From: Minisyncoccia bacterium | GTDB lineage: Bacteria; Patescibacteriota; Minisyncoccia; Phycocordibacterales; UBA918 | Assembly: GCA_041736805.1 (NCBI GenBank) | Contig: JBGSSW010000004.1 | Coordinates: forward strand, 51,843-115,842 | Reading direction: 5' to 3' | DNA length: 64,000 nucleotides | Shown here: positions 1 to 64,000 of the stretch, in pieces | Position numbering within the stretch: position 1 is the stretch's first letter | Layout: each line of letters starts with the position of its first letter | Notes under the pieces: model-generated | Databases searched by the model: none | The model's input: the letters and a program-made list of their open reading frames with translations, nothing else | What the model was told of the DNA's origin: nothing | Position numbers and translations under genes: made by a program

Positions 1-318
1 GGAATGGTCTTGCTATTTGAATACGAAATACTAAATCTTAGTGAACTCATCTCTGAACGTGAAATTCTTGGAGATTACAGTGTTTTAGATACTAATTTGG
101 AAAAATGGGAGGCACTTGTAAAAGAGGAAAAAGAGGTTAGTCGTCTGTATTTTGAATTAGTAAACGCGCAACGTCAAATCATTTCAATTTTGGCTGATGA
201 AGGAGAAAGTATATCGACGGTCGAAGAAATTCAGTCTGAAGTAGCAAGAATAAAAAGTGAAATGACAGTTGCTACTACCAAGACCTTTGAGTTAAGAGAA
301 AGCCTTATTTCATTATGA
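1..318 (+). CDS. hypothetical protein; the reading frame is open from base 1, so the ORF may continue upstream of the window
   Basis: ORF track 4..318 (104 aa). The frame is open back to position 1. The stop overlaps the next gene's start (ATGA at 315-318). No recognisable motif. Confidence 0.3.
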   Translation, partial: GMVLLFEYEILNLSELISEREILGDYSVLDTNLEKWEALVKEEKEVSRLYFELVNAQRQIISILADEGESISTVEEIQSEVARIKSEMTVATTKTFELRESLISL

Positions 319-1070
319 TGAGTTTAAGTGATATATGGAAAAAATTCATAGAGTCACGTCGATCTAAAAAAACGACTACTGTTAAATACATGTTCCCATT
401 ATTTATCGGGCTATTTGCTGTTCTAGGGGCATCAGTAATTTCAGGTAGCGATTCCTATATTAGATTGGAGTCTACGCAAACTGCTGTTATGGAGGGGGAA
501 AGATTTTCCATAAACATATACGCTTTTGCAAGTACTCCTGTCAATGCTATAGATTTAACTATTACGTTTGCAACTGATATGGTTGAAATTGTGAGTGTCG
601 ATAAAGGTCAATCAGTATTAAATATTTGGACACAAGAGCCAAAAATTGAGAATGGTAAAATTACTCTAGCCGGTGGGACTTTTAGACGAGGTTTTGTCGG
701 CGAGCATTTAGTGGCTACAATTAAGGCTAAAGCAAAGTCTAATGGGACTACTGAATTTACCGTGAACGGAGCACAACTTTTGGCTGGTGACGGCAAAGGT
801 ACTCCAGTTTCAGTTACCACTAGCAATGCTTCTTCCAAAACTAGCTTTTATATTTATAATCAAAATGAAGATCCAGATGTCATATCAGCTAAACTAGGTA
901 TTAGTATAGTTGCTGATATCGACGGTGATGGTAAGGTAACTTTAAGAGATATCAGTAAGTTTCTGTCAGCTTGGAATATTCATGATAAAACCTACGATTT
1001 TAACAAAGATGGAAAAATGAATTTTATTGACTTCTCTATTATTCTAGCCAAGTCTTTCTTAGATTTATAA
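315..1070 (+). CDS. membrane-anchored surface protein with a cohesin-like beta-sandwich region and a C-terminal dockerin-type Ca-binding repeat pair
   Basis: N-terminal TM helix (FPLFIGLFAVLGASVI). C-terminus carries two dockerin-type loops, DIDGDGKVTLRD and DFNKDGKMNFID (DxDxDGxVxxxD pattern). The middle region resembles cohesin-family sequence. Confidence 0.55.
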   Translation: MMSLSDIWKKFIESRRSKKTTTVKYMFPLFIGLFAVLGASVISGSDSYIRLESTQTAVMEGERFSINIYAFASTPVNAIDLTITFATDMVEIVSVDKGQSVLNIWTQEPKIENGKITLAGGTFRRGFVGEHLVATIKAKAKSNGTTEFTVNGAQLLAGDGKGTPVSVTTSNASSKTSFYIYNQNEDPDVISAKLGISIVADIDGDGKVTLRDISKFLSAWNIHDKTYDFNKDGKMNFIDFSIILAKSFLDL

Positions 1071-1182
1071 CCCAACATAGTGCATATATCTGTTGATAAA
1101 CTGTTAATAATAGCTGTAAAAAGCTGTTATTATTGAAATGTGATGGGTTAATTTACTCCCCGCTACAAATGGCTGTCGCTTG

Positions 1183-3141
1183 ATGAGTAAAATAATTCAA
1201 AAAAGAACTACAAAAAAGCGTAAAACTACGACTGTAGCTAATTTTAGTGTGAAAAAAATAAGTGTTGGGCAAGAGATAAAAAATTCTTTGTGGCTATATA
1301 ACTTTGTTTACTCTAGTAAGATTAGTCTTTGCGTAGTATTTTTGCTATTTGTCTCTTTCAGTCTTCAAAATGTAGATAGGGCTTTTGCTGCTGATGAAGA
1401 AAAATCAAACTCAGAAACACTAGTTGAAACAACAGTTTCAACTGAGATGGTTACTGATAATTTGCCAATTAATGAAAAGTCCTCACAAGCATTGGTAAAT
1501 GACTTAGTAAGAGAAGAACAACCCACAGAAACACAAGAAATACTTATCTCAGGAATTGCATCAAGTTCCAAAGCTAAGACAGAAAATAATTCTTTAGATA
1601 GTATAGCTTCGACGTCAATCTTGAATATAAGTTCTTCTACCGCTAATTTACTTAAAAGCACAAGCACTCAATTGTCTAATTCCCTTAATAATTCGAGCTC
1701 TAAAGTAAGTATTTCCTCAGACAATAAGTTCAATGATATAAATAACTTGTCGACCACGACAGTTTTAATAATTTCTGAAAGTAAAGTACCAGATGAACAA
1801 TTACCTGAGAATGATGACCTAAATGAAGTAATGAGTTTGGATAGTGGTCAAAATGATTTTCCTGAGAATCCTTCAGAACTTAGAAATGAACTGGACACAA
1901 ATATTATTGTCGACTCACAAGCACCCTCAACCACGGAGTCAGAGCTAGTTGTAGCAGATGAGGTTATTGAAGAAATACCACTAGAAGATTTAATTACCAA
2001 TAACGAGTCTGTTTCTGTCACAAATAGTGATAGTGAATTTTCGTTCAGTAAAAATGAATGTACCCAACTCGCAAGTGGATCTTTTTATTGTCGAACTCCA
2101 AACCCGAATCAACTTAAGGATGCTTTGTTTTCAGCTCCTGATGAAGATGGAGATTTAGAAATATTTATAGTTCGTGACGGACAACAAGTTCAGGTCACTA
2201 GCAATCAGATGGATGATGCAGCTCCATACTTTGATCAAAATTCAAATACGATTGTTTGGCACCGCTTAGTTGATGACAGATTCCAAATTATATCTTTTGA
2301 TGTGGAGAGTGGAGAAGAAACAAAAATAACAAATACTAGCGAGAACAATATGGAGCCAACTAGGCAAGGTGACTATACAGTTTGGCAGCGCTGGATTGAT
2401 GGTGGTTGGAATATAATTTTGTTCAATGGTAAAACCGAAACTCAAATAACTAAAAATACTGACAACAATGTTGCACCTTATATCCACGGCTCGCTTGTAG
2501 TTTGGAATAGTCGAGACCAAGCTGGAGATAAAACCATAGAAATGTATGACATTCAGAGCAAGGCTTATCTGACGGTAGATGATCCGGATGGGATGTCTGT
2601 ATCTAATCCACGCATGGTGTTTGTTTTTGACTCACTACATCCAAATGGTGATATCGTCACCCGCGGATATGATGTGATGGCCCACAAGTTCATTGACTTG
2701 GATTCTTTGCCACGTGAGCTCCCTGAAGAGTTACCTGAAAGTGATTCCACCGGAGAAACTCGAGCTTTAATTCAAAGTAAACCATCAGTCAAGTCTGAAG
2801 TTGAAGAATTAGTCACTAGCACCTCTACAAACAATGCTTTACCACCAAAATTACCTGATATGGCATCTAGTACAGGGCTAGGGACCCTTGATTTATCTAT
2901 AAGTCAGCCAATCACTGAAACTCTTGCAACTTCTTCAATTAACACTGTTTTGCAACCTCAATTACCTGATTTAGCTACAAGTACAGACTCACTAACCTTA
3001 GATTTATCCATAAATACCAATACTGTAATTAATACAGCTGAAGTAGCTGAAAGTATGATTGAGCAAAACCCTGTAGTTGAGCCTATGTTAGATCCGATAA
3101 ATTTATCTGAAGCGACTACGACTGAAACTGTGCAAGAGTAG
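1183..3141 (+). CDS. secreted/anchored Ser/Thr-rich protein with a beta-propeller-like (TolB/PD40-like) repeat region and C-terminal tandem ~38-aa repeats
   Basis: ORF track start 1180 is TTG; ATG at 1183. N-terminal TM. Repeated ...DGxxV/W... blades (VWHRLVDDRFQII, TVWQRWIDGGWNIIL, LVVWNSRDQAGDKTIEMYD). C-terminal duplicated LPxxLPDxAxSTxxxTLDLSI motif. Confidence 0.5.
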   Translation: MSKIIQKRTTKKRKTTTVANFSVKKISVGQEIKNSLWLYNFVYSSKISLCVVFLLFVSFSLQNVDRAFAADEEKSNSETLVETTVSTEMVTDNLPINEKSSQALVNDLVREEQPTETQEILISGIASSSKAKTENNSLDSIASTSILNISSSTANLLKSTSTQLSNSLNNSSSKVSISSDNKFNDINNLSTTTVLIISESKVPDEQLPENDDLNEVMSLDSGQNDFPENPSELRNELDTNIIVDSQAPSTTESELVVADEVIEEIPLEDLITNNESVSVTNSDSEFSFSKNECTQLASGSFYCRTPNPNQLKDALFSAPDEDGDLEIFIVRDGQQVQVTSNQMDDAAPYFDQNSNTIVWHRLVDDRFQIISFDVESGEETKITNTSENNMEPTRQGDYTVWQRWIDGGWNIILFNGKTETQITKNTDNNVAPYIHGSLVVWNSRDQAGDKTIEMYDIQSKAYLTVDDPDGMSVSNPRMVFVFDSLHPNGDIVTRGYDVMAHKFIDLDSLPRELPEELPESDSTGETRALIQSKPSVKSEVEELVTSTSTNNALPPKLPDMASSTGLGTLDLSISQPITETLATSSINTVLQPQLPDLATSTDSLTLDLSINTNTVINTAEVAESMIEQNPVVEPMLDPINLSEATTTETVQE

Positions 3142-3182
3142 GAATTTACTAATATTTTTCATGTAAAATAGAGTAAACTGGT

Positions 3183-6100
3183 ATGAAATTTCCGGGTATG
3201 TTTTGTATGCTTAAAAGACCTATCACGCTAACTTTAGTGTGGGCAATTTTTCTGCAGGTCTCAGGAGCGACTATAATTAGCGTTCTGCTTCTTACTCCAG
3301 AAAAAGCTGAAGCTGCTGCAAAAATAATAGAACCAACTCCAAGTACAAGTGCCGTCACCCATACACAGTCTGGAACTGGGATTGTGTTTGTGACACCAGA
3401 CGTTGGTTATAAGTTTCACGTCTTTGGTGCTGTTCCGGATTCAGGCAAGTGTGTATATCGTAAAACTACTGACGGTGGAATAAGCTGGGGGTCACAAGTA
3501 GTGGTTGACTCACAGACAGACTGTCAGGGGGTTTCAGTTTGGTATGATCGTTGGACCCCATCTGATACTGGAACAATAATTCATATTGCTACGTATGATA
3601 CAAGTGCAGACGAAATTTACTACAATAGTCTCGACACTACTTCTGATACTTTGCTGCTTGTCACTTCTACTAGTACTATGTTAAATCTTGTCACGGCATA
3701 CGCTGCTGGTACAAATAATGTTTCAATTACAAAAGCCACTAATGGAAACCTGTATATTAATATTGATGATGCTAATGGAACTTTTATTCGTACCTGTACA
3801 TCTACTTGCTCAATAGGTAGTAATTGGACCGCCGCTGGTACACCACCGCAGGGAAACGCCAATACCGCTAGCATCCTGATGCCTCTTTCAGGTGGGAGTG
3901 TTATGTTGGTAAACCGTAGTACCGGAGGAGTAGTGCGTTCCAGTATTTGGAATGGTGCTTCCTGGTCCGCATTTACTAATATTGATACTTCAGCAGTAGT
4001 AAACACGACCTATGATGTCGGTATGTCACTGACTCTTTCAACCAGTACAAATGATATCTACATGTCATATATTGCCGATAATAATGACTTTATCACTAGT
4101 GATCATGACTTAAGGACGGCTTTGTATAACGGCAGTAGTTGGTCGACATCTACAGCAGCAATACTGACTGATACTAGTGGTCGCGGACTACATCAGGTTA
4201 CAATGTCACGTGACGCAAGTACGGGTGATATTTATGCAGTTTACGCGGTACGGACAGATATTACTAATGCTGCCTCAGCCAATGTTTATTATGCTCGTTC
4301 GACCGACAACATGACTAGCTGGGAAAGTGAGGTAGGTCCAGTTAATACCGTCCCAGGAAATCTCTACGGTATCGACACTAACCCAATGTTTTACAGTAGA
4401 CTTTTTGTGGCTTGGTTTAATAATCTGGCTCTAGATGTCATCGGTGATAGTATTTTACCCACTCCTACCGATACTTTAGTTGCACTTGAACCTACGCCAC
4501 AAACCACCGCTTCAGGACATACGATAGCTGGAGCTGCAACTGTGTTTGTGACAGACCAAATTGGTTATCGTTTTCTACGTTTTGGGGCTGCTCCAGATAG
4601 CGGTAAATGTGTCTATCGTAAGACTCTGGACGGAGGTTTACACTGGAGTAGTCAGGTGGTGGTTGACGCACAGACTGACTGTTCGGGCTTGGCGGTTTGG
4701 TATGATAAATGGACACCGGGAGATACTGGCAGTTATATTCATATTGCGACCTACGATATAGGTAACGATGATATATTTTATAATCGCCTCGACACTGCTA
4801 ATGATTCATTGCTTCTAACTACTTCTACAACTACCATGCCGGCTACGGCCAGTGTTTTAGCAGTCGGAACAAACTATGTTGCCATCACTAAAGCAACTGA
4901 CGGAAAAGTATATGTAAATATTGATGATGCTAACGGTACGTTCTTACTTTCATGTGCAGCTACCTGTGATAATTCAAATAATTGGGCAGCTGTGGGTACT
5001 GCACCACAAGGAAATGCAGATAGCTGGAGTATCATGGCTCCATTATCAGGGGGAAACGTGATGCTTATTAACCGTTCGACTACCAATCAGATACGTTCTA
5101 GTATTTGGAATGGTTCAATTTGGTCTTCTTTTAATACAATCGACGCCGCTGCAGTCAGAAATACTGTTTACGACGTCGGTATGTCCGCTACTATAGATAT
5201 AAGCACCAATGACATTTATCTAGCATATGCCACAGACAATGATAATTTTACGACGGCAGACCACGATATAAAAACTGCTAAATATACTGGGGGAGCTTGG
5301 TCAGCTATGACTAATATCATAACTAATGACCCTGCCCGAGGTGTTCTTCAGGTAGCGATAGGGCGCGATCAAAATAATGGTGATATCTACACGGCCTATT
5401 CAATTCGTTCCCAAATTTCAACCACTACTTCCGCTAATGTCTTCTACTCACGATCAACTAATGGGATGACCAGTTGGGAAGCTGAAGAGGGCCCGATAGG
5501 ACGCGTTGAAGGTGATTATTATGGTTTGGATATGAATCCAATGTCATACGAAAGATTGTATGTTAGTTGGTTTGATAACGTGACTACGGTCAGAGACATT
5601 TATGGAAATACTCTGGCCGACATTGGACCCGATACAACCTTGAGCTCGCTAGGTACACAAAAAAGCGAGACTTTAGCTGGAGAAAATAACTTTTATGTCG
5701 GAGGTTCATTTATGTTAACGACCTTGGTGTCTAAAAACGTTAACACAATAATAATTGCTGAATCAGGGACAATTCAAGCTCGAAACAATATAAAAAATGT
5801 AAGTTTATATTACGACTTTGATACCTCGGCTCCCTATGACTGTGAAAGTGAGTCATATGGCGGAGGTGAAGCCCAGTTTGGGACAACTGTGGCAGGAGGT
5901 TTCTCTGGAGCTAACGGCGTCGCTTCATTTAGTACCTCTCCAGTCGGAATAACAGGAACAAAGAGTATGTGTATCTATCCTGTTTTCGATATCCAGTCCG
6001 GTGCCCAAGATGGAGACACGATTGAGATTTCCGTTCTAAACCCAGAGACCGACGTTTTGATTTCCGGAGTGTTTGAAGTATTTCCAGCTACTGAAGTAAG

Positions 6101-9100
6101 TATTCCTGGTACCACGACCATCGTTGATCCTCAGCTAACTCAGTCCGGTTTTCATTGGCGATTAGATAATGGCTCAGAAATAACAGCTTCATCTGCGACG
6201 GCGGGAGTTGAAAACACCAATTTAACAGCTTTGAAGATAGGAATTCCAAGGCGAGTTCGTCTCGATGTTTCGAATCAAGGTTCCACCACCTCTGTACCAG
6301 CCGCTTTTAGACTTGAGTACGGTGAAGCTGCTCCAACTTGTAACGATACAAGTTCCTGGAGTGTTGTCGGTGAACCAAGTTCAGACTGGATTATGTATGA
6401 CTCAAGTAATTTAACTGATGGTACAGACACAACTAATATTCTAGTTGCAAATGGAGGTGTAACTGACCTTGGAACGAACTTTATAGGTAGTAATGGGGGA
6501 GTCAGAGACGTAAATAATACTTTCGGAACAACCACATTAGATATAGATGATTTCGTTGAGCTAGAGTACTCAATCATGGCTTCTTCTTCGGTGGTAGAAG
6601 GTTCAACTTACTGTTTTAGAGTTTCCAGAAATGGCATTCCACTTGGTTCATATTTGGAATTTCCAAGAGTGACAATCGCGGCTGATGTGTTGGTGCAGGG
6701 TTATGGTACCCAAATAGCCACTACATCAGTTTTAGCAACTAATGTATATGCTGGAGGAGGAATCAGAATTGTAGAAAATAGTAGCAATCGTGATGTAACA
6801 AGCGTAAAGCTTTCTGAGTTTGGAACCATAGACAGTGCTACCAGTATTAAGAATCTAAAATTATTCTACGACCTTGATACCTCTGGACCGTATGACTGTG
6901 CTAGTGAATCGTACAGTGGGGGAGAAGCTCAGTACGGCTCTACAGTTAGTGATGGATTTAATGGAGTCGGCGAAACGGCTTCATTTACAGATGCAGTAAA
7001 TATATCGACAACAGAAACCCTTTGCTTATATGTGGTCTATGACGTCGGTGATTTGGCTCAAAATGGTCAGACTTTAGATATTGGGGTTAATTCTGGGTCG
7101 TCAGATGTGACTGTTACGGGAGTTGCAAGTGTCGGACCTTCAGGACTGATTAGTATATCAGGAGAAACAATTATCGAAGGGGCTATTTTATCACAAATAA
7201 ATTATCACTGGAGAAGTGACAATGGTACCCAATTAACTGCCTCGTCTGCTACCGCTGGAGTTGAAAATACGCCAATTGTGGATTTTTCTCAAAATTCTCC
7301 AATTCGTTTAAGATTTGCAGTTACAAACACCGGTCTTGCTTCTTCAGTACCAGCTCGTTTTCAACTTGAGTACTCTCCTAAAATCACTACTTGTGATATG
7401 GCCACTGTTTGGACAGATGTGAACAGTACGCTTGACGGTTGGGATATGTATAACTCGTCATATTTAACTAATGGGGAAACAACAACAAATATTGCTGTTG
7501 CTAGTGGAGGAGTTTCAAATGGTTCGGGGACATTTATCTCTAGCAATGGTGGAGTAAGGGACACTGAGTCGCTTTCCGCTACTACTTCTATTCCAGTAGG
7601 AGATTATCTTGATGTCGAATACAGTATTACTTCAACTGATCTTACTTCTTACAGTACTACTTACTGCTTTAGAGTATCTTCAAATGTTTCATCTGCCTTT
7701 GGTTCATATGTTCAATATGCTGAAATTACCACTGCCGCTAAAAGAGATTTTAAGATTCAAAGAGGCTCAGTTCAAGTGAGTGGGACTTCGGCCACAGTGG
7801 TCGCTGGAGTCGACTATACAGCTCCGGCTAGTACTTCGCTAGCCTTTGTTAGAATCACTAATTCCCATCATACAGGAGCGGGAAATTCAACAGCCTCAAC
7901 AAATCAAAACAGTGACGATGTGACAGCCTATATCTCAAATCCAGGCAACATTGCTACTAACTTTACTATTTCTCGTCCTAGTTCGGCCACGAGTAATACT
8001 CGCGTTGATTGGGAAATAATTGAATTTATCGGCAATTCTGGCACAGATAATGAAATGATTGTGCGTGGAGTTGGAACGGTTTCTTATACAACTACGTCCC
8101 TAGTGGCAACGGGTACAGTTTTATCAAACATTAGTAATAATAGTAAAGTGGTAGTTTTTGTCACTGGGGCTAGTGATAGAAATACTTCACGTAATTACTA
8201 TGCCGGATTAGTAACTTCAGCCTGGGATACTAATACAAATTCACCTGTCTTTACTCGAGGAGCCAATGGTTCAAGTATCGCTGATATAAGCTACGCAGTG
8301 GTAGAGTTTGTTGGACCAAATTGGAATGTCCAAAGAGTAGAACATACTTACATAGCATCTGGTGTAACTGAGACAGAATCAATTACAGCTGTAAATAGTC
8401 TAGCAAAAACTTTCCTTCATACACAAAAAAGAATGGGAGCCACGACTAACGTTGTTCACTATGGACATCAAGTATGGTTATCAAGTATAGGGGCTGTTTC
8501 ATTTCAGTTGGAGACTGGAGCCAGTGTAGCAGTCGGACAGACTTCAGTAGCCTGGATAATTGAAAATATCCAAGGTGGAATTGGGGCCATGAATATTCAA
8601 AGGTCTAATGGTAATACGACTGGTGGGACAGGACCGTTATCACTTTCTGTAGTGCTCTCTACCCCACTTGTAGCAGTAAATAATACTTCCATCATGGCAA
8701 ATACCAGCGGGGCTGGAGTAAATACTAGTTATCCTAGACCGATGGCGGGTTTTACTATCACTAGTACTTCCACCTATCAAATTTGGCGTAGTAATACTGG
8801 AACAACTTTAACTTACAGAGTCGAGCTAGTGGAATGGCCAGTAGCAGACTTAGCTATTCGGCAGAATTACTATCGCTTCTACGTCGATAATAATTTGCTA
8901 ACCCCTACGGACCCTTGGCCAGCCGGAGTTATTGATCTTGGTGAAAATACCTCCATTACTACTGCTGATGAACCACTTGGTAGTGGAGAACATTTAAGGA
9001 TAAGAATGAGTTTAAGAACTTCAAATGCAGCCATGCCCGCTGGTTTACAAAACTTCAAACTCCAGTATGCCCTAAGAAGTACTACTTGTTCGGCTGTTTC

Positions 9101-10508
9101 CGGAGGTAGTTGGGCAGATGTTGGTCCCGCTAGTAGTGGTAGTGTTTGGAGAGGTTATGCTGCAACTGGAACAACAGACGGAACCTCGCTTTCTATTGAT
9201 CCACCAACTGGGGGGGGCTTGCTGATTTCAGTTTCTGATCGAGCAGGATCGTTAGTGGAGGAAAATCCTTCTGCCGTCAATCCATATCCTGTGGCTGAAG
9301 GTGACAATATTGAATACGATTGGCATTTAGAACAAAACGGAGCTAATCCACAAAGCACTTATTGCTTTAGGGTTGTAAGAAGTGATAGTACTCCACTAGA
9401 AGGCTATAGTAACTATCCTCAAATTAGAACTGCCGGCTTCACTCCACTTTCAAAAAATTGGCGTTGGTACGATGATGCAGAAAATGAAACCCCATCTACA
9501 GGACTTGCCCTTGAAAATGTGGCCCCAATTGATATTGCTAACACTGATACTTTAGCTCTGCGCGTTAGCGTAAAAGAAAACAAGAATGCCCAAGGCGATA
9601 ACATTAAATTTAAGTTACAGTTTTCTGAAGATGTAACTTTTTCTAATCCAATTGATGTTGCTGCAACAAGCAGCTGTCAAGACCAATCTTTTTGGTGCTA
9701 TGTTGAAGGAGGAGGTGTAGATAATAATTATATAACAACTCAACTCCTTTCTGACGGAGATGGTTGCGTATCTAGTGTTGGAGCTGGTTGTGGACGACAT
9801 AATACAATTCCAGACTCATTAACTACACACACACATTTCGGTAGTGACACACAAGAGTATAGTTTTATGATTCGCCACGTTGCTGCTAGAGTCAATGCGG
9901 TATATTACTTCCGCCTCTACGATATAACTAACGATTCACCTGTGTATGTAGCCGTAGGTGAAACTTATCCATCGTTAGTAACAGAAGGACCCTTATTACA
10001 GTTGTCTTTGGCAGGCCTACCAGCTGGTACTACTACTGCAGGAGTTATGACGGATATTTCTACTACACCTACAGGGATTAACTTTGGAAATTTAAACTTG
10101 AATATAGAATATATTGCTGCTCATAGAGTCTCTGTTGAAACCAATGCCACAGAAGGATATCAAGTTTTAAATTTTGCTAGACAACAATTATTGAATTCAA
10201 ATGGAATTTCTATCCCTTCAGTTAGCGGCACAAATTTAATTCCCCTTAGTTGGTCTACTGCTTGTAACGCATCTTCAACCGGATGTGTAGGTTACCATTC
10301 CACTGATCCTACTTTAAGCAATGGATCGACTCGTTTTGCAGCTACAGACACCTATGCTGCACTTGAAACTAACCCAGCAGAGGTGATGTATAGTTCAATT
10401 CCATCTTCCGATACTCATGATATAGTTTACAGAATAAAGGTAGGTGAATTACAGGCAGCTGGTGATTATGAAACGGAAATAGTTTATCTAGCTGTACCTT
10501 CTTTTTAA
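3183..10508 (+). CDS. giant (2441 aa) secreted cell-surface protein with two tandem sialidase-like BNR/Asp-box beta-propeller modules plus further duplicated modules
   Basis: Single uninterrupted ORF with N-terminal signal/TM. Asp-box motifs TTDGGISW, TLDGGLHW, STDNMTSW, STNGMTSW. Large internal duplications visible in the translation. YCFRV motif occurs three times. Confidence 0.7.
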   Translation: MKFPGMFCMLKRPITLTLVWAIFLQVSGATIISVLLLTPEKAEAAAKIIEPTPSTSAVTHTQSGTGIVFVTPDVGYKFHVFGAVPDSGKCVYRKTTDGGISWGSQVVVDSQTDCQGVSVWYDRWTPSDTGTIIHIATYDTSADEIYYNSLDTTSDTLLLVTSTSTMLNLVTAYAAGTNNVSITKATNGNLYINIDDANGTFIRTCTSTCSIGSNWTAAGTPPQGNANTASILMPLSGGSVMLVNRSTGGVVRSSIWNGASWSAFTNIDTSAVVNTTYDVGMSLTLSTSTNDIYMSYIADNNDFITSDHDLRTALYNGSSWSTSTAAILTDTSGRGLHQVTMSRDASTGDIYAVYAVRTDITNAASANVYYARSTDNMTSWESEVGPVNTVPGNLYGIDTNPMFYSRLFVAWFNNLALDVIGDSILPTPTDTLVALEPTPQTTASGHTIAGAATVFVTDQIGYRFLRFGAAPDSGKCVYRKTLDGGLHWSSQVVVDAQTDCSGLAVWYDKWTPGDTGSYIHIATYDIGNDDIFYNRLDTANDSLLLTTSTTTMPATASVLAVGTNYVAITKATDGKVYVNIDDANGTFLLSCAATCDNSNNWAAVGTAPQGNADSWSIMAPLSGGNVMLINRSTTNQIRSSIWNGSIWSSFNTIDAAAVRNTVYDVGMSATIDISTNDIYLAYATDNDNFTTADHDIKTAKYTGGAWSAMTNIITNDPARGVLQVAIGRDQNNGDIYTAYSIRSQISTTTSANVFYSRSTNGMTSWEAEEGPIGRVEGDYYGLDMNPMSYERLYVSWFDNVTTVRDIYGNTLADIGPDTTLSSLGTQKSETLAGENNFYVGGSFMLTTLVSKNVNTIIIAESGTIQARNNIKNVSLYYDFDTSAPYDCESESYGGGEAQFGTTVAGGFSGANGVASFSTSPVGITGTKSMCIYPVFDIQSGAQDGDTIEISVLNPETDVLISGVFEVFPATEVSIPGTTTIVDPQLTQSGFHWRLDNGSEITASSATAGVENTNLTALKIGIPRRVRLDVSNQGSTTSVPAAFRLEYGEAAPTCNDTSSWSVVGEPSSDWIMYDSSNLTDGTDTTNILVANGGVTDLGTNFIGSNGGVRDVNNTFGTTTLDIDDFVELEYSIMASSSVVEGSTYCFRVSRNGIPLGSYLEFPRVTIAADVLVQGYGTQIATTSVLATNVYAGGGIRIVENSSNRDVTSVKLSEFGTIDSATSIKNLKLFYDLDTSGPYDCASESYSGGEAQYGSTVSDGFNGVGETASFTDAVNISTTETLCLYVVYDVGDLAQNGQTLDIGVNSGSSDVTVTGVASVGPSGLISISGETIIEGAILSQINYHWRSDNGTQLTASSATAGVENTPIVDFSQNSPIRLRFAVTNTGLASSVPARFQLEYSPKITTCDMATVWTDVNSTLDGWDMYNSSYLTNGETTTNIAVASGGVSNGSGTFISSNGGVRDTESLSATTSIPVGDYLDVEYSITSTDLTSYSTTYCFRVSSNVSSAFGSYVQYAEITTAAKRDFKIQRGSVQVSGTSATVVAGVDYTAPASTSLAFVRITNSHHTGAGNSTASTNQNSDDVTAYISNPGNIATNFTISRPSSATSNTRVDWEIIEFIGNSGTDNEMIVRGVGTVSYTTTSLVATGTVLSNISNNSKVVVFVTGASDRNTSRNYYAGLVTSAWDTNTNSPVFTRGANGSSIADISYAVVEFVGPNWNVQRVEHTYIASGVTETESITAVNSLAKTFLHTQKRMGATTNVVHYGHQVWLSSIGAVSFQLETGASVAVGQTSVAWIIENIQGGIGAMNIQRSNGNTTGGTGPLSLSVVLSTPLVAVNNTSIMANTSGAGVNTSYPRPMAGFTITSTSTYQIWRSNTGTTLTYRVELVEWPVADLAIRQNYYRFYVDNNLLTPTDPWPAGVIDLGENTSITTADEPLGSGEHLRIRMSLRTSNAAMPAGLQNFKLQYALRSTTCSAVSGGSWADVGPASSGSVWRGYAATGTTDGTSLSIDPPTGGGLLISVSDRAGSLVEENPSAVNPYPVAEGDNIEYDWHLEQNGANPQSTYCFRVVRSDSTPLEGYSNYPQIRTAGFTPLSKNWRWYDDAENETPSTGLALENVAPIDIANTDTLALRVSVKENKNAQGDNIKFKLQFSEDVTFSNPIDVAATSSCQDQSFWCYVEGGGVDNNYITTQLLSDGDGCVSSVGAGCGRHNTIPDSLTTHTHFGSDTQEYSFMIRHVAARVNAVYYFRLYDITNDSPVYVAVGETYPSLVTEGPLLQLSLAGLPAGTTTAGVMTDISTTPTGINFGNLNLNIEYIAAHRVSVETNATEGYQVLNFARQQLLNSNGISIPSVSGTNLIPLSWSTACNASSTGCVGYHSTDPTLSNGSTRFAATDTYAALETNPAEVMYSSIPSSDTHDIVYRIKVGELQAAGDYETEIVYLAVPSF
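3336..4470 (+). repeat. intragenic repeat A1 (~375 aa module with two Asp-boxes) of the giant surface gene
   Basis: Residues ~52-430 (TPSTSAVTHTQSGTGIVFVTPDVGYKFHVFGAVPDSGKCVYRKTTDGGISW...) are paralogous to residues ~431-800. Boundaries approximate. Confidence 0.6.
4473..5580 (+). repeat. intragenic repeat A2 (second copy of the Asp-box module)
   Basis: TPQTTASGHTIAGAATVFVTDQIGYRFLRFGAAPDSGKCVYRKTLDGGLHW... parallels A1 along its whole length. Boundaries approximate. Confidence 0.6.
5790..6700 (+). repeat. intragenic repeat B1 (module starting NVSLYYDFDTSAPYDCESESYGGGEAQFG, ending YCFRVS)
   Basis: Paralogous to B2, ~352 aa downstream. Boundaries approximate. Confidence 0.5.
6846..7760 (+). 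repeat. intragenic repeat B2 (IKNLKLFYDLDTSGPYDCASESYSGGEAQYG ... YCFRVS)
   Basis: Same motif order as B1 (FYDxDTSxPYDC, HWRxDNG, ATAGVENT, YCFRVS). Boundaries approximate. Confidence 0.5.
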
Positions 10509-10512
10509 AAAT

Positions 10513-11535
10513 ATGAAAATTAAACTAACTAAAACATACTTACTTATCGTAGTTTTTATACTCACCAGCACTCCATTTAACTTGACTTTGGCAGCAAACT
10601 TTTCAGTATCTCCTTTAATAATCGATATAGAAACAGAAGCAAGAGATTCACTTTCTAAAACAATAACTTTGACCAGCCAGCAAAACAATTCACTCAGATT
10701 ATTTGCCTCCGTGCATGAAATTACACTTGGAGATGAGAGCGAAATTAAGTCTTTCGTTCCAGCCTCAATGAGTGACAGAACTACCTCTCCGACAAGTTGG
10801 ATACAAGTCAGTCGAGCAAGAATTGACTTAAAAAGTGATGAAAAAAGAGAAATTCCAGTAACGATAAAAATAAATCCTAATACATTACCAGGTCTTTATC
10901 ACGCTTACATTGGTTTTGCTCCTGGCCCCAATCGGGATGTGGCGGAAGCAACAATTTTGGCTGGACAGGGAAGCGGCGTAGTAATCAGAATACTTGTAGG
11001 CGGCAAACAAGAAGAATTTTTAAGACTAGTTTCATTTAGAACCGATCGCTTTAGTTACAAGGATTCTAAAGGAGAAATTGTCTATGTTTTAGAAAATACT
11101 GGTGATGTGCCTTTGTCACCTAAAGGAGATATTATTATATATGACTCGCAAGGAAGAGAACTTACAACTCTAGAGTTGAATCAAGATGAAACCAAAGTCA
11201 TTAATCCAGGCGAAACCTTAGAGTACAGAGAAAATCTTCCTTTTATTAACCATATTGGTAAAAATAAGGCTTTTTTATCACTGGATTACGGAAAAGAAAA
11301 TAGAGCTTCTGTTTATGACACTAATTTTTACTATTCAATCCCATGGTTATATATGCTAGTAATAATGTTATTATTAGCAACGGTTCTTACGGTTTTAATT
11401 ATATTATTCAGACGCAGCACGTCAGAAAGAGAATTAACTGAACCAGAAGCGTATGACTTACCTTTATATGTTAGAGACAACAAGGACCACAGCGAATACG
11501 AACATGATATTGACCTTAAGAAAAAAGATTCTTAA
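10513..11535 (+). CDS. cell-surface protein, DUF916/DUF3324-like (CscA-like of Gram-positive WxL loci), signal peptide plus C-terminal TM anchor
   Basis: Signal peptide (IVVFILTSTPFNLTLA). Two beta-rich domains with DUF916/DUF3324-like composition. C-terminal TM (WLYMLVIMLLLATVLTVLIILFRR) and short basic tail. Immediately follows the giant adhesin-like gene. Confidence 0.45.
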   Translation: MKIKLTKTYLLIVVFILTSTPFNLTLAANFSVSPLIIDIETEARDSLSKTITLTSQQNNSLRLFASVHEITLGDESEIKSFVPASMSDRTTSPTSWIQVSRARIDLKSDEKREIPVTIKINPNTLPGLYHAYIGFAPGPNRDVAEATILAGQGSGVVIRILVGGKQEEFLRLVSFRTDRFSYKDSKGEIVYVLENTGDVPLSPKGDIIIYDSQGRELTTLELNQDETKVINPGETLEYRENLPFINHIGKNKAFLSLDYGKENRASVYDTNFYYSIPWLYMLVIMLLLATVLTVLIILFRRSTSERELTEPEAYDLPLYVRDNKDHSEYEHDIDLKKKDS

Positions 11536-13150
11536 TACCACGTACCTAGTCCTACTGGTTTTACTGATTTCAATTTCATCAACCAGTAATGTTCAAGCGC
11601 AAGAAGCGTTAACCTTAAGTATTTCTCCGTCAATTTTTGACATGTCGGCCAATCCGGGACAAGAATGGCGTAGCTCGATCAGAGTTATCAATGTAAACAA
11701 ATACGAACTAACGGTTTATTTAGATGTTGTGAATTTTTTACCACAAGGGGAAAGTGGAGGCGGTAAATTCATTTCAACTTTAGAAGGAGAACAAAATGGT
11801 TCCACTATTGCCGAATGGTTTACAATCAGTAAGGAACCTGTCACAATTTTACCTGAACAATCGGTAGAGATTCCCTTTTCGGTGAACGTTCCACTTGACT
11901 CAACGCCTGGCGGGCACTTTGCTGCCATTTTGGTTGGGACAAAACCTACGGCCACAGAAAATGGACAATCAAGAGTACAAACATCACAGATGGTGACATC
12001 TCTATTTTTTGCTCGAGTAGCCGGTGATGTTATTGAGTCAGGAACAATACGTGAATTCATTACTACTAAAAAATATTTAAACTCACCTGAAGCAACTTTT
12101 GAACTGCGTTTTGAAAACAAAGGTAATGTCCATTTAAAACCACAAGGCGATATAAGAATTACAAATATGTGGGGAGAAGAAAGGGGAGTTATTCCTATAA
12201 ACCAAAATTCTAATTTCGGAAATGTTCTCCCTGACACAGTTAGAAAATTTATTTTTACCTGGAAAGGTGAATGGTCGATATCTGACATTGGCCGTTACAC
12301 TGCTATAGCAACTTTAGCATATGGTTCAGATGGTAGACAATTTACCAACTCAAGAACAAGTTTCTGGGTAATTCCTTATAAACTTATACTTGGGGTCCTT
12401 CTAGGGTTGGCCATTTTTGTATCTATAGTATCTTGGCTAATACGTTTGTATATTAGACACATGCTTATTATGGCGGGTATAGATGTAAATGAATTTAAAA
12501 ACTCAAAACAGACAAATACTTTAGCAATGCGTTATAGAAAGCATCAAAAAATTAAGTTGCATAGTTCTATAAAAGTAGCCTACACAAATTTACAACAGCA
12601 TGTTTTACAAGCTAAAGGTTTATCAAATAAATATAAAGCCGCTTTTAATTATATTTTCCAGTACAAGTTACTGATAATTGCCATTGTATTAATAGTTGCG
12701 ATGATAATTCTTTTAGTTGTATATGTAATAAATGCTAATACCTCATATCGTAGCTATGAGGTTGCTTATGTAAATTCGGACGAGACTGTTACTCTAACTT
12801 CAGAGGATATTATTTACAATAAATTAATAGTCGAAAGGGGATTGCAAGAAGTTGAAATCAATCCGAACTTACCAAAGTTAAAAATTATTAATCGAAGCGG
12901 AAAACCGGGAGTAGGAGCTGAGACAAGAATAAAGTTAGAAACTAAAGGGTATCAAGTAATTAGCTTAGCGGCCGACTTTAGTTCCCCTCAAGTTAGAACG
13001 GTAATAGTTTATCCAACTGATGATGAAAAAGAGGCTTTGAAATTAAGCCCTAGAATAGGAAATGCTCTACTTTCAGTTGATACTGAGCCAAGTAATTCAG
13101 AAGTAAATACAATTACAATCTATATTGGAAGTGATATGGCAACGAATTAG
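11504..13150 (+). CDS. second DUF916/DUF3324-like surface protein, fused through two TM helices to a C-terminal LytR_C (LytR/CpsA/Psr C-terminal) domain
   Basis: ORF track 11453..13150; I start it at the internal ATG 11504, which begins a signal peptide (MILTLRKKILNTTYLVLLVLLISISSTSNVQA). TM at ~GVLLGLAIFVSIVSWLI and a second at ~LLIIAIVLIVAMIILLVVYVI. C-terminus KLKIINRSGKPGVGAETRIKLETKGYQVISLAADFSSPQVRTVIVYP...ITIYIGSDMA matches the LytR_C consensus. Confidence 0.5.
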   Translation: MILTLRKKILNTTYLVLLVLLISISSTSNVQAQEALTLSISPSIFDMSANPGQEWRSSIRVINVNKYELTVYLDVVNFLPQGESGGGKFISTLEGEQNGSTIAEWFTISKEPVTILPEQSVEIPFSVNVPLDSTPGGHFAAILVGTKPTATENGQSRVQTSQMVTSLFFARVAGDVIESGTIREFITTKKYLNSPEATFELRFENKGNVHLKPQGDIRITNMWGEERGVIPINQNSNFGNVLPDTVRKFIFTWKGEWSISDIGRYTAIATLAYGSDGRQFTNSRTSFWVIPYKLILGVLLGLAIFVSIVSWLIRLYIRHMLIMAGIDVNEFKNSKQTNTLAMRYRKHQKIKLHSSIKVAYTNLQQHVLQAKGLSNKYKAAFNYIFQYKLLIIAIVLIVAMIILLVVYVINANTSYRSYEVAYVNSDETVTLTSEDIIYNKLIVERGLQEVEINPNLPKLKIINRSGKPGVGAETRIKLETKGYQVISLAADFSSPQVRTVIVYPTDDEKEALKLSPRIGNALLSVDTEPSNSEVNTITIYIGSDMATN

Positions 13151-13196
13151 GTGTATAATTATTAGACAACTTAACTTACAATTTTAAATTTAAACT

Positions 13197-13667
13197 ATGG
13201 ATAAAAAGTCAATTGGTCTGGTAATTACACTGTTTATATTAGTTGTTTTAGGTATGTTTATTTTTGCTTATCTAAAAAAAGCTGAAGTGACAAATGAAGC
13301 ACCCTTAGTTGAAGAAAGAGTTCTCCCTTACGCCGACATTACTATGATTGATTCAAAACACTATTTTATAGATGGCGTTCACACTTTTGTTGGCGAGATT
13401 GTTATGCCGACACCTTGTGATCTACTGGAAGTAACTTCCAGTGTAGCTGAGTCATATCCAGAACAAATTAAATTAGATTTCAATGTAATTAACAATTCAG
13501 ATGCGTGTGCCCAAATTTTAACTGCCCAGAGATTTAGTGTTACAGCAATTGCTTCCGAAAATGCTCAGGTGTCCGCAACTTTTATGGGTAGAAACATAAA
13601 TTTAAATCTTATTCCAGCCGGAGAAGATGAAACGCCAGATGAGTTTGAACTTTATATCAAAGGATAA
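13197..13667 (+). CDS. hypothetical membrane-anchored protein
   Basis: ATG at 13197. Single N-terminal TM (IGLVITLFILVVLGMFIFAYL). No recognised motif. Confidence 0.4.
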   Translation: MDKKSIGLVITLFILVVLGMFIFAYLKKAEVTNEAPLVEERVLPYADITMIDSKHYFIDGVHTFVGEIVMPTPCDLLEVTSSVAESYPEQIKLDFNVINNSDACAQILTAQRFSVTAIASENAQVSATFMGRNINLNLIPAGEDETPDEFELYIKG

Positions 13668-13678
13668 CAATCGTAGTA

Positions 13679-14224
13679 ATGATAAAACATAATTTAAAAG
13701 TTATATTTGTATTGATCTTTGTCTTGATAATTGCTTTGTCACTAACTATTTGGCTTAAAAATCAAAATAGCCAAGAAATACTTAAAGATACAGTAGCGAC
13801 ATTTTCAAACGAACCAGGTGAATTACCTTACACAGATTTAGTTGGCAATCCTGTTTCACTTGATAAGTATTTAGGCAAAGTACTTGTTGTCCAAACTTGG
13901 GCTAGTTGGTCCCCGTTTACACAAACTGATATGGAAGTACTTGATGAACTAGCGAAACCATACTCTCCTGAAAAAGTGGTATTTTTAGCAATTAATCGCA
14001 AAGAAACAAAGGAACAAGCAATGCGCTATCTAAGTACAGTCCCAAATATTGTTAATGTTGTTATTATTCTTGATCCAAGAGACAGGTTTTATTCTGCCGT
14101 TGGTGGTTATGCCATGCCAGAAACAGTTATATACAACCAGAAAGGTGAAATAGTAAGACATCTCAGAGGTCAAGCGTCAGCAGAAGAAATAAGTACAACT
14201 TTAAACGAAATAACTATTAATTAA
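13679..14224 (+). CDS. TlpA/redoxin-like thioredoxin-fold protein with the CxxC motif replaced by SPFT (probably redox-inactive)
   Basis: N-terminal TM. The stretch LGKVLVVQTWASWSPFT aligns to the redoxin consensus ...VNFWASWCxPC...; both cysteines are substituted. Confidence 0.5.
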   Translation: MIKHNLKVIFVLIFVLIIALSLTIWLKNQNSQEILKDTVATFSNEPGELPYTDLVGNPVSLDKYLGKVLVVQTWASWSPFTQTDMEVLDELAKPYSPEKVVFLAINRKETKEQAMRYLSTVPNIVNVVIILDPRDRFYSAVGGYAMPETVIYNQKGEIVRHLRGQASAEEISTTLNEITIN

Positions 14225-14298
14225 ACTATTGTTTGAGTGCTATAGGTTGGGTATATTACCTAGATCTTTCTGGGTTTACTTGTTATAGTTAAGGCAAT

Positions 14299-15339
14299 AT
14301 GACTATCAGTCGAATTGTTGAATACGTTTTCTTTTTTCTTTTGTTAGTCGGTTCTGGCTACTTGGTATGGAAGGTTCTTTCACCATTTATTGGGGCCCTA
14401 GCGCTTTCCATAGTTATTGTAACTATTTGCTACCCTCTTTACGAAAAGTTTTTAAAAATTTCCTACAAGAAAAGTCCTACAATCGCCGCTGGATTAAGTA
14501 CTTTGACTGTAGTTTGTGTCGTCGTTCTTCCCCTAGTGCTAATTTCTTCATTATTTGTAAAGGAATTGGCCAGTTTTTACCAGACGCTAAATACTGGACA
14601 GGAACTTGCAATAGAAAAGTACATTTTAAACATAGAGCCTGCAATTCAAAAATATATACCATCTTTTCAAATTAACTTTACTGACCAAATAAGACAAGGT
14701 GCTGAATGGTTAGTTAAAAATATTGGGGCCATCTTCGCCGGTACAGTTTCGACAATATTTATAATTTTTGTATCGCTAATTGGTTCATTTTACTTTTTTA
14801 AAGATGGTCGTGAGTTTGTTAAGTTGGCAATAAAAGTCAGTCCATTACCTGACCGAGAAGATGAATTAATTATATCTCGTTTGGCACGAGCAGTTAGGAC
14901 TGTGGCGACTGGAGTAGTATTAGTATCACTTATTCAAGGTACTTTAGCAGCTATTGGATTTGCCATATTCGGTGTAGAAAGGGCTGTGCTTTGGGGAGCA
15001 GTAGGAGCTATACTTTCCTTAATTCCAGGTCTAGGGACAATTACTGTTATGATTCCTGGAATTATATACCTATTTTTTACAAGTACTCTTTTTAATACAA
15101 TTGGCTTAGCTATTTGGACCATACTCATTGTCATTTTCGTTGACAATATTTTATCACCAAAATTAATGAGTCGAGGCAATAATCTTCATCCTTTCATCAT
15201 GCTTATATCTGTTTTGGGAGGAGTATCAGCCTTTGGTCCAATTGGGTTTATTATTGGCCCGGTAATAGTTACTCTTTTTGTTGTATTACTAGAAGTTTAC
15301 AATCAGTATATAGTTAAGGCTAAGAAACAAGACCGTTAG
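14299..15339 (+). CDS. AI-2E family transporter-like polytopic membrane protein (UPF0118/PerM-like)
   Basis: 346 aa with about 8 predicted TM helices. Size and topology fit AI-2E family permeases; no sharper motif. Confidence 0.45.
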   Translation: MTISRIVEYVFFFLLLVGSGYLVWKVLSPFIGALALSIVIVTICYPLYEKFLKISYKKSPTIAAGLSTLTVVCVVVLPLVLISSLFVKELASFYQTLNTGQELAIEKYILNIEPAIQKYIPSFQINFTDQIRQGAEWLVKNIGAIFAGTVSTIFIIFVSLIGSFYFFKDGREFVKLAIKVSPLPDREDELIISRLARAVRTVATGVVLVSLIQGTLAAIGFAIFGVERAVLWGAVGAILSLIPGLGTITVMIPGIIYLFFTSTLFNTIGLAIWTILIVIFVDNILSPKLMSRGNNLHPFIMLISVLGGVSAFGPIGFIIGPVIVTLFVVLLEVYNQYIVKAKKQDR

Positions 15340-15340
15340 T

Positions 15341-15766
15341 ATGATAGCCAAAAAAGACATTGAGACCATTCTTAAAATAAATGGAGTTTCACCGACTGCT
15401 GCAGACGAAGAAATTCGCTCGGTTTTAATGAGCGCGAAATACGATAATGATGAAATTAACACTGCCATTATGGTACTTAGAGAAAACTCTTCCACTCATG
15501 TGACAAGAGTCAGTAGTTTGCATAAAATTTTTACTAGTGATTCTTCACTAAAACCAAGTGAAATTTCTTCATTATTGGGAATTAATGTCGATATTGAAGA
15601 ATTAAAATTTAGAAGAAGTCGCTCACAGGGCCGAGATTTGACAAAAATTCAGATGCTAATAATTGTAACGATTACTATAATTCTAGCACTCTCGGGCACT
15701 TTTTTTGCAATGTACTACAATAAAGTAGGTATATTTCACGCAAGCGCCTCTACCTTTACACGCTAG
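15341..15766 (+). CDS. hypothetical protein with C-terminal TM helix
   Basis: ATG at 15341 directly after the previous stop. C-terminal hydrophobic segment LIIVTITIILALSGTFFAMYY. Confidence 0.35.
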   Translation: MIAKKDIETILKINGVSPTAADEEIRSVLMSAKYDNDEINTAIMVLRENSSTHVTRVSSLHKIFTSDSSLKPSEISSLLGINVDIEELKFRRSRSQGRDLTKIQMLIIVTITIILALSGTFFAMYYNKVGIFHASASTFTR

Positions 15767-15771
15767 GATTC

Positions 15772-16899
15772 ATGAAAAAGCCGTTAATCATCCTTTTTGA
15801 AATATTAGGCCTTGCGTTAGTGTTTTCACTGGTTTACTTTTACCTTTCAAGTTCAATTTATTCTATAGCAGCTAAAAATAACGTTGTGTTAATGCCAAAT
15901 TTCGAATTTGGAAATATAGACTCAAGGTTTGTAAATAATGAATCAAATGATGAAGCCAGTAAGAATTCCATCTTTTTTGTTGGTGATATTATGCTCACTC
16001 GAGATGTGGAAGAATACGTCTTAGATAATGGGTTTGATTATCCGTATCGGAAGTTGAGTTTTATAGATCAAAATTCATACGTAATAGCAAATTTTGAAGC
16101 TTCGATTCCTATTCGACATGTTCATGTTCCAGTAAATACTTTTAAGTTTTCAGTAAACCCAGACTTTATTCCAGCACTAAAATCAGCAGGCTTCACGCAT
16201 CTTTCTTTAGCAAATAATCACTCTTTCGACTTTGGATTGTCTGGATATAACAATACCGTAACAACACTTTGGAATAATGATATCGTGCCTTTTGGACACC
16301 CATCTATATTAGCTTCGACCTCTGTTTCTTTCTTAAATCTCAGTGGTGGTCTTACGGCGTCAATAATTGCTATTCATACACTCTATGTAGAACCCACAGA
16401 ACTAAAAATTAGAGAAATACTAAATTACGCAAGTGAGAATAGTGATGTGCAAATTGTTTTTATACATTGGGGTGAGGAATATAAAGATATTCAAATTAAT
16501 CAGCAACGTAAATTTGCAACCATATTAGCAAATGCCGGAGCTGATGTAGTAATTGGACACCATCCGCATGTTACTCAAGGAATTGAACTTATAGACAATA
16601 CAATTGTTTTCTACTCTCTCGGGAATTTCATTTTTGATCAGTACTTCTCTGATAATGTACAAAATGGTTTAGTTTTGAAATTAGGTTTAAAAAACCATTT
16701 AGAAATAGGCCTATTGCCATTTACTAGCTTAGTAAATAGAGCTCAACCTGAACCAATGGTTGCCGAGAAAAGAACTGAATTTTTAAGTGCTTTAGCCGAA
16801 AAAAGTACCTTAAGTTTAAGTGAGCAGATAAAATCCGGCAATATTTTTCTAAGTTTTGCTATTGCAACTTCTGCAGAAGAAGTTATTATGACTGAATAA
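15772..16899 (+). CDS. CapA-family metallophosphoesterase (poly-gamma-glutamate synthesis CapA/PgsA-like)
   Basis: Motifs [64 protein letters not shown]-terminal TM. Confidence 0.7.
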
Positions 16900-16909
16900 A
16901 TTTAAATAT

Positions 16910-17455
16910 ATGTTGAGTAAATTTGAAATTGTTTGTATTGGATTAAGTGTGTTATCGATGGCAGCAGCGCTGTATCTGGTAAGAATTGAAACCTCTTTCC
17001 TCGCTCTAACTCCAGCATCAACCCAAACAGCCCAATTAAACAATAATGGAATTATTGTAGTGGCAGACGGAGGTGATGTTAATAATCAAAGGACTGATGC
17101 ACTACAAAATGCAGCAGACGAGAAAGGTAATCTTAAAAGACTTGTGATAGAAGATATTCGTGTAGGTGAAGGGACTGAAGTGGCAAACGGGGACACCGTA
17201 GTGGTACATTACATTGGAACTTTGCAGAATGGAGTAGAGTTTGATAATTCAAACAAAAGAGGGGAACCCTTTACTTTTACCGTAGGAAAGGGCCAGGTAA
17301 TTAAGGGTTGGGAGCAAGGCCTTGTTGGTATGAAAATAGGTGGGCAAAGAATATTAGTTGTACCGCCTGACTTAGCCTACGGCAGTACGAGTATAGGACC
17401 AATTCCTGCTAATTCTACCCTCGTTTTTGTTATTGAATTACTTGAAATAAGATAA
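16910..17455 (+). CDS. FKBP-type peptidyl-prolyl cis-trans isomerase, membrane-anchored
   Basis: [21 protein letters not shown]...[41 protein letters not shown] is the canonical FKBP domain. Confidence 0.8.
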
Positions 17456-17474
17456 GCAAGTATGTGCAATAAAT

Positions 17475-17505
17475 AAAACCTGCTTAGTGCAGGTTTTATT
17501 TATTT
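17475..17505 (+). terminator. rho-independent terminator after the FKBP gene
   Basis: AAAACCTGC-ttagt-GCAGGTTTT hairpin followed by ATTTATTT. Confidence 0.65.
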
Positions 17506-17547
17506 AAATCAAAGTAATTTGCTACACTTAATTTATACTTTTACTTT

Positions 17548-18786
17548 ATGTCAGAGCCCGTTACATTTACAATAAAGAAAAAATTATCAAACTCTCTGGC
17601 GCGAGTGGGAACTATCCATACCCCTCATGGTGATATTGAAACCCCAGCCTTTGTCACGGTAGGTACTAAAGGTACCATAAAGGGAGTAATGTCAGAGGAA
17701 ATGGAAAAGTACGTTGGTAATCAAGTAGCTTTAGCGAATACTTACCATCTATTTCTTCAGCCTGGTCACGAAGTTATTAAAGCCTCTGGAGGATTACATG
17801 AATTTGCTAATTGGCATTTGCCGACGATGACTGATTCTGGTGGATTTCAAGTTTTTTCACTAGGAGCCGCCTTTGGTAAAGGAGTTACAAAGTTCGCTAA
17901 AGGTGAAGCGGATGAAGAAGTGCTTAAACAACATCATGGTCTCAGTGTCTACTCACAAGAATTTGCTAGTGAACACGGCAAACTTTGTATTATTGATGAA
18001 GAAGGGGTGACTTTTACTTCACATATTGACGGCTCGATGCATCGCTTTACGGCAGAACGTTCGATTGAAATTCAGCAGGCGATAGGAGCTGATATTATTA
18101 TTGCTTTTGATGAATGTACTAGTCCAACAGCGGATTACCAGTATCAAAAAGAAGCTATGGACCGGACACATCGCTGGGCTAAACGTAGCGTAATGGCACA
18201 CAAGCAAAACTATGAAGCCATCAAGAAGCAGGGGCTTTACGGAGTAGTACAAGGTGGACGTTATACTGATTTGCGCCAAGAGAGCTCTAAAACTTTAGCT
18301 GCGATGGATTTTGCTGGCTTTGGCATCGGGGGTTCATTTTCCAAAGAGGATTTAGGTGACTCTCTAAAGGTGGTAAATGAAATTTTGCCTGAGGATAAAC
18401 CGCGACACTTACTGGGAATTGGGGAACCCGAAGATATTGTTGAAGGAATATTGCAAGGTTGTGATACCTTCGACTGCGTCGCTCCCACTAGGATAGGAAG
18501 GACTGGCACTATCTATGTTTATACCGGTAGGACTGTCACCAGTAAGTGTGGACGAATAGCATATCCAGAAACAACTAAAATAAATTTAAATAACGAAAAA
18601 TACAAAAACGACCACTCGCTACTAGATCCGTTTTCTGAAGGCCATGTTGCCACGACCTACACCAAAGCCTACCTTTCACATTTATTTCGAGCCAAAGAAA
18701 TGCTTGGACCGCAATTGGCTTCAATTCACAACCTACATTTTATTGTCAGTTTTACTAAGAAATTACGAGATCAATTATTAAAATAG
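17548..18786 (+). CDS. tgt: queuine tRNA-ribosyltransferase (tRNA-guanine transglycosylase) lacking the canonical Zn-binding CxCxxC motif
   Basis: Conserved LHTPHGDIETPAFVTVGTKGT, LANTYHL, MTDSGGFQVFSLG (catalytic Asp), LLGIGEPEDI...DTFDCVAPTR, YTKAYLSHLFRAKEMLG. The region that normally carries CxCxxC contains no Cys. Confidence 0.8.
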   Translation: MSEPVTFTIKKKLSNSLARVGTIHTPHGDIETPAFVTVGTKGTIKGVMSEEMEKYVGNQVALANTYHLFLQPGHEVIKASGGLHEFANWHLPTMTDSGGFQVFSLGAAFGKGVTKFAKGEADEEVLKQHHGLSVYSQEFASEHGKLCIIDEEGVTFTSHIDGSMHRFTAERSIEIQQAIGADIIIAFDECTSPTADYQYQKEAMDRTHRWAKRSVMAHKQNYEAIKKQGLYGVVQGGRYTDLRQESSKTLAAMDFAGFGIGGSFSKEDLGDSLKVVNEILPEDKPRHLLGIGEPEDIVEGILQGCDTFDCVAPTRIGRTGTIYVYTGRTVTSKCGRIAYPETTKINLNNEKYKNDHSLLDPFSEGHVATTYTKAYLSHLFRAKEMLGPQLASIHNLHFIVSFTKKLRDQLLK

Positions 18787-18789
18787 AAA

Positions 18790-18903
18790 CTCTCCGGAAC
18801 TCGTTGAGTTAACCGGCGAGGTGGGTGACAACCAGAAGGGGACAAGTGCGTCGTGCACGGACGACTACACACGGAGGGACGGAATTCTCCACTGGCTATC
18901 AGG
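18790..18903. other. GC-rich, stem-loop-rich ~115-nt element between tgt and uvrB; candidate structured small RNA, unassigned
   Basis: Sharp local GC rise in AT-rich DNA. Nested inverted repeats (CCGGAACTC..GAGTTAACCGG; GTCGTGCACGGACGAC). No ORF. An AT-rich promoter-like tract follows before uvrB. Confidence 0.25.
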
Positions 18904-18978
18904 TAAATCCATTAATAGAGTAGCATAAAGATCTTCTTTATCAACTATTATAAGAGTGCTATATTTAAACAATATTTT

Positions 18979-21033
18979 ATGCCATTTAAGATATCTACAG
19001 AAAAAACCCCGGCTGGCGATCAGCCAGAGGCTATCAAAGCTCTCGTAAAAGGGATTAAAGCTGGCCACACCCACCAGACGCTTTTGGGCGTTACGGGCTC
19101 TGGTAAGACGTTTACGGCTGCTAATGTCATACAACAGATTCAAAAACCCACCTTAGTAATTGCTCACAACAAGACACTAGCCGCCCAACTAGCTCAAGAG
19201 TATCGTGATTTCTTCCCAGAAAATGCGGTACATTATTTCGTTTCATACTACGACTACTATCAACCAGAGGCCTACATGCCCACTTCTGATACTTATATCG
19301 AGAAAGAAGCCCAAATCAACGAAGAGATTGATAGACTGCGTCACGCCTCCACTCAAGCTCTACTGACCAGAAATGATGTCATTATCGTAGCGTCTGTGTC
19401 GTGTATTTACGGCTTAGGGGCTCCAGCCGAATATCTCAAACGACATTTAAAAATTGAACGTGGTTACGAGACCACCCGCACTAATATTCTCCGCACTTTG
19501 ATAGCAATGTATTTTCAAAGAACTAACGCCGATTTAATTCCAGGAAATTTCAGGGCGGTTGGTAATACTGTCGAAATCATGCCCACCAATGAGCGAGTTA
19601 TTTTTAGACTAGGTTTTGCTGGTAATAAAGTTTCTTCCATTACAAAAATAGACGCTGTCACCAGAGCCATTATTTCTGAACCGGAAACCTTTTTCTTATT
19701 CCCTGCCAAACACTTTGTTACTCCAGAAGAGGAGCGAAAAATTGCCATTAGCGAAATTCAAACTGACTTAGACAAACAGTTAAATAAATTCAAAAAAGAA
19801 GGTAAATTGTTGGAATCTGAAAGACTTCGTCGTCGCACTCAGCATGATTTGGCTTTGATGCGTGAGGTTGGTTACTGTAACGGTATTGAAAACTACTCTC
19901 GTCATTTTGATAGACGTAAGGAAGGTGAACCACCCTACACTCTATTGTCATATTTCCCACATACCAAGGATGGTAAGCCTGATTTTCTCACTATTATTGA
20001 TGAGTCTCATGTCACGATTCCACAAATCAATGGCATGTTTGCGGGTGATCGCTCACGCAAGGAAACTTTAATTGAATTCGGTTTTCGTTTACCCAGTGCT
20101 TTAGACAATCGACCACTACGCTTTTCTGAATTTGAAGAGAAGGTTGGTCAAAGAATTTATACTTCTGCAACTCCAGGTAAGTATGAATACGAGCAATTGA
20201 ACAAAAGCAAGATACCAATGATTGAACAAGTAATCAGACCAACGGGACTAGTAGACCCAATAATTGATATTAGAAAAATTACTGAAGTAGGCAATTATCC
20301 AGGTCAGGTTAAAGATTTTATTGAAGAGGCCATAAAGGTCATTAAGGGCGGTACTAGGGTTTTGACCACAACCCTCACAAAGAAGATGGCCGAGGACTTA
20401 TCAGAATTTTTGACAGAGCGAGGAATTAACGCTAAGTATATTCATAGTGACATTGACACAATTGAACGAATTGAAATATTGACTGACTTTAGACGCGGTA
20501 AATTTGATTGTCTAGTAGGGGTCAACTTACTCCGTGAAGGTCTCGACTTACCCGAAGTGGAACTAGTGGCAATTCTTGATGCTGACAAGCAAGGTTTCCT
20601 TCGTAGCGAAACAGCTTTAATTCAAACTATTGGTCGAGCAGCCAGAAATATCAATGGAAGAGTTATTCTTTACGCAGACGAAATGACTCCAGCCTTAGAA
20701 TATGCAATTGGAGAAACGAATCGGCGCCGCGACAAGCAACTTGCTTACAACAAAGCAAACGGTATTACTCCTAAAACAATCGCTAAGGAAATAAAATCTA
20801 TTACAGACCAAATGCGGACCGAACATGATGAAACCGTGGATACTTTATTAAAAGTTGATATGGACATTTTTCTTAAAAATCCAAAAGTCGTCTTGAAGGA
20901 TAAAAAACGACAAATGGATGAGGCTGTATCTGTCCTAGACTTTGAAACAGCAGCGATAATTAGAGATGAACTTAAAATTTTAGAAGAAACCTTACTGAAA
21001 AATAAGAAGTCAAAACTTAAGTCAAAACGTTAA
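18979..21033 (+). CDS. uvrB: excinuclease ABC subunit B
   Basis: GVTGSGKTFT (Walker A), QLAQEYRDFFPENAVHYFVSYYDYYQPEAY, helicase motifs, C-terminal UVR domain (ETAAIIRDELKILEE). Confidence 0.95.
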   Translation: MPFKISTEKTPAGDQPEAIKALVKGIKAGHTHQTLLGVTGSGKTFTAANVIQQIQKPTLVIAHNKTLAAQLAQEYRDFFPENAVHYFVSYYDYYQPEAYMPTSDTYIEKEAQINEEIDRLRHASTQALLTRNDVIIVASVSCIYGLGAPAEYLKRHLKIERGYETTRTNILRTLIAMYFQRTNADLIPGNFRAVGNTVEIMPTNERVIFRLGFAGNKVSSITKIDAVTRAIISEPETFFLFPAKHFVTPEEERKIAISEIQTDLDKQLNKFKKEGKLLESERLRRRTQHDLALMREVGYCNGIENYSRHFDRRKEGEPPYTLLSYFPHTKDGKPDFLTIIDESHVTIPQINGMFAGDRSRKETLIEFGFRLPSALDNRPLRFSEFEEKVGQRIYTSATPGKYEYEQLNKSKIPMIEQVIRPTGLVDPIIDIRKITEVGNYPGQVKDFIEEAIKVIKGGTRVLTTTLTKKMAEDLSEFLTERGINAKYIHSDIDTIERIEILTDFRRGKFDCLVGVNLLREGLDLPEVELVAILDADKQGFLRSETALIQTIGRAARNINGRVILYADEMTPALEYAIGETNRRRDKQLAYNKANGITPKTIAKEIKSITDQMRTEHDETVDTLLKVDMDIFLKNPKVVLKDKKRQMDEAVSVLDFETAAIIRDELKILEETLLKNKKSKLKSKR

Positions 21034-21039
21034 TAAACA

Positions 21040-21068
21040 TAATTTTTGTTGCATATAAAGTGTATAAT
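21040..21068 (+). promoter_or_regulatory. putative sigma-70-type promoter; perfect -10 TATAAT at 21063-21068 upstream of the 21076 gene
   Basis: TATAAT hexamer 8 nt before the ATG. The -35 is weak. If real, the transcript would be nearly leaderless. Confidence 0.3.
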
Positions 21069-21075
21069 CTAAACA

Positions 21076-23382
21076 ATGCCTACGTCGTTAAAAAATAAAA
21101 CGACTACTGTTTCTGTCAGAAAAAAAGCAGCTGTTTTAGCTGAATCCAGCACAAAGGTCAAAAAAGCTATTAAAGTTCCTACTAAAACGCCGTCAAAAAA
21201 TGAAGCTCCAAAGAAAGCAAAACGGACACTAAGGAGAGCTGTTAAAATTGAAACACCTGTGGTTGTCCCGTCAGTGGCTAGTCTAAGACTAGTTGAAAAA
21301 GTTGAAGCTTATAGGACCTGGTACTACGAAAACTTTCCTTTATATGTTTCAAGTGTTACGAGAGTAGCTGGCTTCTCCTTTATCTTGTTTGGTACGTTAC
21401 TAACTTCTACTTTTTATTTAGCCGATAAAAACTACTCTTGGTTTTCTTCGGCCGCACTTGTCTGTAGTCTCCAAAATTGTATTGAGACACCAGACTCCGA
21501 ACTACCTATTGGTTCTCCACTGGTTGTTTACAATAATTCTCTTCCGCTGGTCGTCTCTACAGACACTGATTTTATTATTAAACTTGAGAATACCTCAGAG
21601 GTAAGTGTTGAAGTTAGATCATCCCTTAGCTGGGAATCATACCCTCTTGAATACGAAGAAAAAATTAGTGATACCGAGTATAAGTATCTTATTCGTCCGA
21701 CAGCTTTGCCTGCTTCAACCTATTTTATCAATGCCCGGGTTCATTTAAATGGTAAAAGCTTCATCTTCAAAGGACCAAGTTTTTCTATATTAGAAAACGG
21801 GACTTTGGAATCTGAAGTAAATTTGGAGTCTCTACCTGCCGCTACGAACCTGAGTACTTTGTCTAAAAGTTTAGTTAATGAAAGTCCAGTTCTGGAGGCT
21901 GATGAGCAAAATTTAAGTAGCAGTACTAGTTTTGATATTGAGACTAAAACAAAGTTGGAGAAAAATGATTTAGAAAATAAACCGATTACTATCAAACTCA
22001 AAGAAGTAAATCAGTCTAAGTATCTTTTGTTAACTTTAGCAGATTTCCTACCTGATAAAGTAGAAGTTTATGCGGAAGTAACTGATTCTAAGCAACCACT
22101 ATTTTTAGGTCTAGCCACCCTGGTAAATGGTGAGTGGCTGTTTAGCTTGTCCGCATTAGATTTACCAGCAGTAAATTTAAAGGTATACGCTGCCTTTAGA
22201 ACAGAAGAGGGCCTAAATCAATCTGAAAGTGTTACCTATAAGCCATTTTTATTACCAAGACCAGGTAGTGAAGAAGACGCTAAACTGGAAGTGGCTATCT
22301 TGAAACAAAAAATTGAGCTAGCCTTAGAAAACATCAATATAAGCCTCAGTGACCGCGAAAATTATGGAACCAGTTTTGCTAGTTCAACTAACAGTTTATC
22401 TAAGTTACTATACGAAAAGCAATTTTTGACTCAAGCTGAAGCATCGTTTCTAAGTACAGAAGTTAAAGGAAATATGCCATATATCGATTCTTTACTACAA
22501 AGATATGCCAGTGTACGTAAAACAGACTACTTAATAGATGAAAACAATACTCTAATAGACAGTTTGAACAACACCATGGCTAATCAAGTTGCTCTCGATA
22601 CAGATAATGAAAATTTGTTTTCTTCTTTAGTTACAATTTTGGCTACCAGATTTGAACTTTACAAGGCTTACGTTGATAAGATTGAAAATGAAATAGAAGA
22701 TGCCACTGCTGGTCTTTCACTGCGTGACACTGACAAAGACGGGCTTAATGACCTAGACGAGGCCATCTTTTACAAGACTGATATTGAGTCTACCGATACA
22801 GACATGGACGGAGTAATTGACAGCATTGAAGTAATCAATATCTCTGACCCCAAGGTGTCAAACTTAAGAAGTTTTGTAAAAAGTGATTCAACACCAAATA
22901 TAAAAATCGATGAAAATGTGGTTATCATAGATTCAGTGGAGCCTTTGGTGATGAAAAGTTACAACGAAGATTACGAACAAGTCTATGCGTCAGTTCAGGG
23001 AAAAAGTCTTCCTAATACACATGTAGCTGTTATTATGAAAAACCCTTATACTTCTGGTTTAATCAAAACTGACTCTACTGGAAACTTTTCTTACTTTATT
23101 GAAAAACCATTATTAGATGGAAATTATGAAGTGATGGCTGCCTTGCAAAATAATGATGGAGAATTAGTGGTAGCTACCGCCCCGTATACTTTCAGTAAAG
23201 TTTCTAAAGAATTTACTGCTTCACTGGCTTCAGTTGGAAAATCATATTTTGAAGCTCCACCTAATAAAAGTGAACTTTTCAGTCGAACGGGGGCTGCTGC
23301 CTTGATAATCGTCATATTTGGAGTAACCTTGCTTTTATTGGCACAATCACTGCGAATTAAAACTAAAATTTTGATAAAATAG
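21076..23382 (+). CDS. large membrane/surface protein with Lys-rich basic N-terminal tail, N- and C-terminal TM helices and acidic Asp-rich (Ca-binding-like) repeats
   Basis: N-terminus KKAAVLAESSTKVKKAIKVPTKTPSKNEAPKKAKRTLRRAVK, then TM. DTDKDGLNDLDEA / DTDMDGVIDSIE motifs. C-terminal TM (AAALIIVIFGVTLLLLAQ). Sits between uvrB and uvrA. Confidence 0.5.
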   Translation: MPTSLKNKTTTVSVRKKAAVLAESSTKVKKAIKVPTKTPSKNEAPKKAKRTLRRAVKIETPVVVPSVASLRLVEKVEAYRTWYYENFPLYVSSVTRVAGFSFILFGTLLTSTFYLADKNYSWFSSAALVCSLQNCIETPDSELPIGSPLVVYNNSLPLVVSTDTDFIIKLENTSEVSVEVRSSLSWESYPLEYEEKISDTEYKYLIRPTALPASTYFINARVHLNGKSFIFKGPSFSILENGTLESEVNLESLPAATNLSTLSKSLVNESPVLEADEQNLSSSTSFDIETKTKLEKNDLENKPITIKLKEVNQSKYLLLTLADFLPDKVEVYAEVTDSKQPLFLGLATLVNGEWLFSLSALDLPAVNLKVYAAFRTEEGLNQSESVTYKPFLLPRPGSEEDAKLEVAILKQKIELALENINISLSDRENYGTSFASSTNSLSKLLYEKQFLTQAEASFLSTEVKGNMPYIDSLLQRYASVRKTDYLIDENNTLIDSLNNTMANQVALDTDNENLFSSLVTILATRFELYKAYVDKIENEIEDATAGLSLRDTDKDGLNDLDEAIFYKTDIESTDTDMDGVIDSIEVINISDPKVSNLRSFVKSDSTPNIKIDENVVIIDSVEPLVMKSYNEDYEQVYASVQGKSLPNTHVAVIMKNPYTSGLIKTDSTGNFSYFIEKPLLDGNYEVMAALQNNDGELVVATAPYTFSKVSKEFTASLASVGKSYFEAPPNKSELFSRTGAAALIIVIFGVTLLLLAQSLRIKTKILIK

Positions 23383-23477
23383 GCCAAAATTACTACTTTA
23401 TTAACTTTTGCATCTGGCTGTAAAATAGTTATACTTGTTCGATAGAAACCTTCATCATCAAATGAAGGCGTTATGAT

Positions 23478-26120
23478 ATGGCAAAAAAAACAACAAAAAC
23501 AAAGTGGGCTTCTGACGAGGTAGAAAAATCTAGTAATAAGATTATTATTAGAGGTGCTCGCACTCATAACTTAAAAAATATTGATGTAGAAATGCCGAGA
23601 GGAAAGATGATCGCCATTACCGGACCATCTGGTTCAGGAAAGTCTTCTTTAGCTTTTGATACAATTTTTGCTGAGGGTCAACGCAGATATGTTGAGTCGC
23701 TATCCCCATACGCAAGGCAATTTTTAAATAAGTTGCAAAAACCTGACGTAGATGAAATCAGTGGTTTATCACCAGCTATTTCGATTGATCAAAAGTCGGC
23801 TTCAAGAAATCCTCGTTCAACTGTAGCAACCATAACTGAAATTTATGATTACTTAAGAATTCTCTATGCTCGGGTGGGACAACCATACTGTCTTGATGTA
23901 GATGTACCAATTCAAAAATTATCGCAAGATGAAATTTTAGGTATTATTCTTAATTCAATTGAAACTAAAGAAGTACTTACTGCCACCAAAAACCAATCGC
24001 AAACTGTAATGGGAATCAACCTTTCCAAAGGTCGAGTCTCAATTTTTTCACCAGTGGTAGTAGGAAGAAAAGGTGAATATTATCAACTCCTTTATGACTT
24101 GTTGGGAAAGGGTTATGAAGCAGTCAAGATTGATGGTGAAATAAAGCAATTACGTGAAAAAATAATTCTAACTAAAACTAAAAGACACGATATTGATGTG
24201 CTGGTTGACGAAATTTATGTAAGTGAATTTACAGATGTCCCTAAAGGATCACGGGAAAGACTTTCTGAAGCGGTTGAGCGTGCTTTACATGAATCAAATG
24301 GGCTCGTGAAAATTGAAAGCCCGGACGGAACTAGTCGAACACTATCGGCAAAATTTATTTGTCCGATAGATGGCTCTTCCTTCCCAGAAGTAGAGCCTAG
24401 ACTTTTTTCTTTCAATTCACCATATGGGGCTTGTCCAGAATGTAATGGTCTAGGCGTGGTAGGAATTTTTCAGTCTGATATATGTCAAGTGTGTCAGGGT
24501 GCAAGACTGCGTCCAGAAGCGATGCGGGTGTACTTAGGGGGGGATGGTAAAAAGAACTTGGGTATAAATATTGTGGCCTTTACAGCTATGACGGTAAAAG
24601 AAGCTAGCGATTTTATTGACTCTCTTAAACTTACAAAAAAGCAGCAGGATATTGCATGGCCCGCCTTACGTGAAATAATTGAACGCTTACAATTCATGAA
24701 TAATGTTGGAATTCAATATTTAACCTTGGACAGAAAGGCGAACACTCTTTCTGGGGGCGAAGCTCAGAGAATACGTTTAGCATCTCAACTTGGTTCAGGA
24801 CTGGTCGGGGCTTTATATGTTCTAGATGAACCAACCATAGGGTTACATCAGCGCGACAATGATAGATTAATAAAAACCCTTACGGAACTACGTGACTTAG
24901 GTAACACTATAATAGTTGTGGAACATGATGAAGATACAATTTTTGCAGCTGATTATCTAATAGACATTGGACCTGGGGCAGGTATCCACGGTGGGGAAGT
25001 GATTGTTGCTGATTATTTGGAAAAGTTACTTTCAGATACAAAAAACACTTCAAAGTCAGTCACTTTGGATTATTTAAGAGGTGACAAAAAAATACCAATA
25101 CCGAAAAGAAGGACTAGTGAAAAAGGTTCAATAAAAATTAGAGGGGGTAAAGCTTTTAACATCAAAAACTTAAATGTTGATATTCCCTTGGGTAAACTAG
25201 TCTGTGTAACAGGTGTGTCTGGTTCAGGGAAGTCTACTTTCATGTACGAAATTTTAGATAAAAACTTAAAATCAAGGCTAGAAAAAAAATTTAGAACCCC
25301 ACATACCTACAATTGTAAAACTTTTACCGGTTCAGAATACTTAGGTAGATCTTGTTTGATTGACCAGTCACCAATTGGTAGGACACCCAGAAGTAACCCG
25401 GCTACCTACACTGGTGCTTTTACCCACATAAGAGACATGTTCGCTGCTAGCGGCGAAGCAAAAGCCCGTGGTTGGAAACCTGGACGGTTTAGCTTTAATG
25501 TAAAAGGTGGCCGATGTGAAGCTTGTCAGGGAAATGGAGAAATCGCAGTTGAAATGCATTTTCTTCCGACCGTCTATGTGACTTGTGATGTTTGTGAGGG
25601 TAAGAGATTTACTAAAGAAACGCTAGAAGTAACTTATCGCAGAAAAAACATTAATGAAGTTTTACATATGACGATTGAAGAGGCTTACTCATTCTTTATG
25701 GATGTGCCAGCCATTGAAGAAAGGCTAAAATCCTTACTTGATGTAGGCCTTGGCTACTTACAACTTGGTCAAAGTGCTACAACTTTATCAGGTGGAGAAG
25801 CACAAAGAGTAAAAATTGCTTCTGAACTCTTTAAGCCACATAGTCAAAAAACAATTTACATGTTAGACGAGCCCACGATTGGTTTGCACTATGAAGACGT
25901 AAAAAAACTAATCGAAATTCTACAAAAGTTAGTCAATCAAGGTAACACCGTCATGGTAATTGAACATAATTTAGACTTAGTTAAAAGCTCTGATTATATA
26001 ATTGATATTGGGCCTGAAGGGGGCGTTGCCGGCGGCGATATCGTAGCTAAAGGGACTCCAGAAGAAGTAGCGCAAAATAGTAAATCTTATACTGGCCAAT
26101 ATTTAAAAAAAGTACTGTAG
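23478..26120 (+). CDS. uvrA: excinuclease ABC subunit A
   Basis: Two ABC ATPase modules (GPSGSGKSSLAFDTIFAEGQRRYVESLS; GVSGSGKSTFM), signature motifs LSGGEAQR twice, Zn-finger Cys clusters (CPECNGLG, CEACQGNGE). Confidence 0.95.
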   Translation: MAKKTTKTKWASDEVEKSSNKIIIRGARTHNLKNIDVEMPRGKMIAITGPSGSGKSSLAFDTIFAEGQRRYVESLSPYARQFLNKLQKPDVDEISGLSPAISIDQKSASRNPRSTVATITEIYDYLRILYARVGQPYCLDVDVPIQKLSQDEILGIILNSIETKEVLTATKNQSQTVMGINLSKGRVSIFSPVVVGRKGEYYQLLYDLLGKGYEAVKIDGEIKQLREKIILTKTKRHDIDVLVDEIYVSEFTDVPKGSRERLSEAVERALHESNGLVKIESPDGTSRTLSAKFICPIDGSSFPEVEPRLFSFNSPYGACPECNGLGVVGIFQSDICQVCQGARLRPEAMRVYLGGDGKKNLGINIVAFTAMTVKEASDFIDSLKLTKKQQDIAWPALREIIERLQFMNNVGIQYLTLDRKANTLSGGEAQRIRLASQLGSGLVGALYVLDEPTIGLHQRDNDRLIKTLTELRDLGNTIIVVEHDEDTIFAADYLIDIGPGAGIHGGEVIVADYLEKLLSDTKNTSKSVTLDYLRGDKKIPIPKRRTSEKGSIKIRGGKAFNIKNLNVDIPLGKLVCVTGVSGSGKSTFMYEILDKNLKSRLEKKFRTPHTYNCKTFTGSEYLGRSCLIDQSPIGRTPRSNPATYTGAFTHIRDMFAASGEAKARGWKPGRFSFNVKGGRCEACQGNGEIAVEMHFLPTVYVTCDVCEGKRFTKETLEVTYRRKNINEVLHMTIEEAYSFFMDVPAIEERLKSLLDVGLGYLQLGQSATTLSGGEAQRVKIASELFKPHSQKTIYMLDEPTIGLHYEDVKKLIEILQKLVNQGNTVMVIEHNLDLVKSSDYIIDIGPEGGVAGGDIVAKGTPEEVAQNSKSYTGQYLKKVL

Positions 26121-26129
26121 ATAACCACT

Positions 26130-27371
26130 ATGGATAAAAAGTCTATACTAAGAAAGAAATTGCCTGATAAACCTGGAGTATATTTCTTCTTAGGAAAGAA
26201 TAAAAAGATACTTTATATTGGGAAAGCGACATCAATAAAGAATCGAATAACTAGTTATTTTGGCTTAGACATTGTAGAAAAAAGATCTAACTTAATTGAA
26301 AAAATGGTTCAAGAGGCAATTTCTATTGATTACACTGAAACAGACAGCGTGGTTGAGGCTTTAATATTAGAGTCAAACCTAATACGTTCCCATAAACCTT
26401 ATTATAATACTAAAAGTAAAGATGATAAAACTTATAATCATTTAATAATTACTAATGAAGAATGGCCAAGATTACTTATTGTCCGTGAAAGCGATTTAAC
26501 AGAAAAATTCTCACCCGAAGATATAAAGTATCAATTTGGTCCTTTCCCCAATGGTTCGCTATTTAAAGAGGCCCTCAGAATTATTAGAAAGCTTTTTAAA
26601 TATTACGATTCCAAGAACTCTGTTGGGGAAGAAAAAACAAAAATTGAAAGAGGCCGTATAGATTTTAACCGTCAAATTGGACTTTATCCTAGTTTGATAG
26701 GTCGTAGTGAATATTTAAAAACTATTCTACATATAAAGCTTTTCTTTGAGGGTAAAAAATCAAAAATAATTTTAGACTTAGAAAAAGAAATGTCTATTAA
26801 GGCAAAATTACAAAAGTTTGAAGAAGCTAACGAAATTAAAAAAAGGATATTTGCTTTAAAGCACATAGAAGACATTGCTTTAATTAAAATAGAGAGAAAT
26901 ATGCCTGATGTTCCTATTTTTAGGATTGAAGCTTATGACATAGCTCATCATGCTGGGAAAGATATGGTGGGTGTTATGGTAGTAATACAAAACTCAGAGG
27001 CCAAAAAGTCAGAGTATCGTAAATTCAAAATTAAAACCCTAAAAAGTGCAAATGATCCAGCGGCCCTTACGGAAGTCCTAGAACGAAGATTTTGTCATCA
27101 GGAGTGGGCTATGCCTGATTTAATTGTTGTCGATGGAAATTTAATACAAATTAACGCCGCCGTACGAATTTTGTCAAAACTTATGCTAGAAATACCAGTT
27201 TTAGCAGTGACCAAGGACAAGAGTCATAAACCAATAAAAATTGTCCCAGAGAGTGGACTAGCACTTAAATATAAGTATGAAATTTTGATGGCGAACGCAG
27301 AGGCACACAGATTCGCCATAAACTATTATCGAAACCTTAATCGAAAAACTTTTTTAAAGAGCAGTAAGTAG
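26130..27371 (+). CDS. uvrC: excinuclease ABC subunit C, short form (GIY-YIG + UVR + RNase H-like endonuclease domain; no C-terminal HhH pair)
   Basis: GIY-YIG segment PGVYFFLGKNKKILYIGKATSIKNRITSYF. UVR-like FEEANEIKKRIFALKHIE. Endonuclease domain RIEAYDIAHHAGKDMVGVMVV...SEYRKFKIK, VVDGNLIQINAA, EAHRFAINYYR. Ends at 413 aa with no HhH motifs. Confidence 0.8.
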   Translation: MDKKSILRKKLPDKPGVYFFLGKNKKILYIGKATSIKNRITSYFGLDIVEKRSNLIEKMVQEAISIDYTETDSVVEALILESNLIRSHKPYYNTKSKDDKTYNHLIITNEEWPRLLIVRESDLTEKFSPEDIKYQFGPFPNGSLFKEALRIIRKLFKYYDSKNSVGEEKTKIERGRIDFNRQIGLYPSLIGRSEYLKTILHIKLFFEGKKSKIILDLEKEMSIKAKLQKFEEANEIKKRIFALKHIEDIALIKIERNMPDVPIFRIEAYDIAHHAGKDMVGVMVVIQNSEAKKSEYRKFKIKTLKSANDPAALTEVLERRFCHQEWAMPDLIVVDGNLIQINAAVRILSKLMLEIPVLAVTKDKSHKPIKIVPESGLALKYKYEILMANAEAHRFAINYYRNLNRKTFLKSSK

Positions 27372-27432
27372 TTTTTATTCACCTAGAATTCGCTATTTAG
27401 AAAAATTTAATGTTATTATTAAATTAACTTTT

Positions 27433-28083
27433 ATGAAAAACTTCAAAAACCTATTTGAGTTCACAAATGCTTTTTTTCTTTTGTTAGTAATTATTCTTAC
27501 TACTTATAGTCTTTACTTGTACATGAATTTAGGTAAAGACTCCTCGACAATTGTTCCAAATACCAACACTGATAAAAAGTACTTATCTGAAGGAGAATTA
27601 AATATTGAACGTAATAGTTTATTAAAAACTCCAGCTACGTCCTCTGAAATAATTCAAATTCAATTTTCTAAAGCTACATCTAGTGTAGTTTCTGATACAG
27701 AACTACAAGTAACATCAAAAGTAAAAAATGAACAGCCTAAGGAAGTATTCGTTGCAGTAAATTCAGGTATTACTTTTATTGACTCTTCAGTTTCGACCTA
27801 TGAAGATTTTGAAGAGCCAATCATTGAAGTCATAGAAGAAGGAACTATTTTTTTTATAGATAATGACAATAGTAAATTTGGTATATCCAATAATTCAGTT
27901 TCACCGATTATTTTTAGAACGAATTTAGAAACAAATTACGAAATAAACACTAAAAATATTACTTTCTCTAATTTAAAAGTTGGCGATATTGTAAAAGTCG
28001 AAGGAAATGGTCACAATGAATCAAATGATTATCTGGCGTCTAAAGTAATAATAACTGGAATTTACCAAGCCACTCTTGAATAA
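27433..28083 (+). CDS. hypothetical secreted/anchored protein
   Basis: N-terminal TM/signal (FFLLLVIILTTYSLYLYM). No recognised domain. Confidence 0.4.
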   Translation: MKNFKNLFEFTNAFFLLLVIILTTYSLYLYMNLGKDSSTIVPNTNTDKKYLSEGELNIERNSLLKTPATSSEIIQIQFSKATSSVVSDTELQVTSKVKNEQPKEVFVAVNSGITFIDSSVSTYEDFEEPIIEVIEEGTIFFIDNDNSKFGISNNSVSPIIFRTNLETNYEINTKNITFSNLKVGDIVKVEGNGHNESNDYLASKVIITGIYQATLE

Positions 28084-28094
28084 ACAAATAAATT

Positions 28095-30683
28095 ATGAAA
28101 ATTAAAGTAATAAAAAATTTCTCTTTTGCAATAATCACTGTTTTTGTACTCTCTTTTAACTTATCACAAGTTGAAGCAAATACTGCTTCAGGGTGGATTT
28201 CACCTAAAGCTATATACATTGAGCCACAAACAACTTGTGCCGACCCAAGTAATGCTTCTATTGAATTTGTTCTTGTTGAACATGGCACAACCAACCAAAT
28301 TACATCTTCAATTGGAAGTTGGGTAGTTAGAGTGCGAGATAGTTCACTTTCTATTAAGCAAAGTATAAATTTTAATGGAGTAAAATCATCTTCCAAGATT
28401 TGTTTTGACCCAACTACTGATGGTTTACAAGTTCTTGTTAATAATTCACCAAACTATTATAAATTTACAGGCCCGACCATTCTACCGAAAAGTTCTTCTG
28501 ATTTTTCAAGTATGCGAGGTTCCCATTTTAGGGGCTATGTTGAGTTACTTAGTACTTCTGTAACCACGGAAGATATCGAGATGACTTCTCCACTTGGTGG
28601 AAGCGCTTACTCGACCTTCCCGTCTTTAACTTTTACAAATAACCGCTTATCAAGCTTATTTAATTCTACTGAACTTAAATTAATTAAATTTTATATTTCT
28701 AACCAAAGTAGTGGAGCGTTGTATACAGCAGAAATCCCAGCCACTGGCGGAGCCGGCCCAAGAATTATTAACAATTTCTCTACTACAACCTTACCCCAAG
28801 GCATATATTTTTGGACGTTCCATCAAGAAGAAAACGGATATTCTGATACAAATGAAACGTCAGGTATAAAAACATGGAATTTTACAGATTTACCAGTTTC
28901 TGCCGCTCCTTCGGCCGGATCTTTTATGATTGACAACCAACCTCTTTCCACTAATCAATTTCACTATGTCTTAATGACTTCTGTTCCGGTAGCTTCAAGT
29001 ACATCTATTAGATATGTTCAGAAACTTAAAGATGATTTGTCTGGCATTGATAGTGTAACTACCTATGTTATGGACTCTTTGAATAATATTATCTTAATTA
29101 GTCCGGAACAGATTAAACCCTCAGCTGACCTGTACGGAACTACTGCTTTTACATATGCCTTCACAAATTTCACAGGCACTCTTGGTACAACATATAAGTT
29201 TTATGCGGTAGCTAAAGATGTGGCAGGTAATACATCGACTTCTTCAATAACTACCTATACTGTACCAACAGTTTATGGTGTACCAATTTTAAGTGCACCA
29301 AGTGTTGACTCGATCACAAGCAGTTCAAGCCGTACGACAGCTACAGTTTTATCTGAAGATGGTTTTCGTTACAGCTCAAGAGGAGTTTGCTGGTCTGCCG
29401 AAACTGCTGATTTAACTACTACAGGTGGAACTTGTAAGACAACTGTAGCCTATAATCCAACACCGTACACTTTTAATGAATATCCAAATGGAATGCCTTC
29501 TAATACTACTATCTACTATCGAGCTTTTGCGACTAGTGTTGCAGGAACAGGTTATAGCTCCATTGGTTCATTTAATACCCTGGGCGAAGCCTTCTCTACA
29601 ACTTCTTCCTCTACAATACCAACCGTTGTGGGGGAAACACCGACTGGAATATACTCAAGTTCAGCTTATGTAGGTTCAAACATAACCAGTACTGGAGGTT
29701 CTTTGATTACCGCAAGAGGAATGTGCTGGGACACTTCTTTAGCCTCTCTTAATGCGCAAAACGTGGCGACTTCAACCAAATGTGTAACACAAGGTTCATT
29801 GCCCTTGGCAGCAACTCTACCTTTTAGGTCACAGTTTTCACTTGATGGTTTACCAGCTAATACGCTAATTTATTATCGAGCATTTGCCACCAATGCTAAC
29901 GGAACGGCTTATTCCAACAGTACGTTTACAACCGATATTCAAAGAAATGATTTTGTGGTTAATACCATTATACCAACACAAACCTATATTCAAGCAACTG
30001 ATAGTTATAATTTGGATTTAAACTTTATCATGAAAGACAAAAGTAATTACCAGGTACTTTCATTAGGCATACCCCAACCCAAAATGGTACCTTATGAAAT
30101 TAAGCTTGATTTCGGTAATAATGGCACCTACGAAAGAACAGCAACCGGAAGTATTGGCACTGCTGCCTGGCTAGGAAGCACTCCAATTGAATACGTCTCG
30201 TTTTCTAATTTACCAGGTGGTTTTGTGCGCATTGTTTTAGAAGTAAATAAGCCTGAGAGCACTTATCCTGAACTAGCAGCAAATAGAATTAATAACTCAA
30301 CCAGCACAACTATTATTTTGTCTCAGACTGGTTCAGAAATTGACGAGAGCTTGTCGGCTGCTGGCGGCGGTTCCTCAGCTCTCATCCCCGTAGATCCTGG
30401 CATGTTAATATGGGCAGGAACAGGAATAGTTAGAAGTGGACAACAGACTACTGTTTCCTGGGACACTGTAGCTGCTTACGATATGAGCTGTACTATTTAT
30501 GGACCAAGTGATTTTGTGCGCACAACTTTCAACCCTTCAGTTGACGGAACAACCGGTACTATTAGCTCAGGCACTATTAATTCAGCACAAAATTATCTCC
30601 TAGAATGCACAGAACCTTTAACAGGCACTAAGTTTACTTCTTCGGTAAGAGTTAAGGTGGCTGGAGTTGTACAAGAAATCTAG
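28095..30683 (+). CDS. large secreted Ser/Thr-rich surface protein (Ig/FN3-like beta-rich repeats)
   Basis: Signal peptide. 862 aa, very Ser/Thr/Asn-rich. Repeated ...YYRAFATS/N..GT.YS... segments suggest tandem Ig-like domains. Confidence 0.5.
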   Translation: MKIKVIKNFSFAIITVFVLSFNLSQVEANTASGWISPKAIYIEPQTTCADPSNASIEFVLVEHGTTNQITSSIGSWVVRVRDSSLSIKQSINFNGVKSSSKICFDPTTDGLQVLVNNSPNYYKFTGPTILPKSSSDFSSMRGSHFRGYVELLSTSVTTEDIEMTSPLGGSAYSTFPSLTFTNNRLSSLFNSTELKLIKFYISNQSSGALYTAEIPATGGAGPRIINNFSTTTLPQGIYFWTFHQEENGYSDTNETSGIKTWNFTDLPVSAAPSAGSFMIDNQPLSTNQFHYVLMTSVPVASSTSIRYVQKLKDDLSGIDSVTTYVMDSLNNIILISPEQIKPSADLYGTTAFTYAFTNFTGTLGTTYKFYAVAKDVAGNTSTSSITTYTVPTVYGVPILSAPSVDSITSSSSRTTATVLSEDGFRYSSRGVCWSAETADLTTTGGTCKTTVAYNPTPYTFNEYPNGMPSNTTIYYRAFATSVAGTGYSSIGSFNTLGEAFSTTSSSTIPTVVGETPTGIYSSSAYVGSNITSTGGSLITARGMCWDTSLASLNAQNVATSTKCVTQGSLPLAATLPFRSQFSLDGLPANTLIYYRAFATNANGTAYSNSTFTTDIQRNDFVVNTIIPTQTYIQATDSYNLDLNFIMKDKSNYQVLSLGIPQPKMVPYEIKLDFGNNGTYERTATGSIGTAAWLGSTPIEYVSFSNLPGGFVRIVLEVNKPESTYPELAANRINNSTSTTIILSQTGSEIDESLSAAGGGSSALIPVDPGMLIWAGTGIVRSGQQTTVSWDTVAAYDMSCTIYGPSDFVRTTFNPSVDGTTGTISSGTINSAQNYLLECTEPLTGTKFTSSVRVKVAGVVQEI

Positions 30684-30721
30684 AGTAAAGATAATTTTGC
30701 TTTGTAGTAGTATTTCATTAT

Positions 30722-31693
30722 ATGATGAATCACCTTCAAATTGCTGTTTTAAGAGGAGGGACAAGTGATGAATACCAGGTTTCGCTACAGACTGGTTCAG
30801 CTGTTTTACGTGCTCTTTCAGAATCTGGATATCTTGTAAAAGACATAGTAATCACAAAAAATGGGGATTGGTTGGACAGAGGTATTGTTAAATCACCTGA
30901 AATAGCTTTAACCTCAGTCGACGTTGTATTTGTGGCGCTACATGGAACCTTCGGAGAAGATGGTGAAGTACAAAAAATTTTACAAAGAATAGGGATTCCT
31001 TTCACCGGAAGCAACTCCTTTTCTTCTGCTTTGGCATTTAACAAACAGACTACAAAAGAATTTTTAAAGCAGTATGACATTCTAACTCCAAAGTATTTAG
31101 TTGTTACAAAAGATGATATTAGTATTATTGACGAAGTAGTTGCTCAAGTTGAAGATAATTTTGGACCTGAGTATATTATTAAACCAACTTCAAGTGGGTC
31201 GTCTTTTGGGGTTTCTTTTGTTAAAACTAAAAGTTCACTGAAAAGTAATCTTCTTAAATCTTTAAATCTTTATGAAAAAGTCTTGATAGAAGAATTTATA
31301 TTTGGTAGAGAAGCGACTAGTGCCGTTTTAGAAAACTATCGAAACGAAAATATTTATGTTTTTCCAACCATTGAAATAATTACTCCTAATAATCAATCAT
31401 ATTTCGATACCGAATCTAAGTATAATGGAAAAACTTTAGAAATATGTCCATCTGATTTTCCTTACTCTGAAAGAACAAAAATTGCTGAAATTTCTACTCT
31501 GATTCATAGAGAGTTGGGATTGTCTCAGTATTCAAGAAGTGATTTTATTGTTAGTCAAAATGGAATCTACTTTCTAGAAGTTAATACCCTACCTGGCTTG
31601 ACTTCTGAATCACTATACCCGAAAGCAGCTAATTCGGTCGGACTTACTTTTAATCAACTTATTTCGCATTTGGTTAGTACGGCAAACTGTTAG
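30722..31693 (+). CDS. ddl: D-alanine--D-alanine ligase
   Basis: IAVLRGGTSDEYQVSLQTGSAV, VVFVALHGTFGEDGEVQ, GIPFTGSNSFSSALAFNKQTTKEFL, ATP-grasp C-terminus (LEVNTLPGLT). Confidence 0.85.
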   Translation: MMNHLQIAVLRGGTSDEYQVSLQTGSAVLRALSESGYLVKDIVITKNGDWLDRGIVKSPEIALTSVDVVFVALHGTFGEDGEVQKILQRIGIPFTGSNSFSSALAFNKQTTKEFLKQYDILTPKYLVVTKDDISIIDEVVAQVEDNFGPEYIIKPTSSGSSFGVSFVKTKSSLKSNLLKSLNLYEKVLIEEFIFGREATSAVLENYRNENIYVFPTIEIITPNNQSYFDTESKYNGKTLEICPSDFPYSERTKIAEISTLIHRELGLSQYSRSDFIVSQNGIYFLEVNTLPGLTSESLYPKAANSVGLTFNQLISHLVSTANC

Positions 31694-31734
31694 TAAGGTT
31701 TATTAACTTAGTAATTATTTGTTATAATTTTAGT

Positions 31735-32343
31735 ATGGAAGGATCCAGACATGAACGAGCTGTAATTGTAGCAATATCATATGTAATTGGTTTTACAGCT
31801 GCTTTTTTACTGTACGCTGCACATTCTGATTTCAGTAATGAAGACAACGGTTATTTAAATGAAAGTGCAAGTTTGCCGGCTGCAGTTATTCAGTCAGACT
31901 TCAGCACAGGTAATACTGAAATTTCTAGCGCTATTGGAAAAGTTAACTACACAGATGGCAAACTTGAGTATCTAAGTAACACAGGAACTAGACTTTTGTC
32001 GTTTAACCCAGACATAACTGGTTTTTCAAAATTGAAAAATTTGGAACAACAAGGCACCCATACTAGAGACATTTTCTATTCAGTCTCAGACGACAATAAG
32101 CAAGTTTTTTTCTGCGAAAATGGCACAAGGGAGATCGACTACTGTAAGGGTTATATTTACAGCGTTGAAGAAGATTTAATTTATCCAATTACTGAAAATG
32201 GGACTTTTCCTATTTTTACTAGTGAAGAAGCTTCAGAAGCTATATGGTCTTCAGGTCAGTTATTAATTAAAAACTCCTATTCTGCAAATAAGCTCGAACC
32301 GTGGCTATTCATTACGGAGAAGTCAGCGTTTGACTTGCAATAA
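31735..32343 (+). CDS. hypothetical membrane-anchored protein
   Basis: N-terminal TM (VIVAISYVIGFTAAFLLYAA). TATAAT at 31723-31728 immediately upstream, so the transcript is possibly leaderless. Confidence 0.4.
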   Translation: MEGSRHERAVIVAISYVIGFTAAFLLYAAHSDFSNEDNGYLNESASLPAAVIQSDFSTGNTEISSAIGKVNYTDGKLEYLSNTGTRLLSFNPDITGFSKLKNLEQQGTHTRDIFYSVSDDNKQVFFCENGTREIDYCKGYIYSVEEDLIYPITENGTFPIFTSEEASEAIWSSGQLLIKNSYSANKLEPWLFITEKSAFDLQ

Positions 32344-32386
32344 ATATGTCTGTATTATAGGCAAAATTAAAGTCTTACTTTAATTT

Positions 32387-32462
32387 GGGCCAGTAGCTCA
32401 CTTGGTAGAGCGCCTCATTTGCACTGAGGAGGCAGGGAGTTCGAATCTTCTCTGGTCCACCA
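32387..32462 (+). tRNA. tRNA-Ala (anticodon UGC), 76 nt with encoded CCA
   Basis: Cloverleaf folded by hand. Acceptor GGGCCAG/CTGGTCC with the G3:U70 alanine identity pair. D-arm GCTC-ACTTGGTA-GAGC. Anticodon loop TTTGCAC. T-loop TTCGAAT. 3' CCA present. Confidence 0.85.
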
Positions 32463-32557
32463 TCTAATTTACTTGTAGCAGCTCGACTAGTTCAGTTAAT
32501 TTCAATTTTGAAAGCTTGAGCGTAAGTAAAATTTAAGTTATTATTCTTCGTCCCTTA

Positions 32558-32630
32558 GGGCCCTTAGCTCATCCGGTAGAGCGCTTCCATGGCATGGAAG
32601 AGGTGAGCGGTTCAAGTCCGCTAGGGTCCA
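32558..32630 (+). tRNA. tRNA-Ala (anticodon GGC), 73 nt, CCA not encoded
   Basis: Acceptor GGGCCCT/AGGGTCC with G3:U70. Anticodon stem CTTCC/GGAAG, loop ATGGCAT (anticodon GGC). T-arm AGCGG-TTCAAGT-CCGCT. Discriminator A. Confidence 0.8.
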
Positions 32631-32632
32631 CA
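32616..32632 (+). repeat. 17-nt direct repeat copy 1 (gtccgctagggtccaca), the 3' end of tRNA-Ala(GGC); att-core-like
   Basis: Identical 17-mer recurs at 32800-32816. Confidence 0.6.
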
Positions 32633-32657
32633 AAAAACATCCTTTTTTTGTGGACCC
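32624..32657 (+). terminator. hairpin terminator overlapping the 3' end of tRNA-Ala(GGC)
   Basis: GGGTCCACAAAAAA-catcc-TTTTTTTGTGGACCC perfect 14-bp stem. A second perfect hairpin CAAAGCAAC-attc-GTTGCTTTG follows at 32662-32683. Confidence 0.5.
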
Positions 32658-32799
32658 TAGACAAAGCAACATTCGTTGCTTTGGTCGGACTTGAACCACC
32701 GGAACGATGTGAGTTTACGAACGAGTGAGGTGTGTCCCGCGGCACCTGCTAGATTGTGAGCGAATGCAAAACAATATAGCTTGGTGACCGTCAGGATCT

Positions 32800-32816
32800 G
32801 TCCGCTAGGGTCCACA
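32800..32816 (+). repeat. 17-nt direct repeat copy 2 (gtccgctagggtccaca), a duplicated tRNA-Ala 3' end with no tRNA body upstream
   Basis: Exact copy of the tRNA 3' end, 184 bp downstream of copy 1. Upstream sequence (cgtcaggatct) does not form a T-arm. Confidence 0.6.
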
Positions 32817-32887
32817 TATTAACATACTAGATATAGTATGTTATCTCATAACTCGAACAATTCCGTTCATCAGAAAGGAGACCTGCG

Positions 32888-33262
32888 ATGGTCGCTCTCA
32901 AACGTCAGAACATCCCCGCTGGCAAGTTCCGTGTCCTCGGCTGCGACCTGTTCGATCACTCGGTCGACGTCGTCGAAGACTGCGACACCAAGGACGAGGC
33001 CTTCAAGATCGCCGACGACCACAACCGTCAGCGCACGGGGTCGATGTCCGACGTGTACTACGTCTACAACGACAAAGGCAGCTATCACCGTGGCGAGGAA
33101 GCGATCAAGAATGCCAAGGGCGAGAGACCACCGTCAGCGTCAGCCCGTAAACGCAAGCGTCGGCATTGCCGGCACGAGACCCCAGAGATAACATCAAGGG
33201 GTCTCATTTCGTTTATAATTCTACTTTTCACTCAAACTCTTTGCAAAGTAGGACATCCTTGA
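32888..33262 (+). CDS. small GC-rich gene of foreign composition, hypothetical protein; 3' end uncertain (possibly a shorter product or frameshifted)
   Basis: Strong SD (AAAGGAG) 8 nt upstream of the ATG. Pronounced GC3 codon bias in this frame (gtc, ctc, ggc, aag, ttc, gac) for the first ~80 codons, fading after ~33120. Competing overlapping frames look like GC-rich noise. Confidence 0.4.
   Translation: MVALKRQNIPAGKFRVLGCDLFDHSVDVVEDCDTKDEAFKIADDHNRQRTGSMSDVYYVYNDKGSYHRGEEAIKNAKGERPPSASARKRKRRHCRHETPEITSRGLISFIILLFTQTLCKVGHP
33176..33213 (+). terminator. hairpin (GAGACCCC...GGGGTCTC) at the end of the first GC-rich cassette
   Basis: 8-bp GC stem with a 14-nt loop. A weak T-rich tail follows. 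Confidence 0.35.
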
Positions 33263-33327
33263 TACGTCACCCAAGACTTCATTAAATATCCCCTAAATTG
33301 GTTCTGTAAATTTCCACTATAGTCCAC
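33242..33327 (+). repeat. 86-bp direct repeat DR1, containing a promoter-like TTGATA-17-TTAAAT and ending in a degenerate tRNA-Ala 3'-end-like ctatagtccac
   Basis: About 92% identical to DR2 at 33816-33901. Each copy sits just after a cassette terminator. Confidence 0.6.
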
Positions 33328-33398
33328 GAGTACAGAAAGAGCGCCTTTGTTGTTCGTGGACTATAAGCAAGCAAACTACCTTGCTTGCTTGAGGCCTT

Positions 33399-33427
33399 TT
33401 CGTGTAGATTGACAAGTCACACTATTC
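33399..33427 (+). promoter_or_regulatory. putative sigma-70 promoter TTGACA-17-TAGTAT upstream of the 33478 gene
   Basis: Consensus -35 TTGACA at 33399-33404, 17-nt spacer, -10 TAGTAT at 33422-33427. SD AGGAG precedes the ATG at 33478. Confidence 0.4.
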
Positions 33428-33477
33428 ATGCTAGTATTTTGAATGAAATTCTTGTTATTCCACAACCAGGAGATGTC

Positions 33478-33747
33478 ATGGCGATTTTGAAATGTCGTTA
33501 TTGCAAAGAAGGTGTGCTTACGGGCGCGCGTCATCACTGCAAGCAAATGCAACTTGCAAAACAACCATCGGCTGTTGTCGATGAGAGTGAAGGAAGCATC
33601 TTTCTCTCATTCGCGGTCGCAGCGGCAACAGACAATTGGGCAATTGGGACGCTTGTTGGAGGCAATCTCATTGGTGGAATTGTCGGCGACGCAGTAGTAG
33701 GAAACAACGACTCATGTAACGACGGTGACTCTGGTAGCGACGACTGA
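33478..33747 (+). CDS. small protein (89 aa) with N-terminal Cys/His cluster (CRYC...HHC), glycine-zipper hydrophobic segment and acidic tail; hypothetical (bacteriocin- or membrane-peptide-like)
   Basis: ATG preceded by AGGAG. Sequence MAILKCRYCKEGVLTGARHHCKQ...FLSFAVAAATDNWAIGTLVGGNLIGGIVGDAVVGNNDSCNDGDSGSDD. The ORF track's 33385 start is an upstream extension lacking an SD. Confidence 0.5.
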   Translation: MAILKCRYCKEGVLTGARHHCKQMQLAKQPSAVVDESEGSIFLSFAVAAATDNWAIGTLVGGNLIGGIVGDAVVGNNDSCNDGDSGSDD

Positions 33748-33754
33748 GCGCAAC

Positions 33755-33805
33755 TAGCCCCACGAGGAAGTCCCACGACTTCACAACTCGTGGGGCTTCT
33801 TCTTT
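33755..33805 (+). terminator. rho-independent terminator after the 33478 gene
   Basis: GCCCCACGAG...CTCGTGGGGC 10-bp stem enclosing an inner GAAGTC/GACTTC stem, followed by TTCTTCTTTTC. Confidence 0.6.
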
Positions 33806-33815
33806 TCTAAAATTA

Positions 33816-33901
33816 ACTGCAAAGTAGGACAAGATTGATACGTCACCCAAAACTTCATTAAATACCCCCTACATTGGTTCTGTAAATTTCCCCTATAGTC
33901 C
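33816..33901 (+). repeat. 86-bp direct repeat DR2 (copy of DR1)
   Basis: tgcaaagtaggacaAGATtgatacgtcacccaaAacttcattaaataCcccctaCattggttctgtaaatttccCctatagtccac. About 7 mismatches to DR1. Confidence 0.6.
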
Positions 33902-34022
33902 ACAAACAAATTAAAATCAATAGAGCACAAGACCAAGTTTGTGAAATACTGCCAATGGACTTGTAAAATATAGATAAAGGTATATATTTAGACTAAATAT
34001 GAAAAGGAGACGTAGAGCAACC

Positions 34023-34142
34023 ATGTTTATAATGATAGCTATCATTGCTGCTGTTTGCTTTATTCTCAGGTCTGATTACTTCAGCCACATCACTTCGAAT
34101 CAGATTATCAATGATTCTAGAGCAAGTTTGCTTGCTGAATAA
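34023..34142 (+). CDS. tiny hydrophobic peptide (39 aa) downstream of DR2; hypothetical
   Basis: ATG with AAGGAG 12 nt upstream. MFIMIAIIAAVCFILRSDYFSHITSNQIINDSRASLLAE. Below the ORF-track length cut-off. Converges on the HAD gene stop 18 bp away. Confidence 0.3.
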   Translation: MFIMIAIIAAVCFILRSDYFSHITSNQIINDSRASLLAE

Positions 34143-34160
34143 AGAGCCAGGTCTTTAAAA

Positions 34161-34856
34161 CTATTGTTTAAACATTTTAACTAACTTTCGGTAAGTGTCT
34201 AAATAGTCTACCACTGGTACCGTTTCAATTACGCCAATCACAGCTTCATCATTACCTCCCGGGTATAGTCCATCTCCAAAATAAATACAATTATTTTTAT
34301 CCCATTTCATTAGATCAATGAGCTTTTGAACATTGGTTCCTTTATGTCTGTCTTTATGGATGTAATCAAAACTTGTAGAACCTCCGATTTTAACTATTAA
34401 CTCATCAGATTCAAATGGTATTGTCTTAATTAAATTCTCACGGATCCTTCTGTCCGGGTCGTAAGTGTTTTTTATTTCGTGCGGAGCAGTATTTCCAATT
34501 GGGCTAAAAGTTATCTGTGCACCTCTATCCTCAATCGGATTCCATTCTTGGTTTATATCATGTTCAATTAGATTTGATATTTTTTTAATGTGATTCAAAA
34601 TTTCTAGTCGATGATTATTGTCTAAAGGAATATTCCACAATTCTTTATCATCCAAATCAGTTGCATGATTTCCATTTTGGCCAAGTGTATATGAACGCAA
34701 ATAATTACTTTGTGCTCCAATTTTCACCACTTCTTGTCCAGAAACTATAACAATGTCCTGAGAAAAGCTATTTAGTAGATCAAACATGTCGTCAAGGATT
34801 AGTTGCCTGGCCGGAGCTATCGTCTGATCCATATCAAAAAAGAGATGTTTATACAT
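34161..34856 (-). CDS. HAD-IIB hydrolase, phosphomannomutase (PMM)-like
   Basis: DxDxT motif FFDMDQTI. Mid-region IVSGQEVVKI and C-terminal IYFGDGLYPGGNDEAV resemble the eukaryotic-type PMM family (FFGDKTxxGGNDxE). Confidence 0.55.
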   Translation of the reverse strand: MYKHLFFDMDQTIAPARQLILDDMFDLLNSFSQDIVIVSGQEVVKIGAQSNYLRSYTLGQNGNHATDLDDKELWNIPLDNNHRLEILNHIKKISNLIEHDINQEWNPIEDRGAQITFSPIGNTAPHEIKNTYDPDRRIRENLIKTIPFESDELIVKIGGSTSFDYIHKDRHKGTNVQKLIDLMKWDKNNCIYFGDGLYPGGNDEAVIGVIETVPVVDYLDTYRKLVKMFKQ

Positions 34857-34944
34857 ATCCTACAAGAATACAATATAATTTTGTATTGTGAATACACATC
34901 TGTCAGTTACCAAATAGATATTCATTTGTTATTATGAATGGGTT

Positions 34945-35484
34945 ATGGAATCTCTTATAATGACTCTAAACATTGTTCAATCATTTGCTATTGCAATAGG
35001 TGCAGGTACATCAACTCTCGCTGTAGTTAATTTTTTTTACGCCATAGCCGACGGTAAAATTGATGAAACGGAAAGAAACTTTATGGGTATTACCTATGTA
35101 GTACTTAGAGTCGCAATGGCCTTTATATTGATTACTTTAATTCTATTAACAATTTTGGGTTGTCTTTCTGAAGGGGCGGCTTTCTTCACCGGCTACACAA
35201 CTGCTGAATCAATTTTGGTTGCGATTCTGTTTGTTAACTCTTTTTTGATGACAATTCGCCTGATGCCAAGTACCTTTGGTCCAGCTATCCAGGCGTCTAG
35301 CTGGTACTCCTTAGCATTTTTGCAAGCATTGTATACCTACTACCAAGCCGACTTTAGTCTACTAGTATTTTGTTTTTCTTACTTAACATTTCTTTTCTTT
35401 GCTGTTTCTCTCATTAATAGCATAATGGCTTATCTAAAAGATAAATCAACTTCGGAAAAGGCAGCAGAAAATAGTCCTTCCTAG
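34945..35484 (+). CDS. hypothetical polytopic membrane protein (about 4 TM)
   Basis: Hydrophobic segments throughout. Divergent from the HAD gene. Confidence 0.45.
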   Translation: MESLIMTLNIVQSFAIAIGAGTSTLAVVNFFYAIADGKIDETERNFMGITYVVLRVAMAFILITLILLTILGCLSEGAAFFTGYTTAESILVAILFVNSFLMTIRLMPSTFGPAIQASSWYSLAFLQALYTYYQADFSLLVFCFSYLTFLFFAVSLINSIMAYLKDKSTSEKAAENSPS

Positions 35485-35494
35485 AATTATTTAT

Positions 35495-38400
35495 TTAATC
35501 GTGTAACTTTCCTGGCCATCGATCATATATAATTGGTACCAAAACAAGCGTAATAATTACTGAAAATGTTAAGCCGAAAATTACAGCGGTAGCAAGTGGT
35601 ACCCAAATCGGGTCTGAGTAAAGCAAGGGCACCATACCAACAATTGTAGTTAAGGAAGTCAATATAATAGGTCTTAACCTACTAACTGCAGCGTCAATTA
35701 CAATTGTATCAATTGCTTTATTTGGAAACTTTAGTCTCATTTCGTTCATTCTATCGATCAATAGAATGGAATTGTTAACAATAATACCAGTTAAGGCTAT
35801 GAAGCCCATAATAGAAGGGAAGGAAAGAGCACTACCAGTAATGGCAAGTCCAAATAAAATTCCAATTAAAGAGAAAGGAACGATAGATAGAACGTAGGCT
35901 GTGTACCTAAATGAGTTAAACTCCAGTACCAAGACAGCTATCATTAGAACTAGTCCGATTATCAAAGCTAGGAATAGCTCTATAAAGGCTTGATTTGAAT
36001 CTTCTGCTTCTCCTCCAAAGGCATAACTTACGTCAGTCGGAAACTGTGAACTCGATTCAATTTTTTTAGAAAGTTCATTATTGATTTCAATTACATTGCC
36101 ACTTGCAGTAATATCAGCCGAAACTGTAACGACTCTTGATTGATTTTCATGATTAATTGCACTACTAGATTCACGTAGTGAAGTAACAATTAAAGAAGAC
36201 AAAATAATACTGTCCCCTTGATTATTTTTAATCGATATATTATTTAACGAGTCTATGGTAGTACGATTGGTTTGGGCTGCATCTATTTGGTCATTGCCAG
36301 TTAAGTTTAGTCTAACCACTACAGGGATGTCTTCATTTACAGTAGTTAAATTTGTTGCTTCTGTCCCATAAACAGCAGCTCTGAGAGTCTGAGAAACAAC
36401 CAGAGGGTTTAGTCCTGCAGCTGCCGTTTTAGCCTTATCTAAAGTCAAAACGTATTCAATATTATTACTTGTATTGCTAGTTTGAATATTGGTCACACCA
36501 ACTATTTCGTCCAATAAATCAGCTACCAAATTTGCTGCTTTATCAAGCTCAATTAAATCATTTCCCATTAATTTGACTCCAATTGGACTGCCGGTAGGAG
36601 GACCATTGTTTGGTTCAGAAACTGTAATTAAAGCTCCTTTAATTACAGGTATTTCGTTGCGTAGTTTTGTTATAAATTCAGTACTAGTTATTGTTCTATC
36701 ATCCTTTAAGTTAATTGTTATATTAGCGAGTTTTTCATTTTTTCCGCCACCTAAGAAAGCGCTACCTGAACCAACAGTAACGGCGTGAGCTTCAATAATG
36801 TCTTTGTTCTTATAAAGTACTTCTTCTACTTGTCTCACAACCAAATCAGTACTTTCTTTAATACTACCTTCAGGTAGTTTAATTTCAATATAAATCTGTG
36901 GAGTATCAGTTTGTTCAAAGAAAACAACTTTAACTAATCCAGCTGGAATCAAAGCTAAAGAAATAAAAAATAAAGAAATAATAACTGTCAGAAATATTTT
37001 TTTTCCCTTCTTACTTGTTATTAGTTTTTCAATATTTTTTCTATACCAACCCTGAATTTTAATATTTATTTTTTCTCCGGCACTTAGATCACTTTCTGCC
37101 AAAATGACCTTCGCTCCTTTAAGAAAACTAGATGATATAAGTGGAATAAATCCAATGGCGACAAGAAGCGAAGCAAAGAGCACAAAGATTAGGGTAAAGG
37201 GAATACCGGAAATAAACTGTCCAGTGACACCAGAAACAATAAATAGGCCTACAAACATTGCTACCGTAGTTAAAGTACCAGAGGTAATCGGACTAGCAAA
37301 ATCAACAACTGCTTTTCTTGTTACTTCTTTCTTACTCCAATCTGGGTGATCAGAAATATTTTTGTTTATTCCTTCCACCATTACAATACCTGCGTCAACT
37401 AAAACACCAATACCAAGAATTAGCGCAAATAAACTGATAAAGTTTATGGTATTACCTGAAAGATAGAGTCCAATAAAGCCAATTGTGAACGAAAGGGGTA
37501 TTGATAGTCCAGCCAGCAAACCCTCACGCCAGCCAATCATTAGTACCAAAACAAGCATGACCATCACGACAGTTTGAAGACCAGACGATGTTAAATTTTT
37601 TAAGTCATGAGCAATGTCTGCTCCAGCATCTTGTATCGTGTAAATAGTTAAATTATGTAGGAGCTGGCCTTCTGCTTGAAGTTCAACCAACTTTTCTTGA
37701 ACGGATTTTGTAATTTTTGTAATATCTCCACCGCTTTGCTTGTAAATGTCAAAACTTGCTCCAGTAAACGAAGGCTTACCGTCGATACTTAGTCTAGTAA
37801 TTGAATTTGAAGGACTCAAACCATCATCAACTATCGCAATATCTCTAACATAAACTGGCTGCCCCCCTCGGGTTGCAATTGGAATGTTAGCAACTTCTGA
37901 ACGGTCCTCGATGTCACCAAAAAAAGAAACATTATATGAAATATCTCCGGTCACTATTTGCCCGATTGGAAAGGTACTGTTAGCTGAACGTAAACCATTT
38001 ATTACATCTGAAACAGTTAAATCATATCGTGAGAGAGCTGTTGGGCTAGTGATTAAAGTTATTTCTCGTGTTCTAACGCCTTGAACCTCTACTTTTGAAA
38101 CGCCTGTCAAAGATTCCAATTCGCTCTCTAGTTTATCTGACATTTGAGTGAACTCTGCATCTGAAAGACTTCCAGACACTGAAATTGTTGTTATCGGCTG
38201 ATTGACGAAATCAATCTGTGTCACTCTAGGGTCTTCTGCATTGTCAGGTAAGTCTGAAATAACGGTATCAACTGCGTCTTTTAAATCTTGGATTGAGGCA
38301 TCTAAGTCAGCGCTAGCTTCAAACTCTACGGTTATTAATGAAACGCTTTCATTAGAAACTGAAGTTATTGATTTAACTTGTGTTAAGGAACTTGCTAGTG

Positions 38401-38602
38401 TTCTTTCTATTTCATTAGTAACTAAATTTTCAACATCGCTGGCTGGAGCTCCAGGTAGAATGGTAGTAACAATACCAACAGGAATTACAACCTCAGGAGC
38501 AGATTCCTTTGGAATTGAAATGGCCGAGTAAACTCCAAACAAGATTAGTGATGCAATTAGCAGGTAAGTAAACCTACTGTTTTTTAAGAAAAATTCCCAC
38601 AT
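35495..38602 (-). CDS. RND-family efflux transporter permease (AcrB/HAE-like, 12 TM)
   Basis: 1035 aa. Two large periplasmic loops and two 6-TM bundles. Conserved RND segments (e.g. GIVMVEGINKNIS..., ILTSLTTIVGMVPL). Confidence 0.85.
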   Translation of the reverse strand: MWEFFLKNSRFTYLLIASLILFGVYSAISIPKESAPEVVIPVGIVTTILPGAPASDVENLVTNEIERTLASSLTQVKSITSVSNESVSLITVEFEASADLDASIQDLKDAVDTVISDLPDNAEDPRVTQIDFVNQPITTISVSGSLSDAEFTQMSDKLESELESLTGVSKVEVQGVRTREITLITSPTALSRYDLTVSDVINGLRSANSTFPIGQIVTGDISYNVSFFGDIEDRSEVANIPIATRGGQPVYVRDIAIVDDGLSPSNSITRLSIDGKPSFTGASFDIYKQSGGDITKITKSVQEKLVELQAEGQLLHNLTIYTIQDAGADIAHDLKNLTSSGLQTVVMVMLVLVLMIGWREGLLAGLSIPLSFTIGFIGLYLSGNTINFISLFALILGIGVLVDAGIVMVEGINKNISDHPDWSKKEVTRKAVVDFASPITSGTLTTVAMFVGLFIVSGVTGQFISGIPFTLIFVLFASLLVAIGFIPLISSSFLKGAKVILAESDLSAGEKINIKIQGWYRKNIEKLITSKKGKKIFLTVIISLFFISLALIPAGLVKVVFFEQTDTPQIYIEIKLPEGSIKESTDLVVRQVEEVLYKNKDIIEAHAVTVGSGSAFLGGGKNEKLANITINLKDDRTITSTEFITKLRNEIPVIKGALITVSEPNNGPPTGSPIGVKLMGNDLIELDKAANLVADLLDEIVGVTNIQTSNTSNNIEYVLTLDKAKTAAAGLNPLVVSQTLRAAVYGTEATNLTTVNEDIPVVVRLNLTGNDQIDAAQTNRTTIDSLNNISIKNNQGDSIILSSLIVTSLRESSSAINHENQSRVVTVSADITASGNVIEINNELSKKIESSSQFPTDVSYAFGGEAEDSNQAFIELFLALIIGLVLMIAVLVLEFNSFRYTAYVLSIVPFSLIGILFGLAITGSALSFPSIMGFIALTGIIVNNSILLIDRMNEMRLKFPNKAIDTIVIDAAVSRLRPIILTSLTTIVGMVPLLYSDPIWVPLATAVIFGLTFSVIITLVLVPIIYDRWPGKLHD

Positions 38603-38609
38603 AAAATAT

Positions 38610-40154
38610 TTACTTGCTTACTTCCGTTACTTTTGTACCTTCGACAAGACCTCGTGCATCTACAACAATTTTTGTATTCAAATCAATTCCTGAACTAATT
38701 GTTACTCTTTCTCCTCTAATTGTACCCAGTTCCACGTCTTGTCTTTTTAATAGTTCAGACTCAACCAAAAATACATAACTAACCGGACCGTCGAACTTTA
38801 CTGAGGATAAAGGAATTTGAGTCTCAACCAACGTTTGAGTTTTAGCTTTAGGAACAAATAATCGAACCGTATCTCCATTTTGAAATCCAGACCCAACAAC
38901 CGCTACTCTGACTTCAATTTTTCCAGTCTGATTATCAACAACTGGAGAAACATTAGTTACCGTACCGGTACCATTACCTTCAAGTATTAAATTGTCGCCA
39001 ATTGTAATCAAATCCCTTTCGTTTACTCCAATGTAGGTAGTAATTTCAAGACCTTGATTGTTAGCAATTTGAGCCACTGGGGCAAAAGCCGATAGATAAT
39101 CTCCAGTTTTAATCGATAAAGTATTAACTTGACCAGCAATAGGTGTTCTAATAATTGTTTTTGCGTAGTTTGATTGAGCAGCTCGCAGTGAACCTAATGC
39201 TTGTTTTACTTGAGCGTCTGCCGTTGAATAGTTATTACTTGATCCTCCAGCAATATCTGCACGATTTTTAGCCTCCAAAGCCGCTGTAAGAGCTGAAGAA
39301 GCTCTGTCCAAAGAATCTATTGTGGTATTTAAGCTTGTCCGAGCGGCACCAAAAGTGGCTAAGTCAAGTTGAATCTCCGCGTCGGTGTAACCTAAGGTAG
39401 AATCCTCTTTTTGCAGAACGCTGATGAATGTATCCACTATGTCAATTAAATTTTGTGTAGCTGACTTTGCTTCTAGGTAAATTTCATTAAGATTATCTGT
39501 TGTCTTGGTACTTTCTGTTTTTTGCTGCCAAAGAGGCAAGGATTTCTGTAATTTTACTCTTTCTTCATTTAAATAAGTAGTATACCCTCGTCCATTGATT
39601 CGTAAGCCGGGCACATATGCAAATGGATTTCCAAAAAATTGGTCAATTGTCCCAATCACAATAGTATTATTTGTGTTATAAGCAGCTTTATAGGCAGATA
39701 AAGAAGCATTTTGCGCAGCTAAAAAAGAATTTTCAGCCTCAGTCACTCCAATCAAGCCTTGCTGTGAACCAGCCAAAGCTGCTTCATAAGCCCCTTCCGC
39801 TTGCAATAAAACGGCACTTTGTGCTGAATTCTCCAAGGTAGCAATCACTGTTCCAGCAGAAACGGTTTGTCCCAAAGAGACATTAACAGAGGTAACCCGT
39901 CCACCAACCTCAGATAGTAGGCCAGCTTGTGTTTTTGCTGCAACAACTCCAATCAATTCAACTGATTGGTTATTATTTAGTTGCGCTGGTGTAGCTGTTT
40001 CAACTAGATTTACAATTGCTTTAACTTCTAAATCAGCGGCGTCGTCATTTGAAGTTAATGTTGAAACTACAGCCACAAATAATAGGGTAATCAAGATATA
40101 CGTCCGAAAGGGTCGAACGTATCTTTGATATAAACTTAACAACATGCTTTTCAT
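38610..40154 (-). CDS. RND efflux periplasmic adaptor (membrane fusion protein, HlyD-like), unusually long coiled-coil
   Basis: N-terminal TM. Lipoyl/beta-barrel motifs (RTPIAGQVNTLSIKTGDYLSAFAPVAQIA; VTNVSPVVDNQTGKIEVRVAV). Stop is 8 bp from the permease start, so an operon. Confidence 0.7.
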   Translation of the reverse strand: MKSMLLSLYQRYVRPFRTYILITLLFVAVVSTLTSNDDAADLEVKAIVNLVETATPAQLNNNQSVELIGVVAAKTQAGLLSEVGGRVTSVNVSLGQTVSAGTVIATLENSAQSAVLLQAEGAYEAALAGSQQGLIGVTEAENSFLAAQNASLSAYKAAYNTNNTIVIGTIDQFFGNPFAYVPGLRINGRGYTTYLNEERVKLQKSLPLWQQKTESTKTTDNLNEIYLEAKSATQNLIDIVDTFISVLQKEDSTLGYTDAEIQLDLATFGAARTSLNTTIDSLDRASSALTAALEAKNRADIAGGSSNNYSTADAQVKQALGSLRAAQSNYAKTIIRTPIAGQVNTLSIKTGDYLSAFAPVAQIANNQGLEITTYIGVNERDLITIGDNLILEGNGTGTVTNVSPVVDNQTGKIEVRVAVVGSGFQNGDTVRLFVPKAKTQTLVETQIPLSSVKFDGPVSYVFLVESELLKRQDVELGTIRGERVTISSGIDLNTKIVVDARGLVEGTKVTEVSK

Positions 40155-40275
40155 ACTAATTGAATGACTTAATTTTGCGCAAAATAATAAGCTGGAATAA
40201 TAACACTAAATTTTCAATTTGTCTATATCTAAAAAATTATTGCTAACGATTTTTGCGTGATAGAATAACAATCTT

Positions 40276-40590
40276 ATGTTTGGAAAATTAAAACAATTTG
40301 CCCTAAAAAAAGTATTACAATCGCAGATGAAAGATGCTCCGCCTGAGCAACAAAAAATGCTCCTTGAAATGCTGGATAAAGACCCGGCTCTATTTGAGAA
40401 AATCGCCAAAGAAATGCAGGCTGAATTAAAAAAGAACGGTAACAACCAAATGTCAGCTGCCATGAAAGTGCTACCTAAGTACCAAAAGGAAATAATGTCG
40501 GCCATGAGTCCAGAAATGAAAGATCAAATGATAAAGATGCAAATGGGTTCTCAAGGTAAATTTAATCCTAACGGTTCAATTAGGCGCTAA
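40276..40590 (+). CDS. small Lys/Met-rich helical protein, hypothetical
   Basis: 104 aa, low complexity (MKDAPPEQQKMLLEMLDKDPALFEKIAKEMQAELKK...MSAMSPEMKDQMIKMQMGS). Followed by a hairpin. Confidence 0.35.
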   Translation: MFGKLKQFALKKVLQSQMKDAPPEQQKMLLEMLDKDPALFEKIAKEMQAELKKNGNNQMSAAMKVLPKYQKEIMSAMSPEMKDQMIKMQMGSQGKFNPNGSIRR

Positions 40591-40617
40591 GTAAATCAAG
40601 TAGTTTTGAAAGTAATC

Positions 40618-40648
40618 AACACACCGCAAGCTTTGCTTGCGGTGTGTT
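40618..40648 (+). terminator. hairpin after the 40276 gene (AACACACCGCAAGC-ttt-GCTTGCGGTGTGTT)
   Basis: Perfect 14-bp stem. No clear T-tract. Confidence 0.4.
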
Positions 40649-40666
40649 CAGTTATACTAGTCATAT

Positions 40667-41251
40667 ATGCAAAATCCTAAAAAAATTCTTATTATTTGCG
40701 GTCACCCAGACCATGAATCATTTAGTGGAAACGTGGCTGATCATTATCAAGTTGGGGCCGAAGACGCTGGTCATACTGTTGTAAGAGTGAACCTAGGCCA
40801 ACTAAACTTTGACCCAATTTTGCACAAAGGATACAAAGAGATTCAACAGCTTGAACCAGATTTAATTGATTTACAAAATAAATTTAAGGAAGCTGATCAC
40901 ATTGTAATTTTATATCCAAATTGGTGGTGTACTATGCCTGCCTTACTTAAAGGTCTTTTTGATAGATTTTGGCTGCCTGGATTTGCTTTCAACTTCAATA
41001 AGCAAACCAAAAAAATTGAAAAACACCTGTCTGGAAAAACTGGTCGAGTTATTATTCTTTCTGGTTCGCATACTCCATTTCAAACCTGGTGGAAGTTTGG
41101 TGACTATACAAACGAAATTCAATACGGGATTTTAGAATTTGCTGGTATTAGAACTCAAGTTAGCTCATACGGACCTTGTGAAAAAGTTAACGATGAAATA
41201 AGAGGGAAGTGGCTAAAAGAGGTAGAAAACCTAGGAAAAAAGGCCTTTTGA
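40667..41251 (+). CDS. flavodoxin-fold NAD(P)H dehydrogenase (quinone)-like oxidoreductase (Flavodoxin_2/MdaB/KefG-like)
   Basis: KKILIICGHPDHESFSGNVADHY..., DHIVILYPNWWCTMPALLKGLFDRFWLPGFAF. Confidence 0.75.
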   Translation: MQNPKKILIICGHPDHESFSGNVADHYQVGAEDAGHTVVRVNLGQLNFDPILHKGYKEIQQLEPDLIDLQNKFKEADHIVILYPNWWCTMPALLKGLFDRFWLPGFAFNFNKQTKKIEKHLSGKTGRVIILSGSHTPFQTWWKFGDYTNEIQYGILEFAGIRTQVSSYGPCEKVNDEIRGKWLKEVENLGKKAF

Positions 41252-41265
41252 AGCCCCAAAATACA

Positions 41266-41294
41266 TTGACTTTTTAGTCATTTCGTGCTATACT
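41266..41294 (+). promoter_or_regulatory. putative sigma-70 promoter TTGACT-17-TATACT driving the GC-rich lipoprotein gene pair
   Basis: -35 at 41266-41271, -10 at 41289-41294, ATG at 41330. Confidence 0.4.
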
Positions 41295-41329
41295 CTAAAT
41301 AGAAGGTTCTTCACATTGAGGAATCAAAA

Positions 41330-41722
41330 ATGGAGTACGGTATGTACACGAAGTATTTTTTCACCCTGGTTCTCGTTGCCCTTTTTGCTGGTTGTGCCAG
41401 CAACGAAAGCTACCATTCATCGCGTCGCAATGCGGTGCCGGTGGATGAACTCGGATCGCGCGGGGCCACCTTTGCCGGCCAAGCCCAGCAGTTCCATCAG
41501 AACAACATGGCCATGAGTGTGTGCCCCAACGGCACAATCACGAAAAAAGGCGGTGGCTCGATGAACGCCGGAGCTGGTGACCAGAGTGGCCGAGTGACCT
41601 ACAGTGTCACCTCAGCCAGTCAGTTCAAAGAAGAATGCGACTACGGTGAACAAAACCAGGCACCAAAAACGCCGGCTCGTAACGTTGGAGAAAACCCGAC
41701 CAAGAAGGAGAAGCGGCAATGA
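41330..41722 (+). CDS. small lipoprotein (lipobox LFAGC), GC-rich foreign-looking gene
   Basis: MEYGMYTKYFFTLVLVALFAGCASN... signal peptide plus lipobox. GC3-biased codons. Competing overlapping frames rejected. Confidence 0.5.
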   Translation: MEYGMYTKYFFTLVLVALFAGCASNESYHSSRRNAVPVDELGSRGATFAGQAQQFHQNNMAMSVCPNGTITKKGGGSMNAGAGDQSGRVTYSVTSASQFKEECDYGEQNQAPKTPARNVGENPTKKEKRQ

Positions 41723-41973
41723 GGCTTCTTTGCGCAGCTCTCGCCATTGCAATGTCGGGTTGCGCCAGTACCAACTATTACGTCGAAAGCGACATTCCAG
41801 GCCTAGCCGGAAAAATTGCTGAGGGAATGCAATCAATCCCTCAGCACTCCTGTCAGCCTGGAGAAAAAGTTTTGATGCTCTCAAGAGCAGATTCCAACTG
41901 CACGAAAGCTGGTTGTCGGGAGAAATTCCAGAAGAAAATTTCCTGCCAAAAAGCAACCCCAGAGCGCCGCTAA
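41719..41973 (+). CDS. small lipoprotein (lipobox MSGC), GC-rich, translationally coupled to the previous gene (ATGA overlap)
   Basis: MRLLCAALAIAMSGCASTNYYVES... Start overlaps the upstream stop. Confidence 0.5.
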   Translation: MRLLCAALAIAMSGCASTNYYVESDIPGLAGKIAEGMQSIPQHSCQPGEKVLMLSRADSNCTKAGCREKFQKKISCQKATPERR

Positions 41974-41996
41974 CATGTTAGCTGGCGCTCTTTTTT
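41961..41996 (+). terminator. strong rho-independent terminator (bidirectional; the minus-strand mltG also ends here)
   Basis: AGAGCGCCGCTAACA...TGTTAGCTGGCGCTCT, a ~14-bp stem with one bulge, followed by TTTTTT. Confidence 0.7.
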
Positions 41997-42014
41997 ATAT
42001 TCAATTTTATAAGA

Positions 42015-43031
42015 TTACTTACCTCGACCGTATATTTCCTTTAGTTTATTGACGTGCTCTTCGTAGGTAACACTACAATAAAATTGACCTTTAGGTCCAT
42101 GAAAATAGTACATGCAGTCTGTATTTTTTGGGTTTAAAGCAGCAACAATTGCTTCAGTTGAAGGATTTGAAATTGGGGCTGGTGGTAATCCGATGTTTGC
42201 GTAGGTATTGTATGGTGAATCAATAAACTTATCGGCTGGAATGACTTTTGGCCACCAATGTTTTTCCGAAGTCTTACTACCTTTGGCATACTGTAGGGTA
42301 GCGTCTAGTTGTAGTGGCATATCAATGAAAAGCCGATTCCAAATTACACCTGAAATATATCTCATGTCATTAAAGTCATAGGCTTCACGTTCAATTAATG
42401 AAGCAATCGTCAGACCATCTATTAAAGGTACTTGTTGTTCAACACTCTCATCATATTGCTTTAAAATTTCTTGATTAAAATTTTCATATAAGACATCAGC
42501 CACATTTTCTGGTGTAGCTTCAATACTGACAATATATCTTCCGGGGAAGAACTTACCTTCTGCTAGAGCAGGTTCCGCTTCAGTTATATATGAAGCAAAA
42601 AGATCTTGTTCAGCTTTGTTCCACTTTAAAATTTCGGCAAAATCAGCGATGATTTCTTCCTTCCTTTCACCAGAGTAAATTACTAAAATGCGACTGACTG
42701 GTGAAGCCAGATTTTGATAGAAATCCCATTTTGCAATTTGTGCAAGCAGTTTATCTTGGAAACGCTTTTTTCTGGAGTCAGCAACCTTTATGGAAAGGTA
42801 GGTTTCGACATATAAATCAACAGCTGGATTTTCTGTAATTAACTTAGTAGCAGTGTTTACACCAACCGGGAACTTATCCTGCCCTTGAACTTGAGTAAGT
42901 GTGTAGGTATTACTTTTAAAGTAGAAAGCATTAAACCAAACAAAAAACGCTAGTGATGCGAATAATATAAAAAGAAGAAGAGAAATTACTATCTTCCTGG
43001 TTAAGTTTACCGGCCTTTTAATAGACGTCAT
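42015..43031 (-). CDS. mltG: endolytic murein transglycosylase MltG (YceG-like)
   Basis: N-terminal TM. YceG signature ...LQYAKGSK...IDSPYNTYANIGLPPAPISNPSTEAIVAALNP...YYF. Confidence 0.8.
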   Translation of the reverse strand: MTSIKRPVNLTRKIVISLLLFILFASLAFFVWFNAFYFKSNTYTLTQVQGQDKFPVGVNTATKLITENPAVDLYVETYLSIKVADSRKKRFQDKLLAQIAKWDFYQNLASPVSRILVIYSGERKEEIIADFAEILKWNKAEQDLFASYITEAEPALAEGKFFPGRYIVSIEATPENVADVLYENFNQEILKQYDESVEQQVPLIDGLTIASLIEREAYDFNDMRYISGVIWNRLFIDMPLQLDATLQYAKGSKTSEKHWWPKVIPADKFIDSPYNTYANIGLPPAPISNPSTEAIVAALNPKNTDCMYYFHGPKGQFYCSVTYEEHVNKLKEIYGRGK

Positions 43032-43091
43032 ACAACAACCTCTATATTGTACACAATTAAACTAATCTTACTATTTAAATACATAGCGAAA

Positions 43092-43523
43092 TTATTCTTC
43101 GCTTAGACCATCAATTGCTTCAACTAATAGAAGTTTTTCTGTTAGTTGCTGGTGAATCATAATTCTGGTGTCAATTTCGCGTATTAAATCAATTTGCTCC
43201 TTTAATCTGCCTTCGGCTAAACTTGTCACCTCATTAATATAGGCCTTATCTGATTTAGTTTTTCTTTTTTTGTCAGTAATAGAACCTGAAAAATCACGAA
43301 GTTCAAGTAAAAAAACGCTAGTATTTGAAACGCTATCTACTAGGTCCTGTCTGATTTCTTCAGCCTGAACAACCCATTCATCCCAATAGCCACAGAACGG
43401 TCCATACTGTTTGTGAAAATCAACTTCTACAGAATTAATTGCTTTGGAGCAATAGATTATCCTTGCTCGCAATTTATCAAGGCAAGCTAGATTTTTATTT
43501 AATAAAGAAAAAAGATTATCCAT
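43092..43523 (-). CDS. hypothetical protein
   Basis: 143 aa, no recognised motif. Confidence 0.35.
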   Translation of the reverse strand: MDNLFSLLNKNLACLDKLRARIIYCSKAINSVEVDFHKQYGPFCGYWDEWVVQAEEIRQDLVDSVSNTSVFLLELRDFSGSITDKKRKTKSDKAYINEVTSLAEGRLKEQIDLIREIDTRIMIHQQLTEKLLLVEAIDGLSEE

Positions 43524-43664
43524 GTCTAACTATAATAACATTACGCCTAGGTCCAAATGTCACTGCTAGTTGCAACTGTGCATATGAAAAACATTGCTTT
43601 TTAAGCAATAATGTTATCTAATGTTACTGGCAATGTTTTTTTATACCTTACCAGGAGATAAGCA

Positions 43665-44258
43665 GTGACTTTAAAGTTGGTGTCAAAGCAAATACCGTCT
43701 GATCAAAATGTTTCGCAAACCTTGATTGAGTATTGGAGACTGGCCTCTGATAGAGTTACGGTTGATAAAATTGCTAAGCAGGCAGTTACTGCCAGTGCCG
43801 GTTTTGTTAACCACAGAGAAGCTTTAGGTGCCTTGAATGGTCTACTGCAAATCTTTGCTTTCCACGTCTCAAAAGTATCCAAAAAGGATGGTCCTGACGA
43901 AACACCGACGATATTGTTCGAAAGCCTTATCGACCGGATGTTTCAGTTTTTGGTTCGTGAAAGCCTTCCTTACCAGCAGCTTTGCAAGCACCTAGGCTTT
44001 CAAGTTGTTCGTATACCCATAGGATGTACGGAGACTAGTCGGCTTATTTTCGATTTAGGAGGTGTCGCCTACCAAGAACGTGAACTCTCGCTTGTTTTTG
44101 GCAAAGAGTTGGATCACGGCCTGCACGAATGGAATAGTCGTCACAATAAGTCAATTGCGATTTCTTCCTTTGCTCTTCCAATGTCAATTGATTACGACGA
44201 TTCTTTTGATATAGATTTGCTTGATTTAAACCTATACAGTACTTTGTGGTCAAAATAG
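43665..44258 (+). CDS. hypothetical protein (GTG start)
   Basis: AGGAG about 8 nt upstream of GTG 43665. 197 aa, no recognised motif. Confidence 0.4.
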   Translation: MTLKLVSKQIPSDQNVSQTLIEYWRLASDRVTVDKIAKQAVTASAGFVNHREALGALNGLLQIFAFHVSKVSKKDGPDETPTILFESLIDRMFQFLVRESLPYQQLCKHLGFQVVRIPIGCTETSRLIFDLGGVAYQERELSLVFGKELDHGLHEWNSRHNKSIAISSFALPMSIDYDDSFDIDLLDLNLYSTLWSK

Positions 44259-44302
44259 GAAACGGCCGGGAGGAAAGAGACGCTGTCAAAAAACAGCGTC
44301 TT

Positions 44303-44869
44303 TTAATTTTCTACTCGAACAAAAAACATAGTTTCGGAATTATCTGTCGAACTAAGTTTTAGCATGTTGTTAGTTAACAAATAATCAGAAACTTTTAAAA
44401 GTTGTGACGTATAGCTTTCCTCAAGTGAATTTTCACAATACATTTTAGTTGAAAGTAATTTATCAAAAGTTAGGGAGTTTCCTTCAACCATAAACTCTCC
44501 TCCAATAGTATTGCAATCTGTTTCACTTCCCATTGAGTCCGAAGCACCGAAGCGAAGTATAAAAGGTTTGTCTCTTGGTTCTAGTAGTATAGCGCCAGTC
44601 GTATCTTCAGTGCGTAACCAGCGCCAATTAGTACTAGAAAGGCTATTTGGAAGTTCTGCTGCAACGGTTTCCTCCATACTAACCAGTTCACCTTCCGCAG
44701 TCCTAAAATCGCTGGTAGTTGAAGAAACGCTATTATCGGAAGGAATAAAAACATTAGCTGAAGTATTAGATTCATCTTTTGGAGCCATGACATCACTAGT
44801 GTAAAGATAAGTAAAAACTATAATGACGACGAGAGCGACTACGTAGTAAGAAACTTGTTTCTTAGTCAT
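44303..44869 (-). CDS. membrane-anchored META/HslJ-like domain protein
   Basis: N-terminal TM. C-terminal LRFGASDSMGSETDCNTIGGEFMVEGNSLTFDKLLSTKMYCEN resembles the META (DUF306) pattern. Confidence 0.4.
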   Translation of the reverse strand: MTKKQVSYYVVALVVIIVFTYLYTSDVMAPKDESNTSANVFIPSDNSVSSTTSDFRTAEGELVSMEETVAAELPNSLSSTNWRWLRTEDTTGAILLEPRDKPFILRFGASDSMGSETDCNTIGGEFMVEGNSLTFDKLLSTKMYCENSLEESYTSQLLKVSDYLLTNNMLKLSSTDNSETMFFVRVEN

Positions 44870-44963
44870 ATTTATAAATTTAAAATTAGTACTTTAATTT
44901 TATCATAGTTTTAAAACTATATTTCTGGTAACAAAAATGACAGCTATAAAGCTGTCATTTTTG

Positions 44964-45932
44964 TTAATTTAAAGTTGTAAAACTTTCCACCTCACCACAA
45001 GATAAATAGGGAGACTTGTTAGTGTCGGTATATTCTACACAAATACGATAGTAATTTTTTGTTCCTCTAGCAAGGCCGGAAGCAGTTAATTTTACAGTAT
45101 TGCGACCAGTAAATTTAGCGTTGGCGGATTTTTTTGCTACTAAGCCCGCGGCAACTGGAATTTGGGCTAATGAATCGAAATCTTCTGCATCAACAACTTG
45201 ATTTCTGTCACTTCCATAAACAAAGAAAACATTACCTAAACTGTAATCATTCATGGTAACAAATCCTTGAATAGAGGCTCCTGTAGCTGTTATGGCACTA
45301 GATCCTTCTGTTTCGGCGCTTGGTCGACCATTAAATGACATAGTGTTAGCTGATGAAACGGTTGTGAAAGTTCTAGTTTGTCCGTACTGTCGGTTTCCGT
45401 CCTTATCTTCGGCTGCAATACGAAAACTATAATTAGTATCCGAAAGCAAATCTGTCACAGCTATTGTTTGTGGTTGTATTCCAGTTTTTGTTAAGTCGGG
45501 CAGGTAAATTTTCTTTGAAAGACTACTGCCTGTTCCATATTCAAACCAAACCTCTGCCATAGTAGAACCACCTTTGTCGACAGTACCTTTTAAAGTAGCG
45601 TTATTTCTAGATATTGACGTTGGCGCTAAGGAAACAACATTCATAAAATAAGGATTTGGGCCCTTAGTGGTTGAGCTACGACCCGAATTACTACTAGATT
45701 CTTCAGCTTTCAAAGCAGCCAGTTGAGCTTGTAGTTGAGCCAAAACACCGTATAGGTATGCCAGTAGTTCAGTATTAGTTCTGGGTTGGTACTGACTAGT
45801 GGTTGCAGCATAAGAAAAATTAACAGTTGGTGCTAACAAAAGGACTGAAAGTAAGAGTGCTGATATTCCTTTTGCTAAAGTGAAGTTTTTAAACATTTTG
45901 TAAATCCTTAAGAATAATTTTAATTTTATCAC
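44964..45932 (-). CDS. secreted protein with FN3/Ig-like beta-sandwich repeats, hypothetical
   Basis: Signal peptide. Two similar ~90-aa segments (LKGTVDKGGSTMAEVWFEYG... and ITATGASIQGFVTMNDYSLGNVFFVYG...). A 15-bp perfect inverted repeat (44930-44965) overlaps its stop. Confidence 0.45.
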   Translation of the reverse strand: MIKLKLFLRIYKMFKNFTLAKGISALLLSVLLLAPTVNFSYAATTSQYQPRTNTELLAYLYGVLAQLQAQLAALKAEESSSNSGRSSTTKGPNPYFMNVVSLAPTSISRNNATLKGTVDKGGSTMAEVWFEYGTGSSLSKKIYLPDLTKTGIQPQTIAVTDLLSDTNYSFRIAAEDKDGNRQYGQTRTFTTVSSANTMSFNGRPSAETEGSSAITATGASIQGFVTMNDYSLGNVFFVYGSDRNQVVDAEDFDSLAQIPVAAGLVAKKSANAKFTGRNTVKLTASGLARGTKNYYRICVEYTDTNKSPYLSCGEVESFTTLN

Positions 45933-46031
45933 ACCCTAGCTTGAATTATAACTAAAGCACTATTATCAACTTTGAAAATAACATTTTTTCTGCTAATGTA
46001 CGAGCGAACTTAAATAACTATCTAAAACTTT

Positions 46032-47129
46032 ATGTCACTATCAGTCGGAATCGTTGGGCTTCCCAATGTCGGTAAATCAACTCTCTTTACCGCTCTTACT
46101 AAAAAGGAGGTCTTAATTGCCAATTATCCTTTCGCCACCATTGATCCTTCGGTGGGGATTGTCCCAGTACCCGATGGACGGCTTGAGACTTTATCAAAAA
46201 TATCTGGTTCTAGTGTCATCATCCCCGCCGTTATTGAATTTGTGGATATTGCTGGACTAGTTTCTGGAGCCGCTTCGGGTGAAGGTCTTGGCAACAAGTT
46301 CTTAGCAAACATCCGCGAGACTGACGTCATTGCTGAAGTAGTCAGAATTTTTGAAGACAGTGATGTCCACCATGTCTCAGCTGAGATTAACCCCCTCTCT
46401 GATATCGAAGTTATAAATTTAGAACTAATTTTAGCTGACGCTGAAACCGTGAGTAAAAGAAAGATTAATGTCGAAAAAGATGCCAAGCGGGGAGATAAAG
46501 AGGCAATTAAAGAACAAGCTTTGCTGACCAGACTGCTTCCACATCTTGAATCAGGCAAACTAGCCAATTCACTAGCGATGGATGAGGAGGAACTCAAATT
46601 AATCAAGCACTTGCATCTACTTACAATGAAGCCGTTTTTGTATGTTTGTAATAAAAAAACCGACGCTTTCAATCTTGATGAGCAAAATGATGAAAGGTGG
46701 CAAAGATTGGTGGAATTTTTTGAAAGCTCTGGAGCAGAGTACGTCGTGGTAGATGCAGGAATGGAGCACGAACTCAAAGACCTCAGTGACGATGAAAAAA
46801 ATGATTTCAGACGTGAATACGGCGCACAGGGGAGTGGAGTCGAAAGTCTGATTCGAGCTTGTTACAACCGCCTAGGCTTGATGAGTTACCTGACCACGGG
46901 CGAAAAGGAGACTAGGGCTTGGACAGTGCCAATTGGGTCTACTGGACCAAAAGCCGCCGCCGCTATTCACACTGATTTTGAAAAAAAATACATTCGCGCC
47001 CAAGTCGTGACGTTTGATGACTTAGTTAAATGTGGTTCGCTTGCTAAAGCTCGCGAACAAGGCAAACTCCGTACTGAAGGTAAAGACTATATAGTCAAAG
47101 ATGGCGACGTGATTGAATTTTTGATTTAA
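46032..47129 (+). CDS. ychF: redox-regulated ribosome-associated ATPase YchF (Obg-family)
   Basis: VGIVGLPNVGKSTLFTALT, ANYPFATIDPSVGIVPVPD, DIAGLVSGAASGEGLGNKFL, C-terminal TGS domain (DVIEFLI). Confidence 0.9.
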   Translation: MSLSVGIVGLPNVGKSTLFTALTKKEVLIANYPFATIDPSVGIVPVPDGRLETLSKISGSSVIIPAVIEFVDIAGLVSGAASGEGLGNKFLANIRETDVIAEVVRIFEDSDVHHVSAEINPLSDIEVINLELILADAETVSKRKINVEKDAKRGDKEAIKEQALLTRLLPHLESGKLANSLAMDEEELKLIKHLHLLTMKPFLYVCNKKTDAFNLDEQNDERWQRLVEFFESSGAEYVVVDAGMEHELKDLSDDEKNDFRREYGAQGSGVESLIRACYNRLGLMSYLTTGEKETRAWTVPIGSTGPKAAAAIHTDFEKKYIRAQVVTFDDLVKCGSLAKAREQGKLRTEGKDYIVKDGDVIEFLI

Positions 47130-47209
47130 TCTAGCATTGACAAGCTGTACCAATCTAGTAGCCTTTAGTAAGATTGTTCAAGTAAATCTCAACCTGTCGG
47201 AGGTCTGTC

Positions 47210-47494
47210 ATGCAAACTGAAATTGGTCGGAAAGTCGAACTTCGCGAGGAAATGTGCGCTGTATATGCAGAGAAACTTCTTTCTCTAAACCCACAACACT
47301 GGTTACTTCAGTACTATCGATTTCCAAAAGACGGTGAGGAGTGGCGGAAGATTCGCAAGCAGTTTTTTGACCGTTTTGGAAAGAAAGATTGTCCTGGTGA
47401 CAACAGTGTCGGCTATCCAGCTTTGGCACACTTTTACGGAGCGCTGTTTATCGCCTTACTCGAAGCATGCCGAGAAAGCAAGCAAAATGGCTAA
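47210..47494 (+). CDS. hypothetical small protein (94 aa), moderately GC-enriched
   Basis: GGAGG 9 nt upstream of the ATG. Ends at a shared hairpin. Confidence 0.4.
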   Translation: MQTEIGRKVELREEMCAVYAEKLLSLNPQHWLLQYYRFPKDGEEWRKIRKQFFDRFGKKDCPGDNSVGYPALAHFYGALFIALLEACRESKQNG

Positions 47495-47523
47495 ACGCCA
47501 CAAAGGAACACCTTTGTGGCGTT
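47494..47523. terminator. bidirectional hairpin terminator between convergent genes (AACGCCACAAAGG-aaca-CCTTTGTGGCGTT)
   Basis: Perfect 13-bp stem abutting both stop codons. Confidence 0.5.
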
Positions 47524-47528
47524 CCTGT

Positions 47529-47798
47529 TTAACTAAGAGGAGTTGGTGGATTAGCTCTCTGGACAGGACTGACCACATTTGGATTCCAATCAGCTTTAAT
47601 ATCACCAAACTTTGCCTCAAACTCCTTTAAGTCATACTGGAGTTTTTGCACTAAACGTTTGGCATGAGCAGGCGTTAGGGCATACACTTGGGCCTGAGCG
47701 CCACTTAACATTCCCACGATAAAATATTCACCAGAATAGCCAGTTTGAATATTTTCACACAGTAATTTAGGAGCTTTTTTTAATTCTTCAGGATTCAT
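47529..47798 (-). CDS. hypothetical small protein (89 aa)
   Basis: Convergent with 47210..47494. No recognised motif. Confidence 0.4.
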   Translation of the reverse strand: MNPEELKKAPKLLCENIQTGYSGEYFIVGMLSGAQAQVYALTPAHAKRLVQKLQYDLKEFEAKFGDIKADWNPNVVSPVQRANPPTPLS

Positions 47799-47885
47799 AT
47801 TTTATATATTATCGCACAATATTGTACCTTAGTCCAAATCCCATACCCGTAACTATTTGTTCAAAATAGGCGTATAATAAAGTAT

Positions 47886-48809
47886 ATGGAAAACAACACC
47901 GCCAAGCACTTTGCTTTACAACTCGGTTCACTGGCAAGTCTTTATTTATCATTAGCTTTCTTATTAGTTCTTATCTTTGGAATAGTCAATCTTCTTTATC
48001 CTGACGCCACTGAAGGCTCATGGGCGGTAGAAAGCGCCTCTTCGTCAGTGCGGCTCGGCTTTGCCATGGTCTTGGTCTTTTTCCCGACTTACTTAGTACT
48101 GACTAGACTAGTTAATCAAGCACGTCGACAAGAAACGGATGGTAACTATTTAACCTTAACTAAATGGTTAATCTATCTTTCACTTATTATTGGCGGCGGG
48201 GTTTTGCTTGGGGACATAGTAGCTATCGTTATGGCATTCTTGGAAGGAGGAATATCCACCAGATTTATCCTTAAAGCCTTAGCAGTTATCATTATTGTTG
48301 GTCCAGCATTTTATTACTACATCCTAGATGCCCGAGGTTATTGGCTGAAAAATGAAAAAATTTCTATTCGCTTTGCAATTGGCGCCACTTTAGTAGTACT
48401 TGTGGCCATGGTTTTTGGTTTAAAGAATATTGCTACCCCAGACGAAGTGAGGGAAAGGAAGATTGATGACAAACAAATTACCGACTTGCAGGACATTCAA
48501 TATCGAGTGATTAATTATTATCAAATTAATTCTACTTTACCTAAGTCACTTTCTGAGCTACCCAAAACCGCACCGCTGCCTTCAGCCCCTGAATCAAGAA
48601 CTGCTTATATTTATAATTTGTCAGACAAAGGCTACCAACTCTGTGCTAATTTTGCTTATCCAAATCAAATAGATCAATATCGCTACTATGGTATACCAAT
48701 TGATGTTACTAATCCTATCAAGAATCAAGACAATTGGGAGCACAGTGAAGGAGACTTTTGTTTTGAAAGAGTTATTTCAAACGAATCAGTACCAACAAAA
48801 TCTCTTTAG
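47886..48809 (+). CDS. hypothetical polytopic membrane protein with C-terminal extracytoplasmic domain
   Basis: 4-5 TM helices in the first 200 aa. C-terminal Cys pair (YQLCANF...GDFCFERV). Confidence 0.45.
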   Translation: MENNTAKHFALQLGSLASLYLSLAFLLVLIFGIVNLLYPDATEGSWAVESASSSVRLGFAMVLVFFPTYLVLTRLVNQARRQETDGNYLTLTKWLIYLSLIIGGGVLLGDIVAIVMAFLEGGISTRFILKALAVIIIVGPAFYYYILDARGYWLKNEKISIRFAIGATLVVLVAMVFGLKNIATPDEVRERKIDDKQITDLQDIQYRVINYYQINSTLPKSLSELPKTAPLPSAPESRTAYIYNLSDKGYQLCANFAYPNQIDQYRYYGIPIDVTNPIKNQDNWEHSEGDFCFERVISNESVPTKSL

Positions 48810-48877
48810 ACTTTCTTACAAACTACTGAGTGTAAAATTACCTAGCTTCAAAAGAAGGAATGCTATAATTTAGTCAC

Positions 48878-51208
48878 ATGTCACTGGCAGAACAAGAACC
48901 AGACGGCTCTTTAGGCGAAGCCGTAAGCAAGGAGGAGCAAGTGGCCGGTAATGGCTGGGCGGCTTTTTCCGCCTTTTCCAAGAGTCCTGAAAACACCCGC
49001 CCAGCCTTCACCCCCACCCACGTCACCGCCAAACAAGACTTCTCACCCCTGACCAAGCTCCTGATTCTTTTAATTCCGCTATTACTTCTAGTTGGTTATC
49101 AAAGTTATTCCCAAGTTTTTGGTTCTACACTTATCGGTTATTTTTCTCCCAAACCATCAATAAATCTTGAGTCAGGATTAATTGCACATTGGACCTTTGA
49201 CGGACTAGATATGACCACTGCAACATCGTCAGATGTAAGTGGTAATGGATATAACTTAGCGTTAGACGGTAATCCAAAATTATCAATTGGTAAAATTGGA
49301 CAAGCTATAGAACTTGATGGTGCTAGTGATTCTCTTAACTTGCTAAATAATAGTAGCCTTAATTTAGATTCAGGCACCAGTGACTTCACTCTTTCTGGAT
49401 GGTTTAAGCGCAACAGTTTTTCAACACGAGACGTAATATTAGCAAAGAGAGCCAACTCAGGTACTGGTGAATCTGGATATATGCTTGAAATTTCAGGGTC
49501 AGATTATCTTATTTTTCGAGCTTCCGACGGTGTTGATGATTATACCTTAAATTCTTTGACTAGAATTGAAAATTCAGACTGGCATCATTTCACAATCGTC
49601 TGGGGGGACAATACTATTGGTACCACCATGTACATCGATGGACGATCTAATGCCCCCACAGCTGCTGCGGGATCACTTGGATATATTGGTAATATAAATT
49701 TTACAAATTACTTCCGTTTAGGAGTTTCTTCCAACGGTTCTGACCCTTTTGACGGCAAATTAGATGATGTCCGTATCTATGACCACTCACTTTCTTCTGA
49801 AGAAGTCGCTGCTTTGTATGCTATGACTAAGGAAACGAAGATCAATACCACCCAAACTCCCACTAATCTAGAAACCGGCCTCGTCGGCCACTGGACCTTT
49901 GATGGCCCTGACATGACCACAGCTACTGCGACCGATGTGAGTGGAACTGGAAATGACGGCACACTAATAAGTTCACCAACTAAAATCATTGGAAAAACTG
50001 GCCAGGCAATAGAGTTTAATGGAATTGATAATTATATTTTTATCGAGGATAATTCAAGTCTTGATATTACAAATGAATTAACAATTTCAGCCTGGGTTAA
50101 CAAACAAATTATTACTACTTGCGGTGACTATGATGGAGTTATCGGCAAAGGCTACCAAGGAGATCCCTCAGCAAACTATGCACTTGGTATATTTAACAAC
50201 TGTGATGATGAGCATATTATTTTTTATTATAATAATAATTCATCAGAACACTCAATTCGAGGTAACACAACACTTCAACTTAATACTTGGAATCTTCTTA
50301 CTGTCACATATAATGATGCCAGCAACAACATCAGTCTTTATGTTAACGGGGTTCTTGAAAGTAAGACTGTAATAGCAGGTGCTCCCGAAACAAATTCTTT
50401 AGAAACTAATTTGCATGGGGTAACAATTGGGGCAAAAGATGTTGGTTATTGGTTTATTCCAGCAAAAATTGATGACGTTCGTGTTTACAATAGAGCTATT
50501 TCAGCGGATGAAGTGCAAAAACTCTATAACCTTGGTGAAGGCACTAAATTCAACGTCACTCCGATCAACCGCTCACCACTTTCAGAAGGTCTAGTCGGCC
50601 ACTGGACTTTTGATGGCCTAGATATGACCACAGCTACTGCGACTGATGTGAGTGGAAACGGAAACAACGCCACTCTTCTTGGCAACAGTGAAAAAGCAAT
50701 TGGTAAAATGGGGCAAGGAATTAGTTTGGATGGCACCAACAGTACATATATCACTACCAACAGTGGTTCTGGTGTTATTGACGCATCACAAGATATTACA
50801 ATTGGAGTTTGGGTTAAACCTAGAGTCATAAACCAGTACCAGGGAATTATTTCTAAGTCAGCAGCCTGTGATGAGCCAACATCAAAATACCTACTTGAAT
50901 TTCTAGATGGCGGGGCCACGTTTTGGATGGGAGGGTCTAGTACCGGCTATCGTGGCTCGTTAATATCACTTAATGAATGGTCGCATATCGCAGTTACGAA
51001 CAATGCAAATGGTTTTGCTATATATAAAAATGGCGTATTAGAGAAATCTGGCTCAGCTTTACCGGCGCCAACTTCCTCAACTGCTGACTGGACTTTTGGA
51101 AATTGTGGTGGACTTTATTATTCAGATATGAATATGGACGATGTCCGCATCTATAACCGCGCCCTATCAGCAACCGAAGTGGATCAGCTTTATAATCAAG
51201 GTCGGTAG
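48878..51208 (+). CDS. membrane-anchored protein with three tandem LamG-like (concanavalin A-like lectin/glucanase) domains and a GC-rich N-terminal cytoplasmic extension
   Basis: Repeats GLxxHWTFDGxDMTTATxxDVSGNGxxxxLxGxxxxxIGKxGQxIxxDG ... DDVRIYxxxLSxxEVxxLY occur three times. TM at ~LTKLLILLIPLLLLVGY. The first ~180 nt are GC-rich, unlike the rest. Confidence 0.6.
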   Translation: MSLAEQEPDGSLGEAVSKEEQVAGNGWAAFSAFSKSPENTRPAFTPTHVTAKQDFSPLTKLLILLIPLLLLVGYQSYSQVFGSTLIGYFSPKPSINLESGLIAHWTFDGLDMTTATSSDVSGNGYNLALDGNPKLSIGKIGQAIELDGASDSLNLLNNSSLNLDSGTSDFTLSGWFKRNSFSTRDVILAKRANSGTGESGYMLEISGSDYLIFRASDGVDDYTLNSLTRIENSDWHHFTIVWGDNTIGTTMYIDGRSNAPTAAAGSLGYIGNINFTNYFRLGVSSNGSDPFDGKLDDVRIYDHSLSSEEVAALYAMTKETKINTTQTPTNLETGLVGHWTFDGPDMTTATATDVSGTGNDGTLISSPTKIIGKTGQAIEFNGIDNYIFIEDNSSLDITNELTISAWVNKQIITTCGDYDGVIGKGYQGDPSANYALGIFNNCDDEHIIFYYNNNSSEHSIRGNTTLQLNTWNLLTVTYNDASNNISLYVNGVLESKTVIAGAPETNSLETNLHGVTIGAKDVGYWFIPAKIDDVRVYNRAISADEVQKLYNLGEGTKFNVTPINRSPLSEGLVGHWTFDGLDMTTATATDVSGNGNNATLLGNSEKAIGKMGQGISLDGTNSTYITTNSGSGVIDASQDITIGVWVKPRVINQYQGIISKSAACDEPTSKYLLEFLDGGATFWMGGSSTGYRGSLISLNEWSHIAVTNNANGFAIYKNGVLEKSGSALPAPTSSTADWTFGNCGGLYYSDMNMDDVRIYNRALSATEVDQLYNQGR

Positions 51209-51210
51209 GA

Positions 51211-51245
51211 GTTTACATAGGCCTTTCCTATGTAAACCTTTATAC
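51211..51245 (+). terminator. hairpin after the LamG-repeat gene (GTTTACATAGG-ccttt-CCTATGTAAAC)
   Basis: Perfect 11-bp stem. Weak T-tail. Confidence 0.35.
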
Positions 51246-51328
51246 AAGCTGCTGGGTGTTAAGTTTTTTACATTATCCTATTTCGTGGCATACTAAATCA
51301 ATAATTACTTTTTTAAGTGGGGTTTATT

Positions 51329-53710
51329 ATGCACAAAAAATTTGACTCTGAAGCGATTGAAAAAAGGTGGCAGACCAAGTGGCAAACTGATGGTCTTTAT
51401 GCTGTCGGACAGCGTAATAAAAGTAAAGAAAAGGAATATGTCTTGGTCGAGTGGCCATATCCCTCTGGCAATCTCCACATCGGGCATTGGTATGCTTTTG
51501 CTGTCCCAGACATCTATGTGCGTTTCAAACGTATGCTCGGTAAACAAGTGCTATATCCAATGGGTTTTGATGCGTTTGGCTTACCAGCCGAAAACGCCGC
51601 TATCAAACGCAACCTCAATCCCAAAGACTGGACCAACGACAACATCTCCTACATGAAGAATCAGTTGGCCAGTATGGGAAACAGCTTCTCTTGGGACAAG
51701 ACCACCAACTCCACTGACCCTGAATACTACAAATGGACCCAATCCATGTTTACCAAGTTTTTTGATAATGATATTGCTTATCGTGGTAAGGGAATAGTTA
51801 ATTGGTGTCCTGGCTGTAATACGGTGATTGCCAATGAACAAGTGTTAGCCGATGGTACCTGTGAACGCTCGGGAGACGTAATTGAAAAAAAAGAAATGCC
51901 GCAGTGGATGCTCCGTATCACTAAGTACGCGGACCGACTAATTGATGACTTAGAAACAGTCAACTGGCCTGAACATATCAAAGAAGCTCAACGCCAATGG
52001 ATAGGAAGAAGCAAAGGGGCAAAAATTAATTTCAAACTATCTACCGGTGAAGAAGTGACTGTCTTCACCACCCGACCTGATACGCTTTTTGGAGCGACTT
52101 ATTTGGTATTGGCCCCAGAACACCCTCTGGTGGCTCAAAACAAAGACCAGATAGGCAATTACTCAGAAGTGAGTACACATGTATCTCTATCTAGAGCCAA
52201 AGATGAGCAAGACCGTCTAGACGCGACCAAAGAAAAAACGGGTGTAAAGCTAGAGGGCATCACGGCTACCAATCCGGCCAGTGGAGAAGAAATCCCTGTC
52301 TACATCGCCGATTATGTCCTAGCTGGTTACGGCACCGGAGCCATCATGGCCGTACCAGCTCACGATGAAAGGGATTATGAATTTGCCAAGAAATTTGGAA
52401 TTGAAGTCAAGCAGGTTATAGCCTCAACTGTTGAATTGCCATTTTCAGAAATAGGAAAATTAATTAATTCTGGAGAATTTAATAACCTAGACAGCGAAGA
52501 AGCTAAGGAGAAGATAGTTGAAAAAGTGGGTGGAAAGATGACTTCTACTTATCGTTTGCGGGACTGGTCTATTGGTCGCCAAAGATACTGGGGAGTGCCA
52601 ATTCCAATTGTCTATGATCCAGACGGAAAAGCTCACGTGGTACCAAAGGAACATTTACCGTGGACCTTGCCTGAAGATGTAGACTTCAAGCCGACAGGAG
52701 AGGCCCCGCTGGCGAAGAGCGAAGCTCTTCGCCAGCGGACCGAAGAAATCTTTGGTAAAGGCTGGACACCGGAAGTCGAGACGATGGATACTTTTGTCGA
52801 TTCGTCGTGGTATTTCCTTAGATATTTGGACAATGAAAACGGTAGTGAGCTGGCGAGCAAAGCTCGCCAGCAAGACTGGATGCCGATTGATATTTACTTT
52901 GGGGGAGCTGAGCATACTACCATGCACCTTCTATACTCTCGCTTTTGGCAGAAGGCTCTCCTAGACCTAGACTTAGTGACTGAAAATGAACCTTATCGCA
53001 GGCGTATCAATCGTGGATTAATTCTTGGTCCTGACGGCAACAAAATGAGTAAGAGTAAGGGCAACGTGATTGACCCCGATGAACAAGTGAAGTTAGTGGG
53101 TGCAGATACCGTCAAGATGTACTTAGCCTTTATGGGTCCTTATGAAGGAGCCAACTATCCGTTTGACCTCGGAGGCATCGCTGGCGTGCGTCGTTTCCTA
53201 GAGAGAGTTAATGGTCTGGCTGAACATATAATTGAGGATGAGAGTCCAGAAATGCTAGGTCAGCTACATAAAACTATCGACAAAGTACGCTCTGATATCG
53301 AAGCTTTTAAGTTCAACACTGCCATCTCCGCCATGATGATATTCGTCAATGCAGCTGAAAAGAGTGGTCTAAGCAGTGATTCTTACCACACTTTCCTTAA
53401 GCTTTTAGCTCCTTTTGCTCCTTACCTGACTGAAGAAATCTGGTCAACTTTGCAGACTGACACATCAATCCACCTAGCCAGTTACCCAGAGGCCAAAGCT
53501 GAATTACTGATAGATGACATGGTTACTTTGGGAGTACAAGTCAATGGAAAGCTTCGTGGGTCTATTACTGTCAGTCCTGAGGCGGAGGAGTCAGAAGTAC
53601 TCGCAGCCGCCTTAGTTGAAGAAAGTGTAACCAGATACGCCACTAAGGAGAATGTAACTAAGGTAATTTACGTAAAAGGTAGGATTTTGAATCTGATTGT
53701 TCAAAGCTAA
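51329..53710 (+). CDS. leuS: leucine--tRNA ligase
   Basis: ORF track start 51317 is GTG; ATG at 51329 (MHKKFDSEAIEKRWQTKWQ). HIGH motif (PYPSGNLHIGHWYAF), KMSKS (NKMSKSKGNVIDP), editing domain. Confidence 0.95.
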   Translation: MHKKFDSEAIEKRWQTKWQTDGLYAVGQRNKSKEKEYVLVEWPYPSGNLHIGHWYAFAVPDIYVRFKRMLGKQVLYPMGFDAFGLPAENAAIKRNLNPKDWTNDNISYMKNQLASMGNSFSWDKTTNSTDPEYYKWTQSMFTKFFDNDIAYRGKGIVNWCPGCNTVIANEQVLADGTCERSGDVIEKKEMPQWMLRITKYADRLIDDLETVNWPEHIKEAQRQWIGRSKGAKINFKLSTGEEVTVFTTRPDTLFGATYLVLAPEHPLVAQNKDQIGNYSEVSTHVSLSRAKDEQDRLDATKEKTGVKLEGITATNPASGEEIPVYIADYVLAGYGTGAIMAVPAHDERDYEFAKKFGIEVKQVIASTVELPFSEIGKLINSGEFNNLDSEEAKEKIVEKVGGKMTSTYRLRDWSIGRQRYWGVPIPIVYDPDGKAHVVPKEHLPWTLPEDVDFKPTGEAPLAKSEALRQRTEEIFGKGWTPEVETMDTFVDSSWYFLRYLDNENGSELASKARQQDWMPIDIYFGGAEHTTMHLLYSRFWQKALLDLDLVTENEPYRRRINRGLILGPDGNKMSKSKGNVIDPDEQVKLVGADTVKMYLAFMGPYEGANYPFDLGGIAGVRRFLERVNGLAEHIIEDESPEMLGQLHKTIDKVRSDIEAFKFNTAISAMMIFVNAAEKSGLSSDSYHTFLKLLAPFAPYLTEEIWSTLQTDTSIHLASYPEAKAELLIDDMVTLGVQVNGKLRGSITVSPEAEESEVLAAALVEESVTRYATKENVTKVIYVKGRILNLIVQS

Positions 53711-53775
53711 CTCCAGCCGGAAAGGGGTCATAGAACGCGAGTAGGCTAAGTTTGTCATAGTCCTGTGGATAGGAT

Positions 53776-53804
53776 TTGACCTTATTTGTTACTTATGTTA
53801 TAAA
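53776..53804 (+). promoter_or_regulatory. putative sigma-70 promoter TTGACC-17-TATAAA upstream of the sigma-r4-domain gene
   Basis: -35 at 53776-53781, -10 at 53799-53804. This implies the ORF-track TTG start at 53816 is too close to the TSS, so ATG 53846 is preferred. Confidence 0.4.
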
Positions 53805-53845
53805 TAAGCCACGCATTGAGGTATCTATCGGGAAAAATTAGTTTT

Positions 53846-54871
53846 ATGATTACATTTAAACCAAAACAAATAACAAAATCACTTTTAAGTGTGCTGCCTG
53901 AGCGAGCGCGCGACGTACTAACAAAGCGTTACGGACTTGGCCCAACCGGTGAAACTTCGACTTTGGAGTCTATTGGTCAAGCCTATGGTATTACTCGTGA
54001 GCGAGTAAGACAAATTGAAAACTACGGGATTCAGTCAATCCAAAAATCTGAAGAATATAAGAAAAACTTTGACTTATTTCTTGAAATTCAAAGCTTGATT
54101 GATCAATTAGGTGGTGGAGTAATCGCTGAACACGTCTTGCTCGATGAGCTAACCACCGACCCAGTGGTGAAAAATCACCTCTACTTTTTACTAGTGGTTG
54201 GAGACCCGTTTTATCGTGGCAAAGAAAACCCAACTTACACTCATCGTTGGTTTACTGAGCGTAAGATTGCAGATGTGGTTGAAAAGGCCTTGAAACAAGT
54301 TTATCTATCTTTAAATAGCGACGAACTGGTTAGTGAGCAAGAGATTTTAAATCGCTTCCGAACCCAATTGCTTGAACTAGCCGACAAGTATGATGAAGGA
54401 ATCCTCAAGCGTTGGTTATTGATTTCAAAGCAAATTGGGCGCAATCCACTCGGTGACTGGGGTCCATCTGATAGCCCAAATATTAAAGTAAAAGGCATTC
54501 GTGATTATGCTTACCTGGCCGTTAAAAGACACGGTTCACCAATGCACTTTAGGGAAGTGGCCGAGTCAATTGATTCACTTTTTAAACACAAAGCCCATAT
54601 AGCGACCACACACAACGAATTAATTAAAGATGCTCGCTTTGTACTAGTTGGTCGTGGACTATATGCCCTTACAGAATGGGGCTATACGGCTGGAGTGGTA
54701 AAGGATGTCTTGCGGGAAATCCTAGAAAAAGAAGGTCCACTGTCAAAAGAGGAACTGATTGATAAAGTTAGAAAAGAACGTTACGTAAAAGACAACACTA
54801 TTATCGTCAACTTACAAGATGCCAACATCTTTAGACGATTAAGTAATGGGACTTACGCAATCGCAGAATAA
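53846..54871 (+). CDS. sigma-70 region-4 (HTH) domain-containing protein with unknown C-terminal domain
   Basis: N-terminus LPERARDVLTKRYGLGPTGETSTLESIGQAYGITRERVRQIENYGIQSIQKS is a sigma-70 region 4.2 HTH. No region 2 is present. Confidence 0.55.
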   Translation: MITFKPKQITKSLLSVLPERARDVLTKRYGLGPTGETSTLESIGQAYGITRERVRQIENYGIQSIQKSEEYKKNFDLFLEIQSLIDQLGGGVIAEHVLLDELTTDPVVKNHLYFLLVVGDPFYRGKENPTYTHRWFTERKIADVVEKALKQVYLSLNSDELVSEQEILNRFRTQLLELADKYDEGILKRWLLISKQIGRNPLGDWGPSDSPNIKVKGIRDYAYLAVKRHGSPMHFREVAESIDSLFKHKAHIATTHNELIKDARFVLVGRGLYALTEWGYTAGVVKDVLREILEKEGPLSKEELIDKVRKERYVKDNTIIVNLQDANIFRRLSNGTYAIAE

Positions 54872-54881
54872 GCGATCAATT

Positions 54882-54923
54882 AAAAAATCTCCCACAGACC
54901 AATGGTCCGGTGGGAGATTTTTT
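54882..54923 (+). terminator. rho-independent terminator after the sigma-r4 gene (AAAAAATCTCCCAC...GTGGGAGATTTTTT)
   Basis: 14-bp stem with structured loop and T-tract. It covers the ORF-track start 54902 of the next gene. Confidence 0.55.
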
Positions 54924-54940
54924 ATAGTACAATAATCAAA

Positions 54941-56275
54941 ATGGGAGAAATACTTAAAGTTATATTTACAGGCATCGCTGGACCTTTGTTTCTTGTTTTT
55001 GGAATACTGTTTTTTATATTTTTTCTAACTAGACTAAATTTAAACCCCGGACCGATTTTTTCGGTCATGATTGCCCTCACCCCTATTTGGCTACCAATAG
55101 CAATTTTTTTCATTACTTTTGAGCGTTGGATGTATTACATCCAAAACAAATTTGTTTTTAATACGGGACGCAGTACCTTGCGAATTAATTTACCGCAAGA
55201 AATTTTTAAATCTCCTGAAGCTATGGAAAGTGTTATTGCTCAAATTCACAACGTCAATACACCAGATAATCTAATGCAAACATATATAGACGGTAAACAT
55301 CCTTTGCCTTTTAGTTTTGAGCTAGTTTCCACGGGTGGAGAAGTGCGCTTTTATATTAATGTACCCACCAAAAAAACCAAAAATGCTTTAGAAGCTCAAC
55401 TTTATGCTCAGTATCCTGGCATTGAAGTAATTGAAGAGGACATGGACTATACCGATGAAATTAAATGGGATCCTGAACGTTATGAGTACATGGCTTTCCA
55501 TATGGGTAAAAAAGAAGCTGAGTCTTTTCCCATCAAGACCTATATTGATTTTGGTCTTGATAAACTACCTAAAGAGGAAGAGAAATTCGAACCAATGGCA
55601 CCAATGATTGAGGTGATGGGTAAAATAAAACCCCATGAAAGACTCTGGGTGCAAATTTTGGCAACTCCACACGTTAAAAAAACTTTTAAAAATGGCTACT
55701 TAATTGAGCAACAAACTTGGGACCATAAAACTAAAGCAACTATCAATGAAATGTTAAAAAGGGACCCAAGACCAGCAAATGAAATTGACGAGTATGAAAG
55801 AGCACCGATGCTAACCATGGGTGAAAGAGACACTATTGCAGCCATGGAAAGAAATGCCGGTAAATATGCTTTTGAAGTTGGGATTAGATGGATGTACATC
55901 ACAGAAAAGGGAAAATTTAATGGTGATGTAATTTCTCCTATGATTCGTGCCTTTGCTCAATACGACATAATTGGACGTAATAGCATTGGTGTACGCTGGC
56001 GCACAGATTTTGATTATAATTTTATTTCTGACCGCTCGGGAAAAAGGAAGCTACGAATGAAAAGACTAGAGTTAGCCAGATACAAGGATAGATTTTATTA
56101 TTACATGGACCGAAAGAATAGAGCCGACGCCCCGAAAGTATTTTCGGCTGAGGAACTGGCTACCATGTTCCATATCCCAGGTAGCTCTGTTGTTACTCCA
56201 ACCATGCCACGTATTACTTCAGCCAGAAAAGAAGCTCCAAGCAACTTGCCTACTGGTTTAAAGACAACTATCTAG
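54941..56275 (+). CDS. hypothetical membrane protein (two N-terminal TM helices, large soluble domain)
   Basis: ORF track start 54902 lies inside the upstream terminator hairpin, so the next in-frame ATG at 54941 (MGEILKV...) is preferred. No recognised domain. Confidence 0.45.
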   Translation: MGEILKVIFTGIAGPLFLVFGILFFIFFLTRLNLNPGPIFSVMIALTPIWLPIAIFFITFERWMYYIQNKFVFNTGRSTLRINLPQEIFKSPEAMESVIAQIHNVNTPDNLMQTYIDGKHPLPFSFELVSTGGEVRFYINVPTKKTKNALEAQLYAQYPGIEVIEEDMDYTDEIKWDPERYEYMAFHMGKKEAESFPIKTYIDFGLDKLPKEEEKFEPMAPMIEVMGKIKPHERLWVQILATPHVKKTFKNGYLIEQQTWDHKTKATINEMLKRDPRPANEIDEYERAPMLTMGERDTIAAMERNAGKYAFEVGIRWMYITEKGKFNGDVISPMIRAFAQYDIIGRNSIGVRWRTDFDYNFISDRSGKRKLRMKRLELARYKDRFYYYMDRKNRADAPKVFSAEELATMFHIPGSSVVTPTMPRITSARKEAPSNLPTGLKTTI

Positions 56276-56286
56276 ACTATTACGAC

Positions 56287-57318
56287 ATGTCTGACGAAAC
56301 AGAAAACATTATATTTGGGCAGTACAACGAATCTACTTTGGAAGCACCTCTTAAAAAAAATAAGTGGCTGTTTGTAATTTGCTTTCTTTCGCTGTTGACA
56401 CTGTTTTTTTCTTTATCACTGATTTTTATTAAAAATTACGCCACAAAGCCGCCAAATGAATTTCCAATTAATTCTACTTTTGTTGTTGAAAAAGGAGCTA
56501 GTACTTGGAGTGTAATTCAAGCGGCTAAGCAACAAAGATTAATCAGATATGAACTAGCCTTATATTTTGAATTAAAACTTAATCACCCAGAGGATTTAAT
56601 CAAGGCCGGTACCTATACTTTTTCTAAGCCCCTAGACTTAGCAGAGCTGGCTACTGAGCTGACTTTGGGAAATCACTTAAGCGATTTAGTTAAAATTACC
56701 AATATTGAAGGGGAAACTTCTGTTCAAGTGGCGAATAAAGCCGCTAGTGTCTTAACCAACTTTAACGCGCAAATTTTTATAGAAATGGCCAAACCACTCG
56801 AAGGAAGACTTTTTCCTGATACCTATTTAGTTCCCAAATACTTTACTGAAGCAAAATTAGTGTATTTACTTACTTCTACTTTTGAGGAAAAAATTTCAGC
56901 CTACAAGGATAGAATTTTAGCTAGTAAGCTCAGTTTGGATGATATTATTATCCTTGCTTCAATTTTAGAAAGAGAAGCAAATACTATGGAAAGCAAAAAA
57001 ATAGTTTCGGGTATTTTGCAAAAAAGACTTTCTATAAATATGCCCTTACAAGTAGACGCTTCACTTGAGTACGTACTTGATAAACCGCTTTCTAAACTTA
57101 CCGCCGAAGACTTAGATATAGACTCACCATACAACACATACTTAAATTATGGTTTACCTCCTACGGCAATAGGTAATCCAGGATTAGACTCGATTATCGC
57201 AGTTTTGGAGCCTGAAGAAACAAACTATCTTTTTTATATAACTGGAGACGATGGTAATTTTTATTACGCTAAAGATTTTGACACCCATAAATTAAATGTG
57301 GCCAAATACTTGCGCTAA
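56287..57318 (+). CDS. mltG: second MltG/YceG-like endolytic transglycosylase paralog
   Basis: N-terminal TM. LQVDASLEYV..., DIDSPYNTYLNYGLPPTAIGNPGLDSIIAVLEP...YLFYI is the YceG signature. Confidence 0.75.
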   Translation: MSDETENIIFGQYNESTLEAPLKKNKWLFVICFLSLLTLFFSLSLIFIKNYATKPPNEFPINSTFVVEKGASTWSVIQAAKQQRLIRYELALYFELKLNHPEDLIKAGTYTFSKPLDLAELATELTLGNHLSDLVKITNIEGETSVQVANKAASVLTNFNAQIFIEMAKPLEGRLFPDTYLVPKYFTEAKLVYLLTSTFEEKISAYKDRILASKLSLDDIIILASILEREANTMESKKIVSGILQKRLSINMPLQVDASLEYVLDKPLSKLTAEDLDIDSPYNTYLNYGLPPTAIGNPGLDSIIAVLEPEETNYLFYITGDDGNFYYAKDFDTHKLNVAKYLR

Positions 57319-57345
57319 TTCAGTAGCGTGATAATTTACTAAATC

Positions 57346-58410
57346 ATGAACAAGAAAAAAACTGTTTTTATTGGTCTTTCGGGTGGGGTAGATTCTTCTG
57401 TCGCTGCTCTTAGACTTTTGCAATCAGGCTATAATGTAGTCGGAGTTTTTATAAAAGTTTGGCATCCAGATTTTTTGGTTTGCAATTGGGAGCAAGAAAG
57501 ACTTGATGCTATGAGAGTGGCTGCTCATTTGGACATTAAATTTTTAACCTGCAACGCAGAAACAACCTACAAAGATGAAGTAGCTGATTATTTTATTAGC
57601 GAGTATCAGGCTGGACGAACCCCAAATCCTGACGTAATGTGCAACAAAAGTGTTAAATTTGGCGCTTTTTTGAAATTCGCCAAGGAAAATGGAGCTGACT
57701 ATATTGCTACCGGGCACTATGCTCAAAAAATTACTGCGAATGAGGAAGTTGAATTACATAGAGGAATTGATGGAAATAAAGATCAGTCATATTTTTTATG
57801 GTCACTAGATAGAGAACAACTTAAATCAGTTTTACTTCCGGTTGGAGATACTGCCAAAGAACAAATTAGAGCCGAAGCAACCAAAGCTAAAATACCGACA
57901 GCCACAAAGAAAGATAGTCAAGGGGTTTGCTTTCTTGGTCATATCGACATCAGAGATTTTTTATCTCATTACGTTGAACTAAAGAAGGGCAATGTACAAG
58001 ACGAGGTTGGAAATGTAATTGGAACACACAGCGGTTCACTAATTTACACAATTGGGCAAAGACATGGATTTGATGTCACCGTTATGGCCGAAAAAAGAGC
58101 TGCCTATTATGTCTGTGCAAAGAATCTTGAAAATAATACAATTACAGTTTCCACTACTCAACCAAAACTTAATGTCAGTAACGAAATGACTATTTCAAAT
58201 TTAGAGTTTAGAAAGCAAATTATCGTCGGAGAAAAATACGAAGCTCAGACTAGATATAGACAAAAACCATTTCTAGTTGAAATTTTGTCGATACAACAAA
58301 ATACTGGGGCTAAGTTAAAAATTCTAGAGACAACTGAAGCAGCTGCCAGTGGACAGTCCTGTGTACTATACTTAGGTAGCCAGTGCCTGGGAGGTGGTAT
58401 CATAGTTTAA
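57346..58410 (+). CDS. mnmA: tRNA-specific 2-thiouridylase
   Basis: PP-loop VFIGLSGGVDSSVAA. NPDVMCNKSVKFGAFLKFAKENGADYIATGHYA. Cys residues for persulfide relay (CFLGHIDI). Confidence 0.9.
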   Translation: MNKKKTVFIGLSGGVDSSVAALRLLQSGYNVVGVFIKVWHPDFLVCNWEQERLDAMRVAAHLDIKFLTCNAETTYKDEVADYFISEYQAGRTPNPDVMCNKSVKFGAFLKFAKENGADYIATGHYAQKITANEEVELHRGIDGNKDQSYFLWSLDREQLKSVLLPVGDTAKEQIRAEATKAKIPTATKKDSQGVCFLGHIDIRDFLSHYVELKKGNVQDEVGNVIGTHSGSLIYTIGQRHGFDVTVMAEKRAAYYVCAKNLENNTITVSTTQPKLNVSNEMTISNLEFRKQIIVGEKYEAQTRYRQKPFLVEILSIQQNTGAKLKILETTEAAASGQSCVLYLGSQCLGGGIIV

Positions 58411-58412
58411 TG

Positions 58413-59252
58413 CACCTGCAAATAAAAAAAGCAGACGGTACTTTCGAATTTTTTAAAATCGAAAAACTAAGACGCTCTCTGCGCAGAGCTGGAGCTTCTC
58501 CTGATGAGGTAAATAACGTGGTAGCCAAGATAACTCAGGAGTTATACGAAGGGATACAGACGCAAGAAATTTATCGACGGGCATTTACTTTACTACGTGA
58601 AAGTGAATTACCGACAGCAGCTAGGTACTCGCTACGTAGAGCTTTGTTTGGACTTGGTCCAACAGGATTTCCTTTTGAGAGATTTATAGCCCGGCTTTTT
58701 GAAACAGATGGCTACAAAACTAAAACTGGAATTGTGCTGCAAGGACGCTGCGCTCCCCATGAAATTGATATTGCGGCTTACACTGATACACACAGCTTTG
58801 TCGGAGAAGCAAAGTTTCACTCTCGACCAGGGGTAAAATCGGACTTACAAGTAGCTTTATATTCTTACGCTCGGCTAATTGACTTAAAAGGAACTACTAT
58901 TTGTTCCGATGACATTTGTAGTATTCAAGAATTTTGGTTAATTACTAACACAAAATTTACTTCAACCGCTGAAGAGTACGGTGAATGCGTTGGAATTAAG
59001 ATGCTTAGCTGGGATTACCCAAAACACAACAATCTTCATGACCGAATCCAAAGAGCTAAAATATACCCAATTACTGTTCTACAAAGTCTAAATTCTGCCC
59101 AGATAGCTACCCTGATAGCTAGAGATATCATTGTTTGTAACGATATTGTTGACAACCAAGGTGCGTTAAGACATTTACACCTCTCTTCACCTAAACTTCA
59201 GGCTGTCATGAATGAGGTAAATGAAATATGTGAAAAGAAAATAACCGCTTAA
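58413..59252 (+). CDS. ATP-cone domain fused to Mrr-like PD-(D/E)XK restriction-endonuclease-fold domain
   Basis: ORF track 58383 start overlaps mnmA. ATG 58413 (MHLQIKKADGTFEFFKIEKLRRSLRRAG...) begins a typical ATP-cone. Then GFPFERFIARLFETDGYKT...HEIDIAAY...FVGEAKFH carries the D...E-x-K nuclease motif. Confidence 0.6.
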   Translation, partial: HLQIKKADGTFEFFKIEKLRRSLRRAGASPDEVNNVVAKITQELYEGIQTQEIYRRAFTLLRESELPTAARYSLRRALFGLGPTGFPFERFIARLFETDGYKTKTGIVLQGRCAPHEIDIAAYTDTHSFVGEAKFHSRPGVKSDLQVALYSYARLIDLKGTTICSDDICSIQEFWLITNTKFTSTAEEYGECVGIKMLSWDYPKHNNLHDRIQRAKIYPITVLQSLNSAQIATLIARDIIVCNDIVDNQGALRHLHLSSPKLQAVMNEVNEICEKKITA

Positions 59253-59337
59253 AATAGAGATATTGTCAATATGGACCATATTTCCCTTATGATATAATTG
59301 GCATTATTACTATATATTCAGAAATTCAAATACCAAT

Positions 59338-59880
59338 ATGTTAGATGAAAAGCAAGAAGGGCAAAAGACTGTAGTCTCGTTTATAGTAGGTCTACTCATT
59401 GGAGGACTCCTAGTGTGGGCATTCTCAGGGCCAGAAGTTAAAGCACCAAGCGATAAGGATGACGATAAGGATGGAAAAGAAATGATGGATGAAGAAAAAG
59501 ATACAAATGAAGATGTAACAAAAACTGAAGAAAAAACAGAGGTGGTTCCAGTAGCAGTACTCCCAGTCGGAGACGGTAAAGTAACAACAGAAAATCAAGC
59601 CGCTGGCTCAGTTACAAAACTTACTTCAGCTGTTTTTCCAGTGAGCGAAGGCTGGATTGGTGTTAGAGATTACCAAAATGGTCAGCTAGGTGGGCTACTG
59701 GGCGTGGTTAGATTTAGTGAAGAACAAGGATTAGTGCCAAGTGAAGTAATCTTACAAAGAGCTACCGAAGCCGGAAAAGATTATGCTGTGGTAGTTTATA
59801 CCGAAAGTGGTGATAGACAGTTTAGTTTGGCAGACGACAAACAATTGGATTCTGTTTTTGCTACCTTTACTGCTGAATAG
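59338..59880 (+). CDS. hypothetical membrane-anchored acidic protein
   Basis: TM (VVSFIVGLLIGGLLVWAF), then an acidic low-complexity linker and a beta-rich C-terminal domain. Confidence 0.4.
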   Translation: MLDEKQEGQKTVVSFIVGLLIGGLLVWAFSGPEVKAPSDKDDDKDGKEMMDEEKDTNEDVTKTEEKTEVVPVAVLPVGDGKVTTENQAAGSVTKLTSAVFPVSEGWIGVRDYQNGQLGGLLGVVRFSEEQGLVPSEVILQRATEAGKDYAVVVYTESGDRQFSLADDKQLDSVFATFTAE

Positions 59881-59902
59881 TAGATACAATCTTTATGCTA
59901 CA

Positions 59903-59929
59903 AAAAAGCCCGCTGGGGCTTTTTTGTTA
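59903..59929 (+). terminator. rho-independent terminator (AAAAGCCC-gctg-GGGCTTTTTT)
   Basis: GC stem flanked by A-tract and T-tract, right after the stop of the 59338 gene. Confidence 0.55.
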
Positions 59930-59959
59930 CCCAAATTACTATAGTGTTATACTTATCTC

Positions 59960-60754
59960 ATGGCAGAATTTAAAAAATACTATAACCCCAATCGAAGTAG
60001 TGAGTGGAACTATGGCGGAGAAAAATGGCGCCTATCACGTTCAAAAATTGACTTTTTTATTGAATGTCCACGTTGTTTTTATCTTGATAACAAACTTGGC
60101 ACCAAGCGCCCAGGTTTTCCCTCTTTCAATTTAAACATTGCGGTTGACGAGTTGTACAAGAAAGAATTTGACATTCATCGTGCCGCCAAAACGCCACATC
60201 CAATTATGAAGAAGTATAAAATTGAAGCGGTCCCTTTTTTGCACAAAAATATGGATAAATGGCGCGATCCATTTGTTGGTATCGAATATAAGGAACCCAA
60301 AACTGGTTTAATGGTATCGGGAGGGGTTGATGATATTTGGGAAACAAAAAAGAAATCGTTAATTATAGTTGATTATAAATCAACATCTAAAGCGGGTTCC
60401 ATTACTGAGCTTTCAGATAGTCCCTGGGATCAACAATATACTAGACAACTTGGAGTCTATCGCTGGTTACTAGAGAAAAACAACTTTGCAGTCGAACCAA
60501 GAGGTTACTTGGTTTATGCCAATGCAAGTAAGGAAGAAGCTGCTTTTGCTGACAAGTTGGTCTTTGAAACCACGTTAGTGTCAGTAGAAACTGATACGAA
60601 TTGGATATTACCAACATTACGAGACATTAAAATTTGTCTTGAGGGCGACGATTTACCAGCTATAGGTGAAAACTGTGAATTTTGTCCCTATCGTGAAGCT
60701 AGCGGTAAAAAACTTCAGGCCATCCATTATGCAAAAATTAAAGTCAAAAAGTAA
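59960..60754 (+). CDS. Cas4/RecB-like PD-(D/E)XK nuclease with four Cys (Fe-S cluster-type), standalone
   Basis: N-terminal ECPRCFY. Motif II/III IIVDYKSTSK. QLGVYRWLL (QxxxY). C-terminal CEFCPY. No CRISPR array or other cas genes in the window. Confidence 0.65.
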   Translation: MAEFKKYYNPNRSSEWNYGGEKWRLSRSKIDFFIECPRCFYLDNKLGTKRPGFPSFNLNIAVDELYKKEFDIHRAAKTPHPIMKKYKIEAVPFLHKNMDKWRDPFVGIEYKEPKTGLMVSGGVDDIWETKKKSLIIVDYKSTSKAGSITELSDSPWDQQYTRQLGVYRWLLEKNNFAVEPRGYLVYANASKEEAAFADKLVFETTLVSVETDTNWILPTLRDIKICLEGDDLPAIGENCEFCPYREASGKKLQAIHYAKIKVKK

Positions 60755-61004
60755 GAGGAACTTCAGTCTAGAGGTAAAGAATGTGGTTAAGAACATCCCA
60801 CGTGGCCAGACTCTTTCCTACAAAGAAGTGGCCACACTAGCTGGCAATGCGAAAGCCGCCCGAGCTGTAGCCAGAGTGATGTCTACTAATTATGATGAGA
60901 GTATTCCTTGTCATCGGGTAATTAGGAGTGACGGCACCTTTGGTGGCTATAACCGTGGTGGAGAGCTGGTCAAACGTGATATATTAGAGTCTGAATCTAA
61001 ATAA
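60729..61004 (+). CDS. ogt: methylated-DNA--protein-cysteine methyltransferase, minimal single-domain form
   Basis: Active-site PCHRV present (IPCHRVIRSDGTFGGY). HTH (LSYKEVATLAGNAKAARAVA). Internal ATG 60729 chosen; the ORF-track 60666 start overlaps the upstream gene by ~90 nt. Confidence 0.7.
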   Translation: MQKLKSKSKRNFSLEVKNVVKNIPRGQTLSYKEVATLAGNAKAARAVARVMSTNYDESIPCHRVIRSDGTFGGYNRGGELVKRDILESESK

Positions 61005-61125
61005 ACGTTATGATCAATGACTCAGAACTAACAAGATTTAACCAAGAACTAAATAGTCTAAGAGATAGCGAAAGAGAGACTGAAGAAGAAAGAAGAAGAA
61101 CAGAGGCAAATAAAAAATAACTTAT

Positions 61126-61728
61126 ATGTACTCCTATCGAGTCGAACAAGCCATTAGAGCAGCGGCAGTGCTGCACAAAAACCAACTTCGAAAGGGTTCA
61201 ATGCCTTTTCCATACATCACCCACTTAGTAGCCACAGCTTTTACTTTGATGGACTACAGCGACGATGAAGACGTTATAATTGCTGGGCTACTTCACGATA
61301 CACTTGAAGACACGGACTATACCATTGATGAATTACAAGAAGATTTTGGGGGACGCGTACGAGAGATTGTTGAAGCAGTAACCGAACCGAAAAGTACGCC
61401 GGAAAACAGAATTGCTTGGAAAGATAGAAAAAAGGCTTATGTGGAATTACTCAAAAAAGGACCGAAGGAATCAGTCTTAGTGGCTGCAGCAGACAAGATA
61501 CATAACTTTAGAACTTTAGTTGAAGATTACTCTGATGGTCACGACAGATTCATGACTGACTTTGGTAAAAATTTTGATGAAAGACTTGAAGTTTACCAAC
61601 TAATTGCCAACGTTATAAACAATCGACTAGAAGGAAGTATTTTAGCTGAATTTAACCACGTTTTTGAGGAATATAAACAATTTTTATACAATGTCAAAGA
61701 AACAGAAGAAAAAAGATATACTATCTAA
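61126..61728 (+). CDS. HD-domain (p)ppGpp hydrolase-like protein (SpoT/RelA hydrolase domain only; small alarmone hydrolase type)
   Basis: YITHLVATAFTLMDYSDDEDVIIAGLLHDTLEDTDYTIDELQEDFGGRVREIVEAVTE matches the RelA/SpoT HD domain (HD...LHDxxED). No synthetase domain. Confidence 0.75.
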   Translation: MYSYRVEQAIRAAAVLHKNQLRKGSMPFPYITHLVATAFTLMDYSDDEDVIIAGLLHDTLEDTDYTIDELQEDFGGRVREIVEAVTEPKSTPENRIAWKDRKKAYVELLKKGPKESVLVAAADKIHNFRTLVEDYSDGHDRFMTDFGKNFDERLEVYQLIANVINNRLEGSILAEFNHVFEEYKQFLYNVKETEEKRYTI

Positions 61729-62998
61729 GGATTTTCGAAAAATACGTGAGGTAGATGGAATTACTGAGTATGTTTTAATAAATAACGGGCTACGCGTGCT
61801 TCATAAACATATTCCGAAAACCGGTGTAATTACCACAAATATTACCTATTTGGTTGGCTCAAGAGATGAACAGCCAGGTGAGACAGGTGTTGCACATATG
61901 CTTGAACACATGCTATTTAAACCGACCAAACAAGATATTGCAAAAAAAATACCTAGCGGCGCAATGGAATTTGAAAGAAACGTTGGCGTGGTTTTGAATG
62001 CTAATACTTGGAAAGACAGAACCACTTATTATTTTTCCTATGGCAAGGAACACTTTTCGGAGGCACTTTTAATTGAAGCGCAAAGAATGAGGGACGTGGT
62101 TTTATCTGATAAAGAATTTCTTCCAGAGCGGACAAATGTCCTTAGTGAGTTTGATATGTATAATGGTGACCCTCACTTTGCTTTAGCTGTTGACATGACC
62201 TGCTCGGCTTTTATTTCTCACCCTTATGGCCACGAGACAATAGGCTTTAGAGAGGACATTGAGGCCTATACGATCAGCAAACTCCAGAAATTCTATAATC
62301 ACTTTTATCGACCAAACAATGCTGTTTTAATGGTCATTGGTGATGTTGACGCTAGTGTCGCCCTAAAAGAAATCGCGGTTAAATTCAAGCATTTAGAAGC
62401 TGAGCCTAATGTAATGGATAGACCAATAATAGTAGAACCAAAACAAGAGGGGACAAGAAGGGTGGAAGTAGTCCGACCAGGAATTACTAATATTCTCGCC
62501 CTAGGCTTCAAACATCCAGCTTTCCCAGAACAAGGTTGGTTCGAAACTTGTATTATTTTACGCTTATTAACAGATGGCTCGGACAGCATCCTAGCTAAAA
62601 AGTTAATCGATACTGGTTTGGCTTCAGGAATTTCAGTCAGTCAATCCTTTTCCAAGGATAAGGATTTAGCAACAATTTATGTTACTTTGACTAAAAAAAC
62701 TACTCATAAAAGAGCTGAGGAATTAATCCTAGGATTAATTCGTGAAATATCAGTTACTACTATTAAAAAACAACTAAAACCAATTATTACCAAGATGGTT
62801 ACTGAGGAAATCTTTTCAAGAGACAGTAGCCTAAATATTGCCGCCGAACTAACAGAATATGTAGCTGCCGGGAAGTGGGAAGCTTACGTCGAAACAGAGA
62901 CCATCTTGAAAAAGATTAAACTTAAAGACATAAAAGTTCGTATGGACGAACTTTTTATTAATTCCAACTTAACTATTGGTAACTACAAAAGTATTTAG
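61691..62998 (+). CDS. M16-family zinc peptidase (insulinase-like), catalytic subunit
   Basis: HxxEH zinc motif (GVAHMLEHMLFKPT). Size and C-terminal half typical of M16B. Confidence 0.75.
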   Translation: MSKKQKKKDILSKDFRKIREVDGITEYVLINNGLRVLHKHIPKTGVITTNITYLVGSRDEQPGETGVAHMLEHMLFKPTKQDIAKKIPSGAMEFERNVGVVLNANTWKDRTTYYFSYGKEHFSEALLIEAQRMRDVVLSDKEFLPERTNVLSEFDMYNGDPHFALAVDMTCSAFISHPYGHETIGFREDIEAYTISKLQKFYNHFYRPNNAVLMVIGDVDASVALKEIAVKFKHLEAEPNVMDRPIIVEPKQEGTRRVEVVRPGITNILALGFKHPAFPEQGWFETCIILRLLTDGSDSILAKKLIDTGLASGISVSQSFSKDKDLATIYVTLTKKTTHKRAEELILGLIREISVTTIKKQLKPIITKMVTEEIFSRDSSLNIAAELTEYVAAGKWEAYVETETILKKIKLKDIKVRMDELFINSNLTIGNYKSI

Positions 62999-62999
62999 T

Positions 63000-64000
63000 A
63001 TGTACGTCAAAACAAGCAGGGAGGGGAATCTTACTTACGGAGAAATAATTAAGCCGGGCGCAAGAACTATTTCATTAAATATTACTTCCGAAACTAACCT
63101 GAGGAATACTCCAGGTAATATTGTTTTAACTTTACTTTACAGCGATTTATTAATGTCTGGTTCGGGGGGGCTAAGCCGTGATGAATTTCAGTTCAAACTA
63201 AACGAACTAGGCTCTTCAATTACAGTTTCCGCCACTGAAGACAAAATTACCGTTAGCGTAAATCTACTTGAAACTAAACTTAAGCAAACAATGTCGCTAT
63301 TTGAATTAATGATAGCTAAGCCCAGTTTTAAAGTTGGCGAATTTAAGAGAGCAGCACAAACATTAAAAAATTCGCTAGAGCAACATAAAGAAAATGCCAA
63401 AAGTATTGCTCTGTCCAAATTAAAAAACTCGCTTTTTAATCCTGACAGTAGAAACTACAGCTACGACCCAGACACTTTAATTAAGGCTGTAGAAGAAATT
63501 AAACTAGTGAACTTTAAGGATATTCATGCTTTGTTTTTAGCTTCTAAATGGATAGCAACGGCAGGAGGTAGCGAAAAGGCTGTTAAGTCAATAATTAAAA
63601 ACTTAAGAAAGATTAAACCCCAGGGAGAAGAGTTGGAAAAAGCTGAGGAAGTTAATTTTAGTGGTTTGAAAAGCAAACATGTAATTACTCACGAAGTAAG
63701 TAGTAAACAAAATATTGAGGTTTCAATTGGAGGTTATTTACCCCTTACTCTAAACGACTCTGAACTGCCAGCTTTTTTATTTGGTTTGGCAGTTTTAGGG
63801 AAGTGGGGTGGTTTTTCAGGACGATTAATGAGCACAGTTCGTGAAAAAGAGGGTTTAACTTACGGTATTTATGCTCATGTGCAGGGAATTACTTTAGACA
63901 GGGCAGGGTTTTGGCGAATCATGACTTTTTTTTCACCAAAAGACGTTGTTAAGGGAGTCACGTCAACTTTACGAGAAGTAAGTCTTATTGCAAATAGAGG
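63000..64000 (+). CDS. M16-family peptidase-like protein, probable non-catalytic partner subunit (3' end outside window)
   Basis: ATG at 63000, 1 bp after the previous stop. No HxxEH, but M16 inactive-subunit-like sequence (LLMSGSGGLSRDEFQFKLNELG...). ORF runs off the window end. Confidence 0.5.
   Translation, partial: MYVKTSREGNLTYGEIIKPGARTISLNITSETNLRNTPGNIVLTLLYSDLLMSGSGGLSRDEFQFKLNELGSSITVSATEDKITVSVNLLETKLKQTMSLFELMIAKPSFKVGEFKRAAQTLKNSLEQHKENAKSIALSKLKNSLFNPDSRNYSYDPDTLIKAVEEIKLVNFKDIHALFLASKWIATAGGSEKAVKSIIKNLRKIKPQGEELEKAEEVNFSGLKSKHVITHEVSSKQNIEVSIGGYLPLTLNDSELPAFLFGLAVLGKWGGFSGRLMSTVREKEGLTYGIYAHVQGITLDRAGFWRIMTFFSPKDVVKGVTSTLREVSLIANR

Follow-up and report, generated by a model that had tools for sequence, protein, structure and literature searches.

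The window analysed here, a 64,000-nt stretch of contig JBGSSW010000004.1 of a Minisyncoccia bacterium (assembly GCA_041736805.1), carries tgt, encoding a queuine tRNA-ribosyltransferase (17548-18786, plus strand; Pfam PF01702, TGT, E = 1.8e-121), and, on the same strand, uvrB (18979-21033; Pfam UvrB domains). The nearest relatives of this Tgt in a collection of species-representative genomes were all encoded by uncultured Patescibacteria/CPR MAGs labelled Paceibacteria, Parcubacteria or Kaiserbacteria. The spacer between the two genes had been singled out as an isolated GC-rich, hairpin-dense element at positions 18790-18903, and its composition bears this out: the window has 38% GC, and the spacer reaches 0.58 at 18800-18899, while adjacent segments stay at 0.25-0.43. 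Its 60-nt GC maximum (0.63, starting at 18823) was the highest among the intergenic gaps of the window, and the region of the two tRNA genes reached 0.60. These tRNA-Ala genes, at 32387-32462 (anticodon TGC) and 32558-32631 (GGC), both on the plus strand and about 100 nt apart, were the only Rfam or ARAGORN matches in the 64 kb. Short ORFs account for the other GC-rich intergenic gaps inspected. One GC-rich island (41330-41722 / 41719-41973) holds an 84-aa ORF with a 4-nt overlap at the stop of the 130-aa gene before it, and another (60666-61004) holds a 112-aa ORF that, by eye, seems to resemble the DNA-binding domain of methylated-DNA-protein-cysteine methyltransferases.

No ORF of at least 40 aa lies wholly within 18790-18903, in agreement with the original prediction that the element is noncoding. 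A 92-aa ORF on the minus strand (18865-19143) overlaps the element and runs into uvrB, and we took it to be spurious. A tblastn search with the six-frame peptides of the element found nothing significant in the fetched loci, and the open frames differ, by eye, between the window and the homologous element of a related genome (L043, see below). A pseudogene or small protein-coding gene was rejected on the absence of an ORF of at least 40 aa inside the element and on the empty six-frame tblastn search.

Read on the minus strand, convergent with tgt and divergent from uvrB, the spacer presents an ordered series of features. A -35-like hexamer (TTGATA, 18939-18944) lies 16 nt upstream of the -10-like hexamer of an extended motif, TGcTACTCT (18917-18925), which was recognized by eye in the window and includes the block conserved on the plus strand as TAGCA. 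The proposed small RNA has about 130 nt (18780-18910), and we infer both of its ends, a start near 18910 and an end in a U-rich tail near 18780. In the minimum free energy (MFE) fold, the 5' strand of a closing helix, P1 (UGAUAGCCAG, 18892-18901), pairs with its 3' strand (CUGGUUGUCA, 18826-18835), where two G·U pairs of the window correspond to A·C mismatches on the plus strand. P2 (18873-18890) is a GGAG/CUCC hairpin with a 10-nt loop, AAUUCCGUCC, at 18877-18886, and P3 (18850-18865) is a hairpin of the form GUCGU-CCGUGC-ACGAC. An A/C-rich linker, ACCCACC (18819-18826), is unpaired in the window fold and conserved in the alignments (ACCAACC in the two homologues, L043 and L139); its first A also belongs to P1, as the final base of that helix. 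The MFE fold then forms a predicted terminator hairpin, CUC-G-CCGG-UU-AACUC [AAC] GAGUU-CCGG-A-GAG, at 18790-18820, and the U-rich tail UUUCUAUUUU (18780-18789) overlaps the tgt stop codon TAG (18784-18786). The three inverted repeats noticed in the original prediction are all in the sequence and recur as helices in the folds: the first is contained in the terminator hairpin, the second (GGAGGGACGGAATTCTCC) is P2, and the third (GTCGTGCACGGACGAC) is P3. The functional unit would be wider than the 18790-18903 first delimited, with a transcript at about 18780-18910 and a promoter-like site reaching to about 18944.

Homologues of the element were found in the same tgt-uvrB spacer of two other loci. 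The first, L043 (contig JBGSVK010000002, with a Tgt 85% identical to that of the window), was recognized by reading spacers; the second, L139 (identical to L138; loci from SRR26992859/62, with a Tgt 84% identical to that of the window), was found later by protein-anchored look-ups. A blastn search of the element against 80 genome loci gave nothing significant. A covariance model built from the three sequences (R1) was run against the window and 84 loci and matched only those three (117, 108 and 83 bits; the next match had E = 4.5), placing the window copy at 18775-18901 on the minus strand (117 bits, E = 1.6e-26). The element is single copy in each locus. No second copy was found in the 64-kb window or at nonsyntenic sites of the fetched loci (85 searched sources), which follows in part the original suggestion to look for copies elsewhere in the genome.

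The similarity between these elements exceeds what shared ancestry of neutral DNA would leave. The chained spacer alignment of the window and L043, with the window stretch taken from 16 nt within the 3' end of tgt onward, scored 99.9, against 70.2 ± 6.7 for shuffled sequences (0 of 1,000 as high). The third-position identity of tgt between the same two genomes, at conserved four-fold-type codons, was 0.38, which is near saturation, and neutral spacer DNA is therefore expected to be unalignable. Because these silent sites are near-saturated, the similarity of the elements is better explained by selection than as leftover neutral sequence. The element occurs patchily, in 3 of about 15 lineages, and is absent from about a dozen closer relatives sharing the tgt-uvrB synteny, so it would be dispensable or quickly turned over.

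The minus strands of the window, L043 and L139, each folded alone, gave the same architecture (z = -2.19, -3.41 and -2.88, respectively): a long-range P1 of 9 to 10 bp enclosing P2 and, where present, P3, then an unpaired ACCMACC, a hairpin and a U-rich tail. P2, formed in all three folds, has a 4-bp stem and a loop of 9 to 10 nt whose core, CGUCC, is invariant in the three sequences; its stem is GAGG/CCUC in L139, and thus two of the four P2 pairs covary. P3 is optional, being replaced in L139 by a hairpin of different sequence at the same place (UCGGC..GCCGA) and absent in L043. The hairpin before the U-rich tail has an unrelated sequence in each of the three genomes and always the same position. 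The conserved unpaired nucleotides are C-rich and lie in the P2 loop plus CUCC, and in ACCMACC.

The helices are kept in the homologues by compensatory substitutions. On the model-fitted alignment, 7 of the 10 P1 pairs were changed on both sides, and 93% of the cells remained paired. The covariation score of the whole structure was 0.68, compared with 0.06-0.17 when the partners were slid by 1 to 3 columns, and was reached by 1 of 500 shuffles. A separate alignment made by hand was in agreement. These values come from three sequences only (one of them seen on two contigs), so that the statistics are thin, and from alignments that were both fitted to the structure, one by hand and one (A7) by the R1 model, after MAFFT had misplaced the 24-nt indel of P3. 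RNAalifold recovered P1, P2, P3 and the terminator unaided from the manual structural alignment. We regard the covariation as suggestive, not conclusive, and it agrees with the independent single-sequence folds. The candidate structured noncoding RNA of the original prediction, for which conserved covariation in relatives had been named as a check, is upheld by two syntenic homologues that keep the same helices.

In the window, the plus strand folds no better than its shuffles (z = +0.39), and the minus strand gives z = -1.6 to -2.2. The element is thus not flagged by thermodynamics alone, given the plus-strand value, and it is the comparison with relatives that flags it. The z-scores give no clean split between strands, since the plus strand of L139 folds at -56 kcal/mol versus -45 for its minus strand, and a thermodynamic strand comparison of 13 spacers was not decisive. 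The pairs themselves are more informative. Standard pairs fill 29 of the 30 cells of P1 on the minus strand versus 23 of 30 on the plus strand, as six G·U pairs become A·C on the plus strand, and no P1 pair favours the plus strand.

This asymmetry bears on the reading in which the element belongs to the plus strand and acts in cis on a tgt-uvrB transcript, as a structured tgt 3' UTR or as a uvrB 5' leader or riboswitch. Read-through from tgt is plausible, as the scan found no plus-strand terminator of tgt in the window, and the mirrored helices can form, with a consensus energy of -34.0 kcal/mol (-39.9 for the minus strand) and z-scores of -2.2 and -2.65 for the plus strands of L043 and L139. 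These mirrored helices would nevertheless carry the six A·C cells in P1 (in L139, with a run of three at mid-helix) and one more in the terminator hairpin, and the plus-strand MFE structures of the window and L043 are unlike each other. The arrangement of the locus also speaks against it: the element of L139 lies about 450 nt from uvrB, that of L043 is parted from tgt by a separate terminator-like hairpin, and most syntenic relatives keep tgt-uvrB without the element, which argues against a leader of either gene. A plus-strand, cis-acting element is therefore unlikely. The original prediction had read a terminator-less unit on the plus strand between tgt and uvrB; here it gives way to the minus strand, to which the G·U/A·C asymmetry, the hairpin with its U-rich tail and the promoter-like sites all point.

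An extended -10-like site lies upstream of the structure on the minus strand in all three genomes, at the same position and in the same form. The promoter scan reported TTGACA-16-TATTGT in L043 at the right distance, with the TG extension (TGcTATTGT) and 10 of 12 consensus positions, and TTGACA-16-TATGAT in L139 (11 of 12), where TGgTATAAT can also be read nearer the structure. The window site, TTGATA-16-TGcTACTCT (18944-18917), matches the consensus at 8 of 12 positions; it is weak, was recognized by eye and was not among the sites that the scan listed. All these sites are matches to a consensus and no proof of a promoter. On the plus strand, the scan reported a promoter-like site for uvrB (TTATCA-16-TGcTATATT, 18938-18965) whose end is only 13 nt from the ATG at 18979. 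Given this short distance, and no Shine-Dalgarno sequence within it, the uvrB mRNA may be nearly leaderless. The motif TGnTAnAnT recurs by eye near the start codon in the spacers of relatives.

At the other end of the proposed RNA, the statement that the element has no T-tract, and is hence not a simple terminator, is true of the plus strand only; on the minus strand, UUUCUAUUUU (18789-18780) stands directly after the first hairpin. This hairpin (CCGGAACTC..GAGTTAACCGG) is most likely the intrinsic terminator of the RNA itself. In the window, it is an interrupted 12-bp stem (18790-18820, MFE fold), and the strict rule of the scan did not list it because of the interruption. In L043, the scan flagged a minus-strand terminator-like site (stem GCCAGCTTTTCAACAGAAGCTGGC, tail GGTTCCTATT), and in L139, a hairpin with a U-rich tail is also visible in the MFE fold. 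The core of the tail, UUYCUAU, is kept in all three sequences. In the window and in L139, this tail adjoins the stop codon of tgt, which it does not overlap in L043 or L139. Scans of two other relatives (L083 and L135) did not confirm that every relative carries a minus-strand terminator.

Could the whole element be no more than transcription punctuation, a terminator or insulator between tgt and uvrB with drifting spacer around it? Several relatives without the element still have, by eye, a hairpin beside the tgt stop, and the hairpin nearest tgt has no conserved sequence, both of which fit such a role. It would leave unexplained, however, the P2 loop, ACCMACC and the covariation of P1 against a background of saturated neutral divergence, as well as the promoter-like sites on the minus strand, and we consider it quite improbable.

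A similarly low probability is given to a feature acting at the DNA level, such as a MITE-like remnant or a scar left by recombination in a hypervariable spacer. Many relatives share the tgt-uvrB order, with spacers that range from 65 to 732 nt and are unrelated in sequence; two of these spacers contain an inserted ORF. This extreme variability, the patchy distribution of the element, and the pentamer AATAG seen by eye on both sides of it in the window and L043, would suit a scar of this kind. Against this, no terminal inverted repeats were found, the element lacks a second copy in the places searched, and the plasmid and phage collections gave no match to it; among viral contigs, there was one chance match (L131). 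Moreover, the helices stay paired by means of G·U wobbles and double changes, a mark of selection acting on RNA and not on DNA.

The element also matches no described RNA family; the original prediction could not match it by eye to 5S, SRP RNA, tmRNA or a known riboswitch. None of the 4,227 models of Rfam 15, which include SRP RNA, 6S, tmRNA, RNase P, riboswitches and ribozymes, matched it at gathering thresholds. At E<=10, both strands of 18700-19000 gave only three chance-level matches, outside the element or at its edge. SRP RNA (RF00169/RF01854) did not match the element even at E<=10, and the same search found a large SRP RNA in an unrelated contig (L094), which shows that the method works. 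The homologous loci L043 and L139 likewise had no family match. The best sub-threshold match was that of RF02224 (the Xanthomonadaceae sRNA sX5) to 37 nt of the L139 terminator hairpin (20.7 bits, E = 0.039); this is far under the gathering score of 50, covers only the nonconserved terminator hairpin, and has no counterpart in the window.

The searches also weigh on the reading of the minus-strand RNA as a riboswitch-like sensor, in which P1, P2 and P3 would form an aptamer and the terminator would gate antisense read-through into the 3' end of tgt. A multihelix domain closed by P1 and then a terminator is the classical layout of an "off" riboswitch. The element resembles it in that its P1-closed domain is followed by a terminator within 5 to 9 nt, that the tails of the window and L139 border on the stop codon of tgt, and that the conserved unpaired nucleotides cluster in the P2 loop and the linker. 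On the other hand, no ORF follows on the minus strand, the plus-strand alternative lacks a conserved fold and has A·C mismatches, L043 has no P3, and a strong hairpin with an A-tract and a T-tract, seen by eye between the element and tgt in L043, would block read-through. No similarity to Rfam riboswitches, the preQ1 classes included, was found at E<=10. The 5' leader (GGAC/GGAU) and the P2 loop (GUCC) are complementary in all three sequences, which tentatively suggests a leader-loop pseudoknot; its register is not conserved, differing in the window, and shuffled leaders equalled the complementarity in 26, 116 and 2 of 1,000 trials. Altogether, a minus-strand riboswitch is very unlikely.

A more specific form of this idea, an orphan aptamer sensing a metabolite of the queuosine pathway or another ligand and tuning tgt through a noncoding antisense transcript, strikes us as very improbable. 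If true, it would place aptamer-gated antisense control of tgt in an organism with a minimal regulatory repertoire. It would resemble terminator riboswitches on noncoding or antisense transcripts (the B12 riboswitch-AspocR of Listeria and EutX of Enterococcus) in its P1-closed domain with an adjoining terminator, the lack of a downstream ORF on the same strand, and the convergence with a neighbouring gene, here tgt. Unlike them, it matches no riboswitch model, one of its three helices is dispensable, L043 has the extra hairpin, and the only hint of a ligand is the neighbourhood of tgt.

On balance, then, the element is probably an independently transcribed gene for a structured noncoding RNA of about 130 nt, encoded on the minus strand between tgt and uvrB. 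Judged from sequence comparison, it would constitute a new, lineage-restricted family of small RNAs outside the described ones, seen in three related uncultured Patescibacteria genomes. Transcription would start from an extended -10 type promoter (about 18944-17) and proceed through a short 5' leader into the 10-bp closing helix P1. Inside P1, P2 would present the conserved C-rich loop (AAUUCCGUCC, then CUCC), with P3 as an optional addition. After P1, a single-stranded ACCMACC would precede an intrinsic terminator made of the hairpin and UUUCUAUUUU.

Small RNAs with C-rich loops in Gram-positive bacteria act by pairing with G-rich, Shine-Dalgarno-like regions of their targets. Our best guess is that the RNA described here is possibly a trans-acting regulator of this type, which would base-pair through its exposed C-rich loop or its A/C-rich linker with Shine-Dalgarno-like, G-rich stretches of mRNAs. 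We searched for targets of the loop and the linker near 49 gene starts in the window and found no convincing site. With RsaE/RoxS and the hairpins of Staphylococcus aureus RNAIII, it shares the organization as a stand-alone intergenic gene of about 100-150 nt, a promoter of its own and a Rho-independent terminator (both predicted here), and a conserved C-rich loop or linker (here CGUCCC and ACCMACC) that could pair with G-rich ribosome-binding sites. It differs from them in having no sequence or Rfam similarity, in the placement of its C-rich loop inside a domain closed by a long-range helix, and in its Patescibacteria host.

Patescibacteria (CPR) have tiny genomes and few recognizable regulators, and our literature search found no paper describing sRNAs, regulatory RNAs or structured RNAs in them. 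A small RNA backed by covariation would provide a handle for metatranscriptomics and target prediction in these bacteria. The family is narrow, so its immediate impact is modest. The turnover of structured elements in the tgt-uvrB spacer may also inform on the birth and loss of sRNA genes.

Different elements occupy the spacer in different relatives, so that small structured elements seem to be replaced rapidly at this site in the clade. The spacer also behaves as an insertion hotspot. In L083, it contains an inserted ORF of 433 aa (3993-5294) with no Pfam match, and in L132 one of 275 aa (3889-4716) with a weak match to Methyltransf_11. A different element is shared by L083 (3790-3930) and L134 (1880-2030), with the plus-strand core UUCGGCUUAACGAGGyCUAnUUUGrGGUCGnACCAACG; its minus strand (z = -3.07 and -2.65 for the folds) forms a strong hairpin, with compensatory differences between the two relatives, ahead of a U-rich tail, and it had no Rfam match at gathering thresholds. 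A third, palindromic element (..TCCTCGCTC..n..CGCTGCGG..) was seen by eye directly after tgt in L133 (3745-3850), L136/L137, L090 (3760-3810) and L043 (4255-4325). The L043 copy lies between tgt and the sRNA homologue and, bordered by an A-tract and, at its other end, a T-tract, looks by eye like a bidirectional terminator. In L135, the minus strand of the spacer (2743-2870) folds at -54.0 kcal/mol (z = -5.8) and the plus strand at -36.2 (z = -3.7). This spacer has no sequence similarity to the window element and a layout that is similar by eye, with a long-range helix and a hairpin plus UAUUUAUUU beside the tgt stop. It is possible that the tgt-uvrB locus encodes fast-diverging sRNAs throughout the clade.

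A further search, of metagenomes, used the pattern GGTGACRACC-N(10-40)-GGAGGGACGGA, derived from the two conserved plus-strand blocks of the element. It returned about 29 scattered matches in unrelated high-GC contigs and one abundant family of soil metagenomes (L094, L103, L109, L114, L125, L130 and near-identical copies). This family carries GGTGACAACCAG and, beyond an intervening hairpin, GGAGGGACGGA, both as exact copies and ordered as in the element. It was rejected as a homologue, as R1 did not match it at E<=10 and the partners of P1 and P2 are missing by eye; unlike in P2 of the element, its GGAGGGACGGA block pairs, in the consensus fold, with a distant 5' segment (GGUGCC..CCCC). The about 29 random matches show that chance hits are expected at that database size, and we conclude that the resemblance of the soil family is due to chance, amplified by the abundance of the organism.

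The soil family has features of its own. It spans about 175 nt (L094, 2174-2230 on the minus strand, and surroundings), with the order GGUGCCAG..GGCUUAG..GGUGACAACCAG..GCUGACGARGGRCGUCAG..GGAGGGACGGA..GGUAGCAUCA, and occurs also in L103, L109, L110, L112, L114, L120, L121, L125, L127 and L130. It had no Rfam match even at E<=10. A formyltransferase gene (Pfam PF00551/PF02911, checked in L094) follows it directly in four contigs. RNAalifold gave a consensus with 42 pairs, of which 5 show compensatory changes. The family is unrelated to the window element and may represent a leader or candidate riboswitch not described before.

What the first reader, a model, noticed from the sequence alone, without database searches (positions are those of the whole stretch)
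32616..32816. Duplicated 17-nt tRNA-Ala 3' end (att-like direct repeat) flanking a 167-bp hairpin-rich segment: integration scar at the tRNA
gtccgctagggtccaca (end of T-stem, acceptor 3' strand, discriminator plus 2 nt) occurs at 32616-32632 and again at 32800-32816 without a tRNA body. This is the classic signature of site-specific integration into a tRNA 3' end (attL/attR core). Between the copies lie two perfect hairpins and a minus-strand T-arm-like fragment (GTCGGACTTGAACC is the reverse complement of GGTTCAAGTCCGAC). No integrase is present, so this is probably a decayed or satellite element.
Basis: partly seen in the sequence, partly recalled or inferred. Interest (0 to 1): 0.55.

Follow-up and report, generated by a model that had tools for sequence, protein, structure and literature searches.

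The report
Folded mini-insertion at tRNA gene end
The repeat marks a small, tightly folded, gene-less piece of DNA inserted at the end of an alanine tRNA gene, heading a 1.3-kb string of captured foreign mini-genes; the same kind of insert recurs at other tRNA genes in related small-genome bacteria, which hints at a gene-capture route not yet described for them.

Summary
The 17-mer repeat is real: 32616-32632 (3' end of tRNA-Ala(GGC)) and 32800-32816, with 0 matches expected by chance. (1) The array runs to 33904. After the 184-nt unit come two GC-rich promoter-ORF-terminator cassettes, each ending in a 97-nt arm plus a degenerate copy of the core. (2) The 167 nt between the copies are not decayed junk. 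They belong to a conserved family of 150-185-nt, non-coding modules found just downstream of tRNA-Ala, tRNA-Asn and tRNA-Glu genes in several Patescibacteria (CPR) contigs. Each module holds an inverted copy of the local tRNA's T-loop-to-3' end, split by a hairpin, then a branched interior, then a direct copy of the tRNA end. All instances fold alike (z about -6 to -8.5; 19 of 32 consensus pairs show compensatory changes), and both arms track the local tRNA allele. A relative without the module (L204) has the tRNA end abutting the same downstream gene; L076 has a 181-nt insertion there bounded by a 16-nt repeat. No recombinase is in the window and no Rfam family matches. Best reading: a non-autonomous, structured integrative module at the head of an accretion array. 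The recombinase and any single-strand intermediate are inferred.

The parts
32558..32631 (+). tRNA-Ala(GGC), the integration target; intact
   Evidence: ARAGORN; Rfam tRNA 58.2 bits; promoter-like site at 32516-32544
32616..32632 (+). Core copy X1 (17 nt): T-loop last 2 nt, T-stem 3' strand, acceptor 3' strand, discriminator, +2
   Evidence: Exact 17-mer, 0 expected by chance
32621..32660 (.). Perfect palindrome (17-nt arms, 6-nt loop) made of the tRNA end plus A6 and its inverted copy. It sits where the other loci have a terminator hairpin between tRNA and module
   Evidence: the repeat finder I2, 100% complementary; compare L013, L029, L076, L020
32649..32660 (+). X'a: inverted copy of acceptor 3' strand + discriminator (5' strand of outer stem P1)
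   Evidence: I17: 12/12 complementary to 32805-32816; folds
32662..32683 (+). Hairpin H1 (9 bp, loop ATTC), inserted on the 5' side only at the acceptor/T-stem junction
   Evidence: Folds; the equivalent hairpin has a different sequence in every other instance
32686..32697 (+). X'b: inverted copy of T-stem 3' strand (P2 5' strand, 32686-32690) and of the T-loop (unpaired)
   Evidence: I16: 12/12 reverse complement of 32609-32620; allele-specific in other loci
32698..32799 (+). Branched interior of the module (class II; motif ACGAACGAGTGAGG shared with L028 S2 and L020)
   Evidence: Folds; alignment A2; sequences
32800..32816 (+). Core copy X2 (17 nt), 3' strand of P2+P1; right boundary of the module
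   Evidence: Exact repeat; DR table
32819..32847 (+). ORF A promoter, degenerate here (TTAACA-17-TATCTC); it contains a palindrome that is conserved as a palindrome in homologous loci
   Evidence: Read from sequence; homologues have TTGACA-17-TATTTT or TATTGT; not called by the scan in the window
32888..33262 (+). ORF A (GC 0.59 over 32888-33150); cargo of unknown function. Frameshifted 8 codons before the family stop, which in the other frame falls at 33148-33150
   Evidence: 27 homologues of about 86 aa; alignment A1; alternative frame gives ETTVSVSP*
33176..33205 (+). ORF A terminator hairpin GAGACCCC...GGGGTCTC followed by a T-rich tail; conserved in homologous loci
   Evidence: Sequence; the same hairpin in L005, L028, L029
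33231..33327 (+). Arm 1 (97 nt) ending in degenerate core X3 (CTATAGTCCAC, 33317-33327)
   Evidence: D1: 88% identical to 33807-33903; the same arm flanks ORF B in L199
33354..33390 (+). Inverted core (TCGTGGACTATA, pairs with 33318-33329) and an adjacent hairpin (about 33366-33390): the X'-H1 grammar repeated at the head of the ORF B unit. The terminator between X3 and X' is half-deleted here and intact in L199
   Evidence: I18 12/12; L199 comparison
33409..33437 (+). ORF B promoter TTGACA-17-TAGTAT (10/12, TG extension)
   Evidence: Promoter scan
33478..33747 (+). ORF B (89 aa, GC 0.50), near-orphan cargo
   Evidence: Only one homologous cluster, 90% identity; no Pfam hit
33756..33797 (+). 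ORF B terminator hairpin followed by a T-rich tail
   Evidence: I22 11/11; overlapping terminator-like site 33779-33795 in the scan
33807..33904 (+). Arm 2 ending in degenerate core X4 (33888-33904, 76% identical to the 17-mer); right end of the array
   Evidence: D1 and D2; GC falls to 0.35 beyond it

Best explanation
The 184-nt unit 32633-32816 is a cargo-less, non-autonomous integrative module inserted at the 3' end of tRNA-Ala(GGC). The 17-mer X is the recombination core, present once in the regenerated tRNA and once at the module's far end. The module is all structure. It has an inverted copy (X') of the tRNA's T-loop-to-3' end, split by hairpin H1 at the acceptor/T-stem junction, then a branched interior, then the direct copy X. 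On a single strand, X' and X pair and rebuild a duplex copy of the tRNA gene's acceptor/T-stem end. The module is the tRNA-proximal, and so probably the youngest, member of a 1.3-kb accretion array (32616-33904). The two older units are foreign promoter-ORF-terminator cassettes, each ending in a 97-nt arm plus a degenerate core, and each pushed outward by later arrivals. Proposed mechanism: a site-specific recombinase supplied in trans, most likely a tyrosine recombinase encoded elsewhere in the genome or on a helper element, exchanges strands within X between the incoming element and the tRNA gene. The fold is conserved while the sequence drifts, both strands fold equally, and the unit is too small to circularise easily as duplex DNA. 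I therefore infer that the site is recognised as folded single-stranded DNA, in the manner of integron attC sites or the CTX-phi attP(+). Shown: the repeat, the array, the conserved fold with covariation, arms that match the local tRNA allele, filled and empty sites in relatives, and the absence of a local recombinase. Inferred: the recombinase class, supply in trans, the single-strand intermediate, and the order of arrival.
For: 1. Core repeat and array. The exact 17-mer appears twice with 0 expected. Six core motifs lie between 32621 and 33903. There are 97-nt arms at 88% identity. GC is 0.47-0.59 inside the array against 0.35-0.36 in the flanks.
2. Recurrence. The same layout (tRNA, spacer or terminator, X', H1, interior, X, promoter, ORF) occurs at another tRNA-Ala(GGC) (L028), at tRNA-Asn (L013, L029, L076) and at tRNA-Glu (L020). 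Exact repeats are 13-22 nt and periods 153-184 nt.
3. Conserved fold. Ten instances share the P1/H1/P2/H2/H3 architecture. DNA-parameter z-scores run from -6.0 to -8.6, except one instance at -2.8. RNAalifold on seven class-I instances gives 19 of 32 pairs with compensatory double changes. A structural descriptor finds 10 hits in real sequence and 0, 0, 0 in shuffles.
4. Both arms follow the local tRNA allele. Examples are CCCGCGGAGCA in L076 against CCGCCGGAGCA in L013. This includes the T-loop (TTCGAAT against TTCGAGT against TTCAAGT), which is unpaired in the fold.
5. Filled and empty sites. L204:1918-1933 aligns to both L076:2513-2528 and L076:2694-2709, so L076 has a 181-nt insertion bounded by a 16-nt repeat. 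L028 S1 is a 156-nt unit bounded by a 22-nt repeat, inserted ahead of an existing terminator, module and ORF A.
6. Cassette turnover. A 940-nt terminator-promoter-ORF unit is present in L077 and absent in L076. The ORF B unit has a different left neighbour in L199.
7. Position and symmetry. The module lies between a terminator and a promoter. Its stems are about 96% Watson-Crick on either strand. No Rfam family matches.
8. No recombinase in 64 kb.
Against: No recombinase has been identified, here or next to any related array. No excised or circular form has been seen, and I found no empty site for the window's own tRNA-Ala(GGC). In three lineages the module sits directly in front of the same ORF A cassette. 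That could mean module plus ORF A move as one unit rather than arriving separately, and all comparison loci were reached through ORF A homology, so that pairing may be an ascertainment effect. Two modules (L005, L029c) are not next to a tRNA, and one array (L029) contains a short module with a different tRNA-like end, which simple repeated integration at one tRNA does not explain. The right-hand cores X3 and X4 are degenerate (12 of 15 and 13 of 17). The covariance model covers only class-I interiors and does not detect the window's class-II copy. Symmetric folding does not exclude an RNA role. The L204/L076 difference could be a deletion between the repeats rather than an insertion.
Confidence: 0.55

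Rival explanations
1. Plain decayed scar. A once-larger integrase-bearing element integrated at the tRNA and was then almost wholly deleted. What remains is random debris between attL and attR, with hairpins that arose by chance.
For: No integrase in the window. Decay is visible elsewhere in the array: ORF A is frameshifted and its promoter is degenerate, the terminator after X3 is half-deleted compared with L199, and X3 and X4 are degenerate. Remnant partial tRNAs in islands are well known (tycheposon preprint; CIMEs).
Against: Random deletion would not give the same 153-184-nt period at six sites on four tRNA types. It would not give the same five-helix architecture held by compensatory changes. 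It would not give an inverted arm matching each local tRNA allele, nor fold z-scores of -6 to -8.6.
Confidence: 0.1
2. A structured RNA. The module would be transcribed and act as a tRNA-like element, for example an RNase P/Z processing signal, a transcript-end stabiliser or an insulator between the tRNA and downstream genes. Its similarity to the neighbouring tRNA would be kept up by gene conversion.
For: Strong conserved secondary structure with covariation. The P1+P2 helix copies the acceptor/T-stem coaxial helix, with its break at the natural junction. In the window there is no canonical terminator between tRNA and module, so read-through from the tRNA promoter is possible.
Against: In five other loci a terminator hairpin with a T-run separates the tRNA from the module, and a promoter follows the module, so it lies outside the obvious transcription units. 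Both strands fold equally, with only about 4% G-T pairs. No Rfam family matches, even at E up to 1 in the window. The 3:70 position becomes A:U, which removes the alanine identity pair (sequence). An RNA role does not explain the allele-specific copy of the unpaired T-loop or the repeat-bounded presence/absence. A primer-binding-site role is ruled out because X' lacks the complement of CCA.
Confidence: 0.13
3. Cassette exchange by nuclease-triggered or transformation-driven homologous recombination, with no dedicated site-specific recombinase. The duplicated tRNA ends and arms would simply serve as homology that lets blocks be copied between genomes while keeping the tRNA intact.
For: An HNH-type ORF lies next to a duplicated tRNA-Pro 3' half in L076 and is absent from L204. 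The 940-nt L077 indel is bounded by only a 9-10-nt repeat and has no module. ORF B is flanked by 97-nt arms of 86-94% identity, which would support homologous exchange. No integrase was found anywhere near the arrays.
Against: It gives no reason for a conserved folded, gene-less module, for the inverted arm, or for identity blocks that begin in the T-loop and end exactly at the tRNA 3' end. The HNH hit is borderline (21.6 bits against a cut-off of 21.4), and no nuclease lies in the window's array.
Confidence: 0.12
4. A MITE-like transposon. X' and X would be terminal inverted repeats of a miniature element moved by a transposase.
For: Size of 125-170 nt, terminal inverted repeats of 8-17 bp, a strong hairpin fold and no coding capacity.
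Against: The 'TIR' sequence changes with the neighbouring tRNA. There is no target-site duplication. There is only one copy in 64 kb. It always sits at a tRNA 3' end or in a cassette array. No transposase is present.
Confidence: 0.04

Closest known systems
Tandem accretion of integrative elements at tRNA genes, leaving integrase-less att-flanked units (CIMEs; tycheposon island remnants)
   Same: Repeats of the tRNA 3' end bound each unit, and the tRNA is regenerated. Units stack outward from the tRNA, the cargo is foreign in composition, and older units decay. The definitions of CIME and accretion are in PMC5704250. [quoted passage not shown]
   Different: The units here are tiny (about 0.15-0.6 kb, against kilobases to tens of kilobases). 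The tRNA-proximal unit has no cargo at all and is a conserved folded structure, not a decay product. No integrase-bearing parent element was found in the window, in related loci or in the viral collection.
Integron gene cassettes and attC sites
   Same: Arrays of small single-gene cassettes of mixed, mostly unknown function. The recombination site is an imperfect palindrome whose structure, not sequence, is conserved, with a feature on one strand only (H1 here, extrahelical bases in attC; the attC part is from memory). ORF-less cassettes exist in integrons too (from memory).
   Different: No IntI or attI lies next to the array. There are no R''/R' boxes. The cassettes carry their own promoters and terminators. 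The site copies a tRNA end and the array is anchored on a tRNA gene.
CTX-phi-type folded single-strand attP (elements exploiting host Xer recombinases)
   Same: Two inverted copies of a host-site-like sequence about 100-150 nt apart can fold on one strand into a duplex that mimics the host target. No recombinase is encoded by the element. The CTX-phi details are from memory.
   Different: The mimicked target is a tRNA gene end rather than dif. There is no phage genome or replication gene. A single-strand stage has not been shown.
Classical tyrosine-integrase attP sites for tRNA 3' ends (for example phage mv4, lambda-type COC'/arm organisation)
   Same: The identity block runs from the T-loop to the tRNA 3' end. 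The module's size (150-185 bp) is close to that of a full attP (about 240 bp; organisation described in bioRxiv 10.1101/2023.11.06.565760).
   Different: Classical attP sites are protein-binding arrays on duplex DNA attached to a phage or element genome. They are not reported to be a stand-alone unit, to have a conserved multi-helix fold, or to carry an inverted full copy of the tRNA end.

Membership tests
tRNA-targeted site-specific integrative element (att-flanked islet / CIME-like) | Direct repeat identical to the tRNA 3' end on both sides of the inserted DNA | tested here: met
   17/17 at 32616 and 32800, 0 expected by chance; 13-22 nt at five other tRNA-adjacent modules
tRNA-targeted site-specific integrative element (att-flanked islet / CIME-like) | Target tRNA gene regenerated intact | tested here: met
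   ARAGORN and Rfam call a full tRNA-Ala(GGC)
tRNA-targeted site-specific integrative element (att-flanked islet / CIME-like) | Empty site in a related genome, with the indel bounded by the repeat | tested here: inconclusive
   Met for the module family: L204 is empty and L076 filled, a 181-nt indel with a 16-nt repeat. Not found for the window's own tRNA-Ala(GGC). The syntenic relative L074 has only tRNA-Ala(UGC), with its own repeat-flanked islet
tRNA-targeted site-specific integrative element (att-flanked islet / CIME-like) | Integrase encoded in or next to the element (autonomous form) | tested here: not met
   No recombinase Pfam hit among window ORFs of 150 aa or more; none among called genes of related loci. 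So it is at most a non-autonomous member
tRNA-targeted site-specific integrative element (att-flanked islet / CIME-like) | CIME sense: derived by decay of an ICE or IME | not testable with these tools
   No parent element found. The conserved fold and size argue against origin by decay
Integron cassette / attC | Integron integrase, attI and Pc next to the array | tested here: not met
Integron cassette / attC | R'' (RYYYAAC) and R' (GTTRRRY) boxes in attC order and spacing | tested here: not met
   No such pair in any of six repeat-bounded modules, on either strand
Integron cassette / attC | Imperfect palindrome with conserved structure, variable sequence and a single-strand asymmetry | tested here: met
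   (H1 on the 5' side only)
Integron cassette / attC | Promoterless cassettes | tested here: not met
   The cassettes have their own sigma-70-like promoters and terminators (sequences)
CTX-phi-type folded attP (Xer-exploiting elements) | Two inverted host-site-like sequences that fold into a mimic of the host site | tested here: met
   X'/X pairing of 12+5 bp reproduces the tRNA gene end
CTX-phi-type folded attP (Xer-exploiting elements) | Target is dif and the recombinase is XerCD; single-stranded replicative form | not testable with these tools
   The target here is a tRNA gene, so the dif criterion is not met on its face. The recombinase and DNA form cannot be tested in silico
MITE | Target-site duplication and many dispersed copies with the same terminal repeats | tested here: not met
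   No TSD; one copy in the window; the terminal repeats differ with the tRNA
Any described RNA family (Rfam 15), including tRNA-like elements | Match to a curated covariance model | tested here: not met
   Only the two tRNAs at E up to 1 in 31500-35000. Only tRNAs and group I introns at gathering score in seven related loci

The most novel reading that the evidence does not exclude
Patescibacteria (CPR) may have an integron-like gene-capture system anchored on tRNA genes. In it, small self-expressed cassettes and cargo-less modules would be inserted through a folded single-stranded attachment site that mimics the tRNA gene's acceptor/T-arm end, using a recombinase encoded elsewhere. This would be a third class of structure-recognised recombination site beside integron attC and CTX-phi attP, and a missing route of horizontal gene transfer in bacteria that otherwise appear poor in mobile elements.
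Probability: 0.25. Interest if true: 0.85.

Novelty: new variant of a known kind. Interest (0 to 1): 0.62.

Why it matters
Small-genome CPR bacteria have few recognised mobile elements, and how they acquire accessory genes is poorly understood. This locus and its relatives show that their tRNA genes head short arrays of foreign single-gene cassettes that turn over between close relatives. They also show a conserved, gene-less, highly structured module that carries both strands of the local tRNA's 3' end. If the module is the cis-acting site of a recombination system supplied in trans, it provides a sequence and structure handle, usable as a descriptor or covariance model, for finding such arrays and their recombinase across metagenomes. 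If the site is recognised in folded single-stranded form, it would add a new case to the very short list of structure-specific recombination sites. The practical point is that this feature should not be annotated as a pseudo-tRNA or dismissed as a scar.

Tried and rejected
1. A tRNA or tRNA-like gene on the minus strand of 32649-32760. ARAGORN and Rfam find nothing, and the flanks of the inverted T-loop do not form a T-stem (sequence).
2. A primer-binding site for tRNA-primed reverse transcription. X' lacks the complement of the CCA end (TGT..., not TGGTG...), and no reverse transcriptase is present.
3. Canonical attC. No R''/R' boxes.
4. MITE. No target-site duplication, and the terminal repeats vary with the tRNA.
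5. IS200/IS605-type hairpin ends or IS110 bridge-RNA-like guides. I considered these from memory only. No TnpA, TnpB or DEDD recombinase was found, and X and X' pair with each other rather than sitting in open loops.
6. A phage or satellite origin. There are no viral-contig matches to the 97-nt arm, the 17-mer or the Asn-module signature. The 120+ hits to a 14-mer of the interior were all chance matches without module context. ORF A has no hit in 50,697 phage records.
7. ORF A as a recombination factor. The AlphaFold model (pLDDT 77) has no significant PDB or viral structure match and no Pfam hit, and modules occur with other cargo, so ORF A is treated as cargo.
8. ORF B. It is a near-orphan and gave no functional lead.
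9. The covariance model R1 (class-I interior) found no further modules beyond those seen by eye, apart from one weak hit at L013:7532-7633. It does not detect the window's class-II copy.
10. Assembly breaks of same-population Logan contigs at 32422 and 32787. I checked these as possible evidence of strain variation, but their positions do not match the branch point expected for a U0-less variant, so they are uninformative.

Full report
**Observation.** The 17-mer GTCCGCTAGGGTCCACA occurs exactly twice in the window, at 32616-32632 and 32800-32816, with none expected in shuffles. The first copy is the 3' end of tRNA-Ala(GGC) 32558-32631, and the second has no tRNA body. No ORF of 150 aa or more in the 64 kb hits a recombinase family.

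- The fragments TGTGGACCCTAG (32649-32660) and CGGACTTGAACC (32686-32697) together form an inverted copy of the tRNA's T-loop-to-3' end, split by the 9-bp hairpin H1.
- This inverted copy pairs with the second 17-mer as 12 + 5 bp. The whole 168-nt segment folds into one branched structure: -42 kcal/mol with DNA parameters (z = -6.8) and -72 kcal/mol with RNA parameters (z = -5.6).
- The core motif CTA[GT][GA]GTCCAC occurs six times between 32621 and 33903 and essentially nowhere else.
- After the second 17-mer come two GC-rich units (ORF A 0.59 and ORF B 0.50, against 0.35-0.36 in the flanks). Each has a promoter, RBS, ORF and terminator hairpin, then a 97-nt arm (88% identical between the two) ending in a degenerate core.
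- The feature is therefore a 1.3-kb array, 32616-33904. ORF A is frameshifted 8 codons before its family's stop and its promoter is degenerate, so this cassette is decaying.

**Related loci.** ORF A belongs to a family of proteins of about 86 aa (27 clusters). Members occur in Kaiserbacteria, Paceibacterota, Jorgensenbacteria, Saccharibacteria and Moraniibacteriota MAGs, with more distant ones elsewhere. In the closer relatives the gene sits in the same grammar as in the window, but built on other tRNAs:
- L028: a different tRNA-Ala(GGC), with two tandem modules.
- L013, L029 and L076: tRNA-Asn.
- L020: a related module after tRNA-Glu.

At six tRNA-adjacent sites the exact repeat ending at the tRNA 3' end is 13-22 nt and the repeat period is 153-184 nt. 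Modules also precede other cargo: a DUF7352 protein, a histidine phosphatase and orphan ORFs. The ORF B unit recurs in L199, bracketed by the same arm plus core, but behind a DUF305 gene instead of ORF A.

**A conserved fold.** Ten instances fold into the same architecture. It consists of outer stem P1 (acceptor-like), hairpin H1 on the 5' side only, a 5-bp inner stem P2 (T-stem-like), a long hairpin H2 and a short hairpin H3. z-scores run from -6 to -8.6, with one instance at -2.8. Sequences differ (46% mean column identity) while helices are kept: 19 of 32 consensus pairs in seven class-I instances show compensatory double changes. A descriptor for P1-H1-P2 finds 10 hits in real sequence and none in three shuffled sets. 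No Rfam family matches.

Both arms follow the local tRNA allele. That includes the T-loop (TTCGAGT in L013, TTCGAAT in L076, TTCAAGT in the window), although this stretch is unpaired in the fold. Pairing within the module therefore cannot explain the match, which ties the module to the tRNA gene itself. The stems are about 96% Watson-Crick, and the two strands fold equally well. The module normally lies between a terminator hairpin and the next promoter.

**Filled and empty sites.**
- L204 has the same tRNA-Ala, tRNA-Pro, tRNA-Asn(intron), ORF A synteny as L076. In L204 the ORF A promoter starts 3 nt after the tRNA-Asn end.
- The 16-nt tRNA end of L204 aligns to both copies in L076. L076 therefore carries a 181-nt insertion (terminator plus module) bounded by that repeat, with flanks 80-82% identical.
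- L028 S1 is a 156-nt unit bounded by a 22-nt repeat, sitting ahead of an already complete terminator-module-ORF A arrangement.
- Cassette turnover also happens away from modules. A 940-nt terminator-promoter-ORF unit is present in L077 and absent from L076, bounded by a 9-10-nt repeat.
- The syntenic relative L074 has a plain islet (ORF A plus a 94-aa ORF) after tRNA-Ala(UGC), closed by a degenerate repeat of the tRNA end and flank.

**Interpretation.** The segment is an intact member of a family of cargo-less, structured, non-autonomous integrative modules. It heads an accretion array of the kind described for CIMEs and tycheposon islands, here in miniature. I infer recombination within X by a recombinase supplied in trans. 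I also infer that the site is read as folded single-stranded DNA, for three reasons: structure rather than sequence is conserved, the fold is strand-symmetric, and the unit is very small for a duplex circle. None of these mechanistic steps has been shown.

**Rivals.**
- Random scar: contradicted by the conservation.
- Structured RNA: possible, but disfavoured by position, strand symmetry, the allele-specific unpaired T-loop and the repeat-bounded indel.
- Homology-driven or nuclease-driven exchange: has some support from an HNH-type ORF and short-repeat indels, but does not explain the module.
- MITE: no target-site duplication, and the ends vary with the tRNA.

**Caveats.**
- All comparison loci were reached through ORF A homology, so the frequent module-ORF A pairing may be an ascertainment effect.
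- There are only about ten instances, on metagenomic contigs.
- The window's own empty site was not found.
- Two modules are not next to a tRNA, and one array mixes core types.
- The covariance model covers only one interior class.
- Placing the window's organism in Patescibacteria is an inference from synteny with L074 and from its relatives.
- Literature searches found no description of such a module, but the library is incomplete.

Noticed in passing
window 32621-32660: A perfect 40-nt palindrome (17-nt arms) uses the tRNA-Ala(GGC) acceptor 3' strand as one arm. If the tRNA transcript reads through, this hairpin would compete with tRNA folding. Other loci have an ordinary terminator hairpin at this position, so the window copy looks like a deletion derivative.
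   Followed up: partly
window 32819-32847 and homologous promoters (L013 ~7929-7957, L005 ~1176-1205, L028 ~1012-1040, L076 ~2710-2738, L204 ~1937-1965): The ORF A promoter carries an inverted repeat between and overlapping the -35 and -10 boxes. Most loci have ACATACT..AGTATGT, while L005 and L204 have ATAGCACAC..GTGTGCTAT. The palindrome is kept with a different sequence, which suggests an operator or a hairpin. A small conserved 5'-UTR hairpin (GAAC..GTTC) follows it.
   Followed up: no
window 32888-33262: ORF A is frameshifted near its 3' end and reads through its own terminator hairpin to give 124 aa instead of about 86. This is either early pseudogenisation or a sequencing error.
   Followed up: yes
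window 34023-34142: A 39-aa hydrophobic ORF (MFIMIAIIAAVCFILRSDYF...) with a strong RBS and promoter-like sites (33941-33988) lies just outside the last core copy. It is AT-rich like the host and could be the original neighbour of the tRNA.
   Followed up: no
L029 1701-1951; L076 2183-2481; L204 ~1577-1895: The tRNA-Asn genes that head these arrays are split in the anticodon loop by group I introns (Rfam RF00028, 84 and 56 bits for L029 and L076; L204 read from sequence only), so ARAGORN misses them. The phenomenon is already described for Patescibacteria (PMC13011429).
   Followed up: yes
L076 1599-2015 versus L204 1391-1500: L076 has a second copy of the tRNA-Pro(CGG) 3' half. The downstream copy matches L204's tRNA (94.6%), so it is the displaced original. 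L076 also has an adjacent minus-strand 87-aa HNH-type ORF that L204 lacks. This may be a homing-endonuclease-type insertion at a tRNA gene.
   Followed up: partly
L077 970-1909 versus L076 ~3482-3492: A clean 940-nt presence/absence of a terminator-promoter-270-aa-ORF unit (GC 0.59) lies between a stop codon and its terminator. It is bounded by CCGTCGCTC / CGCCGCTCGC, and the empty site reads CCGCCGCTCGC. This is a second, module-free mode of cassette insertion.
   Followed up: partly
L005 ~1560-1680 and L029 ~3310-3425 (minus strand): The tail after ORF A encodes a conserved short peptide on the opposite strand (LEWRDAFRxFDWAxEY..QYHLE), with synonymous differences between the two loci. It may be a small convergent gene sharing the terminator.
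   Followed up: no
L005 28-72, 1003-1047, 1672-1716: The same ~44-nt terminator hairpin (AGCAAAGGAATGTAYAAACCCCGCC....GGCGGGGTTTTGCGTT) occurs three times and delimits successive cassettes. The first two copies are each followed directly by a module.
   Followed up: partly
window 32422 and 32787: Logan contigs from the same population (100% identical to the window) end at 32422 and start at 32787, so short-read assemblies break around the two tRNA-Ala genes and the module.
   Followed up: partly
window 315-1070 and 3183-10508: A protein with cohesin and dockerin domains and a 2441-aa ORF with no Pfam match lie upstream. These are large surface-type proteins, unrelated to the finding.
   Followed up: no

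Follow-up and report, generated by a model that had tools for sequence, protein, structure and literature searches.

How CPR/Patescibacteria, whose genomes are tiny and whose members are uncultured or epibiotic, acquire genes is, to our knowledge, almost unknown. The question is raised in concrete form by a tRNA locus of an ultra-small Minisyncoccia bacterium (Patescibacteriota; Phycocordibacterales; UBA918; assembly GCA_041736805.1, contig JBGSSW010000004.1): what are the small genes and repeats that follow one of its tRNA-Ala genes, and how did they come to lie there? We analysed a 64-kb stretch of this contig, referred to as the window. Within it, three modules are stacked at the 3' end of tRNA-Ala(GGC) and form an island of 1.3 kb (32632-33903), which is most likely a horizontally acquired array of small non-autonomous modules. 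The features of the locus are the following.

32387-32462, + strand: tRNA-Ala(UGC) (ARAGORN; Rfam tRNA model, 62.4 bits)
32558-32631, + strand: tRNA-Ala(GGC) (ARAGORN; Rfam tRNA model)
32621-32660, + strand: perfect palindrome of 17 nt, 6 nt and 17 nt (inverted repeat I1; MFE fold)
32632-32816, + strand: module 0, a gene-less structured type-B element of ~184 bp (repeats D2, I7 and I8; covariance model; fold)
32817-33327, + strand: module 1, the gene-1 cassette, with promoter, SD, ORF, terminator and type-A arm
33125-33126, + strand: +2 (AG) frameshift in gene 1 (protein alignment; three-frame translation; DNA of loci L057 and L002)
33231-33327, + strand: type-A arm, copy 1 (direct repeat; core CTATAGTCCAC at its end)
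33328-33903, + strand: module 2, the gene-2 cassette, with hairpins, promoter, SD, ORF, terminator and type-A arm
33807-33903, + strand: type-A arm, copy 2, the right island border (direct repeat; core CTATAGTCCAC at its end)
33904-34160, + strand: probable native flank with gene 3 (26-37% GC; no repeat or core to its right)

The last bases of the tRNA-Ala(GGC) gene, ..GTCCGCTAGGGTCCAC(A), are the attachment core, and its final GTCCAC closes each of the three modules. Locus L015 has a tRNA of identical sequence (100%; L numbers are our handles for further loci). A first, sequence-only reading had placed the start of the island at 32838; the true start is 32632, with module 0, which carries no gene. 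This module had been overlooked, as had the 17 nt at its right end (32800-32816), which repeat the tRNA 3' end exactly and in direct orientation. From left to right, module 0 contains an inverted acceptor-strand copy (32650-32660), a hairpin (32662-32683), an inverted T-arm copy (32686-32697) and domains 2 and 3 (32691-32801). The palindrome at 32621-32660 pairs the tRNA 3' end with the inverted copy at the left end of this module. A lox-like reading of the palindrome was rejected, because at other loci the arms stand 24-80 nt apart with hairpins between them.

Module 1 begins with a promoter accompanied by a palindrome at 32820-32843, followed by an SD (32875-32880), the ORF, a terminator hairpin (33176-33205) and the type-A arm. 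Its promoter has decayed, with TTAACA in place of the TTGACA of its relatives. Gene 1 is a member of a conserved 86-aa family and is frameshifted at 33125-33126, which the sequence-only reading had missed. The last 9 residues are replaced, and the ORF, now 32888-33262, runs on through the terminator into the repeat; the normal C-terminus of the family, ...GETTVSVSP, sits in another frame with its stop codon at 33148-33150, where a family-length ORF would end. Module 2 has at its left end a hairpin that contains the core in inverted orientation (33354-33365) and another one at about 33364-33391, followed by a promoter (33409-33437, TTGACA-17-TAGTAT with TG upstream), gene 2 (ORF 33478-33747, 89 aa, with a glycine zipper), a terminator (33756-33797) and the type-A arm.

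Of the expression signals proposed earlier, inspection of the sequence confirmed the three SDs (AAGGAG at 32875-32880, CAGGAG before 33478, and AAGGAG at 34003-34008) and the GC hairpin after cassette 1, and the one after cassette 2 was recovered as inverted repeat I13. Among the promoters, that of module 2 tops the scan of the region, and TTGATA-17-TTAAAT is present in both repeats but remains below the threshold. The cargo, which had been described as peptides, consists of proteins of 86 and 89 aa. Pfam yielded no match for gene 1 or gene 2, PHROG yielded for the cargo proteins only matches with E values of about 0.01-0.03, an AF2 model of the gene-1 family (pLDDT 77) had no PDB fold match below E 0.1, and exact-protein look-ups of gene 1 and the HAD gene returned no record.

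The whole window has 38.4% GC, and 27 background ORFs have a GC3 of 29 ± 5% with a maximum of 44%. Gene 1 (32888-33190) has 59.7% GC and a GC3 of 77%, and the peak 300-bp GC of the 64-kb window falls in it. The abrupt switch to GC-rich DNA that had been claimed for the whole region thus persists on computation for gene 1, is intermediate for gene 2 (50% GC, GC3 44%) and does not include gene 3, which is host-like (36.8% GC, leader 26%). Gene 3 (ORF from 33999 or 34023 to 34142, one transmembrane segment) had been counted as a third cassette. Because of its host-like composition and the lack of a right-hand arm, the region is probably native flank and not a cassette, so that two gene cassettes remain.

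The direct repeats that end both gene cassettes are real, with a length of 97 nt and 88% ungapped identity, although the second copy had first been placed at 33816-33901, a pairing that is 2 nt off register. The repeat motifs occur in the window at the two arm sites only (0.0-0.1 expected by chance), and CTAKRGTCCAC occurs five times against 0.06 expected, always at or near tRNA and repeat ends, in agreement with the tRNA-like repeat ends noted before. The final ~30 nt of the arm are a diverged copy of the 3' part of tRNA-Ala, and the arm end agrees with the tRNA of L017 in 14 of 17 nt; it thus resembles a tRNA-Ala variant, as an attP identity block would. That this end had decayed in place is contradicted by its conservation in all 10 copies from 8 loci. 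These copies, which are 85-100% identical, align up to GTCCAC and then continue into at least 7 different right neighbours. The tRNA retains its own sequence, CTAGGGTCCAC, and the arm retains CTATAGTCCAC, as would be expected if the crossover lay within GTCCAC or 3' of it. In two scans, one covering 185,579 species genomes and the other JGI metagenomes, the arm came up at six loci, all of them islands at tRNA-Ala(GGC), so the repeat is not dispersed. At these six loci, the arm closes a 1.66-kb cassette encoding csoR-like, membrane and DUF305 proteins that begins right after the tRNA.

Comparison between genomes indicates that the modules spread horizontally and reshuffle. L015 and L017/L018 share the csoR-like/membrane/DUF305 cassette at 96% identity, against only 89% for their tRNA-Ala genes. 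Between L017 and L019 the cassette reaches 99.8% identity, and the sequence after it differs. In other metagenomes, cassette 2 is found at L010, L011 and L012 with 90% identity and three different left neighbours: in L011 it is joined straight to the genuine tRNA at ..GGGTCCAC|GAATACAG, in L010 it follows the arm of the DUF305 cassette, and in L012 it follows a third sequence ending in ..CCAC. In the window it follows the arm of cassette 1, and the join always lies right after ..CCAC. Relatives thus do not share the region as fixed core sequence. Gene 1 retains 57-61% GC and 83-84% DNA identity across hosts with 38%, 43% and 57% GC (32855-33216 is 83% identical to L002). Horizontal spread is therefore suggested both by cassette identities that exceed tRNA identity and by the foreign GC content of gene 1 across hosts.

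Gene-1 cassettes also occur at tRNA-Ala(UGC), at tRNA-Asn and near tmRNA. At both Ala and Asn sites the cassette starts 0-5 nt past the direct copy of the tRNA end, and in L002, L023 and L059 its TTGACA abuts the core. The cores preceding it differ, ending in ..GGGTCCACA in the window, ..CCGGAGCCA in L023 and L002, and ..CGCGGAGCA in L059, and its right arm varies as well: in the window it is of type A, whereas in L002 its place is taken by an X element that is unrelated.

The island had been described as integrase-less, and our searches bear this out. No integrase or transposase domain, Phage_integrase included, was detected in the island ORFs, their neighbours or 28 scanned ORFs of the 64-kb window, no TnpA was found in the window, and no recombinase is encoded in the related islands L002, L006, L010-L023, L057 and L059. 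None of the fetched loci contains a parent ICE/IME or conjugation genes. Searches of phage and plasmid records gave nothing relevant by BLASTN with the island and nothing by tblastn with gene 1, and viral contigs contained no relative when searched with two arm patterns, the X(Asn) pattern and gene-1 peptide patterns. The 33 viral matches to a type-B 15-mer were due to chance, as BLAST aligned nothing beyond the word itself. A retroelement primer-binding site, considered in view of the ..CCA ends of the L002 and L023 copies, was also rejected: the copies in the window and in L059 end like the gene (..ACA and ..GCA), and there is no reverse transcriptase.

In our preferred reading, to which we give a probability of roughly 0.6, the modules are non-autonomous cassettes and were inserted through site-specific recombination by an enzyme provided in trans. 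Integration itself we infer from the sequence, and the same holds for a circular intermediate, for a crossover position inside GTCCAC, and for what kind of recombinase acts and where it is encoded. In each gene cassette, one small ORF with its own promoter, SD and terminator makes up a full transcription unit, and the conserved, unstructured 97-nt type-A arm follows it. With its ends joined, a cassette would carry the arm, GTCCAC and the left end in succession, an attP-like site whose recombination partner would be a GTCCAC core, either that of the tRNA end or the one that closes a resident module on its right. Such conservative site-specific recombination, by a recombinase supplied from elsewhere, would leave the tRNA intact and duplicate the core at the far end; repeated insertion would produce a tandem array, from which modules could be lost again when cores recombine or slip against each other. 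The central proposal of the sequence-only reading, tandem insertion of very small integrase-less cassettes at a tRNA att site, is thus supported, and none of the findings it had named as arguments against itself was made.

Several observations count against the site-specific model. Neither an excised circle nor an empty site was seen from the same population, no recombinase was found in any island or scanned window ORF, and no phage, plasmid or viral contig was found as a vector with the arm or gene 1. The junctions share only 6 bp (4 in L012), the minimum for the overlap of a tyrosine recombinase. One integrase acting on one core cannot explain the gene-1 unit, because its arms differ and the preceding cores are unrelated, and a plain integrase model leaves the structured type-B/X modules, with their inverted and direct tRNA-end copies, without a role.

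Arrays of this general kind are known. Tycheposons of Prochlorococcus are inserted in tandem at tRNAs including tRNA-Ala(GGC), with partial-tRNA separators, are 10-20 kb in size and carry their own tyrosine or serine recombinase and replication genes (Hackl et al., bioRxiv 10.1101/2020.12.28.424599). The modules described here share with them the site-specific stacking at the 3' ends of a few tRNAs, including Ala(GGC), and tmRNA, the full and partial tRNA copies (the 17-nt copy and the arm ends), the outward displacement of older elements by newer ones, the niche-gene cargo, and streamlined hosts with few classical mobile elements. They differ in their size of 0.18-1.7 kb, in having no recombinase gene in the island or in related islands and no replication gene, in the conserved 97-nt arm and the folded non-coding module, and in the host phylum. 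CIMEs are att-flanked, integrase-less elements (PMC5704250). Like them, the modules have att-type flanks (the GTCCAC cores), lack integration and transfer genes, stand in tandem at a tRNA 3' end and would depend on the recombinase of another element. Unlike CIMEs, which are described as decayed ICEs/IMEs of several kb mobilised together with an incoming ICE, they look purpose-built (promoter, gene, terminator, arm) and are intact across genomes, and no parent ICE or IME was seen.

Two further systems resemble the array in part. The pdif/IMEX modules of Acinetobacter plasmids are small and recombinase-less, and are thought to be moved in trans by a housekeeping recombinase; their sites are plasmid-borne 28-bp XerC/XerD sites in alternating orientation. 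Here, too, small recombinase-less modules are bounded by short sites, but these sites lie on a chromosome and repeat a tRNA end in direct orientation, and a dif-like 11-6-11 site was not identified. The PATEs of the IS200/IS605 group are mobilised by the Y1 HUH transposase TnpA, have subterminal hairpins at either end and insert 3' of a fixed tetra- or pentanucleotide. As in PATEs, there is no internal transposase, insertion would take place immediately 3' of a short fixed sequence (..CCAC) without classical target duplication, and hairpins with a strand-specific fold lie by the left border, being present in the type-B element and cassette 2 and absent from the gene-1 and csoR cassettes. No TnpA/TnpB is found here, however, and tRNA-matched direct copies of 15-17 nt are foreign to the PATE family. 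Our literature search revealed no earlier description of tRNA cassette arrays in CPR. Among mobile DNA that targets tRNAs, the array represents a miniature form of which little has been described. The suggestion of a previously undescribed system is thus narrowed to a miniature variant and does not extend to a wholly new principle, because tandem tRNA insertion with partial-tRNA separators is already known from tycheposons and from CIME accretion.

The folded element suggests another explanation, which we consider rather doubtful: that the ~190-nt type-B/X element, rather than the 97-nt arm, is the functional attachment site, read by an enzyme as folded single-stranded DNA or as RNA. Cassettes would enter at its direct-copy end, and retargeting to another tRNA would require a change of the copies only. 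The integron attC and the attP of CTX phage are recognised as folded single-stranded DNA. The type-B form is found at tRNA-Ala and the X form at tRNA-Asn. A covariance model built from four other genomes matched 32691-32801 with 25.1 bits (E 4e-4), and the fold of module 0 has a z-score of -6. For four sequences RNAalifold predicted 78 pairs, and compensatory changes occur in 35 of these. Across 10 model-aligned copies, the proportion of cells that pair is 93.5% as compared to 32-48% with slid partners, and both sides have changed in 29 of 37 pairs, figures that come from a model-fitted alignment biased towards structure. The fold is strand-specific through G-U pairs, and the inverted and direct copies co-vary with the adjoining tRNA at Ala(GGC), an Ala(GGC) variant, Ala(UGC) and three different tRNA-Asn genes. 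Capture at such a platform would explain the nucleotide-precise presence of one cassette at unrelated tRNAs, and in L002, which has no type-A arm there, successive cassettes are separated by an X element. On the other hand, there is no candidate enzyme, a left-hand hairpin is missing from the csoR and gene-1 cassettes, and the type-A arm is conserved yet has no stable fold on either strand (z about 0, from -0.8 to +2.2), which fits protein-binding arms better. Equally, the element may have nothing to do with mobility and be a tRNA-trailer RNA, or it may simply be the cassette family's smallest member. In the broader form that Patescibacteria may have a tRNA-anchored, integron-like gene capture, with the folded element as platform, self-expressed single-gene cassettes and an enzyme reading structure or RNA, we regard the idea as likewise rather doubtful. 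Rfam contains nothing similar: only tRNA was matched in 32300-34300 at E≤10, L015, L016, L017 and L019 gave nothing at E≤1 except one match at the level of chance (E 0.92; 25.6 bits, the threshold being 60 bits), and the X elements of L002, L023, L057 and L059 had no match at E≤0.1.

It is unlikely that the modules are immobile wreckage of larger tycheposon-, prophage- or IME-like elements that integrated serially and lost their integrase and most genes, with the repeats as leftover attR sites. Serial integration followed by decay is a documented origin of tandem arrays and of CIMEs (PMC5704250; bioRxiv 10.1101/2020.12.28.424599), and the frameshift in gene 1, its mutated -35 box and a degenerate tRNA-end copy beyond the type-B element of L017 are in line with it. 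However, about 15 inspected islands contain no integrase fragment, compact units with intact promoter, SD, terminator and arm recur in different orders and at different tRNAs, and independent decay would not yield identical unit borders.

Less probable again is homologous or short-homology recombination after DNA uptake, in which the tRNA and the arms would act as portable homology without a dedicated site-specific system. Patescibacteria are generally thought to take up DNA, the 97-nt arms together with the conserved tRNA provide homology, and the occurrence of the gene-1 unit with different arms would be accommodated. Against this, the left junctions (tRNA, arm and L012 compared) share only 4-8 nt, which is too short for RecA-dependent exchange, the borders are exact in all copies, and one cassette occurs at tRNAs of unrelated sequence.

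Finally, the layout recalls integron cassette arrays without an integrase (CALIN) and the VCR arrays of Vibrio, in which one small ORF alternates with one repeat of ~100 nt: there too, the arrays hold single small ORFs mostly of unknown function, the repeats are alike within an array, the cassette order varies in relatives, and there is a fixed anchor, attI there and the tRNA end here. Integron cassettes are usually promoterless and expressed from Pc, and their attC sites are imperfect palindromes that fold and carry R'' (RYYYAAC) and R' (GTTRRRY) boxes, the crossover falling in R'. A CALIN, or a generic intergenic repeat beside a tRNA by chance, is hardly credible, since the arm is unfolded and no imperfect palindrome, its borders (..TAGTCCAC|) lack GTTRRRY/RYYYAAC boxes, the cassettes bring their own promoters and terminators, neither intI (island, neighbours, 28 scanned window ORFs) nor attI is found, the anchor being a tRNA, and the repeat was never dispersed in the window or in the genome and metagenome scans.

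The locus offers a concrete route of gene acquisition for CPR, in which sub-kilobase, self-expressed, recombinase-less cassettes are stacked and reshuffled at tRNA 3' ends and are common to genomes of 38-57% GC. The principle of the Prochlorococcus tRNA islands thereby extends to another streamlined lineage and to far smaller units. The 97-nt arm with its GTCCAC core is a candidate recombination site and a handle on the recombinase. The ~190-nt covarying element, absent from Rfam, has stems that track the adjoining tRNA, and if it were the capture site it would represent a new kind of programmable attachment site.

The upstream neighbour, tRNA-Ala(UGC), carries no insertion of its own in this genome. 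Two Logan contigs from the same population are interrupted here, L001 within tRNA-1 and L013 exactly 30 nt short of 32817, which matches k=31 graph branching at the module border yet is too ambiguous to serve as evidence. In L002 and L023 the direct copy of the tRNA end terminates in ..CCA, and the visible tRNA-Asn gene of L023 encodes no CCA.

The island at 32632-33903 consists of three modules stacked on the 3' end of tRNA-Ala(GGC): a gene-less structured element (module 0), a gene-1 cassette (module 1) and a gene-2 cassette (cassette 2). The window has a GC content of 38% and a housekeeping content that includes uvrB, uvrA, uvrC, ddl and an RND pump, and the nearest DNA relatives of the locus are Patescibacteria/Paceibacterota MAGs. 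GC climbs immediately past the second tRNA-Ala and reaches the peak of the entire window in gene 1, with 59.7% GC and a GC3 of 77% versus 29 ± 5% in 27 background ORFs, which bears out the proposed GC shift beside the tRNA-Ala pair. Gene 2 is intermediate (50% GC, GC3 44%), and gene 3 with its leader is host-like (26-37% GC).

Features of the locus in window coordinates
32387-32462, tRNA-Ala (UGC)
32558-32631, tRNA-Ala (GGC)
32632-32816, type-B element, about 190 nt, non-coding (module 0)
32650-32660, inverted copy of the acceptor 3' strand within module 0
32686-32697, inverted T-arm copy within module 0
32800-32816, exact copy of the tRNA 3' end, 17 nt
32888-33190, gene 1
33231-33327, arm, 97 nt, first copy
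33807-33903, arm, 97 nt, second copy

The two arms are the direct repeats claimed by the sequence-only reading; they are 88% identical, and a search for their motifs throughout the 64 kb found none outside these two copies. Both end in CTATAGTCCAC, 9 of whose 11 positions agree with the tRNA end CTAGGGTCCAC, and a degenerate 11-mer of this end occurs five times in the window against 0.06 expected, in line with the claimed resemblance to a tRNA 3' end. The exact 17-nt copy (GTCCGCTAGGGTCCACA), which that reading had overlooked, lies 184 nt past the original; because of it, the island of foreign cassettes at the tRNA, otherwise correctly recognized, starts at 32632 and not at 32838, with a gene-less module that had gone unnoticed. 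Gene 3, proposed as a third cassette, has no repeat on its right side and a host-like composition, and 33904-34160 was therefore treated as native flank. The observation as a whole was confirmed, and its interpretation was supported after these corrections. Two short-read contigs from the window's own population end nearby, one inside tRNA-Ala(UGC) (L001, window 32422) and one starting exactly 30 nt before the module-0/module-1 border (L013, window 32787); these breaks fit, ambiguously, a branching of a k=31 assembly graph at this border, which would mean population heterogeneity there.

Cassette 2, from GAATACAG through the arm, is kept whole on three short metagenome contigs, which also hold the single cluster of gene-2 relatives (90% identity). 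Its left neighbour is different on each, and the join invariably lies directly past CCAC.

Left neighbours of cassette 2
L011, genuine tRNA-Ala(GGC), CCGCTAGGGTCCAC joined to GAATACAG
L010, arm of a DUF305 cassette
L012, unrelated sequence ending in ACACCAC

A 22-nt arm pattern searched against one genome per GTDB species and the JGI metagenomes matched three Patescibacteria genomes and three contigs. At five of these six loci, the arm closes a complete 1.66-kb cassette that begins directly after tRNA-Ala(GGC) and encodes a putative CsoR-like regulator (read from sequence), a membrane protein and a DUF305 protein, and that is probably copper or metal related. This csoR cassette (L015 2227-3892; also L016, L017, L019, L020 and part of L010) differs little (94-99.8% identity) between the various Patescibacteria that have it at tRNA-Ala(GGC); the L018 copy is truncated and 100% identical to L017. 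Two figures indicate horizontal spread: its identity is 96% between genomes whose tRNA-Ala genes share only 89%, and 99.8% between L017 and L019, where the downstream sequence differs. The same story is indicated for gene 1, whose block of 364 bp (SD, ORF, terminator) shares 83% identity with a copy in a 43%-GC genome and 84% with one in a 57%-GC genome and holds 57-61% GC in each host. Ten aligned arm copies are colinear as far as GTCCAC and then pass into at least seven different continuations.

Gene-1 cassettes are also found after tRNA-Asn(GUU) (L023, L002, L059), downstream of smpB-tmRNA (L006), and after tRNA-Ala(UGC) in L057, which has uvrA-uvrC-ddl synteny in common with the window and where the cassette is followed by another cassette of one gene and by an imperfect 22-nt repeat of the tRNA end. 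In the window and the three tRNA-Asn loci, the promoter box (TTAACA and TTGACA, respectively) begins 0-5 nt past a direct copy of the final 15-17 nt of the local tRNA, even though the copies at Ala and at Asn have no sequence relationship. A group I intron (2183-2481; Rfam RF00028, 55.9 bits) splits the L059 tRNA-Asn(GUU) gene (2160-2528) at its anticodon loop, and ARAGORN makes no call of this tRNA; in L023, a 5' partial tRNA-Asn copy (TCCGGCGTAGCTCAGCTGGTAGAG, 7520-7545) lies 146 nt upstream of the full gene.

From the tRNA to the 17-nt copy, module 0 comprises the inverted acceptor copy, a hairpin, the inverted T-arm copy and about 100 nt more. Further type-B elements lie after the arm in five loci (L015, L016, L017, L019 and L020), and all listed copies have either a tRNA-Ala gene or a cassette core on their 5' side. 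At tRNA-Asn, X elements have the same layout, namely a terminator-like hairpin, inverted acceptor copy, hairpin, inverted T-arm copy, body and direct copy, matched to each local tRNA-Asn(GUU).

Structured elements in other loci
L015 3887-4092, type-B
L016 4250-4444 and 591-863 (minus strand), type-B
L017 2065-2262, type-B
L019 1531-1739, type-B
L020 812-1020 (minus strand), type-B
L023 7766-7939, X
L002 26-213, 999-1172 and 1668-1731, X
L059 2529-2709, X

In some type-B copies, the 3' half of the resident tRNA is present both inverted and in direct orientation, and such repeats, in type-B and X alike, always co-vary with the tRNA beside them. The RNAalifold consensus of four type-B copies has 78 pairs, of which 35 show double compensatory changes, a very strong covariation; a number of G-U pairs are possible on the tRNA strand only, making the fold strand-specific, and single-sequence z-scores are -11 to -14. 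Domains 2-3 of these four copies served to build a covariance model, which recovered the copies in the window (25.1 bits, E 4e-4) and in L017 (E 0.03) and detected further ones on the downstream side of tRNA-Ala(UGC), in L016 at 120.8 bits and in L015. Among ten model-aligned matches, 93.5% of cells pair versus 32-48% with partners slid, and 29 of 37 pairs are altered on both sides, in an alignment biased towards structure because it was fitted to the model. The order in L016 is tRNA-Ala(UGC), type-B, 17-nt direct copy and second type-B; in L002, X separates successive gene cassettes, and the opening of cassette 2 is formed by the first two hairpins of the type-B/X arrangement. An Rfam search of type-B and X gave no family match, and this uncatalogued structured element is worth separate study.

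With a probability of about 0.6, we read the island as an accretion of single-gene units by conservative site-specific recombination, in which the crossover would fall within or beside GTCCAC, the arm would serve as P-arm in a site resembling attP, and a recombinase would act in trans. In agreement with it, the tRNA retains CTAGGG-TCCAC and the arm CTATAG-TCCAC, the borders are exact, and junctions have only 4-8 nt in common; the arm has a conserved sequence but no structure, and its end is a diverged 3' segment of tRNA-Ala that agrees with the L017 tRNA at 14 of 17 nt. Structure- or RNA-guided capture is unlikely by comparison, and it draws on three observations that fit the site-specific model poorly: type-B and X carry tRNA-matched inverted and direct copies, one and the same cassette is found at unrelated cores, and the gene-1 unit has differing right arms. 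Decay only and homologous exchange are weaker readings. Site-specific accretion would have its tandem logic in common with tycheposons and CIMEs, at the smaller scale of units with one gene each; this would be a new, miniature form of the integrative elements that target tRNAs, in a phylum that has received little study.

Recombinase, replication and transfer genes were absent from all islands inspected and from the window ORFs scanned, in agreement with the elements having been called integrase-less, and phage, plasmid and viral collections gave no match; a tycheposon, prophage or ICE was rejected on these grounds. An integron was rejected since the arm is unfolded and lacks R-boxes, the cassettes carry promoters of their own, and no intI lies among the ORFs scanned.

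Gene 1 is a member of a conserved family, about 86 aa long, with 27 close matches and 342 cluster representatives at E<=1e-3. The window copy bears two surplus bases (AG, 33125-33126), also missed by the sequence-only reading, nine codons ahead of the family's usual stop; owing to this +2 frameshift, the ORF passes its own terminator into the repeat, and the family C-terminus ...GETTVSVSP* is found in a different frame, ending at 33150. The frameshift has one of two causes, recent pseudogenisation or an error of assembly. An AF2 model of the gene-1 family protein (86 aa, pLDDT 77) is an alpha/beta protein for which a fold search gave no match. The gene-2 product combines a CxxC...HHC N-terminus with a glycine-zipper segment (GTLVGGNLIGGIVGDAVVG) and an acidic tail, suggesting, as a guess from sequence, a membrane-active or bacteriocin-like peptide. 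A distant gene-1 homologue (MDPELLKDIPQGTFRIIHC...SDHNRGR...YFVFDDKG) lies at L015 4216-4433, just past type-B in a tRNA-Ala(GGC) island, and the 55-nt stretch ahead of it is 89% identical to window 32744-32798.

A further GC-rich patch at 41262-42000 (up to 57% GC in 300 bp) had no match in a Pfam search and no adjoining tRNA. It encodes a lipoprotein-like ORF (41330-41722) with an LFAGC lipobox and its own promoter, TTGACT-17-TATACT, and another lipoprotein-like start at 41721, and is possibly another acquired insert.
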